Position numbers and translations under genes: made by a program
Part shown: piece after piece, positions 1-64,000 of the stretch
Numbering within the stretch: the stretch's first letter is position 1
Layout of the letters: every line of letters starts with the position of its first letter
Notes under the pieces: model-generated
Databases searched by the model: none
What the model was told of the DNA's origin: nothing
The model's input: only the letters and a program-made list of their open reading frames with translations
Assembly (NCBI GenBank): GCA_965226055.1
Contig: CBDDCA010000006.1
Location: 640,001-704,000 of the forward strand
DNA length: 64,000 nt
Direction of reading: 5' to 3'
Origin: Spirochaetia bacterium
Lineage (GTDB): Bacteria; Spirochaetota; Spirochaetia; WTKD01; G963693115

Positions 1-2975
1 TCATAAATAGCAGATACATCTATCATATTGAGATTAGGGCTATTAGTATTTTGTCTACTAGAACTCATTTCTCTCTCTATAACATCTATCAGCTGAGATT
101 TAGTTGTGGGTCTATAATACCTTCCATTGTTTACACTTGGAGATTTTCTTAATCCAGTTCGTATTTGTAATTCAGCATTTTTTGCTATATTTAATACTGG
201 TACTGAGAATTCTATTGTTGCATATCGGTATGATCTTATTTTACTATCCCAAATATTAGATTTGTTTACTACCCCTTTTATGGTAAATGTATTGCTTGCT
301 TTATCAAATGTTACTGTTAACCCTGTTTCTTTTTTAATCTTTTGAGAAATAGCACTGGAAAGTGTAAATGTTGTGGTTGGTATTACATCAGGATCATTGG
401 TGCCTATTTTTATTTGTTCATCAACAGTTTCCCCAACAATATATTCCAATGAATATTCAAGTGAAGTATCAATTACAATATTTGGCATTTTAAAATCAAT
501 TCGTTTTCCTACAGAAATTTTTGTTTTATCGGTAGAATTAACCGTTTGAATAAGGACTGCATAATATACATTATCCTCAACATTCGTAAATACATGTCTT
601 CTAGTGTTAGCTGCTAGAGATACTGGGGTAGTTGCAGCTATTATATCTGATTCGTCTGGTAATTGTCCAAAACCACTCATTTTAGCAAGATAAATTTTAT
701 ATTCTATTTGATCTTGAGTGAGTTGATCACCATCTGTATCTACATGTTCAGATGTTATTTGAGGAGATTGCCAAGTTATTTTAAGCCCTTGAGTTATCAT
801 ATTATAGCGAATTGTACTTACTTCTGGTGGAATGAGCGTGGTGTTAGGGATGGAACATGCAGCCGTCCCTTTTTTTGATGTTGGCTGTTTATTTCTATTA
901 TTCGCAATTCCAGAATTCATAAAATCAAAACTTAGAGAAATTGCAGTGTCAAGACTACATAATTCCCATGATGATACATCTTGATCAAATGCAGTAGCTT
1001 CAAAAAAGATCTTTGCTATACTGGTAACTCTACGAACATCCCAATTTGATATATCTTGATTAAAAGCTGATGCTTCTTTAAACATATTACTCATATTAGT
1101 AACATTACTGGTATTCCAATTTGATATATCTTGATTAAAGGCTGTTGCTCTTCCAAACATATTATTCATCGTAGAAACATTGCTGGTATCCCACTTAGAT
1201 ACATTTCCATTAAACTTTGATTCATCATATCCTAAGCCATCATTGAAAAATACACCATCCATCTTTCTTACAGCACTTGTATCTATTATATTGAGATCAG
1301 CCCTATGGTTGTATGTATCAGATCTTTGAGCCTGTGCCCTCAATTCTGCAGTTATAGCATTTATTAATGCTGTTTTATCAGCAGGAGCATATTTATATCC
1401 AATAGTAATATCAATAGAATTTTCCAATTCTCTTCCATCGCTAGCAGTAAATTTTATTGTATATGTAGTTGTACTTGCTACATATTTTGCTACTCCAGAT
1501 ATTGTTCCATCATCGGTATTAAACGATAATCCAGTTGATCTAGTCAAACTATCGGGATTTATAGAAAATGATCCTCCTGATACGATACTATCAGGAGTTA
1601 CTTCTGAAACAATAGATGCTATTGTAGTTTTGCCATATTCTCCTTGTGCTTGCGTAGTAAAAGAAGTAATGGCATTACTACTGCCTCGTTTCTTAAATAC
1701 TAAGCGAGGTCCCTGGAGTGTTGTTGCTTCTACTCTTAGTCCTGTAGAAACTCTTGTCGTATCTGTTGAGTTAACTGCTAATACTACTATCTCATAAGTA
1801 GTATTAGTAGTAATATCGCTTATACTTGCGTTAAGTGTGTTTTTTGGGATAGTTATTGGTGTTTTATCTGTAGCAATAATAGTATCTATTGTACGAACAT
1901 TTGATCCATCTTTTCTTACACGATATATCTTATACGATACATCTGATGTTGTGAGATTAGTCCCATCTCTTTTTTTGTGATCACTGGTAAGAGAAGGGGC
2001 TGTCCATGATATTGATATGCTATTATCAGTAGTACTTGTTCTAATATTGCTTACGTTAGATGGGGCAGTAGCTTCTGATCCTACTGTTGCCTCTATTCTT
2101 AGTCCTGTAGAAACTCTTGTTGTATCTGTTGAGTTAACAGCTTGTACCACTATCTCATAAATAGTATTAGCAGTGAGATCACTTATACTTGCGTTATATG
2201 TATTTTTTGGTACAGTTATTGGATTTTCATCTATAGCAATAATAGCATTTATTGTACGGACATTTGATTCATCTTTTTTTACTCGATACACTTTATACGA
2301 TACATCCGATGCTGTGAGATTAGTCCCATCTTTTTTCTTGTTATCACTGGTAAAAGAAGGAGCTGTCCATGATATTGATATGCTATTATCAGTAGTACTT
2401 GTTTTAATATTTCTTACATTAGATGGAGCAGTGGCTTTTGATCCTACTATTATACTACTTACTTGACTGTATGTTTTCTTTGTCGGATCATTTTTTATTG
2501 CTACTTCTACTACAAAATGATACCGTTTATCTTCTTCTATATTTTCTTGTGACTCATCATCTGTAGTAAGTCCTAACTTATCAAAATCAGAAATAGTATA
2601 CTTATTGCCAACAGGGGAAGGAAGCTCTACTTTTTTTCCACTACTTACTATTTCTTGTCTAGATGGAGCAGTATCTTTTTGCAATCCATATACAGTATAC
2701 ACAAGTTGATCATTGCTTGTTATTGCTTTGCCATCTTTATCTTTCATTCCTGTAAAGGTGTCTAATTGTTCAATTGTTAAACTTAGTTTCCCTTCAACTG
2801 ATGATTGGGCAGCTACAAATTTATCCTCTAATAAAGATTCTTTTGGCGGAACAGCTAAAGATGTAGTTCCTCCAGATGAGCTTAATTCATTTTCTTCACA
2901 ACTAAAAAAAAGTGAGCTAACCATAAATAGTAACAACATTAAAAATATTGGAATAACATTTTTTATCTTTTTCAT
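1..2975 (-). CDS. Surface lipoprotein with FN3-like repeats (x2) and DUF285/BspA-like repeats; 3' end runs off the window
   Basis: Not in the ORF track because it has no stop in the window. ATG at 2975 follows SD AAGGAG and reads MKKIKNVIPIFLMLLLFMVSSLFFSC (lipobox). Near-identical to 5745..9524, and still in frame at the window edge (..NLNMIDVSAIY). Confidence 0.88.
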   Translation of the reverse strand, partial: MKKIKNVIPIFLMLLLFMVSSLFFSCEENELSSSGGTTSLAVPPKESLLEDKFVAAQSSVEGKLSLTIEQLDTFTGMKDKDGKAITSNDQLVYTVYGLQKDTAPSRQEIVSSGKKVELPSPVGNKYTISDFDKLGLTTDDESQENIEEDKRYHFVVEVAIKNDPTKKTYSQVSSIIVGSKATAPSNVRNIKTSTTDNSISISWTAPSFTSDNKKKDGTNLTASDVSYKVYRVKKDESNVRTINAIIAIDENPITVPKNTYNASISDLTANTIYEIVVQAVNSTDTTRVSTGLRIEATVGSEATAPSNVSNIRTSTTDNSISISWTAPSLTSDHKKRDGTNLTTSDVSYKIYRVRKDGSNVRTIDTIIATDKTPITIPKNTLNASISDITTNTTYEIVVLAVNSTDTTRVSTGLRVEATTLQGPRLVFKKRGSSNAITSFTTQAQGEYGKTTIASIVSEVTPDSIVSGGSFSINPDSLTRSTGLSFNTDDGTISGVAKYVASTTTYTIKFTASDGRELENSIDITIGYKYAPADKTALINAITAELRAQAQRSDTYNHRADLNIIDTSAVRKMDGVFFNDGLGYDESKFNGNVSKWDTSNVSTMNNMFGRATAFNQDISNWNTSNVTNMSNMFKEASAFNQDISNWDVRRVTSIAKIFFEATAFDQDVSSWELCSLDTAISLSFDFMNSGIANNRNKQPTSKKGTAACSIPNTTLIPPEVSTIRYNMITQGLKITWQSPQITSEHVDTDGDQLTQDQIEYKIYLAKMSGFGQLPDESDIIAATTPVSLAANTRRHVFTNVEDNVYYAVLIQTVNSTDKTKISVGKRIDFKMPNIVIDTSLEYSLEYIVGETVDEQIKIGTNDPDVIPTTTFTLSSAISQKIKKETGLTVTFDKASNTFTIKGVVNKSNIWDSKIRSYRYATIEFSVPVLNIAKNAELQIRTGLRKSPSVNNGRYYRPTTKSQLIDVIEREMSSSRQNTNSPNLNMIDVSAIY
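1720..2445. repeat. Two tandem 363-bp FN3-like coding repeats
   Basis: Anchor gcagt(a/g)gctt(c/t)tgatcc at 2065 and 2428; boundaries approximate. Confidence 0.85.
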
Positions 2976-3211
2976 AAAAATCTCCTTAGATATTACTGTA
3001 TCATGTATAATATTGTATTACTTTAGCCTAAAATATGTAATATAAATATTGCAAATTCAAGTGTTAAATGCAAAAAAAGAGCAAAAAAAACAGAAAAGAA
3101 CAATAAAACAAAAAAATGTGTCTTATAATTTTTAAAAGATATCCATTGTGAGTATACAAAAAATAACTTCATCATCTGATAGAAATAAATACTATTGAAA
3201 AAAGAAATATC

Positions 3212-3323
3212 CTATATCAATTCTCTTTATTGTAAGACATGCAAAGCAATCTTTTCAGTTTCAATTTTATCTTCCTCTGCTTGATAATTAAGATCAATCA
3301 TAGTCTGTTCATCAATGCTTTCT
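3212..3323 (-). pseudogene. Degenerate duplicate of the 3' end of the osmoprotectant substrate-binding gene (9951-10062)
   Basis: ttttcagtttcaattttatcttcctctgcttgataattaagatcaatcatagtctgttcatcaat occurs at both ~3252 and ~9991. Confidence 0.85.
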
Positions 3324-3438
3324 ACATCTGATTACTAGCAAAAAATTGCTCTTTAAGAGAATCAAATAATCATATATTTCACCATTTATATTATTGTGTG
3401 GTATTTTTTATGTTTTAATATAAAAAATAATGAGAAAT

Positions 3439-3467
3439 AAAAAAGAGGGTCAATACTGACCCTCTTT
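3439..3467 (-). terminator. Rho-independent terminator after lipoprotein gene 3497..5644
   Basis: Stem aaagagggtca-atac-tgaccctcttt with U-run on the minus transcript. Confidence 0.8.
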
Positions 3468-3496
3468 AATAGCAGTTATATCTATCGTATTAAGGT

Positions 3497-5644
3497 TTAT
3501 GGTATCTTAAAATCAATTCGCTTTCCTACGGAAACTTTTGTTTTATCGGTAGAATTAACCGTTTGAATAAGAACCGCATAATATGCATTATCCTCAACAT
3601 TCGTAAATACATATCTTTTAGTGTTAGCTACTAGAGATACTGGGGTAGTTGCGGCTATTATATCTGATTCGTCTGGTAATTGTCCAAAACCACTCATTTT
3701 AGCAAGATAAATTTTATATTCTATTTGATTTTGAGTGCGTGGATAACCATCTGGACCTACATATTCAGATGTTACTTGAGGAGATTGCCAAGTTATTTCA
3801 AGCCCCTGAGCTATCATATTATAGCGAATTGCACTTACTTCTGGTGGAATGAGCGTGGTGTTAGGAGTAGAACATACATCTGTCCCTTTTTTTGATGTTG
3901 GTTGTTTATTTTTATTATTCGCAATTCCAGAATTCATAAAATCAAAACTTGGAGAAATTGCAGTGTCAAGCCTACACAGTTTCCATGATGATATATCTTG
4001 ATCAAATGCAGTAGCTTCAAAAAAGATCATTGATATACGGGCAACTCTACGAACGTCCCAATTTGATATATCTTGATTAAAGGCTGATGCTTCTTTAAAC
4101 ATATTACCCATATTAGTAACATTACTGGTATTCCAATTTGATATATCTTGATTAAAGGCTGATGCTCCCCCAAACATATTATTCATTGTAGAAACATTGC
4201 TGGTATCCCACTTAGACACATTTCCATTAAACCTTGCTTCATCATATCCTAAGCCATCATTAAAAAATACACCATCCATCTTTCTTACAGCACTGGTATC
4301 TATTATATTGAGATCAGCTCTATGGTTGTATGTATCAGCTCCTTGTGCCTGTGCCCTCAATTCTGCAGTTATAGCATTTCTTAATGCTGTTTTACCAGCA
4401 GGAGCATACTTATATCCAATAGTAATATCAATAGAATTTTCCAATTCTCTTCCATCGCTAGCAGTAAATTTTATTGTATATGTAGTTGTACTTGCTACAT
4501 ACTTCGCTACTCCAGATATTGTTCCATCATCGGTATTAAACGATAATCCAGTTGAGCTAGTTAAGCTAGCAGGGCTAATAGCAAATGATCCTTCTGATAC
4601 GATACTATCAGGAGTTACTTCTGAAACAATAGGTGCTATTGTAGTTTTGCCATATTCTCCTTGTGCTTTCGTAGTAAAAGAAGTAATAGCATTGCTACTG
4701 CCTCGTGTTTTAAATACTAAGTGAGCTGCCCCTAGGATAGGGAGTGTTTTTGCCTGCACTCTTAGTCCTGTAGAAACTCTTGTTGTATCTGTTGAGTTAA
4801 CAGCTTGTACCACTATCTCATAAGTAGTATTAGCAGTGAGATCACTTATACTTACGTTAAGTGTATTTTTTGGTACAGTTATTGGGTTTTCATCTATAGC
4901 AATAATAGCATTTATTGTACGGACATTAGATACATCTTTTTTTACACGATATATCTTGTACGATACATCTAATGCTGTGAGATTAGTCCCATCTTTTTTC
5001 TTGTTATCACTGGTAAAAGAAGGAGCTGTCCATGATATTGATATGCTATTATCAGTAGTACTTGTTTTAATATTACTTACATTAGATGGAGCAGTAGCTT
5101 TTGATCCTACTATTATACTACTTACTTGACTGTATGTTTTCTTTGTCAGATCGCTTTTCATTGCTACTTCTACTACAAAATGATACCGTTTATCTTCTTC
5201 TATATTTTCTTGTGACTCATCATCTGTAGTGAGTCCTAATTTATCAAAATCAGAAATAGTATATTTATTGCCAGTAGGGGCAGGAAGCTCTACTTTTTTT
5301 CCACTACTTACTATTTCTTGTTTAGATGGAGTAGCATCTTCATCTTTTTGCAATCCGTATACAGTATACACCAGTTGATCATTGCTTGTTATTGCTTTGC
5401 CATCTTTATCTTTCATTCCTGTAAAGGTGTCTAATTGTTCAACTGTTAAACTTAGTTTCCCTTCAACTGATGATTGGGCAACTACAAATTTATCCTCTAA
5501 TAAAGATTCTTGTGGCAGAACAGCTAAAGATGAAGTTCCTCCAGATGAGCTTAATTTATTTTCTTCACAGCTTAAAAAAAGTGAGCTAACCATAAATAGT
5601 ACCAATGTTAAAAATATCGGTATAACATTTTTTATCTTTTTCAT
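3497..5644 (-). CDS. Surface lipoprotein, FN3-like (x1) + DUF285/BspA-like repeats, short paralogue
   Basis: 715-aa ORF, lipobox LFLSC, WDTSNV..M..MF..A..FNQDISNW repeats, SD AAGGAG. Confidence 0.9.
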   Translation of the reverse strand: MKKIKNVIPIFLTLVLFMVSSLFLSCEENKLSSSGGTSSLAVLPQESLLEDKFVVAQSSVEGKLSLTVEQLDTFTGMKDKDGKAITSNDQLVYTVYGLQKDEDATPSKQEIVSSGKKVELPAPTGNKYTISDFDKLGLTTDDESQENIEEDKRYHFVVEVAMKSDLTKKTYSQVSSIIVGSKATAPSNVSNIKTSTTDNSISISWTAPSFTSDNKKKDGTNLTALDVSYKIYRVKKDVSNVRTINAIIAIDENPITVPKNTLNVSISDLTANTTYEIVVQAVNSTDTTRVSTGLRVQAKTLPILGAAHLVFKTRGSSNAITSFTTKAQGEYGKTTIAPIVSEVTPDSIVSEGSFAISPASLTSSTGLSFNTDDGTISGVAKYVASTTTYTIKFTASDGRELENSIDITIGYKYAPAGKTALRNAITAELRAQAQGADTYNHRADLNIIDTSAVRKMDGVFFNDGLGYDEARFNGNVSKWDTSNVSTMNNMFGGASAFNQDISNWNTSNVTNMGNMFKEASAFNQDISNWDVRRVARISMIFFEATAFDQDISSWKLCRLDTAISPSFDFMNSGIANNKNKQPTSKKGTDVCSTPNTTLIPPEVSAIRYNMIAQGLEITWQSPQVTSEYVGPDGYPRTQNQIEYKIYLAKMSGFGQLPDESDIIAATTPVSLVANTKRYVFTNVEDNAYYAVLIQTVNSTDKTKVSVGKRIDFKIP

Positions 5645-5706
5645 AAAAATCTCCTTAGTTCTTGTATAATATTTTACTACTTTTAGCCTAAAATATGTGA
5701 AATAAT

Positions 5707-5736
5707 AAAGAGGGTCAATATTGACCCTCTTTTTTT
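5707..5736. terminator. Palindromic terminator-like hairpin between lipoprotein genes
   Basis: Perfect 26-bp palindrome aaagagggtcaatattgaccctcttt, nearly identical to 3442-3467. Confidence 0.75.
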
Positions 5737-5744
5737 AATACACC

Positions 5745-8700
5745 CTAATTTAATCTAGGCCATTTGCTTGGTTTATTTTCCAATGGACTACCCTTGAAAT
5801 CGGATTTTGTAACAGGACTACCAGGGCTTAGTGATTTTAATACCCAACCAGATAAATCTTGATTAAAATTATTTGCTTCTACAAACATATAGACCATTTT
5901 TTTAACTTTACCTACATCCCAATTAGAAATATCACCATTAAAATTTCTAGCTTGGTGAAACATACTATAAAAAGATGTTACATTAGAGGTATTCCAATTA
6001 CTAATATCTCCCTCAAATCTATGAATTCTAGTAGGTTGAAAATCTTTTTTATCATATTCAAACCTATATCCTACAACGGCACTAAATAAATAATCCATAT
6101 TAGTAATAGCACTTGTATCTATATGATTAAGATCTGGTTTATTATAACTATTATCTCGTCTTGCTTTTTGTTCTACTTCAGTTATATCTTTTATAAGATG
6201 ATATAATTCAGTGCTATTTTTAGGTCTAAGATAATCACTTTTTTGTCGTGTTTGTATAAAACCATTACTATTTACAAATTTAGCTCTTTTCAATCCTGTT
6301 CTTATGCGTAATTGAGAATTTTTTGTTATATTTAATGCTGGTACTGAGAATTCTATTGTTGCATATTGGTATGATCTTATGCTAGGATCCCAAATATTGG
6401 ATTTGTTTGCTCTCCCTTTTATGGTAAATGTATTGCTTGCTTTATCAAATGTTACTGTTAACCCTGTTTCTTTTTTAATCTTTTGAGAAATAGCACTGGA
6501 AAGTGTAAATGTTGTGGTTGGTATTATACCAACATTGGTACCTACTGTTATAGTTTTATTAACAGTTTCCCCAACAGTATATTCCAGTGTAGATGCAAGT
6601 GAGTTATCAATTACAATATTTGGTATCTTAAAATCAATTCGTTCTCCTATAGAAACTTTTGTTTTATCGGTAGAATTAACCGTTTGAATAAGAACTGCAT
6701 AATATGCATTTTCCTCAACATTGGCAAATACATATCTTTTAGTGTTAGCAGCTAGAGATATTGGTGTAGTTGCAGCTATTATATCTGATTCATCTGGTAA
6801 TTGCCCAAAACCACTCATTTTAGCAAGATAAATTTTATATTCTATTTGATCTTGAGTAAGTTGATCACCATCTGTATCTACATGTTCAGATGTTATTTGA
6901 GGAGATTGCCAAGTTATTTTAAGCCCTTGAGCCATCATATTTTGTCTAATTACACTGACTTCTGGTGGAATGAGCGTGGTGTTAGAGATGGAACATACAT
7001 CTGTCCCTTTTTTTGATGTTGGCTGTTTATTTCTATTATTCGCAATTCCAGAATTCATAAAATCAAAACTTGGAGCAATTGCAGTATCAAGACTACATAA
7101 TTCCCATGATGATACATCTTTATCAAATGCAGTAGCTTCAAAAAAGATCATTGCTATACTGGTAACTCTACGAACATCCCAATTTGATATATCTTGATTA
7201 AAAGCTGATGCTTCTTTAAACATATTACCCATATTAGTAACATTACTGGTATTCCAATTTGATATATCTTGATTAAAGGCTGTTGCTCTTCCAAACATAT
7301 TATTCATCGTAGAAACATTGCTGGTATCCCATTTAGATACATTTCCATTAAATTTTGATTCATCATACCCTAAGCCATCATTAAAAAATACACCATCCAT
7401 CTTTCTTACAGCGCTGGTATCTATTATATTGAGATCAGCCCTATGGTTGTATGTATCAGATCCTTGTGCCTGTGCCCTCAATTCTGCAGTTATAGCATTG
7501 ATTAATGCTGTTTTATTAGCAGGAGCATATTTATATCCAATAGTAATATCAATAGAATTTTCCAATTCTCTTCCATCGCTAGCAGTAAATTTTATTGTAT
7601 ATGTAGTTGTACTTACTACATATTTTGCTACTCCAAATATTGTTCCATCAGCGGTATTAAACGATAATCCAGTTGATCTAGTCAAACTATCGGGACTTAT
7701 AGAAAATGATCCTCCTGATACGATACTATCAGGAGTTACTTCTGAAAAAATAGGTGCTATTGTAGTTTTGCCATATTCTCCGTGTGCTTCCGTAGTAAAA
7801 GAAGTAATAGCATCGCTATTGCCTCGTTTCTTAAATACTAAGCGAGGTCCCTGGAGTGTTGTTGCCTCTACTCTTAGTCCTGTAGAAACTTTTGTTGTAT
7901 CTGTTGAGTTAACAGCTTGTACTACTATCTCATAAGTAGTATTAGCAGTGAGATCACTTATACTTGCGTTAAGTGTACTTGCGTTAAGTGTGTTTTTTTG
8001 TATAGTTATTGGGTTTTTATCTATAGCAATAATAGTATCTATTATACGGACATTTGATCCATTTTTTCTTACACGATATATCTTGTACGATACATCCGAT
8101 GTTGTGAGATTAGTCCCATCTCTTTTTTTGTGATCACTGGTAAGAGAAGGGGCTGTCCATGATATTGATATGCTATTATCAGTAGTACTTGTTCTAATAT
8201 TGCTTACGTTAGATGGGGCAGTAGCTTCTGATCCTATTGTTGCCTCTACTCTTAGTCCTGTAGAAACTCTTGTCGTGTCTGTTGAGTTAACAGCTTGTAC
8301 TACTATCTCATAAGTGGTATTAGCAGTGAGATCACTTATACTTGCTTTATATGTATTTTTTGGTACAGTTATTGGGTTTTCATCTATAGCAATGATAGTA
8401 TCTATTGTACGAACATTTGATCCATCTTTTCTTACACGATATATCTTATACGATACATCCGATGTTGTGAGATTAGTCCCATCTTTTTTCTTGTGATCAC
8501 TGGTAAGAGAGGGGGCTGTCCATGATATTGATATACTATTATCAATAATAGTTGTTTCAATATTACTTACGTTAGATGGGGCAGTAGCTTCTGATCCTAC
8601 CGTTGCCTCTACTCTTAGTCCTGTAGAAACTCTTGTTGTATCTGTTGAGTTAACAGCTTGTACCACTATCTCATAAATAGTATTAGCAGTGAGATCACTT

Positions 8701-9524
8701 ATACTTGCGTTAAGTGTATTTTTTGGTACAGTTATTGGGTTTTCATCTATAGCAATAATAGCATTTATTGTGCGGACATTAGATACATCTTTTTTTACAC
8801 GATATATCTTGTACGATACATCCGATGCTGTGAGATTAGTCCCATCTTTTTTCTTATGATCACTGGTAAGAGAAGGAGCTGTCCATGATATTGATATGCT
8901 ATTATCAGCAGAAGTTGTTTTAATATTTCTTACATTAGATGGGGCAGTAGCTTTTGATCCTACTATTATACTACTTACTTGACCGTATGTTTTCTTTGTT
9001 GGATCATTTTTTATTGCTACTTCTACCACAAAATGATACCGTTTATCTTCTTCTATATTTACTTGTGACTCATCATCTGTAGTGAGTCCTAATTTATCAA
9101 AATCAGAAATAGTATATTTATTGCCAGTAGGGGCAGGAAGCTCTACTTTTTTTCCACTACTTACTATTTCTTGTTTAGATGGAGTAGCATCTTTATCTTT
9201 TTGCAATCCGTATACAGTATACACAAGTTGATCATTGCTTGTTATTGCTTTGCCATCTTTATCTTTCATTCCTGCAAAGGTGTCTAATTGTTTAACTGTT
9301 AAACTTAGTTTCCCTTTAACTGATGATTGGGCAGCTACAAATTTATCCTCTAATAAAGATTCTTTTGGCGGAACAGCTAAAGATGAAGTTCCTCCAGGTG
9401 CTGTTGGCTTGTCATCACCAGACGATGAGCTTAATTTATTTTCTTCACAGCTTAAAAAAAGTGAGCTAACCATAAATAGTACCAATGTTAAAAATATCGG
9501 TATAACGTTTTTTATCTTTTTCAT
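5745..9524 (-). CDS. Surface lipoprotein, FN3-like repeats (x3) + two DUF285/BspA-like modules
   Basis: 1259-aa ORF, lipobox LFLSC, SD AAGGAGG, three 121-aa ATAPSNV..ISWTAP..YEIVVQAVN repeats. Confidence 0.9.
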   Translation of the reverse strand: MKKIKNVIPIFLTLVLFMVSSLFLSCEENKLSSSSGDDKPTAPGGTSSLAVPPKESLLEDKFVAAQSSVKGKLSLTVKQLDTFAGMKDKDGKAITSNDQLVYTVYGLQKDKDATPSKQEIVSSGKKVELPAPTGNKYTISDFDKLGLTTDDESQVNIEEDKRYHFVVEVAIKNDPTKKTYGQVSSIIVGSKATAPSNVRNIKTTSADNSISISWTAPSLTSDHKKKDGTNLTASDVSYKIYRVKKDVSNVRTINAIIAIDENPITVPKNTLNASISDLTANTIYEIVVQAVNSTDTTRVSTGLRVEATVGSEATAPSNVSNIETTIIDNSISISWTAPSLTSDHKKKDGTNLTTSDVSYKIYRVRKDGSNVRTIDTIIAIDENPITVPKNTYKASISDLTANTTYEIVVQAVNSTDTTRVSTGLRVEATIGSEATAPSNVSNIRTSTTDNSISISWTAPSLTSDHKKRDGTNLTTSDVSYKIYRVRKNGSNVRIIDTIIAIDKNPITIQKNTLNASTLNASISDLTANTTYEIVVQAVNSTDTTKVSTGLRVEATTLQGPRLVFKKRGNSDAITSFTTEAHGEYGKTTIAPIFSEVTPDSIVSGGSFSISPDSLTRSTGLSFNTADGTIFGVAKYVVSTTTYTIKFTASDGRELENSIDITIGYKYAPANKTALINAITAELRAQAQGSDTYNHRADLNIIDTSAVRKMDGVFFNDGLGYDESKFNGNVSKWDTSNVSTMNNMFGRATAFNQDISNWNTSNVTNMGNMFKEASAFNQDISNWDVRRVTSIAMIFFEATAFDKDVSSWELCSLDTAIAPSFDFMNSGIANNRNKQPTSKKGTDVCSISNTTLIPPEVSVIRQNMMAQGLKITWQSPQITSEHVDTDGDQLTQDQIEYKIYLAKMSGFGQLPDESDIIAATTPISLAANTKRYVFANVEENAYYAVLIQTVNSTDKTKVSIGERIDFKIPNIVIDNSLASTLEYTVGETVNKTITVGTNVGIIPTTTFTLSSAISQKIKKETGLTVTFDKASNTFTIKGRANKSNIWDPSIRSYQYATIEFSVPALNITKNSQLRIRTGLKRAKFVNSNGFIQTRQKSDYLRPKNSTELYHLIKDITEVEQKARRDNSYNKPDLNHIDTSAITNMDYLFSAVVGYRFEYDKKDFQPTRIHRFEGDISNWNTSNVTSFYSMFHQARNFNGDISNWDVGKVKKMVYMFVEANNFNQDLSGWVLKSLSPGSPVTKSDFKGSPLENKPSKWPRLN
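7860..8960. repeat. Three tandem 363-bp FN3-like coding repeats
   Basis: Anchor gcagtagctt(c/t)tgatcc at 8218, 8581 and 8944; extra 15-bp duplication tacttgcgttaagtg at 7961-7990. Confidence 0.9.
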
Positions 9525-9950
9525 AAAAACCTCCTTAGGATTTACTGTTCATGTATAATATTTTATTACTTTACCCTAAAATATGTAATATAAATATTGC
9601 AGATTCAAGCATTAATTGCAAAAAACGATCAAAAAAAAGCAAGAAAGCACAATAAAAATAGAAATAAAAATAATGTGTCTTATATTTTTTAAAAGATATC
9701 TATGGTGAATATACAAAAAACAATCACATCACCTGACAAAAAAAGTACTAATAGAAAGTATGAGAAACATCAGTCATTTTCTTACCATATCTACTATTTA
9801 ATGAGAATAAGGTCAATACATTAGTACATAATTTTGCAGTGTCCTATGGTAGTACAAATTTTTATTTCTATAAAGTATTCATCAAGTTGCTTTTTGAGTT
9901 TCTGTGCTTACATATTGGCTTATCCAGAATCATAGTATTTAAGGAATATT

Positions 9951-10862
9951 CTATATCAATGCTTTTTGTTGTAAGAAATCCAATGCAATTTTTTCAGTTT
10001 CAATTTTATCTTCCTCTGCTTGATAATTAAGATCAATCATAGTCTGTTCATCAATACTTTCTGCAAGCAACGAAAGTACCGAAATAAGCTCTGGATACTG
10101 TTCTATTATTTCTTTTCTTGCAACAGGAATAGCATAATACTGAGAGAAAAAATTTCTATCATCTTCTAGTAGCGTCATATTAAATCGTTTCAGTTTGCTA
10201 TCTGTCGAAAATACATCAGTATAATCTGCTTTTTTCTCTATTATTGCTTGGTATCGCAACCCAATTTCTAATGAAACAATATCACTATGAGAAATACCAT
10301 AATAATCAAACATTGCTATGCCTCCGTCTGCTCGTGCCATAAATTCACTATCAAACCCCGGTATTAGTTCGGGATATCTTTGCAAGTCAGATATTTTCTG
10401 TAACCCAAGCTCATCAGCACGTTCTTTTAACATACCTATCGCATAGGTATTATTAAATCCAAACGTTTCAAACACTACCCAACCAAACTCATCGTATAAT
10501 TCTTTTTTAACAATATGAAACGATTCCTCTGCTGATACACGTTCTGTATGCTTTAATTTTGCCTGATAGAGAGTTCCTGTATAATCGGGATATATATCAA
10601 TATCTCCTGATTCTAGTGCTTGATGTACCACAAACGTTGAGCCAAGATTGTTTTTGACTTCCACGGTAAGATCCGTTTTTGCTCGTATCAAAGCTGCCAT
10701 TATGTCAGCAAGAATTATATTTTCAGTAAAATTTTTTGATGCAATAACAATATCTGATTTTTTTCCACAAGACAAAAATAGTCCCATGCTTATCAGTACT
10801 ATCATTATCATACATATTTTTTTTAAGGTACAAAACCTATTATTTTGTTTTTTCATTTTCAC
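9951..10862 (-). CDS. Glycine betaine/osmoprotectant ABC transporter substrate-binding lipoprotein (OpuAC/OsmF family)
   Basis: ASKNFTE, GDIDIYPDYTGT and GFNNTYA motifs; lipobox LFLSC. Confidence 0.9.
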   Translation of the reverse strand: MKMKKQNNRFCTLKKICMIMIVLISMGLFLSCGKKSDIVIASKNFTENIILADIMAALIRAKTDLTVEVKNNLGSTFVVHQALESGDIDIYPDYTGTLYQAKLKHTERVSAEESFHIVKKELYDEFGWVVFETFGFNNTYAIGMLKERADELGLQKISDLQRYPELIPGFDSEFMARADGGIAMFDYYGISHSDIVSLEIGLRYQAIIEKKADYTDVFSTDSKLKRFNMTLLEDDRNFFSQYYAIPVARKEIIEQYPELISVLSLLAESIDEQTMIDLNYQAEEDKIETEKIALDFLQQKALI

Positions 10863-10874
10863 TTCCTTTTTATA

Positions 10875-11495
10875 TTAATTTTTTAGTTTTTTTTCTATAA
10901 ACACAAGTGCTGAATCCAGAATTATTGCAAGAAAAGCAGCTGGAATAGCTCCTGCAAAAATAATATTATTATCTAGTATATTTATACCACGAAAAATAAA
11001 TGTACCTAATCCTCCTGCTCCTACTGCTGCAACAAGAGTCGTAATTCCAACACAGGTTACTGTCGATACTCGTATCCCAGCAATAATCACAGGAAGCGCT
11101 AAGGGTATTTGTACTTTCAATAGTGTTTGCAACGAAGACATTCCTACTCCACGCGCGCTTTCTAAAATAGCTGCATCTATTTGTTGGAGTCCTACTAATG
11201 TATTTTGTACTATTACTAACAAAGAATAAATTACCAATACCACAATACTAGGACGAGCCCCAATACCAAGAAAAGGGATGAGAAACCCTAATAACGCTAA
11301 ACTAGGAACAGTCTGCATAATGCCTAAGAAATATTGCACAACAGGGGCAAGTGTAGGTAATCGCATAAGAATTATCCCTAAAGGCACTCCAATCAACACT
11401 GCAATAAGAACAGAAATAGAAGTTAATTGTAAATGCTCTAATGTTCTCGCTATAACTTCTTCCATATTTTCATACATGTAAGTAAAAAAATTCAT
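10875..11495 (-). CDS. Osmoprotectant ABC transporter permease
   Basis: QTVPSLAL, EAA-like ESARGVGM and GAGGLG motifs; hydrophobic. Confidence 0.9.
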   Translation of the reverse strand: MNFFTYMYENMEEVIARTLEHLQLTSISVLIAVLIGVPLGIILMRLPTLAPVVQYFLGIMQTVPSLALLGFLIPFLGIGARPSIVVLVIYSLLVIVQNTLVGLQQIDAAILESARGVGMSSLQTLLKVQIPLALPVIIAGIRVSTVTCVGITTLVAAVGAGGLGTFIFRGINILDNNIIFAGAIPAAFLAIILDSALVFIEKKLKN

Positions 11496-11516
11496 AGTAT
11501 TCTCTTTATTTATATA

Positions 11517-12266
11517 TTACTCTTTATCTAACTCACTTAAAAGAGATTTTCTGTGTCGTGCCACAAAACGTTCTACAAACTCGTTTGCTGGTGAACGAAT
11601 AATATTATAGGGAGTATCCAGCTGTGCTATAAACCCATCCTCCAGCAAACAAATTCTATCAGCGAAAGAAAAAGCTTCATGAATATCATGAGTTACAAAA
11701 ACAATGGTTTTGTGTATCATCTGTTTTACTGATAAAAACTCATCTTGTACCTCTTCGCGTGTTATTGGATCAAGTGCACCAAAAGGTTCATCCATAAGAA
11801 CAATTTCTGGATTAGCCATTAAAGCACGTCCAACTCCTACTCGTTGAAGTTGCCCTCCTGAAAGCTGACGAGGTTTACGCTTTAATAAAGCACTGTCAAT
11901 TTGTAATGTCTCTTGAATAGTGGTAAGCTGTTTTTGAATTACGCTTTCTTCCCATGCTAGTAATTTAGGCACTATAATTAAATTATCATAAATAGTCATA
12001 TGAGGAAAAAGACCAATATTTTGAAATACATATCCGATATTTCTTCGCAACTGCACAGGATCATGATTCATAATAGAAAGCCCATCAATATAAATAGATC
12101 CTGAGCTAAAATGAATAAGTCGATTTATCATTTTTAAGATAGTTGTTTTTCCACAACCACTTTTTCCTAACAAAACAAGAGTTTCCCCTTTTTTGACTTT
12201 AAATGAGATATCCTTGACAACTTGTAATTTGCCATACGCTTTATTTACTTTTTCAAGCACAATCAT
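11517..12266 (-). CDS. Osmoprotectant ABC transporter ATP-binding protein (OpuCA/ProV-like)
   Basis: GKSGCGKT, LSGGQ, LMDEPFGALDP. Confidence 0.92.
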   Translation of the reverse strand: MIVLEKVNKAYGKLQVVKDISFKVKKGETLVLLGKSGCGKTTILKMINRLIHFSSGSIYIDGLSIMNHDPVQLRRNIGYVFQNIGLFPHMTIYDNLIIVPKLLAWEESVIQKQLTTIQETLQIDSALLKRKPRQLSGGQLQRVGVGRALMANPEIVLMDEPFGALDPITREEVQDEFLSVKQMIHKTIVFVTHDIHEAFSFADRICLLEDGFIAQLDTPYNIIRSPANEFVERFVARHRKSLLSELDKE

Positions 12267-12526
12267 AATATTTTTTCTATAGCCTTGCTATAACTTTATA
12301 GTAGAAATGCTCCACCTTAGAATGTATAATTACTATACTAAATTAGACAAAGCAATAGATAAAACTGATACAATATACCGTTGTCAGCTCTATACTACCC
12401 TTTAAGTACTATCATACAACACATATTTTATGCATTATATGAGCAACAAAATTATTTACTCCTTAATTATAGTAAAAATACTTCCTTTATGCAAGTATAC
12501 TGTATACATTAAAAATAAGCATATCA

Positions 12527-13258
12527 TTACTGTTGCATATATAATTGAATTTTCTCGTTTAATGTTGTTTCTTTCATTGTAAGTACATATTCTATGTGTT
12601 TACACACAATGGCATATGCTTGAGGAACATTGATATCAATTCCAACATCAGCAAGAGATATAGGGGAAATTCCCGATATAGATATACGAGACCATTGGTA
12701 TTGTTTTATATTCATGCCAATACCAATCAAATTCCATGTAAGATAGGGTTTAATTAAGATGCCTGCAATTTTTTTATTTTCTAACAACACATCATTTGGT
12801 TCCTTAATCACAAGAGCATCATCTTTCAAAGATATATCAGCCAGAGTATAGCAATGTTGAATGCTTTGCACTATCGCAAGTGCTATGGCTTTTACTAAAT
12901 TATTATATAGTAATTGACTGTGTGCGTTCCATTTATTTGCTTGTACCTCTCTTGATTGAGCAAGCAACAATACCATTAACAACGATTTTTTCTTTTCACT
13001 TATCCATACACGATCAAACTTTCCTTGTCCTTTCGTTTGCTGATCTGTAAGAAACACTGTGCCTGAACAAAGAGAGGGTTCTTTGAGAGTATGCATAGCA
13101 GTATTGTGCTGAATAGCTTGAATATAATGACGAGCTACATCAAACAATGTAGTACACTCTTCAATAAATATACATGGAGCATTAAAGCATCCCTGCTGTT
13201 TTTGTACAGAACATCGCTTTACTGTTTCTGATGTTATACTATTCCTGCTCTTTTTCAT
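12527..13258 (-). CDS. birA: Biotin--protein ligase (no HTH)
   Basis: QTKGQGKFDRVW, KEPNDVLL..KKIAGIL, GIGMN. Confidence 0.8.
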   Translation of the reverse strand: MKKSRNSITSETVKRCSVQKQQGCFNAPCIFIEECTTLFDVARHYIQAIQHNTAMHTLKEPSLCSGTVFLTDQQTKGQGKFDRVWISEKKKSLLMVLLLAQSREVQANKWNAHSQLLYNNLVKAIALAIVQSIQHCYTLADISLKDDALVIKEPNDVLLENKKIAGILIKPYLTWNLIGIGMNIKQYQWSRISISGISPISLADVGIDINVPQAYAIVCKHIEYVLTMKETTLNEKIQLYMQQ

Positions 13259-13261
13259 AAT

Positions 13262-16200
13262 TTAAGCATCCTTAACCGTGTCTTCAAGCCGAATAGAGCT
13301 TCGCAATTCGTTATACCATTTTTGTATACGCCCTTTTACTTTATAGAGTGAACGAACTAACAAATCAATGTCCTGTTCTCCTATAAGAAGCCATGTGAGT
13401 CTTTTTTTAAAATTTTTATCGTTCTGAGGAATTTTATGTAATTGCTTATTATCATATACCTGCAAAAAATGCTCAATACGTCGTAAGTAACAATAATCAT
13501 ACACAAGCATCTCATATTGTTCTACAGAAATACGCCCTTGTTCTTTTAGTTGTAACAAAGCCCCCAATGTATCGGCTTTAGGCAGCATTGTATGATATTG
13601 CACAAGCTGTAAGCCTTGTACCAAAAATTCTATATCACGCAATCCTCCCCAACTATGCTTTACTTCCAACACTTCGTCTTGTGTATTTTGTTCATGATGT
13701 TCCACTGATACTACTCGCAAAGAATGTATTTCCTGAACTATAGTGCTAGGAGCTACTTTTTGTAACCTATCATGTATAACATGCTGTATGCTCTGTAAAA
13801 TAATATCTCCTGCTACACTATCGCCTGCTACACACGATAATTTTATACAGGCTTGCAATTCCCATAATTTTGCATGTTGACGAAGATATGTTTCAAACTG
13901 CATAAGTGAAGATACTTCATGATTTTCTCCATACGGCTGTAATCGTAAATCTATTCTGTAAGCTCTCCCTGATGAAGTATATTCAAATAAATAATATATC
14001 GTTTTCTTAAACAACTCTAACACTGATTGCTTTTCAATGAGACAATGCTCTGTGTATACACATAACAAATCTAAATCAGAGCTATAATTTAATTCTCCTG
14101 CTCCAAATTTTCCAAAAGCAAATATAGCTATCCCTGTGCCATCATATTTCAAATGCTTGCATGCATATTCAAACGCAGCTTGCACGATAGCTTTTGCCAG
14201 GTTTGAAAGCTGATTAAAAATAACTTGTATCGGAAACCCAAGGCATATATCTTGAGTGATAATTTTTAGAGTGTGTTTCTTTTTATACTCACGTAATTCA
14301 TATAAAAATTGTTCTTCACTGGATACCATTTGCAGTTTCTTTTTAAGAGCTTGTGTATACTCTTGAAAGTTTGTGCTTTTTTGTGAAGTTTCTTCTTTAC
14401 AAATTTCTTCAATATATGATGGATGCTTCAGTATTTCTTCTGCCAAATACCTGCTCCCTGAAATAATATCAAGTAAAATAAACAAACGTCTCGGCTGATA
14501 CAACAATGATATATAAAAATCTTTTAATGCTTTTGCAGTAAACATATCAGATAAACGCGATAAAAACACAATAATACCATCAGCGTTTCCACTACGAGTA
14601 ATGTGTTGCCACGACAAAAGCAGTATTTTTGCAAATTCATTTTGAAGTTTTTTTTGTTTTGTACAGTTTTGTATTGCTGAAAGAGCTGTTGTAGGAGACT
14701 TAAACACTGTAAGAAGGGGTATTTTTTCAATATCCTCTTGTTCAACATATACTAAAGCTGCTGGACTTAAATCTTTCATGCGTATAGCTTCTTTTCCTAT
14801 GTAGTTTTTGACAAAATGCAATACATTTGCAGAATGAGTGTCAAAATCAAGGCAAAGCTGTTCTTTTGTGCTCAATAAATTTCTTTTATATCCCATACGT
14901 CTTGCAAGGTGAGTGAGTTCCCAATCATCATCAGGAGGAAGAGAAACATCAGTGGCGTTTCCTCTTCTTAAGCGTAATGCATTGATAAGAGCCCTAAAAA
15001 ATTTATACGCTTCAAATAGTTGTTTTGCTTCTTCGTCTATAATGCTATCAATGTGTAATATATTTTGTAAAATAAAATACATATTTGGATGACGCAGCTG
15101 CGGATACTGTTTCCCGTACCTTAGTTGTAATAGCTGTACATTTATTTCAACATCCAATAAAGCTCCTGCTCCAAATTTTGCATTTCGTCTCCCTTTTTTT
15201 ACTTCCTGTTCTATCTGTTTTTGTCGCATATCAATAACTTCTTTTGGATCTATACTGGAAGAAAAATAAATAAACTCATCACGCAACTGTAGTATACGTT
15301 CTGCCAGATGAGTATCACCCACTATAGGACGCATACGCGTTAATACAATACGTTCAACACTATGGGCTTTTCCACCAGCACGATAATATTCAATAAAATT
15401 ATCAAGCTGAATAGCAAGTGGACCTTCTTGGCCATGAGGACGTAAACGAAAATCTAGCTCAAAAATTCCCTTTTTTTGACTAACAATAACCTTATTTAAC
15501 TCTTTCAACATCATATTAAAATACTCACTATTAGTAATAATAGTAGTACCGTTTGTATGTCCATAATCAGTATAAATAAGCTGAATTTCCAAATCCGATG
15601 CAAACCCAAGTGCTTCTCCTCCAAATTTTCCTAAGCCAAACAATATCCATTTTGATTCAATGCCTGCAGCAGAACAAGGAGCTCCGTACTGCTCTTGCAG
15701 ATGTGATTCCACAAGATATAAAGCGTGTCTAATTACCACTTTAGCAAGTTCTGAAAGGTGCTTACTAAGATATAAAAACCCTGATTCTTTCATCATCAAC
15801 GCATCAATATCAACTTTATACCGTTGTTCATCCTTAAAAGTATTTATAACCTGTATTTTTTCTGCATATGTATGTGCTTTTTGCAGTAACTGAGTAAGCA
15901 TTGTTTCGTATGCAAAATGCTGTAACCCTTTCCGTTCATATTGTACATTTGAAAAAATTTTAGTAATCTCACCTGCATTTGTTTTAATAAAATCTTTCCA
16001 TACATAGTCACCTGACCCAAGCACTTGAGCAAACTTTTTTGTAAGCTGTGACTCTACATCCAGTAGAGAGTGAATATCTATAGAATCATCATCAACTACT
16101 TGCTGTATAATATGCTGAAGCCGTTGAATAGCTTGATACGGATCTGGGGCACTTTGAATCAAATAAGCAAACCTGATGTACAGTAATATACTGACATGTA

Positions 16201-16873
16201 GTTTTTTAAGATCTATCGTCTGTGTATTAGCGTGCTTTTGTTGTACTAAAAAAGTATCGTGTATATTATCCTGATATGTTTGAATGTGTAACTCTAGTAC
16301 AGATAAGTTATATAATGCAAGTGCATCACATATCATATACAAGAGAAACGGATGATCTTTCCCTTCTACATCTATAGATATACATGATTCCTGTTTATAA
16401 AAGGAAGGCTGTATTTCAATTTGAACAATAGGAATGAGAGGGGTACTATCTATATTTTTATCCACTTCTTCAGCAATTTGTTCTACAATATATTTTTTAG
16501 CATACACTTTCTGATGATTAAATAAGAGCTTTCCTTGTGTTTCTACCAGCTTTTTTATTTCTATACTTCTGCGAATATTGATATGCTGATCACAATAAAA
16601 CTGATTATAAAAACATAGCTCTCCTTTCTGTTGCCATTCATATGAAATTGCTCCTTTAATGGAAACTCCATACAAAGAAATAGCTCCTACTATATGAGGT
16701 AGCACTCCTTGAGTATTGAAACCATAACATACAACACAATTAGTCCCTGCAACTATTTCACAACACACAGGAATATCCTTTGTCAATTTTTTTCCCTGCT
16801 GTTGTTCTAACTGTTCCTTACGGTACATCAGAGAAGGAGTAGTATTATCAGTTTTATTCTCTCGGGACATCAT
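13262..16873 (-). CDS. glnE: Glutamine synthetase adenylyltransferase/adenylyl-removing enzyme with N-terminal ACT-like domains
   Basis: Two nucleotidyltransferase domains (LGKFGG..LGFASDLE..DFRLRPHG; FGKFGAGELNYSSDLD..DLRLQPYG) and GGLRDIEF. Confidence 0.85.
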   Translation of the reverse strand: MMSRENKTDNTTPSLMYRKEQLEQQQGKKLTKDIPVCCEIVAGTNCVVCYGFNTQGVLPHIVGAISLYGVSIKGAISYEWQQKGELCFYNQFYCDQHINIRRSIEIKKLVETQGKLLFNHQKVYAKKYIVEQIAEEVDKNIDSTPLIPIVQIEIQPSFYKQESCISIDVEGKDHPFLLYMICDALALYNLSVLELHIQTYQDNIHDTFLVQQKHANTQTIDLKKLHVSILLYIRFAYLIQSAPDPYQAIQRLQHIIQQVVDDDSIDIHSLLDVESQLTKKFAQVLGSGDYVWKDFIKTNAGEITKIFSNVQYERKGLQHFAYETMLTQLLQKAHTYAEKIQVINTFKDEQRYKVDIDALMMKESGFLYLSKHLSELAKVVIRHALYLVESHLQEQYGAPCSAAGIESKWILFGLGKFGGEALGFASDLEIQLIYTDYGHTNGTTIITNSEYFNMMLKELNKVIVSQKKGIFELDFRLRPHGQEGPLAIQLDNFIEYYRAGGKAHSVERIVLTRMRPIVGDTHLAERILQLRDEFIYFSSSIDPKEVIDMRQKQIEQEVKKGRRNAKFGAGALLDVEINVQLLQLRYGKQYPQLRHPNMYFILQNILHIDSIIDEEAKQLFEAYKFFRALINALRLRRGNATDVSLPPDDDWELTHLARRMGYKRNLLSTKEQLCLDFDTHSANVLHFVKNYIGKEAIRMKDLSPAALVYVEQEDIEKIPLLTVFKSPTTALSAIQNCTKQKKLQNEFAKILLLSWQHITRSGNADGIIVFLSRLSDMFTAKALKDFYISLLYQPRRLFILLDIISGSRYLAEEILKHPSYIEEICKEETSQKSTNFQEYTQALKKKLQMVSSEEQFLYELREYKKKHTLKIITQDICLGFPIQVIFNQLSNLAKAIVQAAFEYACKHLKYDGTGIAIFAFGKFGAGELNYSSDLDLLCVYTEHCLIEKQSVLELFKKTIYYLFEYTSSGRAYRIDLRLQPYGENHEVSSLMQFETYLRQHAKLWELQACIKLSCVAGDSVAGDIILQSIQHVIHDRLQKVAPSTIVQEIHSLRVVSVEHHEQNTQDEVLEVKHSWGGLRDIEFLVQGLQLVQYHTMLPKADTLGALLQLKEQGRISVEQYEMLVYDYCYLRRIEHFLQVYDNKQLHKIPQNDKNFKKRLTWLLIGEQDIDLLVRSLYKVKGRIQKWYNELRSSIRLEDTVKDA

Positions 16874-17849
16874 ATATTGGAAACACGCGATATTTTTTAA
16901 GGAGCATAACAGGGCGATATGTTTGTTTTGCTTTTCTTAACCCTTCTTCTCCTAAGTCTTGTTCTCGATTTATCAGATAGCAGCGAGGGGATAACTGAGC
17001 TGCAAAATCTTGATTTATATATTGATATACTCCTTTATAATTCATATCTGCTTTTTCAAAATGAACAATTACCGCTTTTTGATTATTTCGATACTCAGCA
17101 ATAACAAACGCTACTGGGGTATTTTGTATATATGTTATACGTCCAAATAAAGGAAGATCAAAGAAATGTGAAATAGCTGTTGTAATAGCTTCGTAATCAA
17201 CATTTGATTGCTGTTGTTTCCATATATTTAAAATATGGTATACATCATTAAGAGTATCTTTTTCTATTATTTTGGTAGTATACTGATAATGTTCCTTAAA
17301 ATAGTTTACATGATTTCTTTTTTTATGAAATTTGCTCCCTTGAAGCTCTGCCAAATCATACGTACGATATAAATAATCAAAATCTCCTCTCTCTTCAACT
17401 ATTTTAGCGTGTGCACCACTGTCCTTTAATAACAACAAAGCACGATTCATAGAACGAAAAAGTGATAATGGCACTATTTTGATATACCTGTTTTGAGAAA
17501 AAAAATCATACAAAAAACTGACTGGAGGAATCTTTGCTATGATATGGAGAAACTGCATAGCACGCTTTGTGTCTTTTCCTACAATATACAGATGATTATC
17601 CACACGTGTCAATGAATAATGATACTGTTGCTTAAATAAAAAAAGACCACTAAAGCTAAACTCACTTACAAGAGAAGGATAATAGGAAAAATAATCATGA
17701 AGTAATGCTTGATGATCATGCTCCAATACTTTTGTGTTAGGCCATGCTGGTACAATTTCCTGTATTCTTTGTACTATTTCGCTAGAGATCATATCTTCAT
17801 TATAAAAAAATCCATTAAATACCACATACCATACTGATTTAGCATACAA
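16854..17849 (-). CDS. DUF2156 / phosphatidylglycerol lysyltransferase C-terminal-like protein (start may be ~17792)
   Basis: DYLY...[39 protein letters not shown]. Confidence 0.85.
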
Positions 17850-20271
17850 TATTCACTAATTTATTAGGAACAACAATAATTTTTTTAGGATTTTTGTTCT
17901 TTAATATCGCTTGAATAGCATCAATTGATAAAGCAATAGTTTGTAATTGCTCTTTTACTGTGTCTGCTTTTACTTTTGTTTTAGCACGAGTTTTACCGTT
18001 TACCTGTACTACCAACTCTATCTCTGCTTCCTTTGTGAGATTCTCCTGATATTGAGGCCATGGCTCATATGCAAGTGTTTTCTGATACCCTAATTCTTCC
18101 CAAAATTCTTCTGCTAAATGAGGGGCGTACGGAGCAAGCAAAAGAACAAAGGGCTGCCATATTTCCTTATATCGAACACTGTGGATATTCATCTCATTAC
18201 TGAGTATCATCATTTGAGAAATAGCAGTATTAAACAAAAAATTGCTGGTATCCTCACTCACCTTTTTAATTGATTGATGCAATGTCTTGATAAGTTCTGT
18301 AGGAGGAGCATCGGTACTGAGAGGTTTATCAGCAATACCACATAGCTTAAGTAAAAAACGATGTATGCCTTTGAGTCCATTAGTTGACCAAGGTTTTTCT
18401 TGTCGTAAAGGACCCATAAACATTTCATATAATCGCAAACTATCAGCACCATAGGTATCCACAATATCATCAGGGTTGATAACATTGCCTAAAGATTTTG
18501 ACATTTTATTTCCATCTTCTCCTAAAATCATTCCTTGATTTACGAGCTTATGAAAAGGCTCTTTTGTATTAACTGCCCCTATATCATACAGCACTTTATG
18601 CCAAAATCGTGCATACAATAAGTGAAGAACAGCATGTTCTGCTCCTCCTATGTATAAATCCACAGGCAACCAGTACTCTATATTTTTTTTCGAAGCAAAT
18701 TCAGTTACATTACTCGGATCAGTAAACCGTAAATAATACCAACACGATCCTGCCCATTGTGGCATAGTATGAGTCTCACGTTGCACTGTTTTACCATTCT
18801 CTAAGGTTACTGTACACCATTCTTTTATTGCTGCAAGAGGGGACTCTCCTGTACCCATCGGAGAATAACTTTCTACTTGTGGAAGGGTAAGGGGCAACTC
18901 TTCTTCAGCAAGAGGAATAATTTCATCAATATGCGTCTTAAGAACAGGAATAGGTTCTCCCCAATATCGTTGTCGACTAAAAATCCAGTCACGTAACTTA
19001 TACTGAGTTTTCGCAGCCCCTAACGATTCCTGTTCTAACCAAGCTATAACTTTTGCCTTTGCTTCTTGTGTAGAAACACCATTGAAAGGATCACTGTTTA
19101 TAAGAAAGCCATCTCCGATATATGCTTCTTCTAAACTGTCATTTGAAATACCCCGCTGTTTAGAAACTACTTGTATAATAGGAATATTAAACTTTTTTGC
19201 AAAATCCCAGTCTCTCTCATCATGTGCAGGAACAGCCATAATTGCCCCTGTTCCATATCCCATCAATACATAATCCGAAATCCAAATAGGAATCTGTTTT
19301 TTTGTAACTGGATTAAGTGCGTACGCACCAGAAAAAACTCCTGTTTTCTCTTTGTTAAGTTCAGAACGCTCAAAATCTGATTTTTGAGAAGACTGTACTC
19401 TATACTGCTGTACTTCTCTCATATGAGATTGAGGAACAATGCTATCAAGTATAGGATGCTCAGGAGAAACTACCATATATGTAGCTCCCCACAAAGTATC
19501 AGGTCGTGTCGAAAATATCACAAGGGATGAATCAAAGCTAACAATAGAAAATGAAATTTCTGCACCTACACTTTTCCCTATCCAATTTTTCTGCATTATT
19601 TTTATTGATTCAGGCCAATCAAGTAACTCTAAATCATCTAGTAATCTATCAGCGTACTGAGTAATTTTTAGCATCCATTGCATTAAATGACGTCTTTCTA
19701 CAGGATGGTTTCCTCTTTCACTCCTTGGACCGTCATCGGTATTTAACACTTCTTCATTTGCTAGCACCGTACCTAATGCAGGGCAGAACCATACAGGCAT
19801 TTTTTTCTGATATGCCAATCCTTTTTTATACAGCTGCAAAAATATCCACTGTGTCCAACGGTAATATTCTGGAGAATGTGTTGATACTTCTCTACTCCAA
19901 TCATACGAAAATCCTAGCCGTTTTATCTGTTTCCGAAACCGTTCTATGTTTTTTTCAGTTGTTATCTGAGGATGCGTTTTTGTTTTTATTGCATAATTTT
20001 CCGCAGGTAATCCAAAGCTATCAAACCCCATTGGATGCAGTATATGATACCCGTTCATACGTAAAAATCGAGCATAAATATCAGAAGCAGTATATCCTTC
20101 AGGATGTCCTACATGAAGCCCTGCTGCAGAAGGATACGGAAACATATCCAATATATATTTTCTTTTCTCTTTTGGAATAGAAGTATCTTCACATACTTCA
20201 AATGTTTTATTCTTTTCCCAGTAGCGTTGCCACTTTTCTTCTATATACGAAAAATTATAGCTTTTTCTCAT
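17839..20271 (-). CDS. leuS: Leucine--tRNA ligase
   Basis: [31 protein letters not shown]. Confidence 0.97.
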
Positions 20272-20552
20272 ATTTTAATAATACACTGGTATAGTAGTAA
20301 TTACAAGAAGCCTCTGTGATAGAACTATATATAATGGTAACCTAAAAGGAAAAATTCTAAAATTTTACTTATGTTTATTTGACAAAATGTAAAACAATTT
20401 AAAATACTATTAAGGTGATACTCTACAATTTTACTTTCAAAAGATGTACTTATGCCTCCTGACTAATGTCTACCTACAGGTAAAAAAGTGTAGAGTACTA
20501 CAACAAATACATCTATTCTGTAGGTATTTTTTTATTTTTTCTTGCTCTTTTT

Positions 20553-21461
20553 TTACTCCTTTGTCGCATTTATTCCTTGATCCTGTGTCTTTTTTGTTAC
20601 TTGAGCTGGTGATTTAATTTCAAAAATTCTATTAATAGCATAATCTAATTCATATATATATATATTTCCTTTACCTTTTATATTTATTTCTTTTCTTGTA
20701 AAAGAACAATCTATTTTAGATTTATTCTTATGAGTTATACTATGAAAAGCTGTTGTGTTAAAATAAGTTTTATATGCAGGAGCAGAGGAAAGACGACAAG
20801 AATAATTAACACTCTCACCTATAACAAATAACTGTTTGTTAATTACTTTAAAGAATATTTCTCCATAATCAATTCCTACTCCTATCCCAGTATCTGCTAA
20901 TTCTAACTTAAAATATCTTCTATGTTGACTATACATCTCTCTAAACATATTATGTAACTCAATAGAACATTTCATACAATCTAAATGAGCATCTTCATTT
21001 ATCTCTTCTATAAAATGGCATAAAATACCATCTCCTGTAAATTTATCATAAACAGCATTATGTTTTTTTATTACTTTAGATAACTCTGTGATTAAATTGC
21101 TCAAAAAAAGAGGATAAAATTGTATGCTTTCACAAACAGACATTAAATCAGAGCTTTTTCTAATATCTAAACATAATGTGTAACATTTTAAAGTTTTTTC
21201 ATGAACTTTTACATAACCTTCAGGGTTTTTGACATAAAAAAGAGGGTAGATCGCATTTAAGTCTTTTAATTTTTCTAATATTACAGGATTTACAATATCT
21301 TTAAAAAATCCTTCTATTTGTCCTCTTGCTTTTGTTTCTTTTCCTTCATTATCATTTTCTAATGACTTTCTAATTTGTTCTTTTTCAACTTCTATTTGTT
21401 CTTTTGCTTTTGTTTCTTCTTCATTATCATTTTCTAATGACTTTTCATTTTCAGCTGTCAT
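20553..21461 (-). CDS. Stand-alone class III (adenylate/guanylate) nucleotidyl cyclase domain protein; candidate toxin
   Basis: LDIRKSS, DKFTGDG, GIGVGIDYG and GESVNYSCRL catalytic motifs. Confidence 0.85.
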   Translation of the reverse strand: MTAENEKSLENDNEEETKAKEQIEVEKEQIRKSLENDNEGKETKARGQIEGFFKDIVNPVILEKLKDLNAIYPLFYVKNPEGYVKVHEKTLKCYTLCLDIRKSSDLMSVCESIQFYPLFLSNLITELSKVIKKHNAVYDKFTGDGILCHFIEEINEDAHLDCMKCSIELHNMFREMYSQHRRYFKLELADTGIGVGIDYGEIFFKVINKQLFVIGESVNYSCRLSSAPAYKTYFNTTAFHSITHKNKSKIDCSFTRKEINIKGKGNIYIYELDYAINRIFEIKSPAQVTKKTQDQGINATKE

Positions 21462-21469
21462 TGTTGAAA

Positions 21470-21976
21470 TTAATTTTTATTTACAATAGATTTATAATAA
21501 TCAAAAATGGTTTCTTTAGGTATTACTACACCAGGTAATCCAGTATAATATTTATCCCAAGGGGACCCTTCTAAGTGAGTAAGATTTATTAATTGTGTAG
21601 CAGTCCAATCTGAGTATACTTCACAAACTACTTCTATTAAAGATTGTATTTCTTCTTCCACAAATCCTTTATTATCCAGTTGGTATGATTTTTTTGTATT
21701 TCGTGCGTATTGATTAATACTTTTACGAAGTGGATAATATATTTTCGGTACAACAGGACCTAAAGTCCATGCTTGTATTTCTTCTGCAAATAGATATTGA
21801 TTTTTTACAACACTGATAGATCCAAAACAAATATAAATTAGTTTTAATGTTTTTAATAAATCACTATCTTTTTTCTTATCTATAAAATATTTAACAATTG
21901 TATTACTCACAGCAAATGCATTAGTAATTGGTTTTTCAATTACCAATGCATTTTTTGTATTATGTGTGTCACCCAT
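21470..21976 (-). CDS. Panacea (DUF4065/SocA/GepA-like) antitoxin
   Basis: LKTLKLIY..LFAEEIQAWTLGPVVPKIY..LTH.EGSPW; ATG 21976 has SD GAAGGA (the track uses GTG 21982). Confidence 0.9.
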   Translation of the reverse strand: MGDTHNTKNALVIEKPITNAFAVSNTIVKYFIDKKKDSDLLKTLKLIYICFGSISVVKNQYLFAEEIQAWTLGPVVPKIYYPLRKSINQYARNTKKSYQLDNKGFVEEEIQSLIEVVCEVYSDWTATQLINLTHLEGSPWDKYYTGLPGVVIPKETIFDYYKSIVNKN

Positions 21977-22061
21977 AAACACAATCCTTCATAATGATGT
22001 ACCTAAAGAATAAATATATGCAAAAGACATAAATATTCATTGAGGCCACCCTCTATCAGAG

Positions 22062-22090
22062 ATTTTACCATTATTTTGATATTATGTCAA
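22062..22090 (-). promoter_or_regulatory. Near-consensus sigma70 promoter for the Panacea-cyclase operon
   Basis: TTGACA-17 nt-TAAAAT with TGn extension on the minus strand. Confidence 0.75.
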
Positions 22091-22368
22091 TATTTATTGC
22101 ATTATTTAAAATAAATGTAAAGTATTGTATACAATTATTTTAAATTCTCTATCTTTTCTAGCTATTTTAATTTAATTATATCTATATTTAGTATCGATTT
22201 TAATGGGATCTATCTTTAATATTTTTTAGTATCTCGCTATATTTCTTTAATTGTTTCTTTGAATAAATTTTAAAAAATTTTATTTTAAAAACTCAAGAAC
22301 CAAGTGCATCATGAAAGGCTTTCAAAAATAGGACTCACATAAGGGCTATATTGCTATACTACTATTAG

Positions 22369-23514
22369 ATGAGTAAACAAGACAAAAAATCAGCGTCTAC
22401 CCCCCCCCCCCCCCCCCCCATACGTTTCAAGCAGGATGATGGCTCTGATTTTCCTGATTGGCAAGAGAGGAGGCTGGGGGAGCTTTGTTGTATTAAGACT
22501 GGAAAACTTGATGCAAACGCTATGGTAAAAAATGGAAAATATCGTTTCTATACTTGTGCAAAAGATTTTTTCCAAATTGATACATATGAATTTGATACTG
22601 ATGCGTTAATTATTTCAGGAAATGGAGCAAATGTTGGGTATATTCATCACTTCAATGGAAAATTTAATGCTTACCAAAGAACTTATGTTTTAGATGGTTT
22701 TACTGATTCTATTTATTACATCAGACATTTCTTAGATAAATATTTATATAAAATAATCTACAAAGAAAAGAGAGAGGGGGTAACTCCATATATTGTTATG
22801 TCAACCTTAACAAGAATGAAAATAAAACTCCCTTCCTTGCCTGAACAACAAAAGATAGCATCTTTTCTGCAGAGTGTAGACACAAAGATACAGCTCCTTG
22901 AAAGAAAAGTAGTGCTGTTGCAGTCATACAAAAAAGGCGTCATGCAAAAACTCTTTTCACAGGAGCTACGCTTTAAGGACGAGCAAGGAAACGAGTACCC
23001 CGATTGGGAAGAGAAGCGATTGGGAGAGATTTTAGAATATGAACAACCTACAAAATATATTGTTGATTCTTCAAAATATAGCGATAATTATAGTATACCT
23101 GTTTTGACAGCTGGCAAAACTTTTATACTAGGATATACTAACGAAACTTATGGGGTGTTTACAAATCATCCAGTTATTATTTTTGATGATTTTACTACTG
23201 TGAGTAAGTTTGTAGATTTTGATTTTAAGGTTAAGTCATCTGCCATGAAAATATTGAAATTAAGAAAGAATGTACAAGCTAATATAAAGTTAATATATGA
23301 ATGTATGCAAAAAATAAATTTCTCATTAAAAGGGCATAAAAGATATTGGATTTCAGAATATCAACATATAACTATTTCTTTTCCTTCCTTCCTCGAACAA
23401 CAAAAGATAGCCTCTTTTCTGCAGAGCCTAGACACAAAAATATCGCTTACACAGAAACAAGTAGTCCTTACAAAGCTGTATAAGAAAGGCTTACTACAAA
23501 GGATGTTTGTGTAA
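22369..23514 (+). CDS. hsdS: Type I restriction-modification specificity subunit (orphan in this window)
   Basis: Two TRDs flanked by repeated RFK...PDWE.RLGE and PS..EQQKIASFL...KKG.(M/L)Q..F conserved regions. Confidence 0.93.
   Translation: MSKQDKKSASTPPPPPPIRFKQDDGSDFPDWQERRLGELCCIKTGKLDANAMVKNGKYRFYTCAKDFFQIDTYEFDTDALIISGNGANVGYIHHFNGKFNAYQRTYVLDGFTDSIYYIRHFLDKYLYKIIYKEKREGVTPYIVMSTLTRMKIKLPSLPEQQKIASFLQSVDTKIQLLERKVVLLQSYKKGVMQKLFSQELRFKDEQGNEYPDWEEKRLGEILEYEQPTKYIVDSSKYSDNYSIPVLTAGKTFILGYTNETYGVFTNHPVIIFDDFTTVSKFVDFDFKVKSSAMKILKLRKNVQANIKLIYECMQKINFSLKGHKRYWISEYQHITISFPSFLEQQKIASFLQSLDTKISLTQKQVVLTKLYKKGLLQRMFV
22400..22419 (+). repeat. C20 homopolymer in hsdS 5' end
   Basis: acc ccc ccc ccc ccc ccc ccc ata, encoding T-P6-I, in frame. 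Confidence 0.95.
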
Positions 23515-23568
23515 AAAGTATTGGCACAGACAATCAATCAAAAAAATATTTTTCCTTGTATTATTGAT

Positions 23569-24282
23569 ATGAACGCACTCAACAAAAAGTACTCAACAGT
23601 ATATAAACACTCACCCTCAACACCATTACCTCGTGAAAAGCTATTAGAGGGGAGTGTGCAATCACTTTCAGATACAGAATTACTTGCTTTATTATTAGGA
23701 AGTGGCACAAAAAACTATTCTATTTTTTCTATTGCAAAACAACTTTTAGAAAAACTAGACTCTTATAGAGCATCCGATATCAGCATAAAACATTTATTGC
23801 GTATCAATGGCTTAGGAAAAGCAAAAGCAATGGCAGTACTCGCAGCCTTAGAAATAGGAAGAAGAAGATTTATTCCTAGAAAATGGAGAGTAAAATGTCC
23901 TTTAGAAATCTTGCCTTTACTTTCACATTACTCTGACAGAGATCAAGAACATTTTATTGTTATCACCCTAAATGGAGCAAACGAAGTACTGTCAAAGCAT
24001 GTAGTATCTGTTGGCTTACTCAACAAAACATTGGTACATCCTAGAGAAGTGTTTACATTTGCAGTACAAGATCATGCCGTATCGGTAATACTAGCACACA
24101 ATCATCCAAGTGGAAATGTAGAACCAAGCATTGAAGATATTGAAGTTACTCAAACCCTTGTAAAAGCAGGAAACATTCTCAATATTACAGTGCTTGATCA
24201 TATTATTTTTTACATAACCAATTATTACAGTTTCTATGGCGAAGGAAAATTGGAAGAAATAGAAAACAATGCGAATCTTTAG
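23569..24282 (+). CDS. radC: RadC/JAB domain protein (track start TTG 23521)
   Basis: PREKL..LSDTELLALLLGSG, VHPREVF, HNHPSG..PS.ED, LDHII. Confidence 0.93.
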   Translation: MNALNKKYSTVYKHSPSTPLPREKLLEGSVQSLSDTELLALLLGSGTKNYSIFSIAKQLLEKLDSYRASDISIKHLLRINGLGKAKAMAVLAALEIGRRRFIPRKWRVKCPLEILPLLSHYSDRDQEHFIVITLNGANEVLSKHVVSVGLLNKTLVHPREVFTFAVQDHAVSVILAHNHPSGNVEPSIEDIEVTQTLVKAGNILNITVLDHIIFYITNYYSFYGEGKLEEIENNANL

Positions 24283-24395
24283 AAATTATTCCTTGTATAA
24301 AAAACAGTATAAAAATAACACCTTGTATCTATGAAAATAGTACAATATTTTTATCTATCAAACATAGTAAAAGTACAGTATAATAACACATAGAT

Positions 24396-25985
24396 ATGAA
24401 AATATTAATTGCAGACGCTATGAGCAACAAAGCCGAAGATATTTTTTCTTCATTTTCTTCATCCTCACATCCGTTACAAGTACTACGAAAAGAAGGACTT
24501 TCAGAATCAGAGCTTATACAAGAAATCGTACACTATGACGCCCTTGTGGTACGCTCATCAACAAAAGTAACAAAAGCAATCATAGAAGCAGGTTCCAAGC
24601 TAAAAGTAATAGGAAGAGCAGGAATAGGGATAGATAACATTGATGTAAAAGCAGCGACTTCACAAGGAGTAGTGGTTATGAACGCTCCATTTGGCAATTC
24701 TATCACTACCGCAGAACATGCACTTTCATTATTATTAAGTACTGCCCGCCATATTCCGTATGCAAATACTACTACCCATAAAGGCCATTGGGAAAAAAAT
24801 ACCATAAAAGGAGTGGAAATACAAGGAAAAACGCTTGGAATAATTGGGTGCGGAAACATTGGAAAAATTGTTGCAAAAAAAGCTATAGGCTTTGGTATGA
24901 AAGTCATAGCATATGATCCATTTCTTGCTGAAGAAAATGCCCAAAGGCTTGATATACAACTATTAGATTTTGAAACTGTTATGTCACATGCAGACTTCAT
25001 AACATGTCATTTACCCCTTAATGAAAAAACAAGACACATTATAAACAACGAAAGCCTTGCTTTGACAAAAAAAGGAGTGCGTATCATTAACTGTTCGCGC
25101 GGTGGCATTGTAGATGAAAAGGCACTTCTCTCACACTTACAAAACAATCATGTTGCAGGGGCAGCACTTGATGTATTTGAGCAAGAACCACTCCCAAAAG
25201 ACAGCCCTCTGTTTCACACAAAAAATCTTATCTTAACTCCTCATTTAGGAGGATCCACTGTCGAAGCACAGGAAAAAGTAGTAGAAGAAATAGCAAAACA
25301 AATAAGCAATTATTTAATCAATGGTGCTATCAAAAATGCAGTGAATACCATATCTCTTTCTGCTCAACAAAACAAAGAAATTGCTCCGTATCAACAACTA
25401 GCAAAACACTTATCTGCTTTTTTAGGACAGATTATTACTCAAGGTATTTCAAAAATCATTATTGAATATTATGGAGACATTCTTCGTTTACCAACAAGTA
25501 TACTATCACAAACAATTATATACGGTATTGTATCTCCTAATATTTCTGAAATACATGCCATGAATGCAATTACAAAAGCACAAGAGCGTGGTATACATAT
25601 AGAAAGTCATAATATAGAAGAATCACAAGAATATCACTCTCTTATCAATATTCGTGTATATACAGAATCGTCCTGTTATTCAATAGCAGGCACCTTATTT
25701 ACTGTGCTTCCACGTATTGTAAAAGTAAGAGATATTGCTATAGAAGCTCATTTAGGAAAGCATAATCTCTATGTTATCAATAAAGATGCCCCTGGATTTA
25801 TCACTACTATTACTCAAATTTTAGCAAAAAATAACATTAACATTGCATCGTTCCATTTAGGAAGAAAAAATAAAGGAGAAGAAGCCGCCTCTATCATTGT
25901 ATGCGATGAAGAAATTAGCTCAGAGCTATTAGAAGAAATACAACAGCTTCCTTTAGTATCCTTTTGTCGTTGCATTTACCTGTAA
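24396..25985 (+). CDS. serA: D-3-phosphoglycerate dehydrogenase
   Basis: GRAGIGIDNID, GCGNIG, TPHLGGST.EAQ, C-terminal ACT. Confidence 0.95.
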   Translation: MKILIADAMSNKAEDIFSSFSSSSHPLQVLRKEGLSESELIQEIVHYDALVVRSSTKVTKAIIEAGSKLKVIGRAGIGIDNIDVKAATSQGVVVMNAPFGNSITTAEHALSLLLSTARHIPYANTTTHKGHWEKNTIKGVEIQGKTLGIIGCGNIGKIVAKKAIGFGMKVIAYDPFLAEENAQRLDIQLLDFETVMSHADFITCHLPLNEKTRHIINNESLALTKKGVRIINCSRGGIVDEKALLSHLQNNHVAGAALDVFEQEPLPKDSPLFHTKNLILTPHLGGSTVEAQEKVVEEIAKQISNYLINGAIKNAVNTISLSAQQNKEIAPYQQLAKHLSAFLGQIITQGISKIIIEYYGDILRLPTSILSQTIIYGIVSPNISEIHAMNAITKAQERGIHIESHNIEESQEYHSLINIRVYTESSCYSIAGTLFTVLPRIVKVRDIAIEAHLGKHNLYVINKDAPGFITTITQILAKNNINIASFHLGRKNKGEEAASIIVCDEEISSELLEEIQQLPLVSFCRCIYL

Positions 25986-26005
25986 GATATATTACAATAA
26001 CAAAA

Positions 26006-26398
26006 CTAACGCTTTACATTGAAAGAAACTTCTTTTATTAAAAACTCCCCATCAGGTATATCAAAAGATTCTAAGCCAATACTTTTTCCCAGAGCAAGCC
26101 AATCTATTGTCTGTAACAATGTATTACATATGCTTTTAATTGTTTGTGTTTTCATTGATAGTACAAAAAGGTATTGTGGATCAACAACATCTATAAAAAG
26201 CACGGTATTCTTAACATTAGAAATTTCAATAGTATTACTTTTTTGATATATTTCATTTTCAATTATATGCTGTACTATCGTATGCCAATTTTTAAGTAAA
26301 GCAGTAAACAGAAGAAGATCATATATGTTTATACTATGCTTTACTGGTTTTATAAGATTTTTATAAAAAGATTGTAACAATGTGTCTTTGGTATTCAT
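26006..26398 (-). CDS. DciA/DUF721 family helicase loader
   Basis: Immediately after recF; W..IV...L.I.V.DP pattern. Confidence 0.65.
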   Translation of the reverse strand: MNTKDTLLQSFYKNLIKPVKHSINIYDLLLFTALLKNWHTIVQHIIENEIYQKSNTIEISNVKNTVLFIDVVDPQYLFVLSMKTQTIKSICNTLLQTIDWLALGKSIGLESFDIPDGEFLIKEVSFNVKR

Positions 26399-26399
26399 A

Positions 26400-27488
26400 C
26401 TATTTTTCTTTTACTGTACCATTTTTGATAAAAAAAGTACGCGAATCAGTAGAAATAACATTTGGTATTGTCTCATTTGGAAGAAAAGTAAAAAAAGCCT
26501 GATTTGTTTTAGGAAGCTCATCAAGAAACCGTAGTTGCTTTTTGCTATCAATTTCAAGAAGAACATCATCAAAAAGATATGTAGGTAACTTGTTTTTGTA
26601 CTGCACATAATATTCTGATTGAGCAATACGAAGAAGCAAACTGAGCAATCGTGTTTGGCCAGTAGAAGCAGTTTGTTTTAGAGGATAGCTATCTAAAAAA
26701 GATACAATTTTATCTCTATGAGGTCCAGAAAGACAGTATTTCGCTTTTATTTCCATATTCATATGATTGTTGATATATGTAAGCGTTTCTTGTTTATTTT
26801 CTGTTTTCCAAGTAGAAACATACTCCGTAGTAACATTTAGTTCTTCTCCTGATATTTTTTTGAATAATGGAACAATACGTTCGCTAATAAACTGAACAAA
26901 CTTTTTTCGATATTGTATAATAGTAGTTCCTACATCAGAAAGCACTGTATTATACGCATATAATACATTTCTATCTATATGAATTTGCTTTAATGCCATA
27001 TTCTTTTGCCGTAAACATCGGTTATACACTTTCAATAGCTCTAAATAAGAAAAAAAACACAACGATAATGTTTGATCAAGAAATTGACGTTGAATGTCAG
27101 TACTTCCAGTAAGAAGAGAAAAATCACCGTGCTTAAATATAATGCAAGGATAATTATCTATAATCTCTTGCCTGCTTTTTACTAAAGAATTATTATAATA
27201 TATTTTTTTCTTTGAATCAGTGTATTCTAGTGAAATAGTATAATCAATACCATGAGAATTTATAAAGGACCCTTTTAATGAATATGCTTTTTCTTTGTGC
27301 TTTATAAGATGATCATCCTTTTGTTTTCGAAACGAAGATCCGTAACTCAAACAATAGAGAGCCTCTAAAAAATTAGTCTTTCCATGTCCATTTTCTCCTA
27401 GCAAAAAAACAGTGCTTGCTTGTTGTATATTTACATCAACAAAGGAGAAGTTTCTAAAATTTATTAGTGTAATATTTTGTAACAACAC
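26400..27488 (-). CDS. recF: DNA replication/repair protein RecF
   Basis: NFRN, GENGHGKTN.LEA, GPHRD, STGQ, DDVLLEID. Confidence 0.95.
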   Translation of the reverse strand: MLLQNITLINFRNFSFVDVNIQQASTVFLLGENGHGKTNFLEALYCLSYGSSFRKQKDDHLIKHKEKAYSLKGSFINSHGIDYTISLEYTDSKKKIYYNNSLVKSRQEIIDNYPCIIFKHGDFSLLTGSTDIQRQFLDQTLSLCFFSYLELLKVYNRCLRQKNMALKQIHIDRNVLYAYNTVLSDVGTTIIQYRKKFVQFISERIVPLFKKISGEELNVTTEYVSTWKTENKQETLTYINNHMNMEIKAKYCLSGPHRDKIVSFLDSYPLKQTASTGQTRLLSLLLRIAQSEYYVQYKNKLPTYLFDDVLLEIDSKKQLRFLDELPKTNQAFFTFLPNETIPNVISTDSRTFFIKNGTVKEK

Positions 27489-27497
27489 TCTCTATGC

Positions 27498-28673
27498 TTA
27501 TATTGCTGTAATAGGCACGGCAAGATGCATAGTATCTTTTTCAGAAGGAGATTGAATTCTGATTAAATCTCTATTTCCTTCACCATAATCAATAGAGATA
27601 TACTCTGATTCTATAACACGTAACGGTTCAATAAGAAAATGAGCTCTAACATTTAAATCTTTTTCTTTTCCTGTAAGTTCACCAGAAATTGTTTCTGTCC
27701 CGTATCCTTTTTCTTTTTCTTCTTTACTAATAATAACAGTATTACTCTGTATAGACAATTTTATCACTGTATCTTTTTTATCATCTGCTATGGAAGATAC
27801 TCGTTCTAAGGCTTGAGTAAACTCTTTTGTGTTCACTTTTACAGAACTGCGTTCTCCTGTAGGGTTTGTTTTTTCTGGAAGTATATTTTCATAGTTGTAA
27901 TATTTCCCAGAAATAATATTAACACTTACAAGAAATCCTTCAAGTAAAAAATATACTCTATTATCTTTTTGCCCTATTTCTACCTCCGTATTTTCTCTTA
28001 TAAGAAGAGATTTTATAAAATTGATTGAACGAGAAGGAATAATAAGATCTACATCATTTGATTTTGCAATTTGCAAATCTATTGGATGTTCTAATTTCAT
28101 TTTGGCTATTGATATTCTGTTTCTATCTGTTGCAACAGCAATAAGATGAGAATCCTTAAAATCAAAAAATATCCCTGTAAGAAATAATGTTGTTGCATTT
28201 GTGTCTGATGATGCAGCAAATACAGTACTTGTTATTATTCGTATTAGTTCTTGTTTATCAACTTTATATTTCTCTTCAGGCATTGGAAGATGAATAGCAG
28301 GATAATCCTCAGCATCTCTTGTTCGAACAGAGAATTCTATTTTATTTGTATCTTTTTCTGGAGTTATAACAACACTTTGTTCCACAAGAGAAAGAGTAAC
28401 AATGCCAGGGGGAAGCGAAGAAAAAACATTGTGTATTTTAGTACCAGGCAATAACATGCTTCCTTCCGATACTATATCCAACTGATTTTCCTTATTAGGA
28501 ACAATAGTAATTTCTAGTGTTGTAAACCTATCAGCAGATTTAATACAAAGTGCGTTTTTTGTCACTTCAAATATAAAATAGGAATAATATACATTGATGT
28601 GTCCATTTTCTGATATTTCCCTTGCATACTGAAAACGATTATAGAGAAAGTCTCTGTCTATCTTAAATACCAT
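27498..28673 (-). CDS. dnaN: DNA polymerase III beta clamp (divergent)
   Basis: VATDRNRI, GKYYNYE..LP, ALERVS; SD AAGGAG; upstream of recF. Confidence 0.9.
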   Translation of the reverse strand: MVFKIDRDFLYNRFQYAREISENGHINVYYSYFIFEVTKNALCIKSADRFTTLEITIVPNKENQLDIVSEGSMLLPGTKIHNVFSSLPPGIVTLSLVEQSVVITPEKDTNKIEFSVRTRDAEDYPAIHLPMPEEKYKVDKQELIRIITSTVFAASSDTNATTLFLTGIFFDFKDSHLIAVATDRNRISIAKMKLEHPIDLQIAKSNDVDLIIPSRSINFIKSLLIRENTEVEIGQKDNRVYFLLEGFLVSVNIISGKYYNYENILPEKTNPTGERSSVKVNTKEFTQALERVSSIADDKKDTVIKLSIQSNTVIISKEEKEKGYGTETISGELTGKEKDLNVRAHFLIEPLRVIESEYISIDYGEGNRDLIRIQSPSEKDTMHLAVPITAI

Positions 28674-29006
28674 TTATTGCTCCTTATATAAAAATGATAG
28701 ATTCTAATTCTATGATTTATTATACACAAGAATACTTATTTTTGTTTACTAAAGTAATTAGATTTTTTTAGTAGATGCATGTTACAAATAGTATAGTTTA
28801 TACTAGTAACATATATATTTAAATATAGTAGTAGTAGTAGTAATTGTAAATTTTAAAGAAATGCTTAAATTTTTGTATAGTAATGAAATAGAATAATACA
28901 ATAATAAGAAAGATTGTTTTTTATTTGTAATATATACAATGAGAATAAAATTTTGTTTGTAAAACAACAAGATTGTTACAAAGAAGCTACAAAGTATTTT
29001 AAGAAA
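28674..29006. other. Probable chromosomal replication origin (oriC)
   Basis: Very AT-rich gap upstream of dnaN; (TAG)5 at 28826-28840 beside an AT-rich tract; DnaA-box match TTATACACA at 28720-28728; parAB and parS nearby. Confidence 0.75.
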
Positions 29007-29939
29007 TTATGAGAGAGAAATATCTAGCTGATGTAAAAGTCTTTGTAAATCGTCTTTATTATAAAAATGTAAAGTAATTTTCCCTTCATTCATATTGCCT
29101 AAAAAGGATACTTTTGTTCCAAATTTTTCTATTAAAAGCTGCTCAATTTCTTTTGTAAAAGAAGAGCTGTGAGAATGAGAAGTATGTGATTTACTTTCCT
29201 TTTTTTTCTCTTTTTGTGTATCTAACGATGCTATTATTGTTTCTGTTTGACGAACATTAAGAGAATGAGAGAGAATTTCATTTAATACGTATAATTGATT
29301 ATTTTTTTCTAAGCCTGAAAGTAACCGAGCATGACTTTGACTTATCTGGCCTGAGTGTACGGCATCTTGAATTTGTGATGGAAGTGTAAGGAGGCGTAAG
29401 GCGTTTGTAATAGCAGGACGACTTTTTCCTAAAAGGCGTGCCGCTTCTTCATGAGTATGAGAGCTAATTTCTATATACGCATTAAGAGATTTTGCAAACT
29501 CTATAGGAGAAAGATCTTCTCTTTGTATATTTTCTGTAAGAGCTGCTTCCATGTTTTTTGTTACGTTAACATGTATAAGGAGGGCAGGGATTTGAGTAAG
29601 CCCTGCTTTTTTAGAAGCTCTCCATCTTCGTTCTCCTGCAATGATAATATACTCTGTTTTGTCTTTTTTTTGTGCTTCTTTTGGAGGAAACGCAATAATT
29701 ATTGGCTGTAGTATTCCATGCTGAGAAATAGAAGAGGCTAGTTCCTCTAGTCGTTCTTCATTAAATAGCGTTCTTGCTTGATACGGGTTAGGAGAAAGAG
29801 AATCTACAGAAACATGTAACAAAGTGTTTTCATGTATTTCTAATGATGAAATCTGTGTATTCTTTTTTTCTGTATCAATTGTTTCGCTTTCTATTAAAGC
29901 TTGTAATCCACGTCCTAATCCTTTTTTTCTTTTTTCCAT
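29007..29939 (-). CDS. parB: Chromosome partitioning protein ParB/Spo0J
   Basis: GLGRGL, PNPYQAR, IIAGERRWRA, ENIQREDL, HTH GKSRPAITNALRLL. Confidence 0.95.
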   Translation of the reverse strand: MEKRKKGLGRGLQALIESETIDTEKKNTQISSLEIHENTLLHVSVDSLSPNPYQARTLFNEERLEELASSISQHGILQPIIIAFPPKEAQKKDKTEYIIIAGERRWRASKKAGLTQIPALLIHVNVTKNMEAALTENIQREDLSPIEFAKSLNAYIEISSHTHEEAARLLGKSRPAITNALRLLTLPSQIQDAVHSGQISQSHARLLSGLEKNNQLYVLNEILSHSLNVRQTETIIASLDTQKEKKKESKSHTSHSHSSSFTKEIEQLLIEKFGTKVSFLGNMNEGKITLHFYNKDDLQRLLHQLDISLS

Positions 29940-30682
29940 CGTAATAGTACCTCTTTTGATAATTGTAAATAACTTTTATACCCTGAACTTTGTGTATCAT
30001 ATAAAAAGATAGATTTGCCATGAGAAGGAGCTTCTGCTATTCGCACATTTCGAGGGATAATAGTTTCAAATACACTTTTTTGGAATACCTTTTTTATCTC
30101 TTTTACTACTTCTATTGACAGATTTGTTCTGCTATCAAACATAGTGAGGATAATTCCTAAAATTCCTAGTGTAGTGTTATATGTTTTCTTTACTAAATTG
30201 ATCGTTTGAACAAGTTTCACTACTCCTTCTAATGCATAAAATTCGCATTGCAATGGAATGATTACTTTCTGTGATGCACATAAGGCGTTAAGAGTAAGAA
30301 TTCCTAATGAAGGTGGACAGTCAAGAAAGATAAGATCAAAATCCTCTTTAAGAGGTGCTACAGTATTTTTTAAGACAGATTCTCTATTTGGCATATGTAT
30401 AAGCTCAACAGAGGCTCCGCTCAAATCTGAGTTAGCAGGAATAATGAAAAGATTCTTTTGTACGGTAGATTGTACTAAAGAGCTTATTTTATCAGATTGT
30501 ACTAATGCATCATATATGGTTTTTTTTTGAGATACAAACCCTAATCCGCTGCTAAGATTTCCTTGAGGATCAAAATCAATTAAAAGAATTTTAAGCCCTA
30601 GTTCTGAAAGGAAAGATCCGATATTTATAGCTGATGTAGTCTTACCTACCCCTCCTTTTTGATTCGAAAAGCAAACTATCAT
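29915..30682 (-). CDS. parA: Chromosome partitioning ATPase ParA/Soj
   Basis: NQKGGVGKTT, DFDPQGN, DCPPSLG, IPRNVRIAEAPSHG. Confidence 0.96.
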   Translation of the reverse strand: MIVCFSNQKGGVGKTTSAINIGSFLSELGLKILLIDFDPQGNLSSGLGFVSQKKTIYDALVQSDKISSLVQSTVQKNLFIIPANSDLSGASVELIHMPNRESVLKNTVAPLKEDFDLIFLDCPPSLGILTLNALCASQKVIIPLQCEFYALEGVVKLVQTINLVKKTYNTTLGILGIILTMFDSRTNLSIEVVKEIKKVFQKSVFETIIPRNVRIAEAPSHGKSIFLYDTQSSGYKSYLQLSKEVLLRWKKEKKD

Positions 30683-30778
30683 ACATGATTATAGTACCAT
30701 GAAAGATACATACATGTCTAACAAATATTTGTCTTTTTTGTATAATAAGTAAATAAAGATAAGAATAAAGGAGATCTT

Positions 30779-31531
30779 ATGAAAAAATTAGTATTATTGA
30801 GTGTATTGTTTTCTGTATTATTTGCTGGCACTATTTTTGCTGGTGGTTCTGGAGAAAAAATATATGTATTTGCAACAGATTCAACATGGCCACCAATGGA
30901 ATTTATCAATGAAGATAAAGAGCTTGTTGGTTTTGATATTGATTTAATGGAAGCTATTGCAAAAGAAGAGAATTTTAAGATAGAGTTTATTTCTACGGGA
31001 TGGGATGGTATTTTTGCAGGACTGCAAAATGGTGAGTATGATGGAATTGCTTCCTCTGTTACCATAACAGAAGAAAGAAAAGATTCAATGGATTTTTCAG
31101 ATCCGTACTTCAATGCAGGGCAATTGTTAGCTATTCGAAAGCAAGATGCAAGTGTAGTAAACGGGCTTGATGATTTATCAGGTAAAATGGTTGGGGTACA
31201 AATTGGAACGTCTGGATCTTTTCTCATAGAAGAGGAATATCCTACTATTATCCTAAAAACATATGATGATTTAGGTCCTGCAGTAGAAGAGCTTGCCCAA
31301 GGAACTATCAACGGAATAGTGGCTGATGTTCCTCTAATAGTAGATTATTTACTCAATAATCAAAAATATGCTGGTGTATTTGTTGCTGTAGGGGATACTT
31401 TAACGTCTGAAGAGTATGGTATTGCTATTCAAAAAGACAATGATGAGTTACGAAATAAGATAAACTCAGGCTTAAAGAAGCTAAGGGATAATGGGGAATA
31501 TGACAAAATTTATGCAAAGTGGATTAAGTAA
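30779..31531 (+). CDS. Polar/basic amino acid ABC transporter substrate-binding protein
   Basis: WPPMEF, GFDIDL, VGVQIGT, EEYGIA; signal peptide. Confidence 0.9.
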   Translation: MKKLVLLSVLFSVLFAGTIFAGGSGEKIYVFATDSTWPPMEFINEDKELVGFDIDLMEAIAKEENFKIEFISTGWDGIFAGLQNGEYDGIASSVTITEERKDSMDFSDPYFNAGQLLAIRKQDASVVNGLDDLSGKMVGVQIGTSGSFLIEEEYPTIILKTYDDLGPAVEELAQGTINGIVADVPLIVDYLLNNQKYAGVFVAVGDTLTSEEYGIAIQKDNDELRNKINSGLKKLRDNGEYDKIYAKWIK

Positions 31532-31534
31532 TTC

Positions 31535-32323
31535 ATGGAGATAGGATCATCAGATCACTTATCAAGTGATCGTTTTGCAAGAAGAACTGCTTTTTTTGGG
31601 GTAGTAGGATTACTTATCCTACTCCCTATTATCAACCCAGATACATATCTCGAAATTTATACGTTTGTTCCTGATGGTATTTTTGTGACGCTTCGTGTTG
31701 CTTTAGGATCAATTATATTATCAATAATAATTGGGATAGTTGCGGGAGTTGCGAGAGCATGGAATCCTATGCTCAATAAGATTGTATCTCTCTATGTTGA
31801 AATTATACGAGGGATTCCTCTCCTTGTGCAGTTAATATATGTGTATTTTGTGCTAGGAAAGCCTCTACGCTTTGTAGGTTTTGGTCGTGAAGGAATTGCT
31901 ATACTTGCTATGAGTTTTTGTTATGGGGCATATATGGCAGAAATAGTCCGAGCAGGGCTTATGTCTGTCTCTAAAGGTCAAATTGAGGCATCAATGGCGT
32001 TAGGGATGAATAAATTTCAAATTTACCGCCTTGTTATCATTCCTCAGGCTATAAAAATAATTATTCCTCCGTTTGGAAATGAATTTATTGCTTTATTGAA
32101 AGATTCTGCATTAGTATCAATTATTGCGGTAACTGATTTAATGAGGCGTGCAAGAGAGTATGCAGCAAGAACATTTGATTATTTTGAGGCGTATACGGTT
32201 GCTGCCCTTGTATATCTTCTAATGACCTTGTTTTTTTCTACTGTTATATCCTTTCTTGAAAAATATCTCTCTACAGAATCGAAGCGAAGAAGGATATTGG
32301 ATAAAAGTGATCAAGATCAATAA
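31535..32323 (+). CDS. Amino acid ABC transporter permease
   Basis: YVEIIRGIPLLVQL, AEIVRAG..GQIEAS.ALG, LLKDSAL. Confidence 0.92.
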   Translation: MEIGSSDHLSSDRFARRTAFFGVVGLLILLPIINPDTYLEIYTFVPDGIFVTLRVALGSIILSIIIGIVAGVARAWNPMLNKIVSLYVEIIRGIPLLVQLIYVYFVLGKPLRFVGFGREGIAILAMSFCYGAYMAEIVRAGLMSVSKGQIEASMALGMNKFQIYRLVIIPQAIKIIIPPFGNEFIALLKDSALVSIIAVTDLMRRAREYAARTFDYFEAYTVAALVYLLMTLFFSTVISFLEKYLSTESKRRRILDKSDQDQ

Positions 32324-32419
32324 AAATATATCTTTATATTCTTCTCGTTCATACGTATGGGGCAATAACGCATATAATGAGAACATTGTATATTATATAC
32401 ATATAAGAGGGTTAGGTAC

Positions 32420-33247
32420 TTGAAATCAAATACTGTTACACGACAAAGAGCAAAGCATTCTGTAAAAGAATCTTCTTTTACACAGAAAAAAGAAGATATG
32501 TCTAATACACCAATTGTAAAATTAGTGGATATAAAAAAAATATTTAAGATTCATAATAAAAAAAATTTTGCAGTCGATGGAGTGAATTTAGAAATTCGTA
32601 AGGGGCAAGTTGAATGTATTATTGGTCCATCTGGCAGTGGTAAAAGCACGCTTCTTCGTTGTATAAATTTATTGGAAATACCGAGTTCAGGTTCAATTTT
32701 TTTTGAAGGAACAGATATAACTCATATGAAGCAAAAAGCACCGTTAGTACGCAAGGAAATTGGTATGGTGTTTCAAAATTTTAATTTATTTTCGCATCTT
32801 AATGTATTACAAAATATTTGCTTAGCGCCAGTAAAAATAAAAAAAGAACCTCTAGATCAAACAAAAGAGTTAGCAAAAGAATTGTTGAAAAAAGTTGGTT
32901 TAGAAAATAAAGAGCTATCATATCCTTTTGAGTTATCTGGAGGGCAACAACAGAGGGCTGCCATTGCTCGAGCTCTGGCTATGCATCCAAAATTAATGTT
33001 ATTTGATGAGCCAACTTCGGCTTTAGATCCTGAAATGATTAAAGAAGTTCTTAGCGTTATGCAGGATCTTGCAAAAGAAGGGATGACTATGATAGTGGTA
33101 TCTCATGAAATGGGATTTGCTAAAACAGTAGCTGATACAGTATATTTTATGGATGCTGGAAAAATAGTAGAATGTGGTACTCCAGAAGAAGTATTTGATT
33201 CTCCACAATCCTTTCGAACAAAAGAATTTCTTTCTCATATTCTTTAA
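32420..33247 (+). CDS. Amino acid ABC transporter ATP-binding protein (GlnQ-like; start may be ATG 32498)
   Basis: [28 protein letters not shown]. Confidence 0.93.
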
Positions 33248-33318
33248 GAAATTTTTTCATAGCTTTTAAAGCTAAAGAAAAATAATAAAAGTGTCGATAA
33301 AATACTAGGTATTTAATT

Positions 33319-34395
33319 ATGAAGAAAAGTATTAGTAATTCAGTATTATTGAATAGGGATGTAATGAATGTATTTCCAAAAGTGGAGTTGCATAGGCATA
33401 TAGAAGGAAGTTTTCATCTTGAAACTCTTTTTAAGATAGCAAAACGAAATAATCTTGATGTTCCTAAAAATTTTGATGACTTTGTTGAGCTTGCTCAATT
33501 TCCAAAAAATCATAAACCTGATTTTGCATTATTTTTATCTAAGTTTAGATCTGATTGGTACCGAAGTTTTAGAGATGTTGAGGATATTATCTACTCTTCG
33601 GTATATGCATTTAAGCAGGAGAATATATTTTTTATTGAATTACGTTTTTCTCCTGAGCATTTCTCACTTCAAAATGATTTTGATAGAGTTGAAATTACTA
33701 AATTAATTTTGAATACAGCAAATGCTGCTGCAAAAGATGCAGGATTTGCGATTAAATTTCTTGTTACTCTTAACAGAAATAAACAAAAACAGGAAGAAAT
33801 GCTGGCTCTTTATAAAAAAATAATTCACGCTGGCTTTGACGATATTGTTGGTTTTGATTTAGCAGGGAATGAAGAGTGGAATCCAGCAGAAGAATTTATC
33901 GATCTTTTTTCTCAAATACATAAAGAAAATAAAATTGGTATTACGATACACGCAGGAGAAGTAACTCCTGCTGAGCAAATTTGGAAAGCAATAGATAAAC
34001 TTCACGCAAAACGAATAGGGCATGGTACTTCTGCAATAAAGGATGAGAAGCTACAAACAAAATTGATAAAAGAAAAAATATATCTTGAGCAATGTCCAGT
34101 TTCTAATCATTATACAGGCTCTTGGATTGATACTCCTAGTCATCCTTTTAAGGTGCTTCATGAGAAAGGGGTGTTAGTAACATTAAACTCTGATGATCCA
34201 ACAATACAAAATGCTAACCTTACTGATGATTTTATAGCAGCCGTAAAGTATTTTGGTATTGATTGTGAAGATCTTAAAAAATTGAATATTAGATGTATTA
34301 AAGGCAGCTTTATTAGTGATTCAGAGCAAAAGAAATATATTTCTCAATATGAGGCTAAATATAAGCATTTTATTCATGAGTTCTCTCAAGAATAA
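33319..34395 (+). CDS. add: Adenosine deaminase
   Basis: PKVELHRHIEGS, HAGE, RIGHG, CPVSN, NSDDP. Confidence 0.9.
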   Translation: MKKSISNSVLLNRDVMNVFPKVELHRHIEGSFHLETLFKIAKRNNLDVPKNFDDFVELAQFPKNHKPDFALFLSKFRSDWYRSFRDVEDIIYSSVYAFKQENIFFIELRFSPEHFSLQNDFDRVEITKLILNTANAAAKDAGFAIKFLVTLNRNKQKQEEMLALYKKIIHAGFDDIVGFDLAGNEEWNPAEEFIDLFSQIHKENKIGITIHAGEVTPAEQIWKAIDKLHAKRIGHGTSAIKDEKLQTKLIKEKIYLEQCPVSNHYTGSWIDTPSHPFKVLHEKGVLVTLNSDDPTIQNANLTDDFIAAVKYFGIDCEDLKKLNIRCIKGSFISDSEQKKYISQYEAKYKHFIHEFSQE

Positions 34396-34407
34396 GTGCT
34401 ATTACAT

Positions 34408-34423
34408 TGTTTCACGTGAAACA
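34408..34423. promoter_or_regulatory. parS site 1
   Basis: Consensus TGTTTCACGTGAAACA inside a perfect 30-bp palindrome (34401-34430). Confidence 0.95.
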
Positions 34424-34461
34424 ATGTAATTATTCTACTACTAAAAATAATAACAAAGTGA

Positions 34462-34477
34462 TGTTTTACATGAAACA
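34462..34477. promoter_or_regulatory. parS site 2 (degenerate)
   Basis: TGTTTTACATGAAACA, 2 mismatches. Confidence 0.75.
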
Positions 34478-34506
34478 TCCTATCACTAAAAACAGTAATT
34501 GGGCGA

Positions 34507-34522
34507 TGTTTCACGTGAAACA
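34507..34522. promoter_or_regulatory. parS site 3
   Basis: Consensus TGTTTCACGTGAAACA. Confidence 0.95.
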
Positions 34523-34527
34523 TTGTA

Positions 34528-36978
34528 TTATTCTATATCGTTAGAAACAACAGCTCCAGTGATGATATCATCGTTATCAAGAGTAAATATCATTACTCCT
34601 CGAGAGTTTCTTCCTTGTATAGCACAGGTATTTGCATTGATTCGAATTGTTTTTCCTTGTTGGCTGATAGCACTAATACTATCTTGTTCTTGTGTTTTAA
34701 GGGCAGTGCATAATATACCTGAAGTAGCAGAAATGCTCATAGCAATCATGCCAGATGTTCCTCTTCCATGAGGAGAAATATCTTTTGCTTGTATACGTTT
34801 TGCATATCCTTTTGCTGAAATGAGAGTAAATACAGATGCGTCATTTCCTATCAATACAGCTGTTATATAGCTGTCAGCTTTTAGTTTTAATCCTCTCACT
34901 CCTGCAGCTGTTCTTCCCATTGATCGAATACTGATGGCATTCAACCGAAGCACTTTTCCATTGCTGGAAAATATAAATATATCATCTTTATTTGTTGTTA
35001 TATTACTATCTGCAACAAAATCATTTTCATTTAAGGTTATTAATCGAAGTCCTCTTTTTGTTGTAGTCCCTTTTAGCTGTTCTCCTATAAGTTTTTTTAT
35101 TTTTCCTTTGTTTGTAATAATAATGAGAGAAGAATCTTTATTGAAATCAGGAGCGGTAAGAATAGAGGTTATTCTTTCATCTTGTTGTAAAGGAAGGATA
35201 GTTCGTATGCTAGTACCACGAGAGGTGCGTGTAGCTTCTGGTATCTGATATGTTTTTATAGAAAATCCACGACCAAGAGAAGATATAAAAAGCATAGTGT
35301 CGTGAGTGCTTCCTACATAAATTTTATCAAGGCTATCATCTTTTGTTAAGTTTACTCCAAGTTTCCCTTTTCCGCCCCTGTTTTGTACTCCAAAATTTGC
35401 AATATTAGTACGTTTGATATACCCACTTTGTGTAAGCGTTACCATCATTCCCTCTTTGTTGATAAGCTCTTCTTCAGAGAGGGAGACTGCTGTGCCGTGC
35501 TGAATATCTGTTCTTCTTTCGGAAGCGTATTTTGTGCTAAGTGTTTGTATGCTTTCTTTTATAATTGATTTTACGCGTTCTGGGGTATTAAGAATATCTT
35601 GTAAATCAATGATAAGTGCTTCTAGTTTTTCAAGTTCATCAATCAGCTTTTTTGTTTCTAAAGAAGTAAGACGAGCAAGACGCATATCCAGTATTGCTTT
35701 TGTTTGTTCATCATCAAGTGAGAATGTGCTAACGAGTTTTTGGTGAGCTTCATTTGTATCTTTAGAGTTTTTGATAAGCTCTATAACTTCATCAATATTA
35801 TTGAGTGCAATGAGTAGTCCGCGTAGTATATGAGCACGTTTCTCTGCTTCTTCAAGTTCATACTGTGTTTTACGAATGATAACTTCTTTTCGATGATCAA
35901 TGAAAATTTTTAAGCATTGTTTTAATCCCAAAGTAAGGGGGGTTTGATCAACAAGTGCTGTGATATTTATACTGTAATTTGATTGAAAATCTGTTAAGGC
36001 AAATATTTTTTGAAGCGTAAGCTGTACATTGCTTTCTTTTTTTAGCTCTACAATAATGCGTATTCCTTTTCTGTTAGAAATATCTCGTATGTCTCGAATA
36101 CCGGTGATTGTTTCGTTATTTACTAATGCAGCAAGTCGTGCTATCATTTCAGATTTTCTTTTAGCATAAGGAATATCAGTGAAGATAATTTGATCATATC
36201 CTTTAGATTGTTCTAGTGTATGCCTTGATTGAATAGTAATAATGCCGCGTCCTGTTTTATATGCTTTTTTTATTCCGCTTGTACCCATTATAATGCCACC
36301 AGTAGGAAAGTCTGGACCTTTTACAATATCACATAGTTCTTCTGTGCTGATGTTAGGATTATCAACTTGTTGTATCACTGCTGCAGCTAACTCATGAAGA
36401 TTATGTGGTGGAACCTCTGTGGTTAGCCCTACAGCTATACCAGTGGAGCCATTTAATAATAGAAATGGGAGCACAGAGGGGAGTACCGTTGGTTCTTTTG
36501 TAGATTCATCAAAGTTAGGAACAAAATCAACAGTATTTTTGCGAATATTTGCAAGCAACTCTTCTGAAATTTGAGATAGCTTTGCTTCAGTATAACGATA
36601 TGCTGCAGGAGGATCGCCATCAATAGATCCAAAATTTCCTTGTCCAATTATCAATGGATATCGCATGGAAAAATTTTGTGATAAACGTGCAAGAGCATTG
36701 TATATACTATCTGGTCCATGAGGGTGATAATTTGATATTACGCCCCCTACAATTCTGGCACATTTTCTTGTGGTTCCTGTGTGATGAAGTCCAGATTCAA
36801 ACATAGTGTATAATATTCTTCTATGTACTGGTTTTAGCCCATCTCGTGCATCAGGTAATGCTCTACTCACAATAACTGACATTGCGTAGGTGAGATAGGA
36901 TGTTTTTACTTCCTTTTCAATATCTATGGGAATAATCTGCCCAGAATTTTCAATATATGTATCATCGTTATTGGACAA
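34528..36978 (-). CDS. gyrA: DNA gyrase subunit A
   Basis: RALPDARDGLKPVHRR, AAYRYTE, GyrA-box QNRGGKG; TTG start with SD AAGGAG. Confidence 0.95.
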   Translation of the reverse strand: MSNNDDTYIENSGQIIPIDIEKEVKTSYLTYAMSVIVSRALPDARDGLKPVHRRILYTMFESGLHHTGTTRKCARIVGGVISNYHPHGPDSIYNALARLSQNFSMRYPLIIGQGNFGSIDGDPPAAYRYTEAKLSQISEELLANIRKNTVDFVPNFDESTKEPTVLPSVLPFLLLNGSTGIAVGLTTEVPPHNLHELAAAVIQQVDNPNISTEELCDIVKGPDFPTGGIIMGTSGIKKAYKTGRGIITIQSRHTLEQSKGYDQIIFTDIPYAKRKSEMIARLAALVNNETITGIRDIRDISNRKGIRIIVELKKESNVQLTLQKIFALTDFQSNYSINITALVDQTPLTLGLKQCLKIFIDHRKEVIIRKTQYELEEAEKRAHILRGLLIALNNIDEVIELIKNSKDTNEAHQKLVSTFSLDDEQTKAILDMRLARLTSLETKKLIDELEKLEALIIDLQDILNTPERVKSIIKESIQTLSTKYASERRTDIQHGTAVSLSEEELINKEGMMVTLTQSGYIKRTNIANFGVQNRGGKGKLGVNLTKDDSLDKIYVGSTHDTMLFISSLGRGFSIKTYQIPEATRTSRGTSIRTILPLQQDERITSILTAPDFNKDSSLIIITNKGKIKKLIGEQLKGTTTKRGLRLITLNENDFVADSNITTNKDDIFIFSSNGKVLRLNAISIRSMGRTAAGVRGLKLKADSYITAVLIGNDASVFTLISAKGYAKRIQAKDISPHGRGTSGMIAMSISATSGILCTALKTQEQDSISAISQQGKTIRINANTCAIQGRNSRGVMIFTLDNDDIITGAVVSNDIE

Positions 36979-37020
36979 TTGCTAACTCCTTGTTATGTAA
37001 TATGTTATTATTATTTTTTA

Positions 37021-38955
37021 CTATATATCTAAATTTACAACTTTTTGTGCATTTTCCTCTATAAACTCTCTTCGTGGAGCAACATCTTCTCCGAGTAATA
37101 AAGTAAAGGCTTCATCTGCAATGATTGCATCGTTGATAGTGACTTGTAATAGTTTTCTGTTTTCGGGATTCATTGTAGTTTCCCATAGCTCTTCATCGTT
37201 CATTTCTCCCAGTCCTTTGAAACGAGTAATAAAAATGTTTTGTTTTCCATGCTTTTCCTGTAATTCAGTAAAAATAAGAGAGCGTTCTTTTTCGGAATAA
37301 GCATACTTGTATTCTTTTTTTGTTTTTAATAAAAATAAGGGAGGGACAGCAATATATAAATTTCCATTTTCAATAAGTGGTTTCATGTATCGAAAAAAGA
37401 ACGTGAGGAGTAGTGTGCGTATATGTGATCCGTCCACATCAGCATCTGCCATAATAATAACTCGATTGTATCGTAGTTTTGTTATATCAAAGAGGTTGCT
37501 GATATTAGTACCCAATGTGGCAATAATGGGATGAAGCTTTGCATTATTTTGTATTTTTGTTATGGAATCTTGCATTTTTTCTACATTTGATGGTTTACCA
37601 AACAAAGGTAAGATAGCTTGCGTAGTGCTATCTCTTCCTAATTTTGCACTTCCTCCTGCAGAATCTCCTTCTACTAAAAACACTTCTGTTTTAGAGGGAT
37701 CTTTTTCAAGGCAGTCAGTCAATTTTCCAGGAAGCGATGCATTTCCTAATGGTGTTTTTCTGAGTGTGTTATCATATACTTTTTGGCTTTCTATACGAGC
37801 AAGGGCGGATCGAATACATTTTTCAAGTATTGTTTGTACTATACGAGGGTTATGATCAAGGATTTTTGTTAATGTTTCGCTTGTAGATGATTCAACAAAG
37901 CCACGGACTTCGGTATTACTCAATTTTGTCTTTGTTTGTCCTGAAAATGTAGGTTCTTGTATCTTCAAAGAGAGTACTGCAATAAGTCCTGCTTGGACAT
38001 CTGATCCTGTAAACGCTGTTCCTTTTAAGGGCTTTGCTAGTTTTTCTTGTTGCTTTAAGTATTTATTAAAGGTACGTGTGAGAGCAGACTTAAAGCCTTC
38101 TAAGTGCGTGCCTCCTTCTTTTGTATAAATACTGTTTACAAAAGCAGAAATAATACTTTCTTGACCGCTCACATAGGAGAGAGCTATTTCTAACTCAGAT
38201 TGTTCTCCTTCATTTTTAATAGTAATAGGTGCTTCAATAAGAGGCTTTTTTTCTTTTGAAAGATTTTTGATAAAGTCAGCGATACCAATTTCAGAATAGT
38301 AGGTAGTTTTTTTGTGAGGCTCTTTTCTTTCATCAATAAGGTGTATGGATATATTTTTGTTAAGATATGCAAGTTCTCGTAATCGATGTGAAAGGGTGTT
38401 GAAATCAAAATTTTGTGTATCCTTAAAGATACTTGCATCAGGCAAGAAGGATATTTCTGTGCCTCGTAAGGAACTTTCTCCTATTATTTCTAATGTACTT
38501 GTGGGTGTACCAATTTCATAGCTTTGCTTATATATTTTTCCTTCTCTATGAACTTTTGCGGTACACCAAGAGGAGAGGGCATTTACTACTGCACATCCAA
38601 CACCGTGAAGTCCTCCTGATATTTTATATGCATCTTTTGCAAATTTACCCCCTGCGTGAAGTTTTGTCATTACTATTTCTACTGCACTGAGGTTATCGCT
38701 ATGAGTATCAACGGGAATTCCACGTCCATTATCGCGTATTGTTACGCTATTATCTGTATGTAAGTGTACATGTATTTCGTTACAGTATCCAGCGAGTGCT
38801 TCGTCTATGCTATTATCGACAATTTCGTAGATAAGATGATGAAGTCCATCACTGTCAGTAGATCCAATATACATGCCTGGTCGTGTACGAACGGCATTTA
38901 ATCCTTCTTGCACTTGAATTTGTTGAGCGGTATAGTTTGTTTTTTGCATATACAT
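37021..38955 (-). CDS. gyrB: DNA gyrase subunit B
   Basis: RPGMYIG, EIVDNSIDE, EGDSAGG, DADVDG.HI, RFKGLGEM. Confidence 0.95.
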   Translation of the reverse strand: MYMQKTNYTAQQIQVQEGLNAVRTRPGMYIGSTDSDGLHHLIYEIVDNSIDEALAGYCNEIHVHLHTDNSVTIRDNGRGIPVDTHSDNLSAVEIVMTKLHAGGKFAKDAYKISGGLHGVGCAVVNALSSWCTAKVHREGKIYKQSYEIGTPTSTLEIIGESSLRGTEISFLPDASIFKDTQNFDFNTLSHRLRELAYLNKNISIHLIDERKEPHKKTTYYSEIGIADFIKNLSKEKKPLIEAPITIKNEGEQSELEIALSYVSGQESIISAFVNSIYTKEGGTHLEGFKSALTRTFNKYLKQQEKLAKPLKGTAFTGSDVQAGLIAVLSLKIQEPTFSGQTKTKLSNTEVRGFVESSTSETLTKILDHNPRIVQTILEKCIRSALARIESQKVYDNTLRKTPLGNASLPGKLTDCLEKDPSKTEVFLVEGDSAGGSAKLGRDSTTQAILPLFGKPSNVEKMQDSITKIQNNAKLHPIIATLGTNISNLFDITKLRYNRVIIMADADVDGSHIRTLLLTFFFRYMKPLIENGNLYIAVPPLFLLKTKKEYKYAYSEKERSLIFTELQEKHGKQNIFITRFKGLGEMNDEELWETTMNPENRKLLQVTINDAIIADEAFTLLLGEDVAPRREFIEENAQKVVNLDI

Positions 38956-39093
38956 ATAGTATAGTGTATTTTGTAATATATTTCTCTAAGGGACATATAG
39001 GTATAAGTGGAACTTGAGCTTTATGTTTCTTACTTAAAAAAATATAAATATACTATAATAAAAAAATAATGATATAAATATAAGGAGTATTAT

Positions 39094-40566
39094 ATGCAAT
39101 ATAAGCCAATAAAACCTATTACCGCATTTTTAGCAGTATTTCCAGTAGTATTTGTGTTAGTATTTGCTATAGTGGGGGTGTTAGTATTAAAAATTCATAT
39201 AGAATGGATATTGATAATAAGTAGTTTGCTTGTAGCATGTATTGCGTATTGGCAAGGATATTCTTGGCAAGATATTGAAAATGCTTTATCGCGTAAAATA
39301 TCTGAGGTATGGATTGGGATACTGATTCTTCTGTTGGTTGGTGCTATTGTCGGAACTTGGATGTTTAGTGGTACTGTTCCTATGCTTATTTACTATGGCA
39401 TTAAATGGCTTGATCCTAGTTATGTTCCTATTGTAGCATTTATTGTTACTTCGTTAGTTGCTTTGTTTACAGGGACCTCATGGGGATCTGCTGCTACTTC
39501 AGGGGTAGCGTTTATAGGGGTAGCTCAATCTGTTAATGCTTCAATTCCTCTTGTTGCTGGGGCGATTATTAGTGGTGCATATTTGGGTGATAAAAATTCT
39601 CCTGTGTCAGATACAACGGTATTGTCAGCCATAGGATCGAAAGTATCTTTGTATCGTCATGTCAGCTCTATGATGAGAATATCCATTCCTGCTGTTGTTA
39701 TATGTATTGTACTGTATTTAGTGTTGGGAAATATTTTAAGTAATCCTTCTGCTGGTGAATCTCAGATTGCTCAAAAAATATTGAGTGATTTAGAGCAGAT
39801 ATATAATTTTAATATACTATTGTTGTTGCCTGCGGTGATAGTATTTGGAGGGGCTACTCTGCGATTTCCTCCTGTGCCACTGTTACTTTTTGGGAGTTTA
39901 GCAGCATTATTACTAGGAATACTCTTTCAAGGATATGGGTTTGCTGATGGTGTTGCTTCTATGATTCATGGTTTTAGAATTTCTATGAGTTCTGTGGATC
40001 AAGGGGATATTGTGCAAGAATTAGTGGAGCTACTCAATCGTGGTGGAATTAGCAGTATGCTCGGTACAGTGCTATTTATTAGTTGTTCTATGACTTTGGG
40101 GGCATTATTGGAGCTTACTGGGGCTTTTGATAAGATATTAGCACTATTATCACATCTTATATATGGTGCAACAAGTTTAGTTATAATTACATGGTTTCTT
40201 GCTTTTATTATCAATACAAGTGTAAGTTCTGCTCAGTTTACTTTTTTGACTTTAGGGCCTATTTTAAGAAAACTGTATATAAAACATAATGTCAATCCTT
40301 CTGTTCTTTCTCGTAGTATGGAAGAAGGGGCTACTATCACAGAACCTCTTATTCCTTGGACAGTGACTGGTATTTATATGGCAACAATATTGGGTATTCC
40401 AAACTTTCAGTTTGCTCCATTTGCTATATATAACCTTGCTTGTGTAGCCATTATGTTTGTGTATGCATTTATTCCAAACTTTAAGTACGGTACTCCTCCA
40501 TTAGAGAAAGAAGAAGGTGCTGTTGAGTCTGATGTTGAGCATAATATTGAACATAATACAGTATAA
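39094..40566 (+). CDS. NhaC-family Na+/H+ antiporter or amino acid transporter
   Basis: TGTSWGS, SGAYLGDKNSPVSDTT, PLIPW. Confidence 0.88.
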   Translation: MQYKPIKPITAFLAVFPVVFVLVFAIVGVLVLKIHIEWILIISSLLVACIAYWQGYSWQDIENALSRKISEVWIGILILLLVGAIVGTWMFSGTVPMLIYYGIKWLDPSYVPIVAFIVTSLVALFTGTSWGSAATSGVAFIGVAQSVNASIPLVAGAIISGAYLGDKNSPVSDTTVLSAIGSKVSLYRHVSSMMRISIPAVVICIVLYLVLGNILSNPSAGESQIAQKILSDLEQIYNFNILLLLPAVIVFGGATLRFPPVPLLLFGSLAALLLGILFQGYGFADGVASMIHGFRISMSSVDQGDIVQELVELLNRGGISSMLGTVLFISCSMTLGALLELTGAFDKILALLSHLIYGATSLVIITWFLAFIINTSVSSAQFTFLTLGPILRKLYIKHNVNPSVLSRSMEEGATITEPLIPWTVTGIYMATILGIPNFQFAPFAIYNLACVAIMFVYAFIPNFKYGTPPLEKEEGAVESDVEHNIEHNTV

Positions 40567-40593
40567 AGAAAAGGAATTTTACATACAATCATA

Positions 40594-41772
40594 ATGAAAG
40601 AAGCATCGCTTGAGACATTGCTTATACAATACCAAGAGCAAGCAGAGGGCCCTGTTGTTCCTCCTATTTATCAAACAAGTAATTTTCAGTTTAAGGACTG
40701 GGAGTCAATAGATAGAGCCTTTGACGATCCAGTAAACACTGCTATATATGCGAGAGGGAAGAATCCGTCAGTAGCAATGATTGAAGAAAAAATAGCTCTC
40801 ATCTGTGGAGGAGAAAAAGCAAAATTTTTCTCCTCAGGAATGGCAGCTATCTCGTCTGCTATTCTTCATTGCGTACAATCAGGAGATCATGTAATAGCAG
40901 TCAAAAATATATACGGGCCAGCAAATAATTTTCTTAATGTGTACTTAAGAGAAAAATTTAATATTGATACTACATTTATTGAAGGAAAAGATCTTGATGA
41001 GTTTAGAAATTCAATAAGGAAAAACACAAAACTGATCTATTTAGAAAGTCCATCAACGGCAGTGTTTGCTCTTCAAGATATTGAAGGGGTTGCAAAGATA
41101 GCGAGAGAGCATGCTATAAAAACAATAATTGATAATAGCTGTGCTACTCCTGTATTTCAGCAACCGTTATTATTAGGTATAGATTTAGAAGTTCATTCTT
41201 GCTCTAAATACATAAATGGCCATAGTGATGTTGTTGCTGGTGTTATTATTGGGAAAGAAGGGGATATACATTCTATTTCTTTGCGAGAATTTCCTTGGTT
41301 TGGTGCAAAATTAGCACCTTTTGAAGCTTGGTTAATTTTAAGAGGACTGAGAACGTTACGATTGCGAATGACACAGCATCAGCATAATGCTATGAAAATA
41401 GCAGAGTTTTTGTCTCAGCATCCCAAAGTGACAAAGGTTACGTACACAGGCTTAGCGACATTCCCTCAAAAAGAGTTAGCAAATAAACAGATGAAAGGGC
41501 ATTCAGGTTTGTTAAGTTTTCAGCTATCTACTACAAACTTAGAGCAAATAAAGAATTTTTTTAATTCTCTTCAGTATTTTAGGATTGCAATAAGTTGGGG
41601 AGGGTATGAGAGTTTAGTATATGCTCCTGCAATAAGTTATCTTAAAGAGTTACCTGCAGAACAATTTGAGGCACTTGGTATTTCTTTAGGTGATATACGT
41701 ATATCAGTAGGATTAGAAGATGCAGATGATTTAATACATGATCTCAACGAGGCTCTCAAACACATACTGTGA
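40594..41772 (+). CDS. PLP-dependent trans-sulfuration enzyme (Cys/Met metabolism family)
   Basis: VPPIYQTS, SSGMAAIS, YLESP, SCSKYINGHSD, RISVGLED. Confidence 0.92.
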   Translation: MKEASLETLLIQYQEQAEGPVVPPIYQTSNFQFKDWESIDRAFDDPVNTAIYARGKNPSVAMIEEKIALICGGEKAKFFSSGMAAISSAILHCVQSGDHVIAVKNIYGPANNFLNVYLREKFNIDTTFIEGKDLDEFRNSIRKNTKLIYLESPSTAVFALQDIEGVAKIAREHAIKTIIDNSCATPVFQQPLLLGIDLEVHSCSKYINGHSDVVAGVIIGKEGDIHSISLREFPWFGAKLAPFEAWLILRGLRTLRLRMTQHQHNAMKIAEFLSQHPKVTKVTYTGLATFPQKELANKQMKGHSGLLSFQLSTTNLEQIKNFFNSLQYFRIAISWGGYESLVYAPAISYLKELPAEQFEALGISLGDIRISVGLEDADDLIHDLNEALKHIL

Positions 41773-41785
41773 TTATCTTTATATA

Positions 41786-41811
41786 GCAAGAAAGGAGTTA
41801 TCCTTTCTTGC
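41786..41811. terminator. Hairpin between convergent genes
   Basis: gcaagaaagga-gtta-tcctttcttgc. Confidence 0.7.
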
Positions 41812-41835
41812 CAAGGTATATATTTCTACACTATG

Positions 41836-44800
41836 CTACGATGTACATGCTGAACTACCAACTTTTGGATATTGTGCTGTTTTGCCAGCCATAGCTGAGC
41901 CTTGAAAGTCATCGGGATATATTCTTTGTATGTTACACAATTTCCATGATGACAAATCTTGATCAAAATTAGAAGCATTAAAAAATACAAAAAGTTCATT
42001 AATATTTTTATCAGCTATAACCTTCCGTACATCCCAATCTCCTATGTCTTGATTAAAAACACTTGCTCCCTTAAACATAAGCAATATACTGGTAACATTA
42101 CTCATATTCCAGTTTCCTATGTCTTGATTAAATTTAGTAGCCTCACTAAACATAGCATTCATATGGGTTACTTTCCCTACATCCCAATCTCCTATGTCTT
42201 GATTAAAAACACTTGCTTTACTAAACATCCCTCTCATATCCGTTACATTACTGGTATTCCACTGTGTTATGTCTCCATTAAAAGTACTATCATCCTTGAA
42301 TAATTCACTCATATCATCAATAGCACTCGTGTCTATCATGTTGAGATTGGGGCTATTGGTGTTTTGTCTGCCTGCTCCTCTTTCTGCAGTAATAATATCT
42401 TGTAGTGCTTTCTTTGTTGTTGGTCTGTAATAGCTAGCTACTTGTCCTGCTAGTTTCACCAGTCCTGTCTCTACATTGATAGTCGCAAGTGCCTTTTGTC
42501 CCGAGTATGCTCCCGCAGAAGTAATGGTACATTCCACTACCTCGTAGTTATACTCAGTTATAGCAGTATCATGTATGTTTGATTTATTTGCTGTGCCTGT
42601 TATTGTTACTGTATTGGTATTTTTTGCAAATGTTACTGTTAAGCCTGTTTCTTCTTTGAGTGTGCTGTCATCTAAGGTGCTTTCATTACAGGTAAAGGTA
42701 AGTCCACTAGGACTAATACTAGTAAGTACTCTTGTTGTATTTTGTGCGAGTGCTGTGCCTACTGTTGCTGATATCTTTGTGGCGTTTCCTATCACTATTG
42801 TTATGCTGGCAGATACTGCTGTTGCTTCTGCTGATACCTTTGTCTTTTTGAGGCTGTTTACTGCTACTGCGGTGATATAGTATTTTGTATTCAATCGTAG
42901 ATTGCGTATTGTATAGCTTGTTGCTCCTGTTGGCACATCGTCTTTTTCTGCTCCTTCTTGTGCATCGCTTGCTCCTTGTGCTTGTGTCTTTACTGTTGCT
43001 CCATCTATGTTTGTTTTTGAGGCTGCATAGTATACTATGTAATCTATTTGATTATCTCTTAAATCAGTTCCGTCTTCTGTCGTTCCTTTTACGGTTGGGG
43101 CTGTTATGGTAAGTACTATAGTAGCTCCTTGTGCATTTGCTTGTATGGTGGGCTTTCCTGGTGCGGCATAGGCTTCTTTTGCGATAAACTCCTTGCGTAG
43201 TCCTGTTGCTTCTTTGTTGGTATCGGTGCTGTTTACTGCTTGTACTACTATTTCGTAGCTTGTGCCTACTGTCAATCCTGTCAGAGTGCTGTTGGTTGTT
43301 CCTGCTGCTACTGTTGTGGAGCTTCCTGCTGTTTTTATTTGTGCTACTGTCCTTGTTGTACTGCCACTTTTGGCTACTTTGTATACTTTGTACGATACTT
43401 GTGCTACTGTTAGGGTGTCTCCTTTGTTTGTTTTGTGGCTTGCATTGAGGCTGGGGGCTGTCCACGATATTGTTGCACTCCCTCCTGTTACTCCCCCTAC
43501 TTGTATGTTGCTTACTTCTGCGGGGGCAGTCGCTTGTGATGCGGTTGTTACACTTGCCACTGTCGATACTGCTTTTTTGCTTGTGTCTGTTTTTACTGCT
43601 ACTTCTACCACAAAGTGATACTTTGTTGCTCCTTTTATTGCTACTACTGGTGCTGTTTCGCTAGACAAACCTAAACTGCTAAGGGCTGATACTGTGTACA
43701 CTCCACTACTTGCTGTGCCTATACTTACTCTTCTGCCTCTTTGTACTTCTGCTACTGTTGGTGTTGTGTCTTTCTGTAAGCCGTATACTGTGTATACTAG
43801 CTCATCATTGCTTGTTACTGTTGTGCCATCTTTGTTTTTTGCTCCTGTTATTGTGCTTAACTGTGTGAGTACGAGCTTTATTGTTCCTACTGTGTTTGTT
43901 GAGGGTGATACTACCAGCTTGCCTGTTAAGGACGATGTAGGGGCTGTTGCTTTTGAGGTGGGGATAGTGCTTAATTCTAGTTTTTGTATCAGTGCGGGGT
44001 CTTTACTTTGTGCTTTCTTTGTTGCATAGGGATTGAGGCTGTTTATTGCTTCTATGCCTATGGTATATACTGCTCCCTTTGTTCCTATAAATGTTCCTCG
44101 TAAGCTGCTGTTTCCTGCTATCTCTTGTGTTTGTACTCCTCCCATTGCTTTTATTTCACCTATAGTTTTAGTACTCTGGTCTCCTGCTACTATGTATACT
44201 TTGTATTGTATTTGTGCTTGTGTGAGTTGTCTATCGTTGGGTGCTTTGTGATTGCTGGTAATTGTTCCTTTTTGAAACTCATACTGCACGGTATCGCTTG
44301 TTTGTGTTGATGTTTCGATAAACAGAGTGAGATTCTCTGGTGCTGGGGGGACAGTGGATACTGCATCATATACTGCTACTTTATCAGTGAGCGTTGTTGG
44401 GGGACTTACTCTGTTATTTTCTACTGTGAGAAAGGTAAAGCTATAGCTTTTTGCATTTGCTTGTGTTGAGGATACTTCTATGCCATCTGCTATGCCAAAG
44501 CTAATGGTGGTAGCTGTACTTGTTATGCTTTTTTCTGCTACCAAGTTTGTGCCATCTAACATACGCAGGGTGTAGTATCGTCCTATGCCTGGAGCTTGCT
44601 TAAAGGTTGCTTTTATTTGTATTGCTCCTGTACTTGTATCAAGTGTAGGCTTGCTTTGAAAGAGATCTTCTGAGGGGGCTGTGAGTGAGTTGGGGGTGCT
44701 TATGTCTTTTATGGCTTGGGTGCTTTTATTTTCTGAGTAATCATAGGTGAGTATTGTTACGGTATATGTTTTTCCTTGCGTGAGTTCTTCGACAGAGAGT

Positions 44801-46501
44801 GCTGTCGTGGGATAGGGTATTTTCTTCTCGCTCAGTACTGTGGCGCTTGTGCCTTTCTCTTGTATGCTTATGCTGTATTCTTTTATGTCTTTGTTATTGG
44901 CTTTTATTGTATCGGGGGCTGTCCATGTTATCTGTGTGCCTATCTTCGCTGCTGATACAAAAGGATAGCTTGCTTGTATGTTTGTCACTGCATCGGGGGC
45001 GGTGCTATCTGCTGCGGTAGTGACTGTAGCATTTTCTGCTGTTCCTTTGTTGCCTGCACTGTCCATTGATACGACTGCCACTGTATACTCGGTGGTAGCT
45101 TTGAGGCCTGGTATCTGTGTGTTGCGTACTGCTCTCTCTGTTATTGTCACTGTCTTTGCTGCGGTACTGCTGTCCTTTTCTGTTGCTGTTATAGTCACTC
45201 CTGCGTAATCTCGTACATCGGGGGCTTGCCAGCCTACTACTATGCTATCTGCTCCTCCTACTGCACTTACATTGCTTACAGGCTCTGTACTTTTGTCTGT
45301 TGTTGCTTGCTCTTTTGACACTGCAGTGGAGTACTTTCCGTTTTGAGAAACATACACCTCTACTTTGTATGTAAGCGTGCCGTAGAGTTTTGTGAGTGCT
45401 ATGCCATCTTTTGCTACATACACAGTTGCATATTCTTTGTTTTGTGCGGTTGCTCCGCTGAGTGTTGCAGTACTGCTATTGTTCACAGTTTCCTCTGCTA
45501 CTACTGTATTTGTTGCTGTTGCTATCACTCGTACTAAGAGGCTTTTGTCCGTAAAGGCAAAGCTCCCCCACTTGATAAGCAGGCTTTCATCGGCTGGGCT
45601 ATTGCTTTTATCGTTTGCTGTTACTGTAAAGTCTGCCTCTGGCAGTGGCGTTACTGTTTGTGAAAGCTGTGATGCTTGCACGCCTGTCAATACTGTTGTA
45701 GGACTGCTTGTGTTATCATTTCTGTCTTTGTAGCGTATTTCTACATCATAGGATATGCCTGCAAGCGTGGAGACATTTGAAAGTATAACTTCTCCTTGCT
45801 GTAGGTTCTGCACGGTAGCTTGTGCAAGCACTATGCCACCAGTCGTGCTTTTTACCACTATTTTGGCTTCTGCTATGTCTGTTTTGCCTGATGCAAGTCG
45901 CTCTTTGTCCCATGTTATCTTTATGCCATCCCCCGACTTCTCTACTCCTACCTGTGTCAATGTGTCCTGTGGTGCAGTAGTATCTATCAGTGTTGTCACA
46001 GAGCGTGTTGTTTTTGGTGATACTTCTGTGTCTTTTTGTGCTTCTATCTCTACGGTGTAGTCGGTGAGTGCTTGTAAGCCTTTGAGTTGGTACGATTGTC
46101 CTTGTTGAAAGAGTGTTTGATATTCTATTGCAGGAACACGCACTTGTATTGATTGTGCTGGTGTCGATGATGTAGCTTTTACGACTACATGCGTGGCTTC
46201 GCTTGGGGCTTCCCAGCGTAATGCAAGTGTCCCATCGTTGCTTGCTACTTGTATCTGCACATTGGACACTGATGCGAGTGTCGGGGTTACCTGTTTTCCC
46301 CCTCCGCCTGATGAGGAACTGCTACTGCCCTCCGAACATCCTACGAGTACGAGGGTAGTCATTGCTAGCACTAAAAATAATGCTACTAGAGTTAGGTTTT
46401 GCTTATATCGAGAGTGTACCCCCCCCCCCCCCAATTTTCACGCTGTATAGCTCATCGTTTTGATAGCTATTATTCATCCATACTTTCAAGTGTTTTTTCA
46501 T
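41836..46501 (-). CDS. Large FN3/DUF285 surface lipoprotein, frameshifted at G14 (candidate phase-variable, OFF as assembled)
   Basis: SD AAGGAGG + ATG at 46501; the 1532-aa body (41836..46434) is in another frame, joined through the G14 tract; lipobox LVGC. Confidence 0.85.
46419..46432 (-). repeat. G14 homopolymer in lipoprotein leader
   Basis: C14 on the plus strand. Confidence 0.95.
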
Positions 46502-46614
46502 AAGGCCTCCTTACGGTTGTTTTATTATCGTATATATTTTCAATACCACAATAGTTATTATAGTAAAAATACTATTTTTTTTGGGTAAAAGCACAAAAAA
46601 ATAAAGCAATTTAC

Positions 46615-46643
46615 TTGATTTTTTGTAAAATATACTGTACTAT
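46615..46643 (+). promoter_or_regulatory. Putative sigma70 promoter of gabD (leaderless)
   Basis: TTGATT-17 nt-TACTAT, ATG 6 nt downstream. Confidence 0.5.
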
Positions 46644-46649
46644 ATACAT

Positions 46650-48113
46650 ATGAAAAAATATGATCCAAAAACAATTATTTCTGAGCTTCCAAAAAATTTA
46701 TATATTAATGGAAAATGGACTTCAGCAAGTGGAGAGACTATAGAAGTTGATAATCCAGCTACTGAAGAAATTATAGCTACTGTTGAAGTAGGTAATGATA
46801 TACATGCAAAGCAAGCAGTGGATGCTGCAGAGCAAGGTGCTAAAATATGGCAAAATGATTTTACTGCACGTGATAGGGCAGAGGTGCTAAGAAAAGCGTT
46901 TGATATTCTTATAGAAAGAGCAGAGTATTATGCTCATGTTATCACCATAGAACACGGAAAACCGCTTGCTCAATCAGTAGCAGAAATAAAATATTCTGCT
47001 GAATTTTTTCGTTGGTTTGCAGAAGAAGGTGTTCGTAATATAGGCGAGTACTATGAGTCGCCAACAACGGGTGCAAATATTATGGTGCATCATAAACCAG
47101 CAGGAATAGCATTGCTTATTACTCCGTGGAATTTTCCTCTTTCTATGGGAACTCGTAAAATTGGTCCTGCTCTTGCTGCAGGGTGTTCTGTAATAGTAAA
47201 ACCTGCATCAGCTACCCCATTTACAATTATTGCACTTGCTCAGGTGCTAGAGGAAGCAGGAGTACCTCCGGGAGTAGTAAATATTCTTCCTTGCAAAGGA
47301 TCGTCTAATGCAATCAATGTAATACTAGAAGATCCTCGTGTACGAGTAGTATCATTTACAGGTTCTACCTATGTTGGAAAAACACTCTTGGTAAATTCTG
47401 CAAAAAATGTGCTTAATTGTTCAATGGAACTAGGAGGAAACGCTCCTTTTATTGTCACTGAAAACGCAGATTTACAAAAAGCCTTAGATGGTGCTGCAGT
47501 AGCGAAGATGAGAAACATGGGAGAATCTTGTGTTGCAGCAAATAGATTTTATGTTCATGAGTCCCAGTACGAAACATTTATTGAATTATTTGCAGAGAGA
47601 ATGGCAAAGTTAAAAGTGGGAAATGGGTTAGAAGATGGCATAGATGTTGGTCCTGTTATCAATAGAAAAGCTCAAAAGGATGTGCATGCATTTGTAGAAG
47701 ATGCTATAAGTAAAGGAGCAAAAATTGTGACAGGAGGAAGTATTCCTGAGGGGATAGGCTGTTTTTATCCTCCAACAGTACTTCGTGATGTATCAGCGGA
47801 TAGTAAAACAATATGTGAAGAGATTTTTGGTCCTGTAGCTCCTATTAGAAAATATACATCAGAAGAAGATATGATAAAAGAAGCAAACGATAGCCCAGAT
47901 GGGCTTGCAGGATATGTGTTTAGTGAAAACATAACGCAAGCAGTACGTATATCAAAAAAATTAGAAGTTGGTATGGTAGGAGTAAACAGAGGAATGCTCT
48001 CTGATCCTGCTGCTCCTTTTGGTGGAGTAAAACAAAGCGGGCTTGGACGTGAGGGGGCTCATGAAGGACTTATGGAGTTTTTAGAAACACAGTATCTTTC
48101 AATAGATTTATAG
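46650..48113 (+). CDS. gabD: NAD(P)-dependent succinate-semialdehyde dehydrogenase
   Basis: ITPWNFP, FTGST, MELGGNAP, ESCVAANR, EIFGP, PFGGVKQSG.GREG. Confidence 0.88.
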   Translation: MKKYDPKTIISELPKNLYINGKWTSASGETIEVDNPATEEIIATVEVGNDIHAKQAVDAAEQGAKIWQNDFTARDRAEVLRKAFDILIERAEYYAHVITIEHGKPLAQSVAEIKYSAEFFRWFAEEGVRNIGEYYESPTTGANIMVHHKPAGIALLITPWNFPLSMGTRKIGPALAAGCSVIVKPASATPFTIIALAQVLEEAGVPPGVVNILPCKGSSNAINVILEDPRVRVVSFTGSTYVGKTLLVNSAKNVLNCSMELGGNAPFIVTENADLQKALDGAAVAKMRNMGESCVAANRFYVHESQYETFIELFAERMAKLKVGNGLEDGIDVGPVINRKAQKDVHAFVEDAISKGAKIVTGGSIPEGIGCFYPPTVLRDVSADSKTICEEIFGPVAPIRKYTSEEDMIKEANDSPDGLAGYVFSENITQAVRISKKLEVGMVGVNRGMLSDPAAPFGGVKQSGLGREGAHEGLMEFLETQYLSIDL

Positions 48114-48155
48114 AAGTATCATTACAGCGTATACTACTACAATACAATAAGAGAA

Positions 48156-48197
48156 GCGTACATCAAAGGGAGAACTTTGCTATACTTTGATGTATGC
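48156..48197. terminator. Inverted repeat after gabD
   Basis: gcgtacatcaaag...ctttgatgtatgc. Confidence 0.5.
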
Positions 48198-48257
48198 ACA
48201 GTAATATTCCTTTCTATGCTATTCTATACTATATACTGAGGCATTAGTTATTATATC

Positions 48258-49613
48258 ATGAATAAGCATAATTATATATCTCCAAAAATCTTGAAAGGAT
48301 TTCGGGATTTTCTTCCTGCACAACAATCTACTCGTAATTACTGTATTGCTCAAATACAAGAAGTGTTTTCGCGTTTTTGTTATGCTCCTATTGACACCCC
48401 TATCTTAGAGTATGAAGAAGTATTACTAGGAAAGGGCGGAGGGGAAACAGATAAGCAAGTGTACTGTTTTACTGATCAAGGGAAGCGTAATGTTGCTATG
48501 CGCTTTGATCTTACTGTTCCCTTTGCTCGTTTTGTAGCAATGCATCATCATGAACTTGCATTTCCTTTTGCACGATACCATATTGGAAAAGTGTTTCGGG
48601 GAGAGAATACGCAAAAAGGTCGGTATAGGGAATTTACGCAATGTGATTTTGATATCATAGGGACAGACACTGTTTCTGCAGATATTACTATTATTGAAAC
48701 GATAGTGAGTGCTTTACAAGCACTGGGAATACACAATGTAAAAATACATATCTCACACAGAGAGCTCATAACATCGCTATTGTCTGAACACGATGAAGTA
48801 ACACAAATAGAAGTTATGAGAATTATAGATAAAATAAAAAAGATAGGAAGCACTGCGGTACAAAATCAATTAGCTTCTGTTCTTCCCGAAAGTACACTTA
48901 GTCCTTTGTTAGAATGTATTACAAGTACTGTTTCCTGTGATAAGCAAATATCACAGGAAGAATATAATCATACTGTGCTTGCCACTATACAGAAATATGT
49001 AGGCGAAAAGAACCCTGCCTATGTACGTCTTAGTGAGATACTTACAGCAGTAGGAGAAATAGGATTAGGACAGGTAATAGTGCTTGATACAAGTATAACA
49101 CGAGGGCTGGATTATTATACTGGTTTTGTATGTGAAACATTTATTTCTTCATTTGAAGATGTTGGATCTATTTGTTCAGGAGGGCGATACAATAACCTTA
49201 CAGGAATATATACAAAACATAGTATGCCTGGAGTTGGGGCATCTATTGGATTGGATAGATTACTTTCCATTTTTGAAAGCAGTATTTCTGTGCCAAAGGT
49301 GGTTTCTATAGCCATCTATGCAATGGAACAAGAAAGTGTTGCGTACTGCCATACTATTATGAAAGTGCTTCATGATCATAAGTATTGTGCTCTTGTATAT
49401 TCTCCACGTAAAGGGTATGATAACAGTAACTTAAAAGATTTTTTTAAGTTCACTGATACTACAGATCCTGATTTTAGTATCGTTATTGGGAATGAAGAGC
49501 GTACACATAGTACTATCACTATTACTCATATTAAGACAAAAAGACAATTACGCAATGTTGCTATAAACACTGGACTTACTTTTATACATGAACAATCAAG
49601 CACTGCAGAATAA
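48258..49613 (+). CDS. hisS: Histidine--tRNA ligase
   Basis: KGFRDFLP, RFDLTVP, GRYREFTQCD, RGLDYYTG, GGRY. Confidence 0.96.
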   Translation: MNKHNYISPKILKGFRDFLPAQQSTRNYCIAQIQEVFSRFCYAPIDTPILEYEEVLLGKGGGETDKQVYCFTDQGKRNVAMRFDLTVPFARFVAMHHHELAFPFARYHIGKVFRGENTQKGRYREFTQCDFDIIGTDTVSADITIIETIVSALQALGIHNVKIHISHRELITSLLSEHDEVTQIEVMRIIDKIKKIGSTAVQNQLASVLPESTLSPLLECITSTVSCDKQISQEEYNHTVLATIQKYVGEKNPAYVRLSEILTAVGEIGLGQVIVLDTSITRGLDYYTGFVCETFISSFEDVGSICSGGRYNNLTGIYTKHSMPGVGASIGLDRLLSIFESSISVPKVVSIAIYAMEQESVAYCHTIMKVLHDHKYCALVYSPRKGYDNSNLKDFFKFTDTTDPDFSIVIGNEERTHSTITITHIKTKRQLRNVAINTGLTFIHEQSSTAE

Positions 49614-52329
49614 ATTTCTTTCTTTACCTATTTATCAGCAAAAACACAGAATAATAGAAGCCCTAGAGCATCATCAAATTATAGTAGTAGAAAGTAATAC
49701 GGGATCAGGAAAGACAACTCAATTACCACTTATTCTGTTAGAGCATGGGTACAGCAGAGATGGGCTTATCATTGGTATGACAGAACCTAGGAGAATAGCA
49801 GCTGTGTCAGTGGCTCAGTATGTGCAAACGCAGCTTGTAAATACTCCTTCTTTTTTACACTCTCTTGGTGATGCACATCAACAGACAGATCCTTTATTTG
49901 TGGGATATAAAATTCGCTTTGAGGACAAAACAACTGAACATACAAAGATAAAAATTATGACGGATGGCATCTTATTACAAGAGTTCAAAAAAGATCCATA
50001 CCTCTCGCATTACTCAACAATTATCATAGATGAAGCACATGAACGTAGCCTTAATATAGACTTTATTCTTGGTCTCATAAAAGAATTATGTAGTGTACGT
50101 AGTTCCTTAAAAGTTATTATTTCATCAGCAACGATAAATACTGCTTTATTTTCAACATTTTTCTTTCATTGTCCTATTATTAAAGTGGAAGCTCCCTCTT
50201 ACCCTATACAGACATTCTTTTCTCCTTCTCCTCAAAAGAGTAATAGGAGAGAAAAGTTGAAAAAGAAAAAGAATAATAGATTTTTCCCCCGAGAACGAAT
50301 GAGTTTTTTTGAAATAGATTCTGATGTTCTTATTGCCCATATTGTCACAATAGTACAACAATCACTACAAAAAAAAGAAGGGGATATTCTTATTTTTCTT
50401 GCAGGTGAAAAACAAATAAAAGATTGTGTGGATGCATTGTATACCATTTCACAGACACATGCTCTGCACATACTTCCTTTATATGGGAGGCTTGACAATC
50501 GTTCTCAGGAGTTAGTGTTTGATCCTGCTCCTGCAAATACTACAAAGATTGTTATTGCTACAAATATAGCTGAAACAAGTATTACTATTGATACTATTAA
50601 GGTGGTGATTGATTCTGGTCGTGTAAAGCGTAATACCTATCATCACGATACATACATTACAACATTGGATGAAATAGCCATATCTCGTGCTTCGGCATTG
50701 CAAAGAAAAGGAAGGGCAGGCAGAACAAGTCCTGGTGTATGTTATCATCTGTATCGAAAACAAGAGTTTGAAGCGTTAGAGCCATTTTCAAAGGAAGAAA
50801 TACATAGAACTGATTTATCCGAAGTGATACTTCGTATGGCGTATCAAGGAATAAAAAACTTCGAAAAATTCCCTTTTATTTCTCCTCCAAAAAAACAGTC
50901 TGTACATGCCAGTATAGCTATGCTTCAAGAACTTGATGCATTGGATAAAAAACAGCTTATTACTGATATAGGGTCTCTTATGTCAGAATTTCCTCTGCTT
51001 CCTATACATGCAAGAATGTTAGTAGAAGGAATACAGCAGTATCCTGATGTTCTTGATGCTATTATTACTGTTGTTTCTTTTCTTTCTACTCCTAATCCTT
51101 TTTTGTTGCCTATAGGAGAAGAAGTGCAAGCTCGCAAGGCACATCGTGCATTATCTGTACAGGACAATGATTTTCTTAGCTATATCAATATTTTCACATT
51201 GTTTACAGAAACACATAGTACCGAGAGAGCAGCATTTTGTGAGCAGTATTACTTAGATGAACAAACAATGTATGAAATTTATAATGTCTACACACAGTTA
51301 CGTAATCAGGTTTCGGAAAAGGGAGTTCCTATAGGGACACAGCATCACAAAGAAAAGATTATTTGTGCCATTATGAAAGGGCTTGTATTTAATATTTGTA
51401 TACTAGAAAAAGCACATCATTATTGTAATAGAAGAGGTGAGAAAATATATATTCATCCTGGTTCTATGTTATTTGATCAAAAGCAATTACCAGCAATACT
51501 GATAGCAGGAGAGATTGTGCAAACAAGCAAAAAATTTGCCCGTTCTGCTTCAGGATGTAGGATTAACTGGATTCAGAATGTAGCCCCCCATATTTATCAA
51601 GAATTACAGGGTGTTCTAAAAGAAAAAAAAGATACGCACACTTCAAAACAAAGGCAATCCTCACAAGGTATTGATTCTTCTAAAAAACAGTCATCTGCAT
51701 ATAAAAAAGAACAGCACATGCTTTCTATTGCAAACACAACATATACATTACAGTACATACATGAAAAAAAGGTACTATTGCTTACATGGAAGGAAATGAA
51801 GCAGATAGCGAAATATATATCATCAGATGAACTATATCGTTTTGGGAGAGTACGCTGTCTTGTATCAATAAAACAGCGTAGCTATTTACCTATCATTAAG
51901 CTATCAAGTATTCCTGTACTGAACGCACTTGAAAAGATACTGCTTCCTCCTCTTACTGCACTTCCATTACCCTATGCTCCCTCTAAAGAGAATGAGGACT
52001 CAGATAGCACTGCTGACAATAAAATACAACATGCTCTTATTGAAGGCTGTATGTCTCTCTATGTTAAGCATGATGGTAAAAAAGCCTCTGCATCTTCTAC
52101 AGCAACGCAGTATCCAATGAATGTTTTGTTTTGTTCTCTTGAAACAGGAAAACATGGCTCACGCTATATAGATCTAAGCACACATTTTTTGACATCACTG
52201 TACAACAGTATGCGTTCAATAGAATTACTTATAGAAGAACAGAGTGACAAAAAACATATTGCAAAAGCACAAAAGGTATATGCACAGCTCCATGCTGCAT
52301 ACCAGCTATTAGAGGAGCATGAAGGGTAA
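49588..52329 (+). CDS. hrpA: DEAH-box RNA helicase HrpA-like
   Basis: GSGKTTQ, DEAHERS, SAT, ATNIAETSIT, QRKGRAGR. Confidence 0.9.
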   Translation: MNNQALQNKFLSLPIYQQKHRIIEALEHHQIIVVESNTGSGKTTQLPLILLEHGYSRDGLIIGMTEPRRIAAVSVAQYVQTQLVNTPSFLHSLGDAHQQTDPLFVGYKIRFEDKTTEHTKIKIMTDGILLQEFKKDPYLSHYSTIIIDEAHERSLNIDFILGLIKELCSVRSSLKVIISSATINTALFSTFFFHCPIIKVEAPSYPIQTFFSPSPQKSNRREKLKKKKNNRFFPRERMSFFEIDSDVLIAHIVTIVQQSLQKKEGDILIFLAGEKQIKDCVDALYTISQTHALHILPLYGRLDNRSQELVFDPAPANTTKIVIATNIAETSITIDTIKVVIDSGRVKRNTYHHDTYITTLDEIAISRASALQRKGRAGRTSPGVCYHLYRKQEFEALEPFSKEEIHRTDLSEVILRMAYQGIKNFEKFPFISPPKKQSVHASIAMLQELDALDKKQLITDIGSLMSEFPLLPIHARMLVEGIQQYPDVLDAIITVVSFLSTPNPFLLPIGEEVQARKAHRALSVQDNDFLSYINIFTLFTETHSTERAAFCEQYYLDEQTMYEIYNVYTQLRNQVSEKGVPIGTQHHKEKIICAIMKGLVFNICILEKAHHYCNRRGEKIYIHPGSMLFDQKQLPAILIAGEIVQTSKKFARSASGCRINWIQNVAPHIYQELQGVLKEKKDTHTSKQRQSSQGIDSSKKQSSAYKKEQHMLSIANTTYTLQYIHEKKVLLLTWKEMKQIAKYISSDELYRFGRVRCLVSIKQRSYLPIIKLSSIPVLNALEKILLPPLTALPLPYAPSKENEDSDSTADNKIQHALIEGCMSLYVKHDGKKASASSTATQYPMNVLFCSLETGKHGSRYIDLSTHFLTSLYNSMRSIELLIEEQSDKKHIAKAQKVYAQLHAAYQLLEEHEG

Positions 52330-52384
52330 ATATATAGAAGTAATTTAGTGTATAATATAACTATATTAGTTAAGAGGAGAGGTT

Positions 52385-54119
52385 ATGGCGGAATTACAAG
52401 CATCACAAATATCCCTTATGAAATTCTTACGAGAAAATCATTTTATTATCCCTGAATATCAGAGAGAATATGCATGGAATAAAGAAAAATGTGAAATATT
52501 ATGGGAAGATGTAAAAAATTTTTGTATAGGTAATTATACTGGAAACAGCTATTTTTTAGGATCATTGATCTTTTTTAAAGATAAAGAAAGTGATTCCTTA
52601 GATATTATTGATGGACAACAGAGAATTACATCCTTTCTTTTGTTATTAAGGGCTTTTTATGCTGTTCTAATAAAAATGTACGAACAAAATCCAAGTGATA
52701 AAGATATTGAAGGGATGAAAATGCAAATAGCCCCTTGTATCTGGCATGGAGTGAGTGCTGTCCAATATAATACCCCTGATTTTGAACGTCCTAGATTAGA
52801 AACGAAAAGAATATATGAAAAAGATAAAGAGGTATTTCGATCAATGTTCTCAGAATCTTCTCCAGAGTTGTTAAAACAAAGAAGCAAGAAAAAGAATAAA
52901 TATCTCATAAATTATAGCCTTTTCTATGAGAAGTTATCACATTTACAGGAAGAAGGAATTCTAAATATAGTTACATTTTTTGAAAAAATAGTAGAAGGTC
53001 TTATCATACTTCCTATAGAGTGCAATAGTTTTGAAATGTCTTTGACTATTTTTTCTACACTCAATGATAGAGGAATGCCTTTGGCAGATCATGATATATT
53101 TAGATCTTACTTGTATCAAAAAGCTCATAAAAAAGGAGAACAAGAGGTACAAAATTTTAAAAATAAATGGAATAAACTGGAGAAATTATGCAAAGAAACA
53201 GAAGGAAAAACAAATATAGATGATATTTTTCAATATAATATGCGTGTTATGAGAGCAGAGAAGGGAGATACAGATACTACTACTATTGGTATCAGGGCAT
53301 TTTACAAGAATGGAAAGTATCTAGATGATACAAATTTATTGTCAACATTAACGAATATTGCTTATTTTTGGAACTATATAGGTACTAATTTTACAGAAAG
53401 GCAAGGTGATGAGGATGCTCCTACCTTTTCTTTTTCTGAAAAAACAAAAAAATACATACAAGCTCTAATGTCGTATCCCAATGATCAGTGGAGGCATGTT
53501 CTCACTATTGCGTGTCATAAATATTTAAAAAAATTAGAAAAAATAGACGAGATAATAATGCCAATAGTGGCAGCACTGTATTATCGCTTTTTAGAAACAA
53601 ATAGCGTAACCTACATAAGACCACTTTGCCTAAGAATAGGTGTAAATATAAAAAAAGAAAAATATATCTTTGAGGATATTTCATTTGATATTAAGGAAGC
53701 AACAATACAAAATGGTATTTCTAGTAGGGTAAGAAGAGGACTTCTCTATCTTGCTACCTATAGCAATAATGAAGAACAAGAGTATATTGATTCTATAGAA
53801 ACATTGAATATTGAACATATTTTTCCACGAAAATGGCAAAATACTAATTATCAAGCTCTAGAGAGAAATTCAGAACAAGCAAAAACATTACTTGAGAATA
53901 TAGGTAACTTAAGTTTGATGGAAAAAAAATTAAATATACAAGCAGGAAATGGGTATTTTGAAAAAAAAGCAAGCTAAATACAAGGATTCAGCGATTAAAG
54001 AACTACGATCAATAGCGGAAAATAATATAAAGTGGGGAAAAGAAGAAATAGAACGAAGAGAGGACAAAATTATCAATTCTCTCCATGATTTTTTTACACG
54101 ACACTTACCTCAAAAATAA
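52385..54119 (+). pseudogene. GmrSD-like DUF262/DUF1524 nuclease, frameshifted at A8 (53961-53968)
   Basis: IPEYQREYAW, IIDGQQR, F.TLNDRG, EHIFP, IGNL...LN; the C-terminal ~50 aa continue in the +1 frame to TAA 54117-54119. Confidence 0.8.
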
Positions 54120-54142
54120 TATCATACCAGCAATATGTTTTC

Positions 54143-54176
54143 AAAAAAAGGAGAGAAGCAATGCTCTCCTTTTTTT
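54143..54176. terminator. Bidirectional rho-independent terminator
   Basis: aaaaaaaggagag-aagcaatg-ctctccttttttt between convergent genes. Confidence 0.85.
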
Positions 54177-54196
54177 CGTCAGTATCTTAGTATCTA

Positions 54197-55519
<1,323 letters not shown>

Positions 55520-55628
55520 TTATTTCTATTATAGTAGTTTATGCTATTTAATGAGTGCAGAGTATAAGGAAATCTTATAAGTATATAGCATAAGTAATTT
55601 ATTCTGTTTCTTATATAATAGTACATAC

Positions 55629-57749
55629 ATGCAAGATATTCTTGAAACAAAAAATATGCAGGATATATTTTCACAAGTGTTATTTAAGAATGATACTTCT
55701 TTATATCCACGCGAAGAACAACTCCATCTATCAGAAAAAATTGTTGAAACTATTGAAAATGGAGGCTCTTTGATTGCAGAGGCAGGTACAGGAGTAGGAA
55801 AATCCTTTGCATACTTAGTGCCTGCTCTTCTCTATGCTCATCAGGGACATAAGATTATTATCATTACCGCAACAATAAACCTACAACATCAGCTATACGA
55901 TAATGATATTCCGCGATTACAAGCATTGTTAGATACCGATGTTCCTGTAACAGTACTAAAAGGAAAACAAAATTATCTCTGTAAAGACAGAGCGCTCTCT
56001 TTGTTACAACCAAATCAAGAAGAGCTGTTTAGTATAGAAGGAATGCAAGAATTACGTCAGTGGGTACAACAGACTAGCACTGGAGACAAAGAAGAGTTAG
56101 TACAGCAATACAATGTTTCTTCTTTGTTATGGCAAGACATATGCACTGATTCGTATAGCTGTGGTGGAGCAGTATGTGCAAGAAAAAATCATGAAGGATG
56201 CTTTTTTAGTGAAGCAAGAAAAAAAGTGTTTCATGCGGGAATAATAATAACAAACTACAGCATGTTAGCGGTGCATATTCGTACGCTTCTGCAACAAGAT
56301 AGAAAGGATACTGGAAGCACCGAATCAACGCTTCTTCCTGAGGATGCAGTGTATATTTTAGATGAAGCTCATAAGCTCCCTTCTATTATCCGTGAGGGGT
56401 TGAGTGAAGGTATTTCAGAGCAAGAATATCGTCAGGTGCATGATGTATTGATTGGAAAGCATGGAGTCGTTGCTGAAATTCGAAAAAGACAAGGAGAGCT
56501 ACGACAAGATCAAATACAACCGATTTCTTTGTATGAAAAACAGTTTGAGATTGTATTACAGCAGATAGTAACACTTACGAATGTTGTAACAGAATATATG
56601 CATCGTTCTTCTGAAGCACAAAGAAGTGCAATCTCTGTAAGTATGAATTTTGACATTATCCTCAACGATAGATCTATTTCGGATACTGCAATATCTCTCT
56701 TTGGTGAGCTTTCAAAACATATAGATGTATTGATACAGCGTGTATCTCAAATCAAAGATGCGTTTCCCAGTGAGGTAGCTCTTGAAAATGCTATACAAAG
56801 CCAATGTCGTTGGTGGGAACAACAACAGGTGCTTTGTTTACAGTTTAGTGAACACGCAAATAATTCATCATTTATACGATGGTGTGAATTACGAGAAGAA
56901 AAAAAACAAGTGGGGCTTAGTTTTTTTACTACACAGCTTACTGTAAACAATGTTCTTGAACAGCATTTTTTTAACAAAATTCCAGTAAGCATATGTACAA
57001 GTGCTACATTATCAACATTTAAGACCTTTGAGTTTTGGAAGCGACAAACAGGGACAGAACATGTTACAAACACAGTCCTTTTGCCATCTCCTTTTCCTTA
57101 TAAAGAGAGGGTACTTCTTTCTATTCCAACCGATGCTCCCAGTGTACAGGATCATCAGCAGTATGTATACTATTTACAGTCGCAGCTTACAAAGCTCATA
57201 CAGCTTGCAGATGGTAAAACATTGATATTATGCACGAGTAACGCAATGGTATATCAGATAAGCACATTCTTAAAAACACAATTTCAAAATAGTGCATGGA
57301 ACATACTTGCACAAGATGGAAGCACAAGTACTACAATGTTGGCAAAACAATTTCGAGAAGATATACACAGTGTACTCATAGCAACGAATAGCTTTTGGGA
57401 AGGATTTGATGCACCGGGAGAAACACTTCGTTTGCTTGTTCTTACGCGTATTCCTTTTACTTCTCCCTCCAATCTTTTTTTTAAGGAAGAAAGTCGCATG
57501 TTAGAACAGTATGGAAAAAATCCTTTTTTTTCTCTTTCTCTTCCACAAGCCGAAATGCGATTACGACAAGGGTTCGGAAGACTTATGAGGCATCATAATG
57601 ACGGAGGGGTTGTGTTTATTTCAGATAACAGAATGCTCAGTAAAAAGTATGGGAATCAGCTTATTGATACATTGCCAGAATGTAAAACCTGCTTTCAAAA
57701 TACAGATACAATTCTTGCGGAAATAAAAAATCATTTGATGACTTTATAG
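55629..57749 (+). CDS. dinG: DinG/YoaA-family ATP-dependent DNA helicase
   Basis: EAGTGVGKS, Fe-S cysteines, DEAH, SATL, FWEGFD.PG, QGFGRL.R. Confidence 0.88.
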   Translation: MQDILETKNMQDIFSQVLFKNDTSLYPREEQLHLSEKIVETIENGGSLIAEAGTGVGKSFAYLVPALLYAHQGHKIIIITATINLQHQLYDNDIPRLQALLDTDVPVTVLKGKQNYLCKDRALSLLQPNQEELFSIEGMQELRQWVQQTSTGDKEELVQQYNVSSLLWQDICTDSYSCGGAVCARKNHEGCFFSEARKKVFHAGIIITNYSMLAVHIRTLLQQDRKDTGSTESTLLPEDAVYILDEAHKLPSIIREGLSEGISEQEYRQVHDVLIGKHGVVAEIRKRQGELRQDQIQPISLYEKQFEIVLQQIVTLTNVVTEYMHRSSEAQRSAISVSMNFDIILNDRSISDTAISLFGELSKHIDVLIQRVSQIKDAFPSEVALENAIQSQCRWWEQQQVLCLQFSEHANNSSFIRWCELREEKKQVGLSFFTTQLTVNNVLEQHFFNKIPVSICTSATLSTFKTFEFWKRQTGTEHVTNTVLLPSPFPYKERVLLSIPTDAPSVQDHQQYVYYLQSQLTKLIQLADGKTLILCTSNAMVYQISTFLKTQFQNSAWNILAQDGSTSTTMLAKQFREDIHSVLIATNSFWEGFDAPGETLRLLVLTRIPFTSPSNLFFKEESRMLEQYGKNPFFSLSLPQAEMRLRQGFGRLMRHHNDGGVVFISDNRMLSKKYGNQLIDTLPECKTCFQNTDTILAEIKNHLMTL

Positions 57750-57761
57750 TATACTATATAC

Positions 57762-58523
57762 ATGCTAGGAAAAATATCACTATATGGTGCCGGAAAAACT
57801 GGCATTCAGGCACTTGTATATTTACTGAAAAAAATTCAAATGCCTATTGTTTTTTACGATGAAAATACAAGCTATGTACAAGGAATCAGTCTTGATGCTA
57901 TGCAGTCTACTGTGTTAGTACAAAGTAATACATATGTACAAGTAGCACATGATGCAAGTGAGTTAGAAAATGCAAATGTACTCATTGTATGTGAAAACAC
58001 TGAGAATAAAGTAGCTATAGATTGGTCTGTGGTAGCAAAAAGTGCTTCGATAATAATCATTGCAACACAGGATACCTCAGTCATCAACGATGCAATACAA
58101 GCTGGTATTTCAAAAGAAAAGATTTTGGGAGTGCATGGTGTTGCTGATGCAGGTGTGTTATGTTCTTCTGCTGCAAACATTCTTGCAATATCCTCTTTAG
58201 ATATTCAAGCTATGGTATTTGGGGGAATAGCAAAAGATTTTAAGAGTAATCCGTCCTTTGTGAGAGCAGGGGGTATTCCTATAGACGAAATACAAGCAGG
58301 GAGCTATGAACAAGCCCTACAGCATGCGAAAAAAACGGTATTTTCTCTATATGGAGAGCTATGGAGTCACCATTACAGGCTTTCAAGTGCAGCAGTTCGC
58401 TTAGTAACTGTATTACTGAGTGGACAAACAACTCTTTTGCCTATTACCAGTACAGATACTACTATACCAGCCCTTGTGAACAATGCGGGAGTTATACAAT
58501 GGTATCCTGAGCTTTGTAAATAA
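57762..58523 (+). CDS. Degenerate malate/lactate dehydrogenase-fold protein (catalytic residues lost)
   Basis: Rossmann GAGKTG; collinear with neighbouring MDH but GGHG->GGIA. Confidence 0.7.
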   Translation: MLGKISLYGAGKTGIQALVYLLKKIQMPIVFYDENTSYVQGISLDAMQSTVLVQSNTYVQVAHDASELENANVLIVCENTENKVAIDWSVVAKSASIIIIATQDTSVINDAIQAGISKEKILGVHGVADAGVLCSSAANILAISSLDIQAMVFGGIAKDFKSNPSFVRAGGIPIDEIQAGSYEQALQHAKKTVFSLYGELWSHHYRLSSAAVRLVTVLLSGQTTLLPITSTDTTIPALVNNAGVIQWYPELCK

Positions 58524-58539
58524 TAATGATAAGGATGTA

Positions 58540-59517
58540 ATGATGAAACAAAAAAAAATTACTATTATTGGTGGAGGAAATGTAGGAGCGTCTGTTGCTC
58601 ATTATGTAGCACAGACAGTAGAAGGCTCTCACCAAGTACCTAATACTATTGTGCAAATTATTGATATTGTACCTCATTTAACTCAAGAAAAAGCGTTTGA
58701 TTTTAATATAGCAGCAAATTTTGTGCCGTATAAATCGGTATTTGAAAGCAGCGAAACACTTTCGGATATGAAAGATGCCGATATTGTAGTCCATACTGCA
58801 GGTATAGCACGAAAACCAGGAATGGATAGGTTAGATCTTATAAAAACAAATGTAAAAATTGCCCGTGAAGCATCACAAGCAATAAAAACATATGCTCCTA
58901 ATGCTATTGTAATTGTTGTTGCAAATCCACTTGATGTTATAGCAATGACCTGCTTTAAGGAAACAGGGTTTCCTAAAGAACGGGTTATTGGTATGGCAGG
59001 AGTCTTGGATAGTGCAAGGAATAGTTTTTTTATAGCAGAAGCAATAGGAAAGAAATATAAGGTAGCTCCTGTACAGAGCAGTCAAGTGGATACACAGGTA
59101 TTAGGGGGACATGGTGATGCAATGGTACCCTTAACACAATATTCTTCTGTTGCTGGTGTCCCTGCACATATGTTTTTAGAGAATGAGCAGCTTACACAGT
59201 TAGAAGATCGTACTTGTCATGGTGGAGCAGAGATAGTAGGGTATCTTAAAACAGGGAGTGCTTTTTATGCACCAGCAGCTTCAGTAAATCAAATGATAAC
59301 CGCTATAATTCTTAGTGAAAAACGTATTGTGCCTGCATCGGTATATTTGAACGGAGAATATGGCTATAAAGATATATTCTTAGGAGTGCCTATTATCATG
59401 GGGAGCAAAGGAATAGAAAAAATTATAGAGTTACCTCTTAATGAAAAACAAAAAGAATTCATGCAAAGCTCTGTAAAAATGGTGCAATCAGGGTTAGAAC
59501 AGCTTAATACTCTGTAG
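58540..59517 (+). CDS. mdh: Malate dehydrogenase (LDH-like)
   Basis: GGGNVG, ARKPGMDR, NPLD, LDSAR, GGHGD; SD AAGGA before ATG 58540. Confidence 0.93.
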   Translation: MMKQKKITIIGGGNVGASVAHYVAQTVEGSHQVPNTIVQIIDIVPHLTQEKAFDFNIAANFVPYKSVFESSETLSDMKDADIVVHTAGIARKPGMDRLDLIKTNVKIAREASQAIKTYAPNAIVIVVANPLDVIAMTCFKETGFPKERVIGMAGVLDSARNSFFIAEAIGKKYKVAPVQSSQVDTQVLGGHGDAMVPLTQYSSVAGVPAHMFLENEQLTQLEDRTCHGGAEIVGYLKTGSAFYAPAASVNQMITAIILSEKRIVPASVYLNGEYGYKDIFLGVPIIMGSKGIEKIIELPLNEKQKEFMQSSVKMVQSGLEQLNTL

Positions 59518-59536
59518 TATACTGAAATGCGTTTGT

Positions 59537-60298
59537 ATGTGTTTGAAAAATAGTATTGTTTCTCCTAAAAAAGACGAGTATGCTTGTATCATCATTGGTG
59601 ATGAAATACTTGATGGGCATGTTGATGAATGCAATATGTCAGTGCTTATTCATAACTTATATCCTTTAGGATATAGGCTACAAGAGCTTCGTATTGTATC
59701 AGATGATATTGACTCTTTAAGTCTTGCTATCAATGAAGTGCGTAAAAAATTTCATATGCTTATTACCATTGGTGGATTAGGAGCAACACATGATGATAGA
59801 ACTATGGCAGCGTTTGCGAAAAGTTTTCAACAGGAGCTTGTCATACATCAAGATATGCTTCGGTTTTTATATCAGCGTCCACGTACAACAAAGGAAATGC
59901 AAGAGGCGGTAACTCGTATGAGTACCATGCCAAAAGAAACAGAGATTATTCAGCTAGACGATAGGTGGCCAATTATCAAAATTGATAATTGTTTTGCTCT
60001 GCCGGGACTCCCCAGTATTTGCAAAGTTACTATTGAAAAACTAGCAAAAGTGCTTCCAAACCAAAATAAGACTTTTTATAAGGAATGTTTTGTCAATATT
60101 CGAGAATACCAATATTTTTCATGGCTTGAAACATTCTCAAAAAAATGGAAAGCAATAACAATAGGATCCTATCCTATACAAGAAAAGGGAAATATAGTGT
60201 CTAAAATTTCTATTACAGGAAAAGAAAATACTACTGTAGATGCCTGTTATAATGAAATTGTTATGTATTTTACATCAAAAAATGCAATTATCACTTAA
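59537..60298 (+). CDS. CinA-like molybdopterin-binding domain protein
   Basis: IGDEILDG...N, IVSDD, GGLGATHDDRT, LPGLP. Confidence 0.85.
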   Translation: MCLKNSIVSPKKDEYACIIIGDEILDGHVDECNMSVLIHNLYPLGYRLQELRIVSDDIDSLSLAINEVRKKFHMLITIGGLGATHDDRTMAAFAKSFQQELVIHQDMLRFLYQRPRTTKEMQEAVTRMSTMPKETEIIQLDDRWPIIKIDNCFALPGLPSICKVTIEKLAKVLPNQNKTFYKECFVNIREYQYFSWLETFSKKWKAITIGSYPIQEKGNIVSKISITGKENTTVDACYNEIVMYFTSKNAIIT

Positions 60299-60300
60299 TT

Positions 60301-60999
60301 ATGTCTTTATATACACACATAGGATCGCTTGATTCGAATATTACAAAGCCCATAGGTATTTTCTTGCATGGCTTTGGTGCAAATGCACAAAACATATACC
60401 CTGTGGCAGATTCTTTTACCGAAGTAATAGAGGACTGGTATCTTCCAGAAGGGATAATTGATTTAAGTGCCTATACAGGATATGCTGGAAGAGCATGGTT
60501 TCCTAATACACTTGCAGATATACACGCTGCGTTACAAGGAGAATACTGGAAGCGCTTATCTTTGCTTGATGATCCTAGCATTCTTCATGCAGCAGAACAT
60601 GTTTATGCACATATCACAGAGCTTGGGTTATTGCATCGTCCAATTGTGTTAGCAGGATTTAGCCAAGGAGCAATGATGTGTACCGAACTTGCGTTATTGT
60701 TCTTACAACACTCAATTCCTATTTCGGCTATTATTTTGTTTTCAGGATCTCTTATTGCACAACAACGATGGAACGATACTATGAAATCATATGAAACAGC
60801 AACATTAGTACAGACAATGCCTATTATTCAATTTCATGGAAACGAAGATGCTGTGTTATCGCTTGCAAATGGAGAGGCATTGTATTCTTTTTGGAAACAA
60901 TATACCAATGCTATTCAATTTCACATTTTTGATGGAATGCACACTATTCCTCTCTCTGCTATTTTGAAAGCAAAGCAATTTCTTCGTGATGTACTTTAG
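60301..60999 (+). CDS. Phospholipase/carboxylesterase family alpha/beta hydrolase
   Basis: LHGFGA, GRAWF, GFSQG, HGNED, GMH. Confidence 0.88.
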   Translation: MSLYTHIGSLDSNITKPIGIFLHGFGANAQNIYPVADSFTEVIEDWYLPEGIIDLSAYTGYAGRAWFPNTLADIHAALQGEYWKRLSLLDDPSILHAAEHVYAHITELGLLHRPIVLAGFSQGAMMCTELALLFLQHSIPISAIILFSGSLIAQQRWNDTMKSYETATLVQTMPIIQFHGNEDAVLSLANGEALYSFWKQYTNAIQFHIFDGMHTIPLSAILKAKQFLRDVL

Positions 61000-61051
61000 T
61001 AAGGGTTTTTTGCTATTACCGTTACAAAGCAATATTGTATGTGCTTATCTT

Positions 61052-61855
61052 TTATTGTTTCATTTTTAGTAATTGGATAGGGAGATTACTCAATAGCGTT
61101 TCTCTTAAAGATAATGTAATGTAGTACGGTGTACTGTTGTGTTTATCGATAAAATACCAAGTTCCTGGAAAGAACAAAGATATCTCTTTTGTCTCTGGAG
61201 TAATATGAGGTATCCAAAGAGAAGTGCTTATAAGATTCATAGTGTGAGGAGATAGTGATAGTTTTATACTTTTTTTAGCTTTAACACTCCAGTAATTAAA
61301 TGTGTTGTCTGCTATATCCTGTATTATTTCTAATTTTTCTATGGGGGCATGGGGTGATTTTTTTTCTATAGTGGATAGAAGTTTTTTATTGTTCAAGAGT
61401 TCTGCTGTAACTTTTCTTGCATAAAGAAAAAGAAGAAGCTCAGAGCTTTGTGCTTTAGAGGTAAATTCTAACATAATTTTGTTTTCGACCATATCATAGG
61501 GAGCAGTTGCTCCTGCCGATAAAGGGCAATAAAATAAAGTGCTGTGTATATGTTTCTGTTGTTTCTGTAAATGCATGCCTTCGTATTCTACGCATGCTAG
61601 TAATGGCATATTTTGTATTTTTTGTAATTCTATTGTGATAGATCCATTAAGTGTAGCAGTAGTATGAGAAACAGTGTTTTTGTTTCCAATATAGTATATT
61701 ATCCATTGTTTTTGGGCTTTTGCAATATATTCTGTAGGGATAGTGGGTACTTGTACTTCAACGGTGATAGTCTGAAACAAGTGTTCACAAGAGAATATGT
61801 GTATTGATAGCATAACAACAAAGAAGAGTTTACACACTATATGCTTCTGTTTCAT
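61052..61855 (-). CDS. Hypothetical lipoprotein
   Basis: 267-aa ORF; signal peptide ending IFSC. Confidence 0.65.
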   Translation of the reverse strand: MKQKHIVCKLFFVVMLSIHIFSCEHLFQTITVEVQVPTIPTEYIAKAQKQWIIYYIGNKNTVSHTTATLNGSITIELQKIQNMPLLACVEYEGMHLQKQQKHIHSTLFYCPLSAGATAPYDMVENKIMLEFTSKAQSSELLLFLYARKVTAELLNNKKLLSTIEKKSPHAPIEKLEIIQDIADNTFNYWSVKAKKSIKLSLSPHTMNLISTSLWIPHITPETKEISLFFPGTWYFIDKHNSTPYYITLSLRETLLSNLPIQLLKMKQ

Positions 61856-61897
61856 ATATGTGATACTATAAAAACATCGTCTTTGATTTATAAAAAA

Positions 61898-62821
61898 CTA
61901 AGAAAATGAAAAATGTAACAAAGATGTGTCTGTTTTTAAGAAAGTGCCTATGATATGAAAAGAAACAACTAATTTTTGTATTTTTTGTAAACAGCGTTGT
62001 AATGTTTTCTGTGTAATAGTATAATCTAATTCTACGACAAACTGATATGCCCATGGCTTTCCGATAATAGGGCGTGATTCTATTTTATGTAAGTTTATAT
62101 CATATTGTGCGAAAATTTCTAAACAATGAAGTAAAGAGCCAGTTTCATCTTTTACTGAAAAGATAATAAGTCCGGCGTATCGTTGTTTTTCCTGTGTACG
62201 AGATACTGTATAGGATGCAGTTTCTTTGTGTGTTATAATAGCAAATCGTGTGTAATTGTGTGAATGTGATTCTATGCCTTCTTTTAATATTTTTAAGTTA
62301 TATATGTCTGCTGCTTTTTTTGAGGCAATGGCTGCATTATAGGGCTTGTTTTCTTTGGCAACATATTGTACTGCTGCAGCGGTATCCCTAAAAGGCACTA
62401 CTGTCCAGTGTTTATGTCGATTTAGATATTCTTGACATTGTCCAATACCGGGTAATTGTGAATACACAGTAGTAATATCACGTATAGCAGTATGCGGTAA
62501 CCCTATAAGATTATGCACAATCCGTAAGGTAATATCTGCAATAGCACGTATGTCAGTAAAACGCAAAAAATTGTCAAAAGAATCAAACACAGTACCAATT
62601 AAAGTATTTTCTATTGGGATAACAGCGTAGGTACAGGTTTTTTCTGATATAGCTGTAAACACTTGCTCAAAAGTATGAAATGCCTTTCGAGAAATAGATG
62701 CTCCAAAACATTGTTCTACTGCCTGCTCACTAAAAGAGCCTCTACTTCCTTGAAATGCTACTGAAGTATGTTTATGTAAAGAAGGAAGGGTAATGTTTGT
62801 GTCGTTTGAATGTGAAGCCAT
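61898..62821 (-). CDS. pheA: Prephenate dehydratase
   Basis: FQGSRGSFSE, PIENTLIG, NYTRF, ACT with IESRP. Confidence 0.92.
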   Translation of the reverse strand: MASHSNDTNITLPSLHKHTSVAFQGSRGSFSEQAVEQCFGASISRKAFHTFEQVFTAISEKTCTYAVIPIENTLIGTVFDSFDNFLRFTDIRAIADITLRIVHNLIGLPHTAIRDITTVYSQLPGIGQCQEYLNRHKHWTVVPFRDTAAAVQYVAKENKPYNAAIASKKAADIYNLKILKEGIESHSHNYTRFAIITHKETASYTVSRTQEKQRYAGLIIFSVKDETGSLLHCLEIFAQYDINLHKIESRPIIGKPWAYQFVVELDYTITQKTLQRCLQKIQKLVVSFHIIGTFLKTDTSLLHFSFS

Positions 62822-62829
62822 GATAAATA

Positions 62830-63582
62830 TTATATTTCTTCCGTATTGATAAGAGGATATTTTTCTTTCATATATTGAGAAAATTTTTGTATAAGAATGG
62901 TAGTATATCTATTTATTTTTTTTATATAGTTTTGTGTAGTGAGAGGAATAATACCTCGTAATGGTCGACTTGGGCCTGCATTGTATACTGCAAGGGCTTT
63001 GTCTGTGTTGTTCATAAGAGAGTATGCGTATTTTAGGTATTGGGTTCCTAGCATAACATTTGTCTCTAAATCAAATAACTCTTCTTGTGTTAAATGTCTA
63101 AATGTTCTTGAATTTAATTGAAATAAACCAAAATCCTGTGAGGTGCTATTTGAGTTTGAAGCATTAGGGTTAAAGTTACTCTCAGTAAACACAAGAGCAA
63201 ATACTGTTTCAATGGGTAAATGCTCCTTTTCTATAAAAAATAAAATTGTTTCTGTTATTTTCTGTGAGCCTACTGTTTCTACAAGAAAATTATATACATC
63301 ATCTTGAATAAGCGGTTCTTCATATAAGGCACTGATAGGCCTTTCACTGTTGAGGTATGTCCGTACCTGTAATGCTAATTGGCTAGCTGAATGAGCATGA
63401 TTACTGTATTGTATTTGTGGTATTTGTTCGGTAATTGTTGTATTGAGTTCGTTGCTGTTTTTTATAGAGATCATGTTTTTAGTATGGTATTCACTTCCTC
63501 CTTGAAAAAGCAAAGCAATAAACATCAAGCATATGATGATATTTTTTTTTGAAACAAAACGAGAATATATTGTATAGTTCAT
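62830..63582 (-). CDS. Lytic transglycosylase (SLT domain)
   Basis: ESNFNPNA, GLFQLN, YNAGP. Confidence 0.88.
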   Translation of the reverse strand: MNYTIYSRFVSKKNIIICLMFIALLFQGGSEYHTKNMISIKNSNELNTTITEQIPQIQYSNHAHSASQLALQVRTYLNSERPISALYEEPLIQDDVYNFLVETVGSQKITETILFFIEKEHLPIETVFALVFTESNFNPNASNSNSTSQDFGLFQLNSRTFRHLTQEELFDLETNVMLGTQYLKYAYSLMNNTDKALAVYNAGPSRPLRGIIPLTTQNYIKKINRYTTILIQKFSQYMKEKYPLINTEEI

Positions 63583-64000
63583 ATGTTTACCGCAAGAAAA
63601 GAAATACCTATAAATGTTCCTATGGAACTTCCTATTGAGCTTGCTAAAATTACCAGCAATATTCTGCTTACTCTGTTTTTATAGAGAGATTTTATTGATA
63701 GCTTTAACTCTTGTAACTCAGCAATATCTCGCCCTGTAGGCTTTCGAAACATAGTTTCTGATATGCCTGTAAACATGCCTACCCCTATTAAGGGGCTTAA
63801 TGAAGTGATAGGGGCAGCGAGAAAGCTCACTATTATTGTTATAGGATGTGCTAAAGCTACTAAAGAAACAGCGGCACTTGCTATTCCATTTATCATCCAC
63901 CATGCTAGTATGTTTTGTCCTACTTGTTGCCAGCCACTGTTTATAAAGCTATATACAAATAAAGCTATAATGCCTGCAGGTACAAGTAATGTAAGCCATG
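63579..64000 (-). CDS. TraB/GumN (pheromone shutdown) family protein, 5' partial
   Basis: AHPITI..AP.TSL.P.IGVG..G..E...RKP...D..NRV.RILLV..SSIGS; the frame stays open to the window end. Confidence 0.8.
   Translation of the reverse strand, partial: WLTLLVPAGIIALFVYSFINSGWQQVGQNILAWWMINGIASAAVSLVALAHPITIIVSFLAAPITSLSPLIGVGMFTGISETMFRKPTGRDIAELQELKLSIKSLYKNRVSRILLVILASSIGSSIGTFIGISFLAVNI

Follow-up and report, generated by a model that had tools for sequence, protein, structure and literature searches.

Organization of the cassette

The window analysed here is a stretch of 64,000 nucleotides from a Spirochaetia genome. A two-gene cassette is located in it on the minus strand, with leuS, hsdS, radC and serA as flanking genes, and the features are listed in Table 1. 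The two ORFs (21982..21470 and 21461..20553) match PF13274 and PF00211, respectively, and are separated by a gap of 8 bp (21462-21469). The Panacea gene comes first and the cyclase gene second, which is the layout described in an earlier, sequence-only reading of this DNA. Translation of the first ORF from its GTG start at 21982 gives 170 aa. The ATG at 21976 appears to be the likelier start of panA, because the sequence AAGGA is located 8 nt upstream and the database copy (P0098) consists of 168 aa.

Table 1. Features of the Panacea-cyclase cassette. Positions are those of the window.
Feature	Position	Strand	Basis
panA, stand-alone Panacea (DUF4065) protein, 168-170 aa	21470..21982	-	PF13274 match
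panT, cyclase-type candidate toxin, 302 aa	20553..21461	-	PF00211 match, structure model, Foldseek
Cyclase catalytic domain, residues 90-273 (D99, K140, D144, F212, N219, R223, K262)	20643..21194	-	
Indel cassette, 1,969 bp	20320..22288	.	Alignment to same-genus genome G004
Sigma-70-like promoter match, TTGACA-17 nt-TAAAAT, TG before the -10 hexamer	22062..22090	-	
Shine-Dalgarno-like AAGGA, 8 nt before the ATG at 21976	21985..21989	-	Sequence reading
In-frame tandem duplication, N-terminal helix of the cyclase	21311..21451	-	Repeat families D1, D2
Dispersed genomic repeat, ~54 nt, one copy	20527..20580	.	

The near-consensus promoter reported by the sequence-only reading was found again. The hexamers TTGACA (22090-22085) and TAAAAT (22067-22062) agree with the consensus at 11 of 12 positions, and this is the top site in the region 20200-22450. 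In the same region 20 sites were found, whereas 15.2 are expected in shuffles. Since the DNA is AT-rich and 15.2 sites arise by chance, the site agrees with the consensus without proving a promoter. No terminator was predicted in 20200-22450. The GC content is 0.244-0.284 over 20500-21999 and 0.31-0.39 in leuS. Equally low values occur elsewhere in the window, for example 0.222 at bin 28500, so that the AT-rich islet claimed for the cassette is real but modest. The hsdS gene beside the cassette is an orphan as claimed, because the closest hsdM match is ~300 kb away. The remaining surrounding genes are housekeeping genes, and no defence island was found around the cassette. One 2,308-nt contig of run X1 covers 20066-22373 with zero differences; X1 may be the source sample.

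The Panacea protein

The protein encoded by the first ORF matches PF13274 (SocA_Panacea) at residues 46-142 with an E value of 1.4e-12 and 49.0 bits (cut-off, 25.7 bits). No HTH domain was detected in PanA. The NCBIfam model SocA_antitoxin gives a weak match (E 3.6e-13), with 49.6 bits against an equivalog cut-off of 190. PanA is homologous to the validated PanA of prophage phi52237 (29% identity, E 6e-17). In a word-indexed search with PanA (27 candidates), PanA itself was the sole match. Prediction of the complex of PanA and the cyclase, in runs without controls, gave scores of 0.28, 0.79 and 0.00 where the mark is 0.32, and favours neither binding nor its absence. The available text of two reports (PMC8832971, PMC10440598) presents Panacea proteins as antitoxins that act on toxins of diverse kinds.

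Family, fold and catalytic residues of the cyclase

The second ORF matches PF00211 (Guanylate_cyc) at residues 96-272 with an E value of 1.1e-7 and 32.1 bits (cut-off, 21.9). The translation contains the motifs DIRKSS (D99), DKFTGDG (K140 and D144), LFVIG (F212) and VNYSCR (N219 and R223), and K262 is located inside a KGK motif. According to the direct alignment, D99, K140, D144, N219 and R223 are placed on the catalytic columns of CyaB (3r5g) and Cya2 (2w01), so that both Asp residues, the Lys and the N...R pair named by the sequence-only reading are found where expected. LFVIG had also been assigned correctly, and F212 occupies the second base-specifying column; the residue there is Thr in CyaB and Gly in Cya2. 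Canonical base-specifying pairs are Lys with Asp or Thr for ATP, and Glu with Cys or Gly for GTP. The window cyclase keeps K140 and has F212 in the second column, a combination outside the canonical pairs; the substrate is thus not readable from the sequence. It is reasonable to suppose from F212 that the product is perhaps other than cAMP.

All 19 members of the cyclase family have D99, K140, D144 and R223, and K262 is nearly invariant. F212 is kept in all seven close members, and Tyr or Cys is present in intermediate homologues. The metal, base and phosphate residues are all invariant across the seven close members, which are 42-48% identical to the window cyclase. The transition-state Asn (N219) is replaced by Val in most of the wider family.

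The AlphaFold2 model of the cyclase has a pLDDT of 82. A Foldseek search with the model gave 188 PDB matches at E <= 0.001, and the best 50 of the 188 are all class III cyclases. The top single-domain chains show target-normalized TM scores of 0.75-0.84 with E values of about 1e-12, and the solved cUMP synthase 7r65 is located at rank 36 (TM 0.60). The family profile matches CyaB 3r5g with an E value of 2.3e-11, as against 0.0023 for the solved Pycsar cyclase 7r65. Five PycC models of PADLOC match the cyclase (E 3.5e-13 to 8e-4). The N-terminal ~90 residues are predicted to be helical (helix 4-53) and do not form a sensor or TM domain, in agreement with the claim that the cyclase has neither. 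With a complete catalytic residue set and a predicted class III fold, the cyclase looks active.

The copies of the tandem duplication have a period of 75-78 nt and are 83-87% identical. The duplication makes the window cyclase longer than its close relatives (242-287 aa). The ~54-nt repeat at the 3' end spans the last 9 codons and the stop codon of the cyclase gene. At least 39 further matches to this repeat are present in the genome, and many copies are present in G004. No stable RNA fold of the repeat was found at the cyclase 3' end (z 0.25).

Indel status and the paralogous pair

Positions 20001-20319 (97%) and 22289-22387 (85%) align to adjacent positions of G004, a genome of the same genus. 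The 1,969-bp cassette is replaced there by 12 unrelated bases, and the flanks are 96-97% identical. Neither a target-site duplication nor convincing terminal inverted repeats were found at the cassette borders.

A second, diverged Panacea-cyclase pair is present in the same genome at the locus L005. Its cyclase is 48-51% identical, and its PanA 52-53% identical, to the counterparts of the window pair. The orthologue of the L005 pair is found in G004 (L096), between era and clpP. The pair thus occurs at three loci in two genomes of one genus, a count from a narrow sample which leaves out the context of four close homologues (P0003-P0006). The reading frames of the pair are intact at all three loci. 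The putative toxin and antitoxin of the two pairs have diverged to a similar degree, and judging from these identities the unit has co-diverged.

Substitutions in the paralogous pair were counted between the window genome (G000) and G004. In the paralogous PanA, 6 changes are nonsynonymous and 11 synonymous; omega is 0.12 (binomial p 5.6e-5), and purifying selection acts on this gene between the species. For the paralogous cyclase the counts are small, with 13 nonsynonymous and 2 synonymous changes, and the resulting omega of about 1.4 is indistinguishable from neutral drift (p = 1.0). The contrast between the counts of PanA and the cyclase is significant (Fisher p 0.005). Of the 11 amino-acid changes in the cyclase, seven affect residues 1-60 and spare the catalytic domain; the four inside that domain are conservative (I/M, K/R, K/Q and D/E).

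Distribution of the cyclase and of the Panacea linkage

Among the genomes sampled (401 at class level and 401 at phylum level), G000 and G004 are the only ones in which the close cyclase subfamily was found. About 304 representative relatives of the cyclase were obtained at E <= 1e-30. In the case of the more distant relatives, no Panacea domain was detected by Pfam in 76 immediate upstream ORFs, and a custom Panacea HMM found no match at 94 loci; upstream sequence of 600 nt or more is present for 82 of these loci. The sequence-only reading had proposed a neighbourhood survey for recurrence of the pair; the pair recurs at three loci in the two genomes, and the recurrence does not extend to these distant relatives.

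The JGI metagenome scan gave three relatives, all 34-36% identical and none of them close. Four relatives are present on IMG/VR viral contigs, two of which belong to the stronger similarity group. A tblastn search of the cyclase against phage records gave no match, and against plasmids it gave 11 weak matches, all of which cover less than 80% of the query. The top plasmid match (Persicobacter) is interrupted by a transposase-like gene and is without a Panacea neighbour.

The host genome encodes four other PF00211 proteins and five cNMP-binding domains. The cNMP-binding proteins are encoded either on different contigs or at a distance of over 300 kb from the cassette. No cNMP-binding, TIR or TM effector was found among the cassette neighbours; as the sequence-only reading had stated, no cNMP-binding effector adjoins the pair. 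The neighbours are leuS, hsdS and radC.

Comparison with known systems

Kurata et al. (2022) validated a pair of PanA and a putative nucleotide cyclase from the Burkholderia prophage phi52237 (PMC8832971). According to the available text of that report, the putative cyclase is toxic in E. coli, is neutralized by its own PanA, and co-purifies with PanA. ATP was unchanged and GTP was only slightly decreased. Transcription and translation fell, RelA made ppGpp, and the product was not identified.

The phi52237 pair has the same layout as the window pair: PanA (157 aa) is followed by the toxin (314 aa), and the two genes are 2 bp apart, compared with 8 bp here. The predicted structures of both the phi52237 toxin and the window cyclase find class III cyclases in the PDB. 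However, BLASTP between the phi52237 toxin (YP_293707.1) and the window cyclase gave an E value of 0.52, with no detectable sequence relationship, and hhalign between the two profiles (38 and 19 sequences, respectively) gave a probability of 0.2%. Neither Pfam nor PADLOC gave a match for the phi52237 toxin, whereas the window cyclase passes the PF00211 cut-off. The fold match of the phi52237 toxin is loose (TM <= 0.59, E about 1e-4), as compared with TM 0.75-0.84 and E about 1e-12 for the window cyclase. The phi52237 pair is on a prophage, and the window pair is on the chromosome. Because no homology between the toxins is detectable, the phi52237 precedent holds by analogy only.

In the literature searched, Panacea and a cyclase were found together only in Kurata 2022 and its preprint; the full sets of predicted toxin clusters of Kurata 2022 and NetFlax may already contain partners of the PF00211 type. 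The available parts of PMC10440598, PMC13069673 and the 2026 Pucsar preprint do not mention a Panacea-cyclase pair, and no linkage of Panacea with Pycsar cyclases was found in the literature searched. The sequence-only reading held the pairing to be uncharacterized. In view of the phi52237 pair, as described in the available text of PMC8832971, the pairing is known in kind; the PF00211 cyclase as partner is, as judged from sequence comparison, a different toxin family, and in that sense the pair is new.

Pycsar consists of a cyclase and a receptor, as described in the available text of PMC11224242. The window cyclase resembles PycC in being a small stand-alone class III cyclase without a sensor domain and in matching PycC models. 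Unlike Pycsar, the cassette has no adjacent cNMP-binding effector fused to a TM or TIR domain, the partner is a Panacea protein, and the family profile is nearer to CyaB-type adenylyl cyclases than to 7r65. Since the effector is not adjacent, the cassette is not Pycsar.

P. aeruginosa CyaB and Synechocystis Cya2 share with the window cyclase the fold, the two metal Asp residues and the Asn/Arg pair; at the first base-specifying position the window cyclase has Lys, like adenylyl cyclases. In contrast to CyaB and Cya2, the window cyclase has Phe in the second base column, is without a regulatory domain, and is in an operon with an antitoxin-family protein. The PanA-neutralized toxSAS (RelA/SpoT-like) toxins are similar in that nucleotide-synthesizing toxins are checked by Panacea, according to the available text of PMC8832971 and PMC10118264; their fold is unrelated and their chemistry is pyrophosphate transfer, as opposed to cyclization. 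In SocAB, a type VI toxin-antitoxin system, SocA is the founding Panacea-domain protein. PanA, however, is far below the SocA_antitoxin cut-off, and no SocB-like partner is present at the cassette.

Proposed function and alternatives

We consider, with a probability of about 0.6, that the two genes form a toxin-antitoxin module of the PanAT type (type II-like), the candidate toxin being a canonical class III cyclase. This reading is supported by the recurrence of the co-diverged pair at three loci, the discrete indel cassette, and the presence of three more Panacea loci in the genome. The interpretation of Panacea as antitoxin and cyclase as toxin in the sequence-only reading is thus the best supported one, and its claim of an uncharacterized pairing is not retained as regards the kind of pairing. 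The accessory, mobile-like character of the cassette (indel relative to G004, lower GC) also speaks for a toxin-antitoxin module, as do the gene order and PanA homology shared with the validated phi52237 pair, the complete catalytic residue set of the cyclase, and the purifying selection on the paralogous PanA. Against it, the pair is found in one genus only and the distant cyclase relatives are not Panacea-linked; in addition, the substitutions of the paralogous cyclase resemble neutral drift, and most of the wider family has Val in place of N219.

From these features we infer how binding, trigger, toxicity, product and mode of harm would be connected. The stand-alone PanA would bind the cyclase and hold it inactive, and the likely means is that PanA hinders formation of the class III homodimer, with its two active sites, or covers the active site. 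The cyclase would be freed once PanA is degraded or no longer replenished; loss of the cassette, shut-off of host expression in phage infection, or proteolysis may be the trigger. The freed cyclase would dimerize, probably aided by the N-terminal helix, and convert NTP to 3',5'-cyclic NMP and pyrophosphate. Growth arrest may then result from the cyclic nucleotide, either by overload of the cell's own cNMP receptors or because the cNMP is an unusual one. Bulk ATP depletion would be a less likely cause. As the host runs cNMP signalling with four other PF00211 proteins and five cNMP-binding domains, a cyclic nucleotide is not an obvious poison for it. A non-canonical product is allowed by the Lys-Phe pair, which is invariant at the base-specifying positions. 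There is a small chance that the cyclase makes a product other than cAMP and cGMP which is itself a poison or an alarm. In that case we would have a Panacea-gated relative of Pycsar that has no effector, and phage attack, by removing PanA, would fill the cell with a non-canonical cNMP.

A role in abortive-infection signalling overlaps with the toxin-antitoxin reading, since many toxin-antitoxin modules also defend against phage. In this case PanA would be a phage-sensing lid on a Pycsar-like cyclase, and the cNMP would activate effectors encoded elsewhere. The five matching PycC models (best E 3.5e-13), the adjoining hsdS gene, and the two of four viral-contig relatives in the stronger similarity group are consistent with such a role. 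The five cNMP-binding domains in the genome could receive the signal, and Pycsar-related cyclases with purine and pyrimidine signals are described in the available text of a preprint (10.64898/2026.08.12.744502). However, leuS, hsdS, radC and serA include no cNMP-binding, TIR or TM effector, and the cNMP-binding proteins are remote, on different contigs or over 300 kb away. The family profile prefers 3r5g (E 2.3e-11) to 7r65 (E 0.0023), the surroundings are housekeeping genes with no defence island, and a Panacea-Pycsar link is absent from the literature searched. We therefore regard abortive-infection signalling as unlikely.

It is quite improbable that the pair is non-toxic and regulatory, with the cyclase as an ordinary second-messenger source and Panacea as a regulatory or stabilizing partner. 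The texts cited above (PMC8832971, PMC10440598) treat Panacea proteins as antitoxins to diverse toxins, and the cassette is dispensable (absent from G004), is duplicated as a unit, and encodes a cyclase without a sensor domain. A selfish module fits these features of the cassette better than a wired-in regulator, even though the host already has cNMP signalling, with the other four cyclases and five cNMP-binding domains, and the about 304 representative relatives (E <= 1e-30) show no Panacea linkage where the context is visible. An inert or decaying relic, in which cyclase activity or toxicity is lost and only PanA is maintained, would explain the substitution counts of the paralogous pair (13 nonsynonymous and 2 synonymous in the cyclase versus 6 and 11 in PanA, Fisher p 0.005). 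The N-terminal tandem duplication in the window cyclase, the C-terminal tail entering the dispersed repeat, and the lack of conservation of N219 in the wider family point in the same direction. Set against these, no reading frame is broken at any of the 3 loci, the metal, base and phosphate residues are invariant in the seven close members at only 42-48% identity, and the four of 11 changes that fall in the catalytic domain are conservative (I/M, K/R, K/Q, D/E). Decay is accordingly very doubtful.

Compared with the phi52237 toxin, the sole validated Panacea-linked cyclase toxin (PMC8832971), the window cyclase is far easier to work with. Since it belongs to the textbook class III type and lacks none of the catalytic residues, active-site mutants can readily be made, the product can be identified by mass spectrometry, and the enzyme can be compared with Pycsar cyclases. 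If the cyclase is toxic, second-messenger cyclases would have been recruited as toxins at least two times by the same antitoxin domain, and toxin-antitoxin modules would be tied closer to immune signalling by cyclic nucleotides. A non-toxic cyclase would instead give Panacea proteins a role beyond toxin neutralization. Should the product prove to be a non-canonical cNMP, the cassette would be the first toxin-antitoxin system with a canonical class III cyclase toxin and a defined small-molecule product.

The genome has five Panacea loci in total. Cyclases are the partners at two of them, and small hydrophobic proteins (109 and 122 aa) at two others. The latter, membrane-type partners resemble the membrane-toxin class in Table 1 of PMC8832971, as given in the available text.

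The PanA–cyclase cassette and its setting

The two minus-strand ORFs of the cassette are separated by 8 bp with panA upstream, as the sequence-only reading had described. The first product is assigned by Pfam to SocA_Panacea (PF13274) with an E-value of 1.4e-12 and 49 bits, where the cut-off is 25.7, which bears out its identification as a Panacea protein. PADLOC gave no match for this PanA, and NCBIfam gave a SocA match alone, far below threshold. An alternative ATG start is located two codons into panA (21976); AAGGA precedes it by 8 nt, and the protein is 168 residues long in its database copy. No obvious ribosome-binding site was found on reading the 8-bp spacer.

The proposed promoter is the top-ranked site of the region, in an AT-rich background where 20 promoter-like sites were found against 15.2 expected by chance. 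A second promoter-like site within the cassette, on the plus strand (20379-20408; TTGACA, 18 nt, AATACT; 10/12), is antisense to the cyclase gene, whose 3' end it faces; it may be a chance match in AT-rich DNA. The GC content is 0.24-0.28 over the two genes and 0.31-0.39 in leuS, in agreement with the AT-rich islet noted earlier. The cassette is flanked by leuS, an hsdS gene with two target-recognition domains, radC and a serA-like gene. The closest hsdM match lies about 300 kb from this hsdS, which is indeed an orphan. Every element of the earlier observation is borne out.

Features of the cassette and of related Panacea loci (window coordinates unless a locus or genome is named)
Feature	Location	Strand	Remarks
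panA ORF	21982..21470	-	170 aa counted from GTG
Cyclase ORF	21461..20553	-	302 aa
Promoter-like site	TTGACA 22090-22085, 17 nt, TAAAAT 22067-22062	-	11/12 match plus TG extension
In-frame tandem duplication, cyclase N-terminal helix	21311-21451		about 26 codons; period 75-78 nt; 83-87% identical
Dispersed repeat, about 54 nt	20527-20580		covers last 9 codons and stop of cyclase gene
L005 pair	643-1971, source genome, contig C4		paralogous PanA-cyclase pair
L096 pair	1495-2824, sister genome G004		orthologue of L005 pair
Panacea plus small hydrophobic protein	L003:1414-2203 (C6:29.8 kb)		source genome
Panacea plus small hydrophobic protein	L004:1414-2218 (C4:166.6 kb)		source genome

Fold and catalytic residues of the cyclase

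According to Pfam, residues 96-272 of the 302-aa protein form an adenylate/guanylate cyclase catalytic domain (PF00211; E = 1.1e-7, 32.1 bits against 21.9). The protein also matches five PycC (Pycsar cyclase) models of PADLOC, with a best E-value of 3.5e-13. In the AlphaFold2 model, built on 19 homologues (mean pLDDT 82), residues 4-53 make up a long N-terminal helix, after which residues 90-273 fold into a compact alpha/beta domain. A Foldseek search of the PDB found 188 matches (E <= 0.001), and all 50 among the matches listed are class III cyclases. The TM scores are 0.79 for CyaB (3r5g), 0.83 for Rv1900c (1ybt), 0.75 for Cya2 (2w01) and 0.60 for the Pycsar cUMP synthase (7r65).

The catalytic columns were assigned by direct alignment to CyaB and Cya2. 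The metal-binding Asp columns are occupied by D99 and D144, the first base-specifying column, which holds Lys in CyaB and Glu in Cya2, a guanylyl cyclase, by K140, and the Asn/Arg pair by N219 and R223; K262 in the KGK motif is nearly invariant. D99, K140, D144, N219 and R223 are the residues picked out earlier for a stand-alone cyclase, and the protein looks catalytically competent. The second base-specifying column, reported as atypical in the LFVIG motif, is F212, where CyaB has Thr and Cya2 has Gly. F212 is kept in all seven closest relatives; short homologues at the next level of similarity have Tyr or Cys in this column, and longer, more distant ones have Thr or Ser. The N219 column is Val across most of the wider family. 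The substrate is not deducible from the sequence.

The N-terminal tandem duplication is missing from the close relatives of 242-287 aa. The repeat at the 3' end has at least 39 further matches in the source genome and many in the sister genome; it shows no stable RNA fold, and could be a REP- or MITE-like element. The duplication and the repeat-borne C-terminal tail are private to this copy.

Recurrence in the genus and accessory status of the cassette

Five Panacea loci are present in the source genome (2.25 Mb, 6 contigs). One is a second pair, L005, in which a PanA of 185 aa and a cyclase of 254 aa are encoded 6 bp apart, adjoining clpP. The L005 cyclase is 48% identical to the window cyclase over 81% of the query (51% by a second comparison), and the PanA proteins are 52% identical; from these similar values, the two pairs have diverged together. 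G004, the sole further genome of the genus compared, carries an orthologue of the L005 pair with era on one side and clpP on the other. Two other PanA genes of the source genome each overlap a following gene whose product, of 109 or 122 aa, is small and hydrophobic. Pfam gives no match for these two products, which are similar in kind to the membrane toxins among published PanAT pairs. One PanA gene has no obvious partner of at least 60 aa.

The window cassette is missing in the sister genome, where 12 unrelated bases stand instead of window 20320-22288. The flanks (20001-20319 and 22289-22387) align to neighbouring positions there and are 96-97% identical. Thus, the cassette is a discrete 1,969-bp accessory unit. 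Its borders show neither a target-site duplication nor terminal repeats.

Breadth of the cyclase family

The word-indexed search of 5.8 billion clustered proteins gave 19 proteins: the query, five close relatives of 242-287 aa with 48-54% identity, and 13 distant ones of 286-421 aa with 31-35% identity and a coiled-coil-like N-terminal extension. The exhaustive profile search of 1.84 billion representatives gave 3,132 proteins at E <= 0.001, of which 304 reach E <= 1e-30. Just two representatives exceed 390 bits; the next ones are at 200 bits and below, including a few short intermediates (239-284 aa).

Loci of distant relatives (n = 94) were taken from species-representative genomes (the best 80 of 170 relatives), IMG/VR viral contigs (4), JGI metagenomes (3) and a phylum genome sample (7), and at least 600 nt is available upstream of the cyclase ORF in 82 of them. 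A custom HMM made from six PanA sequences detected a Panacea ORF in none of the 94 loci (next-best match, E = 0.91). By Pfam, PF13274 was absent from all 76 immediate same-strand upstream ORFs, a count excluding 18 loci without an upstream ORF of at least 60 aa within 400 nt; the window PanA, used as the control, matched. Among 9 genomes of the order, 401 class-sampled and 401 phylum-sampled genomes, close relatives were found in the source and sister genomes only. These results suggest that the Panacea pairing belongs to a small compact subfamily and not to the cyclase family at large. The pairing with a canonical class III cyclase is seen in one genus so far.

Several other neighbours were observed. 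In Sulfuritalea/Rhodocyclales loci (L033-L047), a conserved 269-aa same-strand ORF repeatedly follows distant cyclase relatives of about 250 aa, and may form a separate conserved cyclase-partner pair. AHSA1/Polyketide_cyc2 (SRPBCC) domains occur in 5/76 upstream neighbours. On the Persicobacter sp. JZB09 plasmid (CP012861.1; L124:2977-4616), a distant homologue is interrupted by a 297-aa gene, transposase-like as judged from its translation alone, and left in two pieces of 161 and 104 aa; no Panacea neighbour was found at this locus.

Selection

Between the source and sister genomes, the L005-type PanA shows 6 nonsynonymous and 11 synonymous changes (omega 0.12; binomial p = 5.6e-5 against neutrality); it is under purifying selection between the two species. 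The L005-type cyclase shows 13 nonsynonymous and 2 synonymous changes (omega about 1.4; p = 1.0), and these small counts give no sign that the toxin is constrained across so short a distance. Of the 11 amino-acid changes in this cyclase, seven are within residues 1-60 and four, all conservative, are in the catalytic domain. All catalytic residues are invariant in seven members that are only 42-48% identical to the window cyclase in the same alignment, which shows constraint on the cyclase over the longer term.

Relation to the phi52237 pair

The pairing had been thought uncharacterised, a claim overtaken by earlier work. According to Kurata et al. (2022; PMC8832971), who named the Panacea domain, one of nine validated pairs comes from the Burkholderia prophage phi52237. 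Its toxin is described there as having no CDD match and a 97% HHpred probability to adenylate/guanylate cyclases. It is toxic in E. coli, and is neutralised by, and co-purifies with, its PanA. Transcription was inhibited more than translation and RelA-dependent ppGpp was induced; the ATP level did not change, and the drop in GTP was slight.

In the phi52237 record, a PanA of 157 aa is followed after 2 bp by a toxin of 314 aa, the same layout as in the window. Homology between the two PanA proteins is evident (29% identity, E = 6e-17), whereas BLASTP between the toxins gave no detectable similarity (E = 0.52) and profile-profile comparison (19 against 38 sequences) a probability of 0.2%. Neither Pfam nor PADLOC gives a match for the phi52237 toxin, and its model (pLDDT 90) bears only a loose resemblance to class III cyclases (E about 1e-4, TM <= 0.59); the window toxin family is far more canonical. 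Thus, a cyclase-like toxin paired with Panacea is already established in kind, and the toxin family here is different. No other report of a Panacea-cyclase pair was found in the literature, though one may be listed among the toxin clusters tabulated in the supplements to the Panacea and NetFlax papers; passages from the NetFlax paper, from a NAR paper of 2026 on defence discovery and from a preprint of the same year on purine cyclases related to Pycsar name none.

Proposed mechanism and alternatives

We consider the cassette to be a PanAT-type toxin-antitoxin module, with a probability of roughly 0.6. The proposal that the cyclase is a Panacea-linked toxin is supported in part, by the domain pair and its recurrence, but the kind of system is not new: the cassette is a PanAT variant with a textbook class III cyclase as presumptive toxin. 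In the course that we infer for these observed, recurrent parts, PanA would be made first, from a strong promoter. Since the spacer has no obvious ribosome-binding site, translation of the cyclase may be coupled or weak, which would leave the antitoxin in excess. PanA would bind and silence the cyclase; on loss of PanA, the cyclase would dimerise and make a cyclic nucleotide, and growth would be arrested. By analogy with phi52237, harm is less likely to come from bulk ATP depletion than from overload or mis-signalling via host cNMP receptors, or from a non-canonical cNMP. Five cNMP-binding domains are encoded in the host genome.

An abortive-infection signalling module with effectors encoded in trans has the resemblance of the cyclase to PycC in its favour, but no effector is adjacent and the setting is one of housekeeping genes, and we regard it as unlikely. 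A non-toxic regulatory pair seems quite improbable. We give equally little credence to a decaying relic: the near-neutral substitution pattern speaks for it, but the reading frames are intact and the catalytic residues invariant. The value of the cassette lies in offering an amenable model of the way in which a mononucleotide cyclase can be toxic, and of the product that the Lys-Phe specificity pair gives.

hsdS genes of the source genome

The window hsdS (22369-23514) is one of six orphans in the source genome, which has other hsdS genes on contigs C1, C3, C4, C5 and C6. Only one of the seven full-length two-domain genes is located beside hsdM (C6:359-362 kb). The sister genome has conserved hsdS segments at many positions. 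In contigs of public runs, alternative joints skip 351-547 nt within 22468-23029, which suggests variant or shuffled specificity genes.
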